Of a DNA stretch of 24,000 bases, positions 1-24,000 are shown in pieces. The DNA is from Kitasatospora sp. NPDC051702 (GTDB taxonomy: Bacteria > Actinomycetota > Actinomycetes > Streptomycetales > Streptomycetaceae), in NCBI RefSeq assembly GCF_040681575.1, contig NZ_JBFAZB010000004.1, forward strand, positions 38,671 to 62,670, read 5' to 3'. The notes under the pieces are model-generated. The model did no database searches. It worked only from the letters and a program-made list of their open reading frames with translations, and was not told where the DNA came from. A program made the translations under genes and the position numbers. Every line of letters begins with the position of its first letter. Within the stretch, counting starts at the first letter, position 1.

Positions 1-192
1 TCGGCAGACAAGCGGACAACGGGCGGGCGGTGGGGCAAGGCGCGGCCCGGCGGTGCGGGCACGCCGTGCCGCGCGTGCAGGGCGCGCGGCGGGTACACCG
101 GTGCGGCGCGGCGGTGCGATCGGACACGGGCGGTGCCGCGCGGTGCAGCTGTTCTCCGTGCGGTGGCGCTGTGCAACGGCGGCGGCGCTTGT

Positions 193-214
193 GCAACGGC
201 GACGGCGCCGTTGC
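193..214 (-). terminator. GC-rich hairpin downstream of the decarboxylase gene (candidate terminator)
   Basis: GCAACGGCG (193-201) pairs with CGCCGTTGC (206-214) around a 4-nt loop. It lies about 70 nt past the minus-strand stop at 282. There is no U-tract. Confidence 0.3.
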
Positions 215-281
215 GGCAGGACGGCGGCGCCCGCACGCAACGGCGCGGCACGCCACGCGGGTACGGCGACGCCGCCCCCGG

Positions 282-1661
282 TCAGCCCCCGGCGGCCAGC
301 GCCGCCACCCGCGCGTGCAGCGCCGGCAGGAACTCCCGCGCCTCGGGCTTCATCAGCACGCTGCGCAGCACCCCCGCCGTAGCGGCGTCGGCGAGCGCAC
401 CGCGGTGGCGGCGCGTGAAATCGGCGGCGTCCACCCGCAGCAGACTCAGGTAGACCGGATCGTCCTCCGCCGCCATGCCCCGGCGCAGCACCCGCTCGCT
501 GGCGGCGTCCACACCCGACATCGACAACGGCCCGTCCGGGGTGGGGAAGTAGGTGACGATGTCCAGCTGCGGCTCCTGGTACGCCGTCAGCCTCCCGTCC
601 GCACCGACCAGGCGCGACCAGTCCAGCGCGCTGCGCCGCGCACCGGCCAGCACCGCGCCCAGCCCGTCGGGCGTCAGCGGCAGCAGCTGCAGGGTCAGCC
701 ACAGCGCCGCGGCCGAGGCACCGGCGCGCGAGCACTCCAGACTGATCTCCCCCAGGTGCAGTTCGGCGTCGGTGAAGTAGGTGTACGGCGAGTCGTGGGC
801 GAAGTGGCGCCCGATCCCGGGGTCCGCGAACAGCACCGCCCCGCACCCGTAGGGCTGCAGGCCGTGCTTGTGCGGGTCGACGGTCACCGAGTCGCAGCCC
901 GCCACCGCCCGCCACGGCGCCGGGTCCAGCTCCAGCTCCGCCGCCAGCGCGTCGTCGGCGGCCAGCAGCGCGAAGAACCCGCCGTAGGCCGCGTCCACGT
1001 GCACCCGCACCCCGTACCGGCGGGCCAGCGCCAGCACCTCGTGCACCGGATCGACCGCACCCGCCCCGGTGGTCCCGGCGGTGACGACCACGGTGCCCAC
1101 CCGCCCGGTGCGCAGCACCTCCTCCAACGCGTCCACGTCCATCCGCCCGGCCGCGTCGGCCGCCACCGCGTGGCCCGCCACCCCCAGCACGTGACACATC
1201 CGGCTGTGCGTGTAGTGGGCCTGCTCGCTGTAGGCCACCCCGAGCCCCGGATGGCTCTGGCGGGCCACGTACAGCGCCTCCAGGTTGGCGATGGTGCCGC
1301 TGCTGGTGAGGTGGCCCACGTGCCGGGGCAGGCCGAACATGGCGGCGAGCTGCTCCACGCACTCGCGTTCCATGTCGTTGGTGGCCGGCCCACCCTCGTA
1401 GGCGTGGTTGTTGGGGTTGAACCGCATCGCCGTCAGATAGCCCACGACCGCCGCCGGGTGCGGCGGCTTGACCATCTGCCCGGCGTAGCGCGGATGGAAG
1501 AACGGGTAGTTGTGCTCCAGGCGCTTGGCGAAGCGCTCGAACGCGACGGCGAAGTCCGCGTCCTCCACCTGGTGCGAGGGGTGCGGGCGGAAGGGCCCGA
1601 ACCGCTCGCCCCACCGCTCGGCCACCTCGGCCGCCCTCGGCAGCCAGTACCGCAGGTCCAC
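282..1661 (-). CDS. Pyridoxal-phosphate-dependent decarboxylase (group II, glutamate/tyrosine decarboxylase-like)
   Basis: ORF 282..1727. It carries HLTSSGTIANLEAL, VHVDAAYGG and a DPHKHG PLP-lysine motif. I place the start at GTG 1661 because AGGGAAGGGG (Shine-Dalgarno-like) lies 7 nt upstream. The TTG at 1727 and GTG at 1709 are alternatives. Confidence 0.85.
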   Translation of the reverse strand: MDLRYWLPRAAEVAERWGERFGPFRPHPSHQVEDADFAVAFERFAKRLEHNYPFFHPRYAGQMVKPPHPAAVVGYLTAMRFNPNNHAYEGGPATNDMERECVEQLAAMFGLPRHVGHLTSSGTIANLEALYVARQSHPGLGVAYSEQAHYTHSRMCHVLGVAGHAVAADAAGRMDVDALEEVLRTGRVGTVVVTAGTTGAGAVDPVHEVLALARRYGVRVHVDAAYGGFFALLAADDALAAELELDPAPWRAVAGCDSVTVDPHKHGLQPYGCGAVLFADPGIGRHFAHDSPYTYFTDAELHLGEISLECSRAGASAAALWLTLQLLPLTPDGLGAVLAGARRSALDWSRLVGADGRLTAYQEPQLDIVTYFPTPDGPLSMSGVDAASERVLRRGMAAEDDPVYLSLLRVDAADFTRRHRGALADAATAGVLRSVLMKPEAREFLPALHARVAALAAGG

Positions 1662-2016
1662 GCTCCGGCCCCTTCCCTTCGAGGGATCCTCCAGTGCTTC
1701 GCGAGCCACGGTGACCTGCGCCCGCAAGCCGGCCGCAACACCCGCAGCTCACCCGCACCCGCCCCGCCCCCGCCCGCACCCACCCCCCGTACCGGCCGGT
1801 AGGGCCAGCCCCTGCGCGGCCCGCCGCACACCCCCCACGCCTCAGCCGGACCCCAACCGCGCGCTAGGAACCGCTGCTGCAATCACCCCCTGGAAGACGG
1901 CGAAGACGGCCCCGGGGCGCCACCGGCCCGGACCGCACCCGCCCGGGCAGCGGGCGGACAGGCGAACGGGCCCCGGGCACCCGGCCGCCCCCCGGCAGCG
2001 AGCAGGAGGACACACC

Positions 2017-3528
2017 ATGGTGACCAGACGCAGGATGATCGGCGCCGCCCTGGCGACCGGGGGAGGGGTCCTGCTCATGCGCACCACCGTGCGCCCGGCC
2101 GCCTCCGCCCAGACCGTCGCGGCCCGCACCCAGGACCAGGCCGACGCCCACACCCACGGCGCCACCCCCCAGGACGACCCCGGCCCCGACGCCGGACCGG
2201 CCCTCGCCCCCAAGTTCACCACCGCCATGCCCGTGCCCCCGCTGCTCACCCCGGTCTCCACCGCCGGCGGCACCGACACCTACACCATGACCATGCTGCG
2301 GGCCTCCGCCCGCATCCTGCCCGGCCTGCGCACCGACGTCCTCACCTACAACGGCTCCTTCCCCGGCCCCGTCATCCGCGCCCGCTCCGGACGCCCCGTC
2401 GTGGTGCGCCACACCAACCTCCTCGACGAGGGCGTCTCCGTCCACCTGCACGGCGCCCGGGTGCCCACCGACAGCGACGGCGACCCGATGAACCTCCTCG
2501 CCACCGGCCGCACCCGCACCTACACCTACCCCAACGACCAGGCCCACGCGAGCCTGTGGTTCCACGACCACGCCCACCACCTGGAGTCCGAACACGTCTA
2601 CCGGGGCCTGGCCGGCTTCTACCTGCTCACCGACGAGACCGAACGCGCCCTGCCGCTGCCCTCCGGCCAGTACGACCTGCCCATCGCCCTGCGCGACGCC
2701 CGCTTCGACACCGACGGCAACCTCGTCTACCGCATGGACGACCCCTTCAACCGCACCACCATCCTCGCCAACGGCCGCCCCTGGCCCAAGGTCGACGTCG
2801 CCGCCCGCAAGTACCGCCTGCGCCTGCTCAACTCCTCCAACCTGCGCTTCTTCTCCCTGCGCCTGGCCGACGGCGGCCCCATCACCCAGATCGGCTCCGA
2901 CGGCGGCCTGCTCGAACGCCCCCACCTGACCGACACCGTCGACCTGTCGCCCGGCGAACGCGCCGACGTCGTCATCGACTTCTCCCGCTACCCGGTGGGC
3001 AGCAGCATCGCCCTCACCAACACCCTGCCGCCCGGCCCCACCGAACACGTCGGCCAGGTCCTGCGCTTCGACATCACCCGCCCCGCCCACGACCCCAGCT
3101 CCGTCCCGGCCGTGCTGCGCACCCTGCCCGCCCTGCCGGCGCCCGCCCGCGAACGCACCGTGGTGCTGCAGGTCGACGAGGACGGGCGCGCCGAACCCCG
3201 CGGCCTGATCGACGGCAAGGTCTACGACCCGGCCCGCGTCGACGCCCGGGTGGCCCACGGCACCTCGGAGATCTGGACGGTCGTCAACGCCAACAAGGAC
3301 GTCCCGCACAACTTCCACCTGCACCTGGTGCAGTTCCGCGTCCTGGCCCGCAACGGCGCCGCCCCCTCACCCGCGGAGGCCGGCCTCAAGGACACCGTGC
3401 GCCTGCTGCCCGGCGAGAGCGTGCGCCTGCAGGCCGTCTTCGACTCCTACCGCGGCCGCTACCCCTACCACTGCCACCTGCTCGACCACTCCGCGATGGG
3501 CATGATGGCCCAGATGGAGATCGCCTGA
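2017..3528 (+). CDS. Multicopper oxidase, Tat-secreted (CotA/bilirubin-oxidase-like)
   Basis: Within ORF 1510..3528. ATG 2017 is preceded by AGGAGGA (2004-2010). The N-terminus MVTRRRMIGAALATGGG is a twin-arginine signal. Copper-ligand motifs are VHLHG, WFHDHAHH, HNFHLH and HCHLLDHSAMGMM. Confidence 0.92.
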   Translation: MVTRRRMIGAALATGGGVLLMRTTVRPAASAQTVAARTQDQADAHTHGATPQDDPGPDAGPALAPKFTTAMPVPPLLTPVSTAGGTDTYTMTMLRASARILPGLRTDVLTYNGSFPGPVIRARSGRPVVVRHTNLLDEGVSVHLHGARVPTDSDGDPMNLLATGRTRTYTYPNDQAHASLWFHDHAHHLESEHVYRGLAGFYLLTDETERALPLPSGQYDLPIALRDARFDTDGNLVYRMDDPFNRTTILANGRPWPKVDVAARKYRLRLLNSSNLRFFSLRLADGGPITQIGSDGGLLERPHLTDTVDLSPGERADVVIDFSRYPVGSSIALTNTLPPGPTEHVGQVLRFDITRPAHDPSSVPAVLRTLPALPAPARERTVVLQVDEDGRAEPRGLIDGKVYDPARVDARVAHGTSEIWTVVNANKDVPHNFHLHLVQFRVLARNGAAPSPAEAGLKDTVRLLPGESVRLQAVFDSYRGRYPYHCHLLDHSAMGMMAQMEIA

Positions 3529-3584
3529 CCCGGCCCCCGGCCCCCGGGCCCCGGCCGCCCGGGCCCCGGGCCGGCCCGCCCCCC

Positions 3585-3617
3585 GGGGCCCCGACCGCGC
3601 AACACGGCCGGGGCCCC
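3585..3617. terminator. Hairpin between convergent genes (candidate bidirectional terminator)
   Basis: GGGGCCCCGACCG (3585-3597) pairs with CGGCCGGGGCCCC (3605-3617), with one mismatch and a 7-nt loop. It lies between the stops at 3528 (+) and 3636 (-). Confidence 0.4.
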
Positions 3618-3635
3618 GGCACCGACGTCGCCGCC

Positions 3636-5126
3636 TCAGGACACGTGGATCCCCTGACCCGGCGTCAGGATCCCCGCCGGATCCCACCGCCGCTTGGCCT
3701 CCACCACCCGCCCCCACAACCCGCCGTAGTGCCGCCGCCAGTCCGCCCCCGTCATCCCCGGCACCGCCCCGATCAGATACCGCTTCCCACCCAGCTCCAC
3801 CGCCCGCTCGTACAACCGCCGGTTGCGCTCCAGCATCGCCCCCGTGTCCGCCCCCGGCCCCGGGAACGCCAACAGGTCGAAGTGCCAGCCCACCTCCTCC
3901 CGCGGCAACACCGCCAACGGCGCCCCCACCCGCGAACGCGCGTACGGGTAGAACAACAACAACCCCGCCCCCAGGTCCTGCGCCGACAGCACCCGCGCCG
4001 CCTCCTCCATGAACACCCGCGCCCGCGACGCCGGCAGGAACAGGCTCAGCCACGGCTTCGCCAGCCCCCACAACCCGGCCGCCCGCAGGTACCCCGCGAA
4101 CGCGTCCACCCGGAACGCGTACTCCCGCCAGCTCTGCTCCACCACCTGCGTCTCACCCGCCACCGGACGCAGCCCCGCCAACAACGCCCCCGCATCCACC
4201 GGCCGCCCCGCGTCCGCGAACGCCACCAGCTCCGCCTTGTACCGCCACCGCGACCCGTCCGCGCTGCGCTGCACGTCACCCACCTGCAGGTCGAACCGCC
4301 CCTGCGCCATCACCCGCTCCTGGTCCGCCAGATACGCCCCCAGATCGTCGTAGAACAGCGAGAACACGTGCGCCCGCTCCCGCGCCGGCACCAGCCGCAG
4401 CTGCGCCCGCACGATGATCCCCACCTGCCCGCCACCGGCCAGCACCGCCTCGAACAGCTCCCGGTTCACCGCCCGCGAGGCCGTCACCAGCTCACCCGTG
4501 CCGGTCACCACGTCCACCGACTCCACCGTGTCCACCTGCAACCCGTACCGCTGCACCCCACCGCCGATCCCGCCCACGCTCAGCGTCCCCCCGACCGACA
4601 GGTGCAGGTAGTCCGTCAGACACGGCGGCATCCACCCCACCGCCAGCGCCGCGTCCGTCAGCTGCGCCCACGTCGCCCCGGCCTCCACCACGGCCCGCCC
4701 CGGGCCCACCGACACGATCCGCGACAGGCCGCGCGCGTCGACCGCGATCCCGCCGCGCGGGTTGGCCTGCCCGAAGCTGGAGTGCGACTCCAGCCCCGCC
4801 GCCCCGGCCGTCCCCGCGTCCCCGCTCTGCCCGTTGACCGCCACCGGGATCCCGTGACGGCGCGCGAACGCCACCACCCGCTGCACGTCGCGCACCGAGC
4901 CCGGCCGCAGCACGGCCCGCGGCCGCTGGGACACCAGGTGCCCGAAGTCCCCGGCGAACCGCTCCAGGCCCTCGCCGGACAGCGTCACCGACCCGTCCAG
5001 CACGGGCAGCCGCGCGACGTCGCCCCCCTCCTCCACCGCCCAGGCCCCCCGGGCGGTGCTCCACCCGATCACCGCGGCCCCCGCACCCGCGAGCACCGCC
5101 CGCCGCGACAGTTGCGACCCGCTCAT
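3636..5126 (-). CDS. FAD-binding oxidoreductase, PCMH/VAO superfamily (cytokinin-dehydrogenase-like), Tat-secreted
   Basis: 496-aa ORF. The N-terminus MSGSQLSRRAVLAGAGAAV...ARGAWA is a Tat signal. ESHSSFGQA resembles the GHS..GQA covalent-FAD motif, and GGTLSVGGIGG and YGLQVD are FAD-domain motifs. GGAGAAG lies upstream of ATG 5126. Confidence 0.85.
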   Translation of the reverse strand: MSGSQLSRRAVLAGAGAAVIGWSTARGAWAVEEGGDVARLPVLDGSVTLSGEGLERFAGDFGHLVSQRPRAVLRPGSVRDVQRVVAFARRHGIPVAVNGQSGDAGTAGAAGLESHSSFGQANPRGGIAVDARGLSRIVSVGPGRAVVEAGATWAQLTDAALAVGWMPPCLTDYLHLSVGGTLSVGGIGGGVQRYGLQVDTVESVDVVTGTGELVTASRAVNRELFEAVLAGGGQVGIIVRAQLRLVPARERAHVFSLFYDDLGAYLADQERVMAQGRFDLQVGDVQRSADGSRWRYKAELVAFADAGRPVDAGALLAGLRPVAGETQVVEQSWREYAFRVDAFAGYLRAAGLWGLAKPWLSLFLPASRARVFMEEAARVLSAQDLGAGLLLFYPYARSRVGAPLAVLPREEVGWHFDLLAFPGPGADTGAMLERNRRLYERAVELGGKRYLIGAVPGMTGADWRRHYGGLWGRVVEAKRRWDPAGILTPGQGIHVS

Positions 5127-5188
5127 ACCAGACTTCTCCGATCAGTCGTCAAATACGGATTGTTGTACCGCAATCACCCCGCAACCAC

Positions 5189-5602
5189 CTACCACCCCGC
5201 CCGCCCCTGCGACCCCTGCCGCCCCTGCGGCCCGTGCCGCCCCTGCGGCCCGCACTGCTCCTGCGGCCCCTGCGGCCCCTGCCGCTCCTGCTGCTCCAGT
5301 GCGGCCAGCGCCTCCAGCGCCCGCCCCAGCACCTTCGCCCGGAACGGATGCCCCACCTCCAGCACCCCCGCCGCCGCCACCGCCTCCTCCAGCAGCGCCC
5401 GCCGCGCCGCCGGCCGCCCCGCCACCTGCGCCCACCCGCTCGCCTCCACCAACACGTGGGCGAGCTTGGAGCCGTACACCTGCGGGCTCACCCCGAACAG
5501 CACCCGGTACACCCACAGGCCCTCCCGCCCCCGCAGCACCCGCCCGTCGTGACTCAACAACCGCATCCGCGCCCTCAGCACCAGATCCCCGTGCACCGAC
5601 AC
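5189..5602 (-). CDS. Hypothetical protein with C-terminal Gly-X-Y (GPQ) repeat tail
   Basis: This is the distal part of ORF 5189..5842. The segment SVHGDLVLRARMRLLSHDG...LEVGHPFRAKVLGRALEALAALEQQERQGPQGPQEQCGPQGRHGPQGRQGSQGRAGW has protein-like composition and strong G/C third-position bias, whereas the upstream 80 aa look non-coding. The start is uncertain (GTG 5602 after GAAGGGGG, or ATG 5566). LRARMRLLSHDG weakly recalls the HTH of IS630-type transposases, which is unverified. Confidence 0.35.
   Translation of the reverse strand: MSVHGDLVLRARMRLLSHDGRVLRGREGLWVYRVLFGVSPQVYGSKLAHVLVEASGWAQVAGRPAARRALLEEAVAAAGVLEVGHPFRAKVLGRALEALAALEQQERQGPQGPQEQCGPQGRHGPQGRQGSQGRAGW
5204..5293. repeat. About ten tandem copies of a 9-bp unit (consensus CCCCTGCGG)
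   Basis: The units read directly as CCCCTGCGA, CCCCTGCCG, CCCCTGCGG, CCCGTGCCG, CCCCTGCGG, CCCGCACTG, CTCCTGCGG, CCCCTGCGG, CCCCTGCCG, CTCCTGCTG. On the minus strand they encode the GPQ/GRQ triplets of the 5189..5602 ORF. Confidence 0.9.
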
Positions 5603-5904
5603 CCGCACAACCCCCTTCGTCCGCCCACCGCCCACCGCCTGCCGCCCGGGCGCAGCACGACACGCACGCACACCGGCCCCCCGTGGACGGGGTGGCCGGC
5701 GCGTGGCCGCAGGAGTGGATGCCGACGAGTCTGCGGCCGGCGCGCCCCCGGCGACAAGACACGATCCGCGTGCGCTGCGTCCTACCGAAACCCCCCGCGA
5801 CCTGCCAGGATGGGACCCGGCACCCTCCCGCCGCCCCCGCACCGCACCGCACCGCCCTGCGCCGCCTCACCACCCTCCCGCGGCCGCCGGTTCGCTTGCG
5901 AGTG

Positions 5905-6140
5905 ATCCGCGCACGTCCTTGCCGCGTAAAGAGGGTGAGGACATCCGAAGGCGATCGGAGCAGAGGAAAACCCGAGGGCCTGTAAAGCCGCTCGCCGAGA
6001 ACTCGGTCAAGTCTCAGCGATTCGCCCGTGAGTGGACGAAGGTCACCGTCTGACTCGAAACCACGGGGCTTCGATGCGGAGTGGACGCTTCTTGCCCCTG
6101 GCGGGAGATTGCGCCGTCTGCGAGGCAGAGTCTCGTCTTA
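5905..6140 (-). ncRNA. Presumed omega-RNA (reRNA) region at the tnpB 3' end and right end
   Basis: In characterised TnpB systems the guide RNA scaffold overlaps the 3' end of tnpB and runs to the right end of the element. This segment is lower in GC and has many short hairpins on the minus strand (TCGAA..TTCGA, CCGAGTTCTCGG, GTCCT..AGGAC) plus a duplicated GTCCACTC. The extent is not determinable here. Confidence 0.3.
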
Positions 6141-7402
6141 CGTCGGCTCGGCGATCCGTTTCCTGTCTCCGGGCCGCTCCCGGCGACGCGCCGCCCTATC
6201 ATCGCGGCAAGGTTGAGCGCGGCGTTCTCGTCCCGGTCGATGACCAGGCCGCAGCGCTCGCAGACGAACGTACGCACCCGAAGGGGCAGCTTGGATTTCA
6301 CTGCCTGGCAGCCGGAGCACGTCTTGGAGCTGGGAAACCACCGGTCGGCCACTTCCAGCTGGCCGCCGTTCCATGCGGTCTTGTAGGAGAGCTGACGGCG
6401 GATCTCGCCGAACCCCGCGTCGGCCACCGCGCGGGCGAGCCTGTGGTTCTTGAGCATTCCGGCGACGTTGAGGTCTTCGACCACGATGGTGCCGTACTCG
6501 CGGGCCAACTCTGTGGTGAGCTTGTGGATCGCGTCCCGTCGTAGTGCGGCTACGCGGTGGTGGACCCGGTTGCGAGCGTCGTTGGCCTTGAGCCAGCGTT
6601 TGGAGGGCCGCTGGCCGGCAATGCGGTCGGGTCCGACGCGGCGGGCGACGGTGCGGGACAACCGGGCGAGCTTCCTGCAGGCGGCGTCGTAGTGCTTGGG
6701 ATTCTCCATCGCGGGGCGGCCGTCGGAGAAGACGGCCAGGGTCCTGATTCCGAGGTCCACTCCGACCACCGCACCCGGACGGGACGGCTGATGGTTGCCC
6801 CGCTCGACCTCGACCGTGAAGGAAACGTGCCAGCGACCCGCGTACAGGCGCACCGTCGCGGACTTGAGCCTGGCGGTTCCGTTCGCGATGCGGCGATGCA
6901 GCTTGCGGGTGTTCTCGTGCGTCCTGAGGGTGCCGAGCACTGGCAGCGTGACGTGCCTGCGGTCGTCCTCCAGACGTATGGCTCCGGTCGTGAACCGGCA
7001 GGACTTCGCCGCCTTGTGCTTGGACTTGAAGTGAGGGAAACCCATCACAGGGCCTCTGCGTTTGCCCCTTCTCGAGTCGGACCAGTTCCTCAGGCCGGTG
7101 GCGAGCTGCTCCAGACCAGTGGCATACGCCTCCTTTGAGCACTCACGCCACCACGGTGCGGCGTCGTCCTTGGCCAGATTCCAGGCCTTGCGCATCGAGT
7201 ACATCGACCAGCCGAAGACCGGTGTCAGATCGTCCCCGGCGAGGCCGTATGACCGCTCTGCCTCTCGCTGGGAGAGGTTCGCCTTCACCTGCGCCAGGGC
7301 CCAGTTGAACGCCACGCGGGCCGCTCCGCAGTGCCGCAGAAGTTCGTGTGCCTGGCGCGGTGTCGGGTCGAGGGCGAATCGGTAGGCATGGGTGACGATC
7401 AC
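6014..7402 (-). CDS. tnpB: RNA-guided endonuclease TnpB (IS200/IS605 OrfB/InsQ family)
   Basis: Within ORF 6014..7624. I place the start at GTG 7402 (VIVTHAYRFALDPTPRQ, the typical N-terminal HTH). The RuvC-I motif is VVGVDLGIRT and RuvC-II is TIVVEDLNVAGM. The Zn finger is CSGCQ...CERCG and RuvC-III is IDRDENAALNL. Confidence 0.93.
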   Translation of the reverse strand: MIVTHAYRFALDPTPRQAHELLRHCGAARVAFNWALAQVKANLSQREAERSYGLAGDDLTPVFGWSMYSMRKAWNLAKDDAAPWWRECSKEAYATGLEQLATGLRNWSDSRRGKRRGPVMGFPHFKSKHKAAKSCRFTTGAIRLEDDRRHVTLPVLGTLRTHENTRKLHRRIANGTARLKSATVRLYAGRWHVSFTVEVERGNHQPSRPGAVVGVDLGIRTLAVFSDGRPAMENPKHYDAACRKLARLSRTVARRVGPDRIAGQRPSKRWLKANDARNRVHHRVAALRRDAIHKLTTELAREYGTIVVEDLNVAGMLKNHRLARAVADAGFGEIRRQLSYKTAWNGGQLEVADRWFPSSKTCSGCQAVKSKLPLRVRTFVCERCGLVIDRDENAALNLAAMIGRRVAGSGPETGNGSPSRRKTRLCLADGAISRQGQEASTPHRSPVVSSQTVTFVHSRANR

Positions 7403-7409
7403 GCGGCGC

Positions 7410-7442
7410 CCTCGCGGACGGCAGCTGCTGCCGTCCGCGAGG
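7410..7442. other. Perfect 15-bp-stem hairpin immediately 5' of the tnpB start
   Basis: CCTCGCGGACGGCAG (7410-7424), CTG, CTGCCGTCCGCGAGG (7428-7442) form an exact inverted repeat. On the minus strand its 3' arm contains the GAGGG that would act as the tnpB Shine-Dalgarno. A second palindrome, CCCGTACGGG, follows about 25 nt further into the element. Confidence 0.8.
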
Positions 7443-7735
7443 AGCGGCCGAGTGCGGTCCGCTTCCCGTACGGGCAGCCGCACACCGAGGTGAGCGTGTC
7501 GGTGATGTGGTTGCGGGTCGGGGCTCCGGCCGACTCGTTCTGATCGGGGACTGCGAGGCGTCGGCCCGTCACCTCCGGCACCACCGGGAGGTGTGCGGTG
7601 TCGAGCCTGACGAGAGACGGTCACGACGTTTCACGAGAACGACGATAGTGGCAGGGAGTCGACGACCATGACAGACCATCAGGCAGGGCGACCCTTGATG
7701 AACCGTCGGCTGCTGAGATCCCCCGCTCCGGCTGT

Positions 7736-7762
7736 GGCGGTTCGAATCCGCCCTCGCCCACC
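7736..7762 (+). other. Orphan tRNA 3'-end-like fragment (T-arm, acceptor strand, discriminator and CC)
   Basis: The sequence reads GGCGG-TTCGAAT-CCGCC (a canonical T stem-loop), then CTCGCCC, A, CC. A partial 5' acceptor strand GGGCGAC sits at 7686-7692 (6 of 7 pairs). However, no D-arm, no U8 and no anticodon stem can be folded between them. Confidence 0.55.
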
Positions 7763-7854
7763 GCGCGTTCACCACCTCGCGCCGCCGCGTCCGCACCGCC
7801 GCGTCCGCGCCCCCTGGTGCCCGGGGCGCACGGGGTGCTGGCTAGCCTGGTCGC

Positions 7855-8154
7855 ATGTTCGTACTGGAGCTGACGTACACCGCCCCGCTGGAGCGCATCG
7901 ACGCCGTCCTGCCGCAGCACGTGCAGTGGCTGCACGCGCACTACGAGGCGGGCACCTTCCTCGCCTCGGGCCGCAAGGTGCCGCGCGAGGGCGGGGTGAT
8001 CATCGCCCTGGGCGAGGACCGCGCCGCGATCGAGGAACTCACCCGCACCGACCCGTTCTCCCGCGAGGGCCTGGTCGCGTACACCGTCACCGAGTTCCTC
8101 GCCACCACCACCGCCCCCGCCCTGGACGCCTTCCGCCAGCAGCTGCCGGCCTGA
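7855..8154 (+). CDS. YciI family protein
   Basis: 99-aa ORF reading [26 protein letters not shown]...[13 protein letters not shown]...DPF...LVAYTVTEF, which is the typical YCII-domain pattern. Confidence 0.8.
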
Positions 8155-8419
8155 CACCCGGGCCGCACCACCCGGGCCGCACCACCCGGGCCGCACGGCC
8201 CGGCACGCACGGCCCCGCGCGGCCCCGCACGGGTACGGACGGCCCCGCACGGGCCCTGCGGGGCTGCGTCCGCATGCCCGTCGACGCGCCGTCCGCGTCC
8301 CGTTCGCGTCCCGTTCGTGTCCCCGTCCCGCCCGCCGGGTACGGGGCACGGTCGCGTTCTGGCTACGATCGGTGAGCACGGGGCAAGGACGCGACCGGGA
8401 AGTTGGCGGGAGAAGACGG

Positions 8420-10060
<1,641 letters not shown>

Positions 10061-10121
10061 CCCGCACCGCGCGTTCCCCGCGGCGCACCGCGTCTCCTGC
10101 ACCGCACCGCGCACCGCTTAC

Positions 10122-10163
10122 CGCCCGTGCCCCGGACCGGACCCCCGGCCCGGGGCACGGGCG
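10122..10163. terminator. Long hairpin between convergent pgm and the MFS gene (candidate bidirectional terminator)
   Basis: CGCCCGTGCCCCGG (10122-10135) is the exact reverse complement of CCGGGGCACGGGCG (10150-10163). The 14-nt loop contains an inner CCGG/CCGG pair. Confidence 0.5.
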
Positions 10164-10198
10164 CACCCGGGCCCGTACGCCGGCCCCGGCCCCGGCCC

Positions 10199-11380
10199 CT
10201 ACGCCGCTGCCGCGCCCGCCTCCGCCGCTGCCGGCGCCCCCGCCGCCGCGTCCCGCGTGGTCGCCGCCGCGACCCCCGCCGCGACCAGCGCCAGCCCCGC
10301 CGCCGCCAACGGGAACCACCGCCCGCCCAGCACCGCGATCGCCCAACTGCCCGCCACACCCCCGGCCGCCGTCCCCAGGTACAGCGCACTGCTGTTCAAC
10401 GAGATCAGCAGCGGCGCACTGCCCGGATCGATCGACGCCAACCGGTGCGGCAGCGCCACCGACACCGCCCACCCCGCCAACGGCACCACCACCGCGTACA
10501 CCAGCGCCCCCGGCATGCTGCGCCCCAGCCACGGCAGGGCCGCGAACGTCGCCGCGGCCGCCGCCGAGCCGGCCAGCAGCACGCGGCGCACCCCGACCCG
10601 GTCCACCAGGCGCCCGCCCAGCCAGCTGCCCGCCACCGACATCACGCCCGCGGTCAGCAGCACCAGGCTCAGCCGCCCCGCGTCGCCGCCGGTGGCGCCC
10701 GCCACGGCGGTGGACAGGTAGATGTAGACGCACTGGAAGGCCAGGAAGAACACCAGGGTGGTGGCCGCGGCCCCGAGCACCCGGGGCCGGCCGAGCGGCG
10801 CCAGACGGTCGCGCAGCCCCACCGCGGCGCTCGGTGCGGGCAGCTCGCGCAGCAGCAGCGCGATCCCGGCCAGCGCGGCCGCGCCCAGGGCGGTGACCAG
10901 CCACATCGTCAGCCGCCAGTCGGTGCGCCCCACCCAGGTGCCCAGCGGCACGCCCAGCGCGGTGGCCACCGTCATCCCGCCCAGGACGGTCGCCAGCGCC
11001 CGTCCGCGCCGTTCGGGGGCGACCAGGGCGGTGGCCACGGCGTTGGCGGTGGGCGTGTACAGCGCGGCACCGGCCGCGGCCAACACCCGGGTGGCCAGGA
11101 GCAGGTCGTAGGTGGGGGCGAGCGCGCTGAGGGCGTTGGCCGCGCCGAACACGGTGAGTCCGGTCAGCAGCAGGCGCCGGCGCGGCCAGCGGGCGGTGAG
11201 TGTGGCCAGGACCGGGGCGAGCAGGGCGTAGCCGAGGGCGAAGACGGTGACCAGCTGGCCGGCGGCGGGCACCGACACGCCGAGGTCGGCGGCCACCGGG
11301 GCGAGGATGCCGGCCACCACCATCGAGTCGGTGCCGACGGCGAAGGTGCCGAGGGCGAGCAGGAGCAGGCGTACGGGCAC
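10199..11380 (-). CDS. MFS transporter
   Basis: Within ORF 10199..11605, with the start at GTG 11380 (VPVRLLLLALGTFAVGTDSMVVAGIL). The protein is hydrophobic throughout with a 12-TM-like pattern. The loop ARWPRRRLLL is typical of the TM2-3 loop in MFS proteins. Confidence 0.85.
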   Translation of the reverse strand: MPVRLLLLALGTFAVGTDSMVVAGILAPVAADLGVSVPAAGQLVTVFALGYALLAPVLATLTARWPRRRLLLTGLTVFGAANALSALAPTYDLLLATRVLAAAGAALYTPTANAVATALVAPERRGRALATVLGGMTVATALGVPLGTWVGRTDWRLTMWLVTALGAAALAGIALLLRELPAPSAAVGLRDRLAPLGRPRVLGAAATTLVFFLAFQCVYIYLSTAVAGATGGDAGRLSLVLLTAGVMSVAGSWLGGRLVDRVGVRRVLLAGSAAAAATFAALPWLGRSMPGALVYAVVVPLAGWAVSVALPHRLASIDPGSAPLLISLNSSALYLGTAAGGVAGSWAIAVLGGRWFPLAAAGLALVAAGVAAATTRDAAAGAPAAAEAGAAAA

Positions 11381-11399
11381 GGAAGGAACCCCCCGGATC

Positions 11400-11465
11400 G
11401 TTTGATCACCATGCAACAGTTTGATGCTCGTCAAACAATCAGGGACGGGTGGATGATTGTCAAAC
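11400..11465. promoter_or_regulatory. AT-rich divergent control region with four GTTTGA half-sites (candidate ArsR operator)
   Basis: GTTTGAT occurs at 11400-11406 and 11419-11425. GTCAAAC occurs at 11430-11436 and 11459-11465. The inner pair forms GTTTGA-N6-TCAAAC. The region lies between the MFS start (11380, -) and the ArsR start (11517, +). Confidence 0.5.
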
Positions 11466-11516
11466 CATCGCCACCCGCCGGCCACCGCCCGCCACCGCCC
11501 CGTGAGGACCACCGCC

Positions 11517-11843
11517 ATGCCCGACGACGAGCGGCTGCCCCAGCCCGACACCGCCGACATCGACCTCGTCACGGTCCTGCACGCCCTCGGCGACCCCGTC
11601 CGCATGACCCTGCTGCTCAGCTACGCCGACGGCGCCGAACACTCCTGCGCCCCCCGCGACCTCGGCCTCGAACACCTCCACAAGTCGACCGTCTCCCACC
11701 ACATGCGCGTCCTGCGCGAAGCCGGCGTCACCACCACCCGCGTCGCCGGGCGCAACCGCTTCGTCAGCCTGCGCCGCACCGACCTCGACACCCGCTTCCC
11801 AGGCCTCCTCGACGCCCTCCTCGCCGCCACCCCGCGCGCCTGA
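11517..11843 (+). CDS. ArsR/SmtB family transcriptional regulator
   Basis: Within ORF 11457..11843. ATG 11517 is preceded by GAGGA (11504-11508). The wHTH segment reads VLHALGDPVRMTLLL...LHKSTVSHHMRVLREAGV. Confidence 0.85.
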   Translation: MPDDERLPQPDTADIDLVTVLHALGDPVRMTLLLSYADGAEHSCAPRDLGLEHLHKSTVSHHMRVLREAGVTTTRVAGRNRFVSLRRTDLDTRFPGLLDALLAATPRA

Positions 11844-11905
11844 GCGCGCCACCCGCCTGAGCGCGCCGCCGGCCTGAGCGCGCCGCCCGCCCGAGCGCGC
11901 CGTCC
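11838..11905. repeat. Four tandem 17-bp units spanning the ArsR stop codon
   Basis: The units are GCCTGAGCGCGCCACCC, GCCTGAGCGCGCCGCCG, GCCTGAGCGCGCCGCCC and GCCCGAGCGCGCCGTCC. The TGA in unit 1 (11841-11843) is the ArsR stop. Confidence 0.9.
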
Positions 11906-11952
11906 GACGCCGCCTCGGCCCCGGCCGGCCGCCGCCCTGGCAGGATGGCGCC

Positions 11953-12306
11953 ATGGAACACGTGCTGGGCATCGGCGGCTACTTCCTGCGCGCCGCAGAC
12001 CCCTCCGCCCTCAACGCCTGGTACCGCGACTGCCTGGGTCTGGACACCGACGAACACGGCCTGTGGCACCAGGAGGCGGGCCCCACCGTGCTGGCCACCT
12101 TCGACGCGGGCACCGACTACTTCGGCTCCCGCGCCCAGCAGACCATGCTCAACTTCCGCGTCCGCGACCTCGACGCCATGCTCGCCCAACTGCGCGCCAA
12201 GGGCGCCGACGTCGCCGACGACATCCAGGACATGGACGGCATCGGCCGCTTCGCCTGGGTCACCGACCCCGAGGGCAACCGCATCGAACTCTGGCAACCC
12301 GCCTGA
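11953..12306 (+). CDS. VOC (glyoxalase/bleomycin-resistance/dioxygenase) family protein
   Basis: 117-aa ORF reading MEHVLGIGGYFLRAADPSAL..WY..LGL...NFRVRDLDAMLAQLRAKG...GRFAWVTDPEGNRIELWQP. Confidence 0.8.
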   Translation: MEHVLGIGGYFLRAADPSALNAWYRDCLGLDTDEHGLWHQEAGPTVLATFDAGTDYFGSRAQQTMLNFRVRDLDAMLAQLRAKGADVADDIQDMDGIGRFAWVTDPEGNRIELWQPA

Positions 12307-12439
12307 CCACCCCCGCAGCCGCATCGAGGCGCGCACGCCGGGCCGCGCCGGAGCGGCGATCGCCCTGCGACGCCGATCGCCATCGCGAGCGGGCTCCCGC
12401 CCCCGGGGGCCGCTTCCGTAACTGTGGCAGCCTGCGGGC

Positions 12440-12778
12440 ATGTCGGAGCTTCGAGAGCACGCAGGCCGTCACTACGCCGTCCGGTTCCACTACGCCCTGC
12501 CGGACGACGCCTGGTGCGTGGAACTGAGCGAGGCCGTGCCCGCGCCGGCCTCGTGGGCCGGGATCCCCGGCGCCGAGACCCACCTGCCCGGGGCCGCCTT
12601 CCTGGTGGCCGTCATACCCGACGAGGATCCCGACCTGGAGCCGACGGTCCACGTGCACGGCCATGACGAGCACGTCATCCCGTACGAGGTCATGCGCTGG
12701 TTCATGGACCTGGTCGCCGAGCAGGTGGCCCGCTGCCGCACCGCACTGACGCAAGGCACTCCCGACCCGGTGCAATGA
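12440..12778 (+). CDS. Hypothetical protein
   Basis: 112-aa ORF with balanced, acidic, protein-like composition (HYAVRFHYALPDDAWCVEL...VIPYEVMRWFMDLVAEQV) and GC3 bias. I recognise no family. Confidence 0.55.
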   Translation: MSELREHAGRHYAVRFHYALPDDAWCVELSEAVPAPASWAGIPGAETHLPGAAFLVAVIPDEDPDLEPTVHVHGHDEHVIPYEVMRWFMDLVAEQVARCRTALTQGTPDPVQ

Positions 12779-12781
12779 TCC

Positions 12782-12850
12782 CGGCGTGACCGGCGTGACC
12801 GGCGTGACCGGCGTGACCGGCGTGACCGGTCTGACTGGTGCGACCGGCGA
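12782..12850. repeat. 9-bp tandem repeat: CGGCGTGAC in 5 perfect copies plus 2-3 degenerate units
   Basis: The perfect copies cover 12782-12826, followed by CGGTCTGAC, TGGTGCGAC and CGGCGAC... The repeat starts 4 nt after the stop at 12778. One plus-strand frame reads (GVT)5-GLT-GAT. Confidence 0.9.
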
Positions 12851-12987
12851 CGGCGGGGTCCGGGCCCGCGCCGAGCACGTCCCTCCCCGGCCTCCTCCCG
12901 GCCGGGGAGTGCGCCCCGGCAGCCGGCCGGCCGTGCACTGATCCCCTGGAAGGCCGATGACGGACGGCTCCAGGGCGGCGGGGGAGC

Positions 12988-13012
12988 GGGAAGTCGGCGG
13001 GGCCGACTTCCC
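12988..13012 (+). repeat. Palindromic element copy 1 (GGGAAGTCGGCGGGGCCGACTTCCC)
   Basis: Perfect 11-bp stem with a GGG loop. The 5' flank is CCAGGGCGGCGGGGGAGC and the 3' flank is GTGCCGC. It lies between convergent genes (stops at 12778 + and 13113 -). Confidence 0.9.
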
Positions 13013-13112
13013 GTGCCGCAGGTGTCGGCGGGCGGCTGGGCATCGAGCGAGTGGTGGTCCTGCCGGACCGGCAGCGGCCCCGGCCCCGGGGGAGTCGCCG
13101 GGTGAGGGGGCG

Positions 13113-13322
13113 TCAGGCCTGCTTCTCGGCCAGGGTGTGGGCGACCAGGGCGTTGGCGTGGCCGTGGCCGAGGCCGTGCTCGGACTTGAGCCAGGCGACG
13201 AGCTCCATGTGCTTGGTGAGCGGGGAGGTGCGGACGAGGTCCTGCCAGTAGGCGATCGGCCGGCCGTACTTCTTCTCGATCGAGGGGAAGTAGCTGGCGG
13301 GGCCCTTCACGGTGTTGGTCAT
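13113..13322 (-). CDS. DUF4287 domain-containing protein
   Basis: Within ORF 13113..13379, with the start at ATG 13322. The sequence is MTNTVKGPASYFPSIEKKYGRPIAYWQDLVRTSPLTKHMELVAWLKSEHGLGHGHANALVAHTLA. Confidence 0.75.
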   Translation of the reverse strand: MTNTVKGPASYFPSIEKKYGRPIAYWQDLVRTSPLTKHMELVAWLKSEHGLGHGHANALVAHTLAEKQA

Positions 13323-13510
13323 GATCAGATGGTCCCATCGGTGTCGAGCGAGAAGATCTCCGCGGTGGCGGCGTTCCACAGATAGGACCGGGACACCGAC
13401 CGGAACTCATCGCCCCCGCGGTGTGGCCTGAGTCACACCCGACCGGAGTCCGTACGGCCGGCCCCGGCGGCCTTGACCTCAAGGGCGCTTGAGCTCCTAC
13501 GGTCGGGTAC

Positions 13511-13921
13511 GTGATCTTCACCGAGACAGAACGCGCCTACCTCACCGCCCAGCCACTGGCCCGCCTGGCCACCACCGGCCCCGACGGCGGCCCCCAGGTC
13601 CGCCCGGTGGGCTTCCGCCTCAACGCCGACGGAACCATCGACATCGGCGGGCCCGCGATGGCCCGCAGCCGCAAGTACCGCAACGCCCAGGCCCGCCCCG
13701 AAGTCTCCGTCCTGGTGGACGACCTCGCCCCCGCCGACGACCCGGTCGCGCCCGGCTGGGGCCGCGGCGTCGAGATCCGGGGCCACGCCGAGACCCTCAC
13801 CGTCGACGTGCCCCCCGTGGCACCCGACCACTTCAGCCACGACATCCTGCGCATCCACCCTCGACGGGTCATCACCTGGAACCTTCAGGCCCGCGGCAGC
13901 ACCACCCGCACCGTCGACTGA
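13511..13921 (+). CDS. PPOX-class (pyridoxamine 5'-phosphate oxidase fold) probable F420-dependent oxidoreductase
   Basis: 136-aa ORF starting at GTG. It reads IFTETERAYLTAQPLARLATTGPDGGPQVRPVGF...IDIGG..M..S.KYRN...P.VSVLVDD...EIRGHAE. Confidence 0.8.
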   Translation: MIFTETERAYLTAQPLARLATTGPDGGPQVRPVGFRLNADGTIDIGGPAMARSRKYRNAQARPEVSVLVDDLAPADDPVAPGWGRGVEIRGHAETLTVDVPPVAPDHFSHDILRIHPRRVITWNLQARGSTTRTVD

Positions 13922-14011
13922 CCCGCGCGAGGACCGCGCGAGGACCGCCCCTTCAAGGCCTCGTCCCCGCACCGGCGCCGTCCGTCCGCACCGCTGCGTA
14001 GGGTGCGGGGC

Positions 14012-14625
14012 ATGACCGGGGCCTTCGACATCCACACCCGCCTGCCCGCAGCGCTGACCGACCGCGCCCAGACCGGGCGGTTCATCGCCGACTTCGCGGC
14101 CTCCTGGCACCAGCCCCTGCGGCCAGGGGACGGCTGGAGCGCCGAGCAGCTCGCGGCCTGCGAGCACCGCCTGGGCCTGGCCCTGCCGGCCGCCCTGCGC
14201 GAGACGTACCTGCTCCTGGGCCGGCGCAGCGACCTCACCGCCAACCACGACACACTGCTGCGCCCCGACGAGCTGCACGTCCTCGCCCCGGCACCGTGAT
14301 CCGCGCGGACCTCGCCGACACGACGCGCGAGCGGTGGGAGCCCTGGGAGCCGAGCCTGACCGTGGCCTGCATCGCCATGGTGATGACCGAGACGGTGCTG
14401 TTCGACGGCGGCTTCACCGACTTCCTGGAGGCCGATGCCGAGGAGACCGGCCTGACGCAGCGGTTGCGGGAACTCCCGGCCGTGGGACGCGGCGCGCGCT
14501 GGTTCGCCGACGACGACGTCCTGATCCGCGCACTCGACGGCCACGGCCTCAACGCCCGAGCCCGAACGCAGGCGGCTCTGGAACGGCTGCGCACCGCGGT
14601 GCCCGGAGACCGGCTCGACGGGTGA
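14012..14625 (+). pseudogene. SMI1/KNR4 (SUKH-1) family gene split into two overlapping ORFs by an internal out-of-frame lesion
   Basis: ORF 14003..14299 has the N-terminal half (GDGWSAEQLAACEHRLGLALPAALRETYLLLGRRSDLTANHDTLLRPDELHV). ORF 14296..14625 has the C-terminal half (RADLAD...ERWEPWEPSLTVACIAMVMTETVL...LRTAVPGDRLDG). The conserved middle segment expected between them seems to be missing, and the frames differ. The family assignment is from recall. Confidence 0.5.
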
Positions 14626-14652
14626 TCACGCTGCCCAGGGCCCCTCGGGAGT

Positions 14653-14677
14653 GGGAAGTCGACGGGGCCGACTTCCC
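14653..14677 (+). repeat. Palindromic element copy 2 (GGGAAGTCGACGGGGCCGACTTCCC)
   Basis: It has one stem mismatch (A at 14662). The 5' flank is CCAGGGCCCCTCGGGAGT and the 3' flank is GTGTCGC. It lies 28 nt after the stop at 14625. Confidence 0.9.
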
Positions 14678-14770
14678 GTGTCGCGTCGGCCGCGCCCCGG
14701 CCCGGCCGCCCGTCACCCGTTCGAGTCGTAGCGGCTGCGCCGCGCATCCGGGCTTTGTAGCGTCGGGCCC

Positions 14771-15454
14771 GTGAAGATCATTGCGAGCGCACGCGTGGCC
14801 GGCACCGCCGCCCTCGTCGGCGCGGTCCTGACGGCCGGCACCGGGACCGCGGTGGCCACCGGCGCCGTCGCGGCCACCTCGGTGCCCTTCTACGCCCAAC
14901 AGCTCAACAACGACTGCGAGGCGACGGCCCTGCGCATGGTCCTGGCCGCACGCGGCGTGAAGACCGACGACCAGGACGTCCTGGACAAGATCGGCGTCGA
15001 CTTCGAGCACCCCGAGTTCGGGCACTCCGGCCCGCGCTCCGGCGACCCGAACGTGGCCTTCGTCGGCGACCCGGACGGCTCCGAGGTCGACGGGACCGGC
15101 TTCGGCGTGTACGCCCCGCCGGTGGCGAACGCCGCCCGCGCCTACGGGCTCACCGTGGACCAGTCCGGTTCGGGCATCGCGGTCCAGACGCTCAAGGACG
15201 CCCTGGCGGCCGGGCACCCCGCCATCGTCTGGGTCGACTACCTGTGGCGCCACCTCAGGTCGACCACCTACACCGCCTACGACGACGTCAAGGTCCTGTA
15301 CGCCGGACCGGCCGAACACGCCGTCGTCGTCACCGGGTTCGGCAACGGGACGGTGTCGATCAACGACCCCGCCCGCGGCCGCACGACCGTCTCCGAGCGG
15401 GACTTCGAGAACGGCTACGCCACCTACGGCCGGATGGCCGTCGTCGTCGACTGA
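14771..15454 (+). CDS. Secreted C39-like (Peptidase_C39_2 / YvpB-BtrH-like) papain-fold cysteine peptidase
   Basis: 227-aa ORF starting at GTG. It has an N-terminal signal peptide (MKIIASARVAGTAALVGAVLTAGTGTAVA). YAQQLNNDCEATALRMVLA supplies the Gln and the nucleophile Cys. EHAVVVTGF...SINDP supplies the His and Asn/Asp. Confidence 0.75.
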   Translation: MKIIASARVAGTAALVGAVLTAGTGTAVATGAVAATSVPFYAQQLNNDCEATALRMVLAARGVKTDDQDVLDKIGVDFEHPEFGHSGPRSGDPNVAFVGDPDGSEVDGTGFGVYAPPVANAARAYGLTVDQSGSGIAVQTLKDALAAGHPAIVWVDYLWRHLRSTTYTAYDDVKVLYAGPAEHAVVVTGFGNGTVSINDPARGRTTVSERDFENGYATYGRMAVVVD

Positions 15455-15493
15455 CGAACGGCCCGGACTCCGGCCCGGAAACCCGGTTGACCT

Positions 15494-16043
15494 GTGGTGA
15501 ATGACGAGGGCGTGATCTCCGAGGAACGCGCCGTCGAGCTCGTCGAGTCGCTGTTGGCCGACGAGCGGCCGACATGGGCGGGGCCGCTCTCCGAGCCGGT
15601 CGTCTGCGAGATGGAGGAGCACGCGGTCGGCTGGCTCGTCCTCTGGAACTCGGCCCAGTACGCGCGCACCCGCGATCCGCGCGACAGCCTGGCCGGCAGC
15701 GGGCCGCTACCTGGTGGACCGGTACGACGGCAGCATCCACCACGTCCCGGCCACCGCGACGGGTGGGGACTGGGAGGAGCTCTACCTCCGGCAGCTCCGA
15801 GGGGCAACGCCGTCCGACCCGCTGGTCATCGCTCTCCAGGAGCTCCTGCGTTCCTCCGGACCGACAGCGGCCATGCGCCACCTCCGCCGCCAGGCACCGC
15901 TACTCGGACTGCAGGACGTCCGGGCGTTCGTGTCGGCGGTGTCGCGCGGGGTGCCGCCTTCGGACGCGCTGGTGCGCCTCACGTGGCAGCGTGAGGCCGG
16001 TTCGCTCCCGGACATCGAGACCCTCACCGGCCCGGCCGGTTGA
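15494..16043 (+). pseudogene. YrhB-like (immunity-protein-type) gene interrupted by a +1 frameshift
   Basis: ORF 15494..15994 is protein-like only up to ...HAVGWLVLWNSAQYARTRDPRDSLAGSGP. ORF 15714..16043 continues with (Y)LVDRYDGSIHHVPATATGGDWEELYL...AMRHLRRQAPLLGLQDVRAFVSAV. Removing one base in GGGCCGC (15701-15707) joins them as ...LAGSGRYLVDRYDG. The start is either 15494 or GTG 15512. Confidence 0.6.
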
Positions 16044-16154
16044 CGACCGCGGCGGGATGACAGCGCTTGCCGTGCGTCGATCGCGTGTGTCCCCGGTCGA
16101 GGCCGTGGCCGCACGGGCGGCATGACGACCGCCCGAAAGGTCCGTGCCGCGTAA

Positions 16155-16178
16155 CCGGCCCGGACGGATCCGGGCCGG
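16155..16178. terminator. Hairpin downstream of the YrhB-like gene
   Basis: CCGGCCCGGA (16155-16164) pairs exactly with TCCGGGCCGG (16169-16178) around the loop CGGA. Confidence 0.3.
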
Positions 16179-16329
16179 CCTCCCGCGCCGGCGCCGTGAG
16201 CAGAACACCAGGACCGCCATCGACGGGCTGTCCCCGCGAGTTCCGAAAGGTCGTCGCCTACCTCGACGGCCGGCTCCATCGCCGCTCACTACCGCCACCG
16301 GCAACACCATGAAGCACAAGGCGGGGAGC

Positions 16330-16354
16330 GGGAAGTCGGCGGGGCCGACTTCCC
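16330..16354 (+). repeat. Palindromic element copy 3 (GGGAAGTCGGCGGGGCCGACTTCCC)
   Basis: The 25 nt are identical to copy 1. The 5' flank is GGCGGGGAGC. It lies between convergent genes (stops at 16043 + and 16409 -). Confidence 0.9.
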
Positions 16355-16408
16355 CTGCGGGCAGGGGGACGCAAACAGCGGGGCCGAACGCCGCTGCTGT
16401 GCGAGCTC

Positions 16409-17179
16409 CTACCGTTCTGCCGACGGAAGGACGGGGGAGCAGGAGCGGCCCGCGTCCAGGGCCCGGCCGCAGAGCGAGCACCAGTCGAAGGGGGCGGTGG
16501 TGAGTGCGGGGACTGCGGCCCGCAGGGCGGATTCGGCTCGGTCGAGACCCGCGCCGTCCCGTGCGAAGCAGCGCACGATCCAGGTGTCACGGAGTGTCCG
16601 CGGCCTCCACCAGCTGTAGAGCTCCAGGTGGAAGGCCCACCTGCCGTCGAACCACCACGTGTCGGCGGGGCCGGTCGCCTCCGGTACGCGAGGTGGCAGG
16701 TGTTCCTCGGCGACGCGCGGGGCCACTCCGAGGCCGGTGGTGGTCCGCAGGACGAGGTGCGGCCACCGGTACACGCTCGCCAACAGGGCGTCGGCCTCCA
16801 GCCGCTGCTCGACGCTGCTGTTGAGCACCCTGTGCGCCAACCCCGGCACCGGTATCGCGGTGCGGCCGTCCGCGAGGACGTCCACCCGGACGGTCCCGGG
16901 GCCGTCGAGGATTCCGGGGAAGGCCCAGCCGTGGGACGTCCAGTGGGCGGACGGAACCCCGTCCAGACCGTACTCGTCGGGGTTGCCGCCCCGCGCTGAG
17001 TAGAACAGGCCGCCGTAGCGTTCCTCGAACCGGACCATCGCGTCCACGATCGAGGTCTCCGCGGGATGCTCGAAGCCGGCGTCGTCGACGGTCGTCGTCT
17101 CCTGCCTGATCCGGTCGGCAGACATCGGCGTATGCCGCCGTGCACGTGGCTCGAGGAAGCTGCGGAGCCGGGGCGACAC
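16409..17179 (-). CDS. Hypothetical protein (256 aa)
   Basis: Composition is protein-like and GC3 is high (checked codon by codon). The co-located ORF 16258..17454 is an R/P/S-rich shadow. Trp is frequent (WWFDGRWAFHLELYSWW) and the C-terminus has a Cys cluster (FDWCSLCGRALDAGRSC). The start is ambiguous between GTG 17179 and ATG 17125. Confidence 0.6.
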   Translation of the reverse strand: MSPRLRSFLEPRARRHTPMSADRIRQETTTVDDAGFEHPAETSIVDAMVRFEERYGGLFYSARGGNPDEYGLDGVPSAHWTSHGWAFPGILDGPGTVRVDVLADGRTAIPVPGLAHRVLNSSVEQRLEADALLASVYRWPHLVLRTTTGLGVAPRVAEEHLPPRVPEATGPADTWWFDGRWAFHLELYSWWRPRTLRDTWIVRCFARDGAGLDRAESALRAAVPALTTAPFDWCSLCGRALDAGRSCSPVLPSAER

Positions 17180-17261
17180 AGTGGGGTCGTCAAGAATGTG
17201 TATGCCGCACAGGGTACGCCGCCCACGCCCAGTGAGTCCGTGGAATCGGCCGTCCAGGAGT

Positions 17262-17286
17262 GGGAAGTCGGCGAGGACGACTTCCC
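17262..17286 (+). repeat. Palindromic element copy 4 (GGGAAGTCGGCGAGGACGACTTCCC)
   Basis: It has a 9-bp stem with a changed loop, GCGAGGA. The 5' flank is CCAGGAGT. It lies 27 nt downstream of the DUF397 stop (17313, -) and upstream of the 16409..17179 gene. Confidence 0.85.
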
Positions 17287-17312
17287 ACGTCGAGCACCGG
17301 GAGTTGTTCGGG

Positions 17313-17516
17313 CTACGCGTCGAACTCGCCCGCGCGGACGGCGGTGACGAAGGACTGCCAGGCGGAGGAGTGGAAGAGGAGGGCGGGGCCCTCGGGGTCC
17401 TTGGAGTCCCGGACGGGCATCACGCCGGGGAAGCCGTCGGCGACTTCGATGCACTGGCCGCCGCCACTGCTGTGCGAGCTCTTCCTCCAGCAGGCGCCAG
17501 TCAGTTCGACATCCAT
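17313..17516 (-). CDS. DUF397 domain protein (BldB-like)
   Basis: 67 aa reading WRKSSHSSGGGQCIEVA...VRDSKDPEGPALLF...W..F..AVRAGEF, the canonical DUF397 signature. Its start overlaps the stop of the upstream XRE gene by 16 nt. Confidence 0.9.
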   Translation of the reverse strand: MDVELTGACWRKSSHSSGGGQCIEVADGFPGVMPVRDSKDPEGPALLFHSSAWQSFVTAVRAGEFDA

Positions 17517-18340
17517 TCGAGCTTCCTCCGTACCGAGCGGATCATGGCGAGTGAGTCGGCCTGGTTCATGGCCTCGACCACAAGCCGATCGTAGCTCCTG
17601 TCCAACTCCCTGGTCAGCGGAGAATTCCGCTCGATGTATCCACGGTGCTCAGTTTCCAGATATGTAAGCATTTTTTGATTCGGCATGGTAAGAAGCGTCA
17701 CTGGACGAATGAACGGCCGGTTCTCGCCCAAGGAGAACGGGGCGATCTGGATGACGACGTTCGGCCGGGCGGCATACTCTGCGAGGTGGTTCAGCTGCTC
17801 CACCATGACCTCCTGGCCGCCGATGACGCGGCTGAGGCAGCTCTCGTCGAGTACCGCGTGCAGGAACGGTGGTGGTGTGCGGTCGAGGATCTGTTGCCGG
17901 GATACTCGGAACTGCACGCGTTCCTCGGCCTGTTCCGGAGTTGTGCTGCCTTGCCGCACATATCCGGCCTCGATTGCGGCCGCATAGGCTCGGGTCTGTA
18001 GAAGTCCGGGGATGACGCTGATCTCGAAGAGCTTGATCTGCTCCGCGCGCGTCTCGTAGTTGGCGTACTCCGGAAAGCCCTCCAACAACGCCGTGTGCTT
18101 GAGCTGCCAGTACATCAGGACCAGCGTGCCGCCGGTCTTCAGCTCCTGGTCGGCGAGTTCCGCCAGCTTCAGGCTCGGCGGCCGCTGCGCAAGTTCGACG
18201 TAGGAGAGGTGGGAGGCGGTGCAGTCCACCTTCTTCGACAGCTGGAGCTGGGTGAGCCCAGCGGCCTCTCGCGACCTGCGGAGTTGGACTCCGAAGGCAG
18301 CCCACGGGGATGACGTCGGGTCGATGGTCTTCTTGTTCAT
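17501..18340 (-). CDS. XRE-family HTH regulator with DUF5753-type C-terminal domain (WhiJ / Scr1-like)
   Basis: Within ORF 17501..18352, with the start at ATG 18340 (MNKKTIDP). The HTH is FGVQLRRSREAAGLTQLQLSKKVDCTASHLSYVE. The C-terminal part reads PGLLQTRAYA...LDESCL.R.IGG..VM.EQL..L. The gene is clearly lower in GC than its surroundings. Confidence 0.88.
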   Translation of the reverse strand: MNKKTIDPTSSPWAAFGVQLRRSREAAGLTQLQLSKKVDCTASHLSYVELAQRPPSLKLAELADQELKTGGTLVLMYWQLKHTALLEGFPEYANYETRAEQIKLFEISVIPGLLQTRAYAAAIEAGYVRQGSTTPEQAEERVQFRVSRQQILDRTPPPFLHAVLDESCLSRVIGGQEVMVEQLNHLAEYAARPNVVIQIAPFSLGENRPFIRPVTLLTMPNQKMLTYLETEHRGYIERNSPLTRELDRSYDRLVVEAMNQADSLAMIRSVRRKLEWMSN

Positions 18341-18380
18341 GGCAACCCCCAACTCGCGGCCGGCCCACCGGCAAGTCGCA

Positions 18381-18433
18381 TTTCACTTCCGATGCTAGGC
18401 GACCCAGGGCCACCATGTGCACGGAACGTGAAA
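18381..18433. promoter_or_regulatory. Inverted repeat in the divergent XRE / small-ORF control region
   Basis: TTTCACTTCCG (18381-18391) and CGGAACGTGAAA (18422-18433) are reverse complements apart from one inserted G. They are 30 nt apart and lie between the starts at 18340 (-) and 18460 (+). Confidence 0.4.
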
Positions 18434-18459
18434 GAACGATCGCGGAGGGTTCCGTCCTC

Positions 18460-18657
18460 ATGGCTCATGACCAAGCGCCCGAGCTCCACGGCTACGGGGT
18501 CCGGTGGGACCCCGAGGGGCGGTGCTACCGGGTGCGCAACGAGCGGGTGGGGGAGTGGCTGCGCCAACCCTCCGGGGAGCTCAGCGGGTTCACGTCCTTC
18601 GACGCGGCGTTCAGCGCGTGGCGGCAGTTCGAGCCGCCGCGCCCCCTGGGGGCGTGA
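18460..18657 (+). CDS. Small hypothetical protein (65 aa)
   Basis: Within ORF 18310..18657. ATG 18460 is preceded by GGAGGG (18444-18449). The sequence is MAHDQAPELHGYGVRWDPEGRCYRVRNERVGEWLRQPSGELSGFTSFDAAFSAWRQFE. Confidence 0.55.
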   Translation: MAHDQAPELHGYGVRWDPEGRCYRVRNERVGEWLRQPSGELSGFTSFDAAFSAWRQFEPPRPLGA

Positions 18658-18905
18658 TGGGATCCGCCCTGAACCGCGTGACCGCCGACCAGCGCCGCCA
18701 GGCCGCCGACGCCCTGGACGACCTGACCACCGTGCTCGCCCTGGGCGGGGTGACGCTGCCCTCCGTCGAGGTGGACTGGGAGTACGGGCACCGCACCGGC
18801 TGCTACCTGATCGGCCTCGGATCCGCCCGGGCGCCCGAGGTGCTGCGCATCGTCGACCTGCTCCGCAAGGGGCTGCGCTACGAGCGCCTGACGTATGACG
18901 ACTGA
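18657..18905 (+). CDS. Small hypothetical protein (82 aa), translationally coupled to the preceding ORF
   Basis: Within ORF 18504..18905. ATG 18657 overlaps the upstream TGA (the sequence is TGATG). The protein reads MGSALNRVTADQRRQAADALDDLTTVLALGGVTLPSVEVDWEYGHRTGCYLIGLG... Confidence 0.55.
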   Translation: MGSALNRVTADQRRQAADALDDLTTVLALGGVTLPSVEVDWEYGHRTGCYLIGLGSARAPEVLRIVDLLRKGLRYERLTYDD

Positions 18906-19139
18906 CGATCTCCTCGCCCTGAGGAAGGACCCCTGATACGCGATCCCCGTTGCTGACCGTGCCGGACGAGTGGGAGGGCACTACGGTGGCGGGGCAGGGC
19001 GGTGATGCGGTCGGTGGTGACGGTGCCGCCGTCGAGAACGAGGACGAGGACGGGGACGCGCGAGGACGAAACGGCACACGGGCGGCCCGGCGAGAAGGCC
19101 ACCTGCGACGTGATCGGGCCCCCACCGCGTTAGACAGAC

Positions 19140-19673
19140 ATGCACCGCACAACCACGAAGAGCCCGGAGCCGGGCGGCGAACCGCTCGACTTCCGGGAGT
19201 TCGCCGCGGCACGGGGGCGCCACCTGGTCAGGACCGCCTTCCTGCTCACCGGCGGCGACGCACACCTCGCCGAGGACCTCGCCCAGGAGGCCCTCGGCAA
19301 GCTGTACGGCAAATGGCGCCGCATAGCGCGCCTGGACAACCCCGCCGGGTACGCCCAGACCGTCCTGGTGAACGCCTTCCTCTCCCACCGCCGCCGGCGC
19401 AGCAGCGCCGAGCACGTGACCGACACCTTCGCCGAAGCCGCCGTCAGCGACCCCGACCCCGCCCTGCGGGTCACCCTGCTGCGCGCGCTGGGCGAACTGC
19501 CCGCCCACGACCGGGCGGTCCTGGTCCTGCGCTTCTGGGAGGACCGCAGCGTCGAGGAGACCGCCGCGGCGCTGCGCATCAGCGTCAGCGCCGTGCGCTC
19601 GCGCAGCGCCCGGGCCCTGACCAGGCTGCGCGCCGTCCTGGGCGCCGAGCTGGACGACCTCGCCCGCTCCTGA
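19140..19673 (+). CDS. ECF (SigE-family) RNA polymerase sigma-70 factor
   Basis: 177 aa. Region 2 reads FREFAAARGRHLVRTAFLLTGGDAHLAEDLAQEAL.KLY..W.R..NPAGYAQTVLVNAFLSHRRR. Region 4 reads LPAHDRAVLVLRFWEDRSVEETAAALRISVSAVRSRSARAL. No Shine-Dalgarno sequence precedes ATG 19140. Confidence 0.9.
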   Translation: MHRTTTKSPEPGGEPLDFREFAAARGRHLVRTAFLLTGGDAHLAEDLAQEALGKLYGKWRRIARLDNPAGYAQTVLVNAFLSHRRRRSSAEHVTDTFAEAAVSDPDPALRVTLLRALGELPAHDRAVLVLRFWEDRSVEETAAALRISVSAVRSRSARALTRLRAVLGAELDDLARS

Positions 19674-19791
19674 GCACCCACCTGCTCCCGAGCGCCCGCT
19701 CCCGAGCACCCGCCCGCTCCTGACGAGCGGACCCCCGGGCTCGGACCGACCGCCCGGGCACCCACCACCGACGAGGAAGCGGAGTACCGGC

Positions 19792-21042
19792 ATGTCCCTT
19801 GACGCGCACGACGAACAGCTCGCCCGGATCCTCCGGGACGCGGCCGACCTGGCTCCGGACCCGCCCGGCGCGCTGCTGGCCGACGGCGCCGAGCGGCGCT
19901 GGCGCCGGGCCCGGCGCCGGAAGGCGGCGCTGGCCGGCAGCGCGGGCGTGGTGGCGCTGGCCGCCGTGGCCGCGGTGGCGCTGCGGCCCTGGGCGGCGCC
20001 GACCGACATCGCCCCCGCCGCGCCCGCCGGCGGCTGGCCCGAGCGGATCACCGCCGCGTTCATGGCGGACACCCTCACCGCGGTGCTGCCGCCCGGCCAG
20101 GTCACCGCCGCGGGCGGCAGCGGAAGCAACGACGGGCCGGTGCCGGGGCTGGCGCCGACGGCGCACCTGATCTACGACGACGGTCACGGCGCCGGGATGG
20201 TGACCCTGTCCGTGAACCGGGCCACCCTGCCGATCCGCGCCTCGACGTGGGGCACCGAGTGCCCCGACCCGGTCGAGGCGCCGACCGAGGCGTGCGAGCG
20301 GACGGTGCGCCCGGACGGCTCGATCGTGGTGGTCGCCAAGCTGAAGCCCGTCGAACCGATGAAGGTGCGCAAGTGGCAGGCGACCTACACCGGTGCGGAC
20401 GGCCGGCAGGTGCAGATCTGGGAGGTCAACTCGACCAGCTTCGGTCCGCCGCTGAGCCGTGAGGAGCCGCCGCTGAGCGCCGACCAGCTCGTCGCGGCCG
20501 CCACCAGCAGCGCCTGGGACCCGCTCTTCGCCCAGCCCGGCAGCCCCGGCACGAGCCCGGCCGGCGCCGCCCAGGGCCGGACGCCGGAGCCCCAGGGCCC
20601 CGAACCGGAGCGCATCCTCGCCACCGTGGCGGGCGCGCTGCCGGCCGGCACGCGCACCGACAGCGGCGCGGCGCAGCACGTCCCGGGCCGGGCGCACGTC
20701 TCGGTCACGCTGGAGGGGCGCACCAGCATGCTGTCCGTCTCCGTGACGCCGGGCCCGGACACGGACGGCGGCGGGCGCGCGGGCTTCGAGGCGGATGCCG
20801 AGCCGGGGGCGCTGTCGCACACCGCCGACGGGTCGAGCGTGCTGGTGCGCGAGAGCGGTGCGACGAAGTCGGGCGGCGGGCCGACGGTGCTGTGGAGCGT
20901 GGAGGTGCGGCAGGCCGACGGGACGCGGGTGCGGGTGTCGCAGTGGAACGGCGCCGACGAGACCCAGATGACGCCCGGAAAACCGGCCCTGACGACCGAT
21001 CAGCTCAAGGCCGTCGCCACCGCCCCCGGCTGGCGGCACTGA
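19792..21042 (+). CDS. Membrane-anchored protein downstream of the ECF sigma (possible anti-sigma / sensor) with a duplicated extracytoplasmic domain
   Basis: 416 aa. GAGGAAGCGGAG lies upstream of the ATG. A short cytoplasmic N-terminus is followed by RRWRRARRRK and one TM segment (AALAGSAGVVALAAVAAVAL). Two homologous modules follow, each starting PERI(T/L)A and ending L(S/T)xDQLxAxAT..W. Confidence 0.7.
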   Translation: MSLDAHDEQLARILRDAADLAPDPPGALLADGAERRWRRARRRKAALAGSAGVVALAAVAAVALRPWAAPTDIAPAAPAGGWPERITAAFMADTLTAVLPPGQVTAAGGSGSNDGPVPGLAPTAHLIYDDGHGAGMVTLSVNRATLPIRASTWGTECPDPVEAPTEACERTVRPDGSIVVVAKLKPVEPMKVRKWQATYTGADGRQVQIWEVNSTSFGPPLSREEPPLSADQLVAAATSSAWDPLFAQPGSPGTSPAGAAQGRTPEPQGPEPERILATVAGALPAGTRTDSGAAQHVPGRAHVSVTLEGRTSMLSVSVTPGPDTDGGGRAGFEADAEPGALSHTADGSSVLVRESGATKSGGGPTVLWSVEVRQADGTRVRVSQWNGADETQMTPGKPALTTDQLKAVATAPGWRH

Positions 21043-21130
21043 GGGCGCCGCGCCGGGCCCACCCGGGCCCGGCCGCGCGCCGGTGGACCGACCGTGCGCC
21101 GGCGACGGTGAACCGGGCCCCGGGCGGGGG

Positions 21131-21160
21131 GTGAACCCGCCCGCGCGGTGGGCACGTTCG
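21131..21160 (+). promoter_or_regulatory. ECF-type promoter-like motif upstream of the PI-PLC gene
   Basis: GGTGAACC (21131-21138), then 17 nt, then CGTTC (21156-21160). This fits the general ECF pattern of a -35 GAAC and a -10 CGT. It lies 54 nt upstream of ATG 21214. A second GGTGAACC sits at 21108-21115. Confidence 0.35.
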
Positions 21161-21213
21161 CAGGAGAGGGGCGCGCAACGCGCCGCCGAACGGAAGGCCG
21201 AAGGAGCCACACC

Positions 21214-22176
21214 ATGGGCATAGCACGTCGTGACCTTCTCAGGTGGAGCGCGGGAGTCGGCGGTGCGGCGGCCGTCGCCGGCCTCGGCGGCCTGGCCCTG
21301 CCCTCCACCGCCTGGGCCGGCGCCCGGACCACCCCGCGCGGGATGCCGACCGACAGCTGGATGCGCTACATCAAGGACGGCGTGCCCCTGCGCAGCCTCA
21401 CGATCCCGGGCACCCACGACTCCTGCTGCGAGAACCCCAACTACGGCACCGAGTGGTCGCACACCCAGAACTGGGGCATCACCCAGCAGTTGCAGGAGGG
21501 CATCCGCTTCCTCGACATCCGCTGCAACGGCCTGCAGGGCGCGCCCAACGAGCTCGGGATCTACCACTCCAACGCCTACCAGTACATCCGGCTCCAGGAC
21601 GTGCTCAACCAGTGCCGCTCCTTCCTGCAGGCGCACCCGTCCGAGACCGTCGTGATGCGGCTGAAGAACGAGAACGCCGGCGGCCAGGCGCTCGACGAGG
21701 TCGAGTTCCGCCGGCGGGTCAACTACTACTTCAACGAACTGGGCTTCCGCAGCCTGTTCCACTTCTACGGCTGGCCCACGATCGACGCCGCCCGCGGGAA
21801 GGTCGTGCTGCTCGCCGACTTCGCCAACGACTGGGGCCTGATCAACTGGTCCAGCAGTCAGAACAGTTACTTCGACACCCAGGACGTCTGGCAGATCGAC
21901 GAGACCTTCCCGCTGGTCAAGAAGGGGAAGTACATCGTCGCCCAGTTCGACAAGGCCTTCCTGAACCCGGGCTCCTCGCAGATGTTCGTCAACTTCATCA
22001 GCTTCGCCAACGGCAACTGGCCCAAGAGCAACGCACAGACCCTGATGGACCAGACCGTCTACCCGTACCTGAAGGCCCGCACCGAGCAGCGGGCCCGGTT
22101 CGGCATCGTCCCGATGGACTTCCCGGACTTCCACGTCAACGTGCTGCACATGCTGATCGACAAGAACTTCGTCTAG
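21214..22176 (+). CDS. Phosphatidylinositol-specific phospholipase C (PI-PLC X-domain), Tat-secreted
   Basis: Within ORF 21148..22176. ATG 21214 follows AAGGAG (21201-21206). The Tat signal is MGIARRDLLRWSAGVGGAAAVAGLGGLALPSTAWA. The catalytic motifs are LTIPGTHDS and GIRFLDIRC. Confidence 0.85.
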   Translation: MGIARRDLLRWSAGVGGAAAVAGLGGLALPSTAWAGARTTPRGMPTDSWMRYIKDGVPLRSLTIPGTHDSCCENPNYGTEWSHTQNWGITQQLQEGIRFLDIRCNGLQGAPNELGIYHSNAYQYIRLQDVLNQCRSFLQAHPSETVVMRLKNENAGGQALDEVEFRRRVNYYFNELGFRSLFHFYGWPTIDAARGKVVLLADFANDWGLINWSSSQNSYFDTQDVWQIDETFPLVKKGKYIVAQFDKAFLNPGSSQMFVNFISFANGNWPKSNAQTLMDQTVYPYLKARTEQRARFGIVPMDFPDFHVNVLHMLIDKNFV

Positions 22177-22209
22177 CACGCGCCGGCCCCCGGCGGGCCC
22201 GGCGGTGGT

Positions 22210-22226
22210 CCCCTCCGGGGGAGGGG
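22210..22226. terminator. Hairpin between the convergent PI-PLC and ATPase genes
   Basis: CCCCTCC (22210-22216), GGG, GGAGGGG (22220-22226). Confidence 0.35.
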
Positions 22227-22260
22227 GGCCGCCGTCTCTCCACGGGGAATTGGCGTTTCG

Positions 22261-22821
22261 TCACATTCCGGGAGTGGCGGCGGGTGCGGCGAACGCGGCG
22301 ACGTCCGCCAGCGACGGGTGGTAGCCGTCGGTGGTGTCCACGCACAGCCGGGGCACCGGCAGTGACAGGGGCGCGAAGTCGTCCAGCAGGTTGCCCGGCC
22401 CCGGCGGGGCCTCCAGCAGGGCGCGGTCCGCGTGCGCGGACCGGCCCGCCTGCCCGGCCCGTGCCGCCAGGCGGGCCCGGACCCGTGCGCGGGCCAGCGC
22501 CGGATCCACCCGGCAGTGCACGATCCGCAGCTCGGTCAGGCCGGTCAGCGGTGCCAGTCCGGGGCGCCACAGCCGGTCCTGGAACGCCGCCTCCGCCACC
22601 GCGCTCACCCCCGCGCGCACCAGAACCCCCAGCGCGTCGAAGAACGCCGCCCGCACCACCTCGTCCGGGTTCGAGGCCGCGGTCCCGGCGTGCACCAGGC
22701 CCTCCTTCACCTCGTCGCGGCACAGCGCCGGGCAGCCGACGGCCCGCGCCAGCGCGTGCGCCAGCGTCGTCTTCCCGCTGCCCGGCCCACCGCTGACCAC
22801 GATCAGCACCGCGTCCTCCAC
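22261..22821 (-). CDS. P-loop NTPase / AAA_33-type kinase-like ATPase
   Basis: Within ORF 22261..23061. The start must lie below the TetR stop (22893), so I choose GTG 22821 (VEDAVLIVVSGGPGSGKTTLAHALA, the Walker A motif). Confidence 0.7.
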   Translation of the reverse strand: MEDAVLIVVSGGPGSGKTTLAHALARAVGCPALCRDEVKEGLVHAGTAASNPDEVVRAAFFDALGVLVRAGVSAVAEAAFQDRLWRPGLAPLTGLTELRIVHCRVDPALARARVRARLAARAGQAGRSAHADRALLEAPPGPGNLLDDFAPLSLPVPRLCVDTTDGYHPSLADVAAFAAPAATPGM

Positions 22822-22836
22822 CTGCCGCCCGGACCC

Positions 22837-22869
22837 CGCCGAACCCTCGCCGAACCCTCGCCGAACCCC
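22837..22869. repeat. Three tandem 11-bp units (CGCCGAACCCT) in the TetR-ATPase intergenic spacer
   Basis: Read directly at 22837-47, 22848-58 and 22859-69, with the last unit ending in C. On the minus strand each unit reads AGGGTTCGGCG, which is Shine-Dalgarno-like. Confidence 0.85.
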
Positions 22870-22892
22870 ACCGTAGGCCCGCCGCGGGCAGG

Positions 22893-23618
22893 TCAGCCGG
22901 ATGCGGGCCGCAGGCCGTCCAGGAGCAGACCGAGGGCGAACGCGAAGCGGTCGTGCCCGGTGCCGGAGACCAGCTCGGCGGCATGGCGCCGGGTGTGCGG
23001 GAACTGTTCGGCGGGCAGTGCGCCGAAGCGCTCCAGCAGCTCCTCGGGGCCGAGCACCCATTCCTGGTCCTCGTGCCGGCGCCGCTGCCGGACCATCGAC
23101 TGCTCCAGGGCGTAGGCGCCGACGTAGAGGGACAGCGCGTCGCGGGCCCAGCCGGCCGTCCTCGGGTCGAGGCCGCCCGCCAGCAGGATCGCCAGGATCC
23201 CCTCGCCGACCCGCAGCGTCGCCAGGTTGGTCGGCACCACGGCCAGCGCGGCGCGCGAGACCCCGGGGTACGTCAGGTAGAGGTCGCGGATCTGGGTGTA
23301 CACCCCGACCAGCTGCCCGCGCCAGGCGCCCGGGTCCGGCGCGGGGACCACGACCTCGGCGTAGAGCCGGCCGACCAGCAGGTCGTCGAGGTCGTCCTTG
23401 TTGACGATGTGCGCGTACAGCGAGGACGGGCCGGTGCCGAGCACGGCGGCGACCCGACGGACGGTCAGCGCGTCGTACCCCTCGGTGGCGACGACCTCCA
23501 GCGCGGCGTCGGTGATCCGTTCGACGGTGATCGGCCTCTTGCGCGCCGGCGCCGCGGGGGCTTGCTCCGCGGGCTGGGCGTGGCGGGCCGCGCGGCGTCG
23601 GCGGGGATCGTCGGACAT
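22893..23618 (-). CDS. TetR/AcrR family transcriptional regulator
   Basis: Within ORF 22893..23627, with the start at ATG 23618. The HTH is ITVERITDAALEVVATEGYDALTVRRVAAVLGTGPSSLYAHIVNKDDL. Confidence 0.9.
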   Translation of the reverse strand: MSDDPRRRRAARHAQPAEQAPAAPARKRPITVERITDAALEVVATEGYDALTVRRVAAVLGTGPSSLYAHIVNKDDLDDLLVGRLYAEVVVPAPDPGAWRGQLVGVYTQIRDLYLTYPGVSRAALAVVPTNLATLRVGEGILAILLAGGLDPRTAGWARDALSLYVGAYALEQSMVRQRRRHEDQEWVLGPEELLERFGALPAEQFPHTRRHAAELVSGTGHDRFAFALGLLLDGLRPASG

Positions 23619-23639
23619 GCCGACCACTGTAGCTTGACG

Positions 23640-23691
23640 CGATCTAAGTTCGTCAATTAGAACTTAGATCGTCCGAACGAACTAAGTTCGT
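23640..23691. promoter_or_regulatory. Two palindromic operators sharing CTAAGTTCGTCA (candidate TetR sites)
   Basis: CGATCTAAGTTC (23640-51) and GAACTTAGATCG (23660-71) form a perfect 12-bp inverted repeat with an 8-nt spacer. ACGAACTAAGTTCGT (23677-91) is a perfect 15-nt palindrome. This AT-rich island lies between the divergent starts at 23618 (-) and 23714 (+). Confidence 0.65.
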
Positions 23692-23713
23692 CACGATGTC
23701 CGGGAGGCATGTG

Positions 23714-24000
23714 ATGCGAGTTTCCGTCGTCGGAGCCGGCCTGGGGGGCCTGACCCTCGCGCAGGGTCTGCGCGGGGCCGGGATCGAGGCCGAGGTGTTC
23801 GAACGCGACCCCGGCATCGCCGCACGCTTCCAGGGCTACCGCCTCGTCCTGGACCCGACCGGCTTCCAGGCGCTGCGCGCCTGCCTGCCGACGCGCTGGC
23901 ACGCGCTGCTGGACGAGATCGTCATGCCCGCCGCCGCCGAACAACTGGTCCTGGACCCCCAGCTGAACGAGATCGGCAGGCTCGGCGCGGGCCGCACCGG
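23714..24000 (+). CDS. FAD-dependent monooxygenase (partial, runs off the window)
   Basis: It is absent from the ORF track because no stop lies within the window. GGGAGG (23702-07) precedes ATG 23714. My own translation reads MRVSVVGAGLGGLTLAQGLRGAGIEAEVFERD, a GxGxxG Rossmann dinucleotide-binding motif. Confidence 0.7.
   Translation, partial: MRVSVVGAGLGGLTLAQGLRGAGIEAEVFERDPGIAARFQGYRLVLDPTGFQALRACLPTRWHALLDEIVMPAAAEQLVLDPQLNEIGRLGAGRT

Follow-up and report, generated by a model that had tools for sequence, protein, structure and literature searches.

The window analysed here is a 24,000-nucleotide stretch of Kitasatospora sp. NPDC051702 DNA (contig NZ_JBFAZB010000004.1, positions 38,671 to 62,670), in which a pattern search with GGGAAGTCGGCGGGGCCGACTTCCC located four sites, at positions 12988 (no mismatches), 14653 (one), 16330 (none) and 17262 (two). 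The start-to-start spacings of 1665, 1677 and 932 bp given by an earlier sequence-only reading of this DNA were correct. No match was obtained in 100 dinucleotide-preserving shuffles of the window; the four palindromes are real, and chance would be expected to produce none of them. The family's covariance model, made from 116 members, returned exactly four hits in the window (40-55 bits; next best 13 bits), in keeping with the statement that no other full copies occur in it.

The gene context was established from gene calls in near-identical genomes together with GC3 frame analysis, and matched the description of all four copies as lying at gene 3' ends, two of them between convergent genes. 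Copy 1 lies 209 nt after a 112-aa hypothetical gene (12441..12779, + strand; gene 3302-3640 of L119 at an offset of +9139, and GC3 frame), for which a Pfam search gave no match, and 101 nt after a DUF4287 gene (13114..13323, - strand; PF14117, E = 1.9e-28), whose 3' end faces the copy from the opposite side. Copy 2 is found 26 nt past the stop of the second half (14297..14626, + strand) of a split SUKH/SMI1-like gene, the first half of which occupies 14013-14300; the two halves are fused in strain L121 as one 234-aa gene, and a C39 peptidase gene starts 94 nt beyond the copy. Copy 3 also has convergent neighbours, following Imm35 by 286 nt and, by 54 nt, a 238-aa hypothetical gene (16409..17125, - strand, placed by the same two methods), likewise without a match in a Pfam search. 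Copy 4 follows the stop of a DUF397 gene (17313..17516, - strand; PF04149), the last of an XRE/DUF5753-DUF397 pair (XRE/DUF5753 gene at 17501-18352), by 26 nt and is 136 nt upstream of the start of the 238-aa gene. Genes between the copies run in both orientations.

None of the copies was assigned a strand, and all four are predicted to fold on either strand, with energies of -23 to -34.5 kcal/mol. Copy 1 (12983..13017, core 12988-13012) and copy 3 (16325..16359, core 16330-16354) share the same 25-mer, an 11-bp stem without mismatches that is capped by a GGG loop. Copy 2 (14648..14682, core 14653-14677) has a single stem mismatch, A x C on the + strand and G.U on the - strand, whilst copy 4 (17257..17291, core 17262-17286) has a GAG loop and two substitutions in its apical part; its counterpart in L121 is the perfect consensus 25-mer. 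The G-rich + strand loops reported earlier were thus found as GGG, GGG, GGG and GAG. Covariance-model scores on the two strands were 51.7 and 55.5 bits for copy 1, 41.9 and 44.8 for copy 2, 41.4 and 48.5 for copy 3, and 44.2 and 40.6 for copy 4, and the first three fold at -34.5 (+ strand) and -29.9 (- strand), -24.7 and -23.4, and -27.3 and -23.3 kcal/mol, respectively. A U-tract is indeed lacking, and a terminator scan gave no hits at the four sites. The outer stems are atypically poor, with 2, 0, 1 and 2 of four pairs being Watson-Crick in copies 1-4 (copy 1, with outer flanks GGAGC / GTGCC, has a further G.U on the + strand only), compared with at least three of four in 88% of copies in the family. 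These poor outer stems count against the reading of the four sites as 3'-end hairpins that is preferred below.

Across the family, the unit is a hairpin of ~33-35 nt with a GC-rich stem of 16-17 bp, a 3-nt loop and no U-tract. It consists of an invariant-looking core, GGGAAGTCGGC-NNN-GCCGACTTCCC, the invariance of which in the 116-copy alignment is imposed by the search pattern, and of 4-5 outer pairs that are variable yet complementary. Outer pairs 5-8 in that alignment are ~90% paired, each with two to three alternative pair types (CG 52 / AU 48; UA 55 / CG 43; GC 92 / AU 13), and the covariation score was 0.195, against 0.03-0.06 in slid controls. Double Watson-Crick changes were also seen in the cores of non-ascertained copies (53 observed versus 35 expected), and core positions 4-9 were unchanged in 108-127 of 130 such copies. 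The hairpin therefore covaries across the family, which is subdivided into subfamilies with distinct outer stems and has as its commonest form a near-perfect 25-bp dyad with 12-bp arms. A GT[AG]G foot on the hairpin was looked for and is absent, with neither GTAG nor CGTC present.

The sequence-only reading had extended the unit to 45-60 nt on the basis of conserved flanks. Its 5' GGAG[C/T] is real, but belongs to the family's outer stem and is not a separate flank, being mirrored by a complementary 3' flank in 88% of the family, though not in the four window copies. The likeness in the farther flanks (CCAGG... and GTGYCGC..GTCGGC) is no greater than that among unrelated members, hence the unit is ~33-35 nt in length.

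The same core was present at at least 115 loci in ~61 Kitasatospora-lineage assemblies (115 among at least 118 stretches listed), and more than 100 unrelated loci carry identical 25-35-mers. Within PLSDB the element was confined to replicons of the Kitasatospora lineage, and a search of viral contigs found none; the family is restricted to the genus. Many loci adjoin core genes, for instance a copy between nnr and alr, and most copies are singletons beside such genes. With the window left out, 33 copies were in convergent and 6 in divergent contexts, and in tandem contexts the copy was usually 4-40 nt past the upstream stop; these statistics derive from a crude GC3 gene caller, which placed 15 copies 'inside' ORFs that are themselves probably spurious. 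The family, like the window copies, is positioned at gene 3' ends. This scatter behind unrelated genes, core genes included, largely removes the proposed link to this particular island, but the local concentration is real. No copies occurred in 250 kb of arbitrarily sampled Kitasatospora-lineage DNA, whereas 130 extra copies were found in the 886 kb surrounding ascertained ones, 48% of them within 500 bp of an ascertained copy (13% expected). Clumps take two forms: clusters interleaved with genes, of which the window shows an example, and arrays in which up to 15-18 copies are densely packed. The arrays span ~2 kb with 10-18 hairpins, are built of units of ~70-125 bp with related spacers, and occupy convergent spacers too. 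Neighbouring copies follow no orientation rule elsewhere; they resemble each other slightly more than randomly paired copies do (p = 0.001), which suggests duplication or gene conversion on a local scale.

Copies are conserved at orthologous sites, with 72 of 78 in alignable orthologous DNA kept in the partner genome. One clean filled/empty orthologous site was identified (L081:3463, filled, versus L004), with neither terminal inverted repeats nor a target-site duplication. Between ~11.8 and 17.26 kb the window is variable, with content that differs between species, and two rearrangement breakpoints are a few to ~35 nt away from a palindrome. Homology to L129, a more distant genome, restarts 5 nt before copy 4 (block 17257-18905), whose palindrome follows a DUF397 gene in both genomes. 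In L121, a strain 95-97% identical, a 111-bp segment with copy 3 (window 16295-16405) is inverted beside a 582-bp deletion, the breakpoints lying 35-50 nt from the palindrome and not centred on it. Comparison of strains, a check suggested with the original observation, also gave a VNTR of 9 bp and a microhomology deletion of 40 bp, neither of them located at a palindrome. In three species a palindrome follows a HAD-hydrolase gene whose neighbours differ.

We consider it fairly probable (about 0.62) that the four sites belong to an 'untagged' REP-like or TRIT-like family of 3'-end hairpins which is found throughout Kitasatospora and multiplies by local copying, and for which a role in RNA is inferred. 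Of the explanations first offered, two find support: that of a REP/BIME-like family, and that of a terminator-like element shared by gene 3' ends. The palindromes most likely mark transcript ends. Located a few to a few dozen nucleotides past stops, and often between convergent genes, they can be transcribed from either side, and the hairpin would then form a bidirectional 3'-end structure on the transcript. It may act as a U-tract-less ('I-shaped') or factor-assisted terminator or insulator, as a barrier to 3'-5' exonucleases, or as both. Since the AAGTCG middle is conserved as sequence, and not as structure alone, a protein probably recognises the core. Against this reading, hairpins without a U-tract terminate mycobacterial RNA polymerase poorly in vitro. 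Two features also sit uneasily with a terminator role: the invariant AAGTCGG core, which structure does not explain and a generic terminator does not need, and the strong clumping, with 2-kb arrays far beyond the needs of termination.

Similar RNA-level roles have been proposed for REPs, TRITs and stable U-lacking Streptomyces 3' ends, and by analogy may apply here. The 147 TRIT copies of Mycobacterium are palindromic, bidirectional, genus-restricted and at gene termini (Gardner et al. 2011, PMC3152330). Both families are palindromic and bidirectional, belong to a high-GC actinobacterium, are dispersed in one genus as tens to hundreds of copies, are conserved in sequence and structure and tightly linked to gene termini without a canonical U-tract, and in both a binding factor is suspected from sequence conservation. 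They differ in sequence and genus; TRITs are commonest at about -8 with respect to the stop codon, overlapping coding sequence, whereas the position in Kitasatospora is +4 to +40 or beyond, and neither dense arrays in tandem nor marked clumping on the kb scale is described for TRITs in the parts of PMC3152330 consulted. Untagged REP-like stem-loops are known from M. tuberculosis, Deinococcus, Bordetella (Bor), Brucella and cyanobacteria (Di Nocera et al. 2013, PMC3733652; Petrillo et al. 2006, PMC1590033), and are likewise species- or genus-specific, lack terminal tags, and lie 3' of coding sequences, plausibly co-transcribed; the present family has a new sequence, is from a genus outside those surveys, clumps more strongly and forms arrays. 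In S. clavuligerus, of the same bacterial family, 353 of 1427 3' ends mapped by Term-seq were stable hairpins without a U-tract (HS-U-lack), read as I-shaped terminators or as processed ends of Rho-terminated transcripts (PMC8269248). These are comparably GC-rich (-23 kcal/mol or stronger), but heterogeneous in sequence and mapped at transcript ends, as opposed to one repeated sequence known from DNA.

Alternatively, the copies could be selfish, non-autonomous REPIN- or MITE-like DNA moved in trans by a transposase present in one copy, for example a RAYT/Y1 HUH enzyme; they would serve the host in no way, and their 3'-end position would only reflect tolerated insertion. The dispersed identical 25-35-mers, the subfamilies, the clusters and arrays (as with BIMEs and REPtrons), the filled/empty site and a core suited to enzyme recognition favour this, and an IS605-family TnpB in the window shows that this IS family is present in these genomes. 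REP/BIMEs of E. coli and REPIN-RAYTs of Pseudomonas are also extragenic palindromes of 20-40 nt at gene 3' ends and in convergent spacers, with subfamilies, clusters and long vertical persistence; they have been proposed to act in stabilising mRNA, in termination and in supercoiling, and REPs have been suggested to evolve by gene conversion. However, the suggested look-up of a RAYT/Y1 transposase found none in the window, in ORFs bracketed by copies or beside arrays, the GT[AG]G foot is missing, the TnpB element's ends are unlike the palindrome, and the REP/RAYT surveys consulted make no mention of Actinobacteria. Compared with the E. coli and Pseudomonas systems, the stem is an almost perfect dyad with barely defined head/tail orientation, the array units have related spacers in place of BIME linker motifs, and the phylum is Actinomycetota. 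Given also the orthologous stability across species and the structure of the filled/empty site, this explanation is unlikely. Mobility is nevertheless compatible with a host function and not exclusive of it.

Action at the DNA level appears less probable again: the dyad, or an extruded cruciform, would be a putative binding site for gyrase, a nucleoid-associated protein or a regulator, managing supercoiling or domain boundaries between convergent genes, much as E. coli BIMEs bind gyrase and IHF. Binding of IHF, Pol I and gyrase to REPs has been reported (PMC6006769). The conserved core positions 4-9, the 25-bp dyad form, enrichment between convergent genes, where positive supercoils accumulate, and arrays that would allow multivalent binding are consistent with this. 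The outer-stem positions, however, covary between arms, as expected of a hairpin and not of independently read half-sites; avoidance of divergent (promoter) regions makes a transcription regulator unlikely, and no candidate protein is known.

The suggestion that the palindromes divide the region into cassettes, as recombination sites or hot spots at which blocks are gained, lost or inverted as units, integron-like or palindrome-mediated, is very improbable. It draws on the interspecies variability, the L129 and L121 rearrangements, the linkage of the HAD-hydrolase gene to its palindrome, and the presence of copies in this neighbourhood in four species despite a very low background density, and integron attC sites are similarly imperfect palindromes at 3' ends of small accessory genes along a variable stretch; yet searches around the copies found no integrase, recombinase or transposase, IntI, attI and Pc are absent, the element has no R''/L''-L'/R' boxes, extrahelical bases or other attC features, genes lie on both strands, and orientation is unstable even between close strains. 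The elements are dispersed genome-wide, most copies being singletons beside core genes and conserved at orthologous sites; the C39 peptidase gene is not carried along with them (no palindrome was found within 6 kb of its homologues in other species); the L121 breakpoints and the other indels are off the palindromes; and breakpoints would in any case be expected downstream of the terminator of a conserved gene. The palindromes do not bound mobile cassettes of genes, but may have a minor role as recombination hot spots.

The 3'-end hairpin family is best read as previously undescribed, a new sequence family of a kind already known. On this explanation, the window copies would do no more than end four neighbouring small transcription units of a variable region in a chromosome arm.

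A mismatch-tolerant search of the window recovered the 25-nt core of the palindrome at 12988, 14653, 16330 and 17262 (copies 1 to 4), with 0, 1, 0 and 2 mismatches respectively, whilst 100 dinucleotide-preserving shuffles returned no match. These are the positions at which the sequence-only reading had placed the element, and its spacings (1665, 1677 and 932 bp), its G-rich loops on the + strand and its details of each copy were likewise as described. A covariance model built from 116 relatives scored the four copies at 40-55 bits and the rest of the window at no more than 13 bits; there are therefore exactly four copies in the window, none degenerate, and the earlier statement that further full copies are missing from it holds. 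The whole 25-mer, including a minority GGG loop, is common to copies 1 and 3 and to copy 4 of L121, the contig of a strain 95-97% identical to the window.

The element is genus-wide in Kitasatospora. A scan for GGGAAGTCGNCNNNGNCGACTTCCC, with one genome per species, retrieved at least 118 stretches, and 115 of the 118 listed came from approximately 61 assemblies of Kitasatospora, or of ‘Streptomyces’ that group with Kitasatospora by phosphoglucomutase; the presence of the element at no fewer than 115 loci in this lineage contradicts the earlier suggestion that it is tied to one island. Three of the listed matches fell outside the lineage and look like chance. Up to six contigs matched per assembly and, among the matches listed, those on complete chromosomes include central positions. 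Searches of 72,556 plasmids found the element in three Kitasatospora-lineage replicons only, and none of 2.9 million viral contigs carried it. No Rfam 15 family matched anywhere in the window at E <= 1, and in the literature searched the sequence appeared in no relevant context, nor were REP-like repeats described for Kitasatospora or Streptomyces.

An alignment of 116 copies revealed that the palindrome exceeds 25 nt, in that the 4-5 flanking bases on each side vary between copies yet stay complementary, giving outer stems of the types GGAGT...ACTCC, GGAGC...GCTCC, GCGC...GCGC, GCGT...ACGC and GCAC...GTGC. Outer pairs 5-8 were approximately 90% paired, with two to three alternative pair types each, compared with 34-47% in slid controls, and the covariation score was 0.195 versus 0.03-0.06 in the same controls. 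Since the outer pairs are complementary and no consensus extends beyond them in this alignment, the unit is a hairpin of approximately 33-35 nt with a 16-17 bp stem, its commonest core having 12-bp arms around a single central base. The sequence-only reading had proposed a unit of roughly 45-60 nt, longer than a simple hairpin; it was right that the unit outgrows the 25-mer, but not about the length, as the extended flanks of the window copies are no closer to one another than to those of unrelated members. The 3' flanks of copies 1 to 4 read GTGCCGC, GTGTCGC, CTGCGGG and ACGTCGA, and the GGAGY-core-GTGC form also occurs outside the window, for example in a relative at L072:812. The outer stems of the window copies are poor, with 2, 0, 1 and 2 Watson-Crick pairs of four, where 102 of the 116 family copies have three or four, and their mismatches become G.U pairs on the + strand only. 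All six pairwise comparisons between window copies were better direct (28-33 of 35 positions) than inverted (24-26 of 35), and their mean similarity lies at about the 88th percentile of random family pairs. Hairpin energies range from -23 to -34.5 kcal/mol on either strand.

As the invariance of the core in the 116-copy alignment was forced by the search pattern, 130 further copies were examined, collected with up to five substitutions allowed from 886 kb around the copies matched by the original pattern; a reversed-sequence control gave two matches. Positions 4-9 (AAGTCG) were unchanged in 108-127 of the 130, substitutions clustered close to the loop and at the base of the stem, and 53 double Watson-Crick changes were seen where independent variation of the arms would give 35. 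This excess of double changes and the unchanged AAGTCG point to some selection for pairing and to clear conservation of the core as sequence.

The gene order of the window (GC content 73%; 99.7% identical to a contig of one Kitasatospora isolate and 95-98% to two others) was assembled from the gene calls of relatives, GC3 frame analysis and Pfam. An ArsR-like HTH gene and a glyoxalase are followed by a 112-aa gene (+) and copy 1; then a DUF4287 gene (-), a PNPOx-like gene (+), a SUKH-like gene split in two (+) and copy 2; a C39-like peptidase (+), Imm35 (+; 15513-16043) and copy 3; and a 238-aa gene (-), copy 4, a DUF397 gene (-) and an XRE/DUF5753 regulator (-). The halves of the SUKH-like gene, at 14013-14300 and 14297-14626, overlap and correspond in L121 (5150-5854) to a single 234-aa gene with a weak SMI1/KNR4 (SUKH-1) match, the split apparently being due to a frameshift in the window lineage. 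Together with Imm35 and the C39-like peptidase, this gene gives the stretch the look of an orphan immunity-gene neighbourhood. Other repeats and small rearrangements were also seen. Directly past the stop of the 112-aa gene (~12786-12845) is a 9-bp tandem repeat, GGCGTGACC, of about 6-7 units, which is collapsed to one unit in the related contigs L120 and L121 and is thus a strain-variable VNTR. A 40-bp segment present in both of these contigs is missing from the window at ~17219, in the interval that separates copy 4 from the 238-aa gene start, and the junction shows CCGCC microhomology. On the 3' side of a YCII gene, a GC-rich and apparently non-coding spacer at 8155-8330, which precedes the phosphoglucomutase gene, holds the short direct repeats CACCCGGGCCGCAC (three times), CGGCCCCGCACGGG-like (three times) and CGTCCCGTTCG (twice).

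A stop codon precedes each of the four copies: copies 1 and 3 have convergent genes on either side, and copies 2 and 4 stand in tandem contexts, 26 nt past the stop. The location at gene 3' ends given by the sequence-only reading was therefore correct. Outside the window, 33 copies were convergent, 41 tandem, 6 divergent and 15 ‘inside’ long ORFs, themselves probably spurious, all by the calls of a crude GC3 gene caller; tandem copies usually lay 4-40 nt past the upstream stop. These positions persist: between orthologous loci of the fetched set, 72 of 78 copies in alignable DNA had a copy at the matching place in the partner genome. Four of the six exceptions were inspected, and three were weak fuzzy matches within coding sequence. 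In the fourth, the related loci L081 and L004 share a convergent spacer in which one species has the palindrome and the other an unrelated GC-rich sequence; the spacer sequence is replaced, with no target-site duplication between filled and empty site. This speaks against a MITE-like element, as does the make-up of the unit, a hairpin only, without terminal inverted repeats around an internal sequence. A HAD-hydrolase gene is followed by the palindrome in three species despite differing neighbours, and a DUF397 gene is followed by it both in the window and in L129, a contig of a more distant genome. The element behaves as a lasting attachment to gene 3' ends. In the rearranged HAD module, a nucleotide-level comparison of breakpoints with palindromes met UTRs that had diverged. 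At L129:18765-19975 a unit made of a DUF397 gene plus the palindrome occurs twice, and the flanks at 18982 and at 19943 are identical; local copying can thus take in a gene along with its hairpin. In another relative (L130), a half-copy, CCGACTTCCTGTGCGC, at ~16205-16225 lies some 85 nt downstream of a full copy at 16101 and is probably a decayed second copy.

Copies of the family clump. Two or more were present in 54 of 115 eight-kb loci, extra copies lay within 500 bp of a copy matched by the original pattern in 48% of cases (13% expected), and copies were often 50-125 bp apart. None occurred in an arbitrary 250-kb sample of two Kitasatospora-lineage megaplasmids or in 36 kb around C39 homologues, whilst 65 kb syntenic with the window neighbourhood in three other species held four to five. 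The local concentration seen by the sequence-only reading is therefore real, but belongs to the family at large and not to this island. Gene-interleaved clusters like that of the window were found in relatives, for example at the loci L051, L064 and L010, and other loci had dense arrays outside coding sequence, each of 5 to 15-18 copies that have diverged, with a period of 70-125 bp and lengths of up to 1.9 kb (L118:68-1961, L117:2143-3740, L037:521-1276, L075:4192-4898, and in L060, L083, L094, L077 and L082). These arrays take up the spacers between convergent genes; their neighbours are ordinary genes, nnr and alr among them, and none of 10 flanking ORFs encodes a transposase or Cas protein. 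They are tandem arrays and not CRISPRs, given that the repeats are diverged, cas genes are lacking and the spacers are mutually related as parts of ~100-bp tandem units. Descent of the window copies from array-type units was rejected, since their flanks resembled those of array members and of singletons to the same degree (p = 0.34).

In so nearly perfect a dyad, only the loop gives the repeat an orientation. Neighbours within 300 bp had the same orientation in 29 cases and the opposite in 18, and those 0.3-5 kb apart in 19 and 12; neither ratio is significant, and L121 has copy 3 the other way round, so that neighbouring copies follow no orientation rule. Family-wide, neighbours 0.3-5 kb apart were slightly more alike than random pairs (28.4 versus 27.1 of 35 positions, p = 0.001), modest evidence that would fit local copying or gene conversion.

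Anchored on the conserved phosphoglucomutase, comparison with other species showed that gene content differs from one to the next between ~11.8 and 17.26 kb, which makes this stretch a variable region; the ortholog of the anchor gene lies ~0.5 Mb from an end of a complete chromosome of 8.86 Mb. A role of the palindromes as recombination hot spots is possible but minor. Homology with L129 restarts 5 nt before copy 4, though a break just past the terminator of a conserved operon is expected anyway. In L121, a 111-bp segment carrying copy 3 (16295-16405, against L121:6940-7050) is inverted beside a 582-bp deletion (15713-16294) that removes the 3' part of Imm35 with its downstream region and truncates the gene; the breakpoints, however, lie 35-50 nt away from the palindrome and show short microhomology only. 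Nor do the strain indels near copies 1 and 4, the 9-bp VNTR and the 40-bp microhomology deletion, fall at the palindrome.

The stronger proposal of the sequence-only reading, that the copies divide the accessory stretch into cassettes, fails on these off-palindrome breakpoints and on further grounds. A Pfam scan of 30 window ORFs found no integrase, genes lie on both strands between the copies, and C39 homologues of 71-80% identity have other surroundings, where no palindrome lies within 6 kb, so that this gene does not travel with the element. The palindromes are not a cassette system, and integron gene cassettes with attC sites are rejected on the same evidence.

The only mobile-element gene found in that Pfam scan is a solo IS605-family TnpB (6014-7624, -), 5 kb away, with OrfB_IS605, Cas12f1-like TNB and HTH domains. 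It is inserted between an FAD/cytokinin-dehydrogenase-like gene and the YCII gene, beside a lower-GC stretch at ~5890-6013; TnpB is absent from the same spot in L129 and in a further relative (L131), whilst L130 has one nearby in opposite orientation. A tie between it and the palindrome was rejected, as no Y1 TnpA adjoins the TnpB and its ends are unlike the palindrome. A Y1 (HUH) transposase was also lacking from the window, from 10 copy-bracketed ORFs and from 10 ORFs flanking dense arrays. Next to the TnpB, 43 nt at 7720-7762 contain a tRNA T-arm-like motif, GGTTCGAATCC, and are 95% identical to L130:6882-6924, which is likewise beside a TnpB; neither ARAGORN nor Rfam called a tRNA there, and the stretch may be a tRNA remnant or part of an IS end. 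A phage or plasmid origin of the window stretch was dismissed, there being no phage match and only scattered single-gene plasmid matches.

The REP-like and terminator-like options of the sequence-only reading fared better, the family fitting either untagged REP-like or TRIT-like hairpin repeats. With REP/REPIN-RAYT systems it shares a short palindrome (20-40 nt; here 33-35 nt) in many extragenic copies (here intergenic, at 115 loci or more). Unlike those systems, it has no GT[AG]G or CGTC at the hairpin foot, columns 1-4 of the alignment (A1) being without consensus; GTGG is internal only, in the GGAGT-GGG subtype, and outer stems are GGAGY, GCGC, GCGT or GCAC. A canonical intrinsic (Rho-independent) terminator was rejected, since the hairpin is not followed by a U-tract, as noted earlier, and a simple terminator scan of the window missed all four copies. 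With TRIT, the mycobacterial terminator motif, and I-shaped terminators it shares a stable GC-rich hairpin near stops, without a U-tract and predicted on both strands. The TRIT report (PMC3152330) describes 147 palindromic, bidirectional, genus-restricted copies at gene termini, the sequence conservation of which made its authors suspect a binding factor. By that same account, TRIT proper is restricted to Mycobacterium and placed at about -8 relative to the stop, making the present family an analogue and not a member. The family is apparently an undescribed untagged REP-like or TRIT-like hairpin repeat, a kind of element already known.

Its stability on either strand and its site at gene ends, together with precedents from TRIT, S. 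clavuligerus and REP elements, lead us to favour a role at the RNA level as a putative bidirectional 3'-end hairpin. In S. clavuligerus, Term-seq placed a quarter of mapped 3' ends at stable hairpins without U-tracts, which were interpreted either as I-shaped terminators or as the products of trimming after Rho termination (PMC8269248); mRNA stabilisation and binding of gyrase and IHF have been ascribed to REP and ‘untagged’ stem-loop families (PMC6006769, PMC3733652). The hairpin could terminate or insulate transcription, hold back exonucleases, or do both; some protein would read the conserved core; and copies may spread through duplication or gene conversion nearby, together with rare copying over longer distances. 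A bolder version, which we think improbable, is that a Kitasatospora-specific factor reads the AAGTCGG/CCGACTT core as RNA or ssDNA, making the hairpins factor-dependent bidirectional terminators and driving a RAYT-unrelated local copying into clusters and 2-kb arrays, the clumps becoming rearrangement hot spots in chromosome arms. Factor-dependent bidirectional termination is among the speculations on TRIT (PMC3152330).

For the window, these results remove the idea of a novel cassette system. The family itself is of moderate interest, owing to the phylum in which it occurs, the conserved sequence of its core, and the unusual way in which its copies clump and form arrays. REP-like families are well studied in Proteobacteria and, apart from mycobacterial TRIT, hardly described in Actinomycetota, and termination in high-GC actinomycetes, where most 3' ends are without U-tracts, is still poorly understood. 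The hairpin offers a handle for annotating the ends of transcription units in Kitasatospora, a genus with many biosynthetic gene clusters, and, as a candidate part, could supply an insulator or terminator when high-GC hosts are engineered. The family also provides a tractable case in which to ask whether a dedicated factor recognises such hairpins, and by what route they spread when no transposase is obvious.
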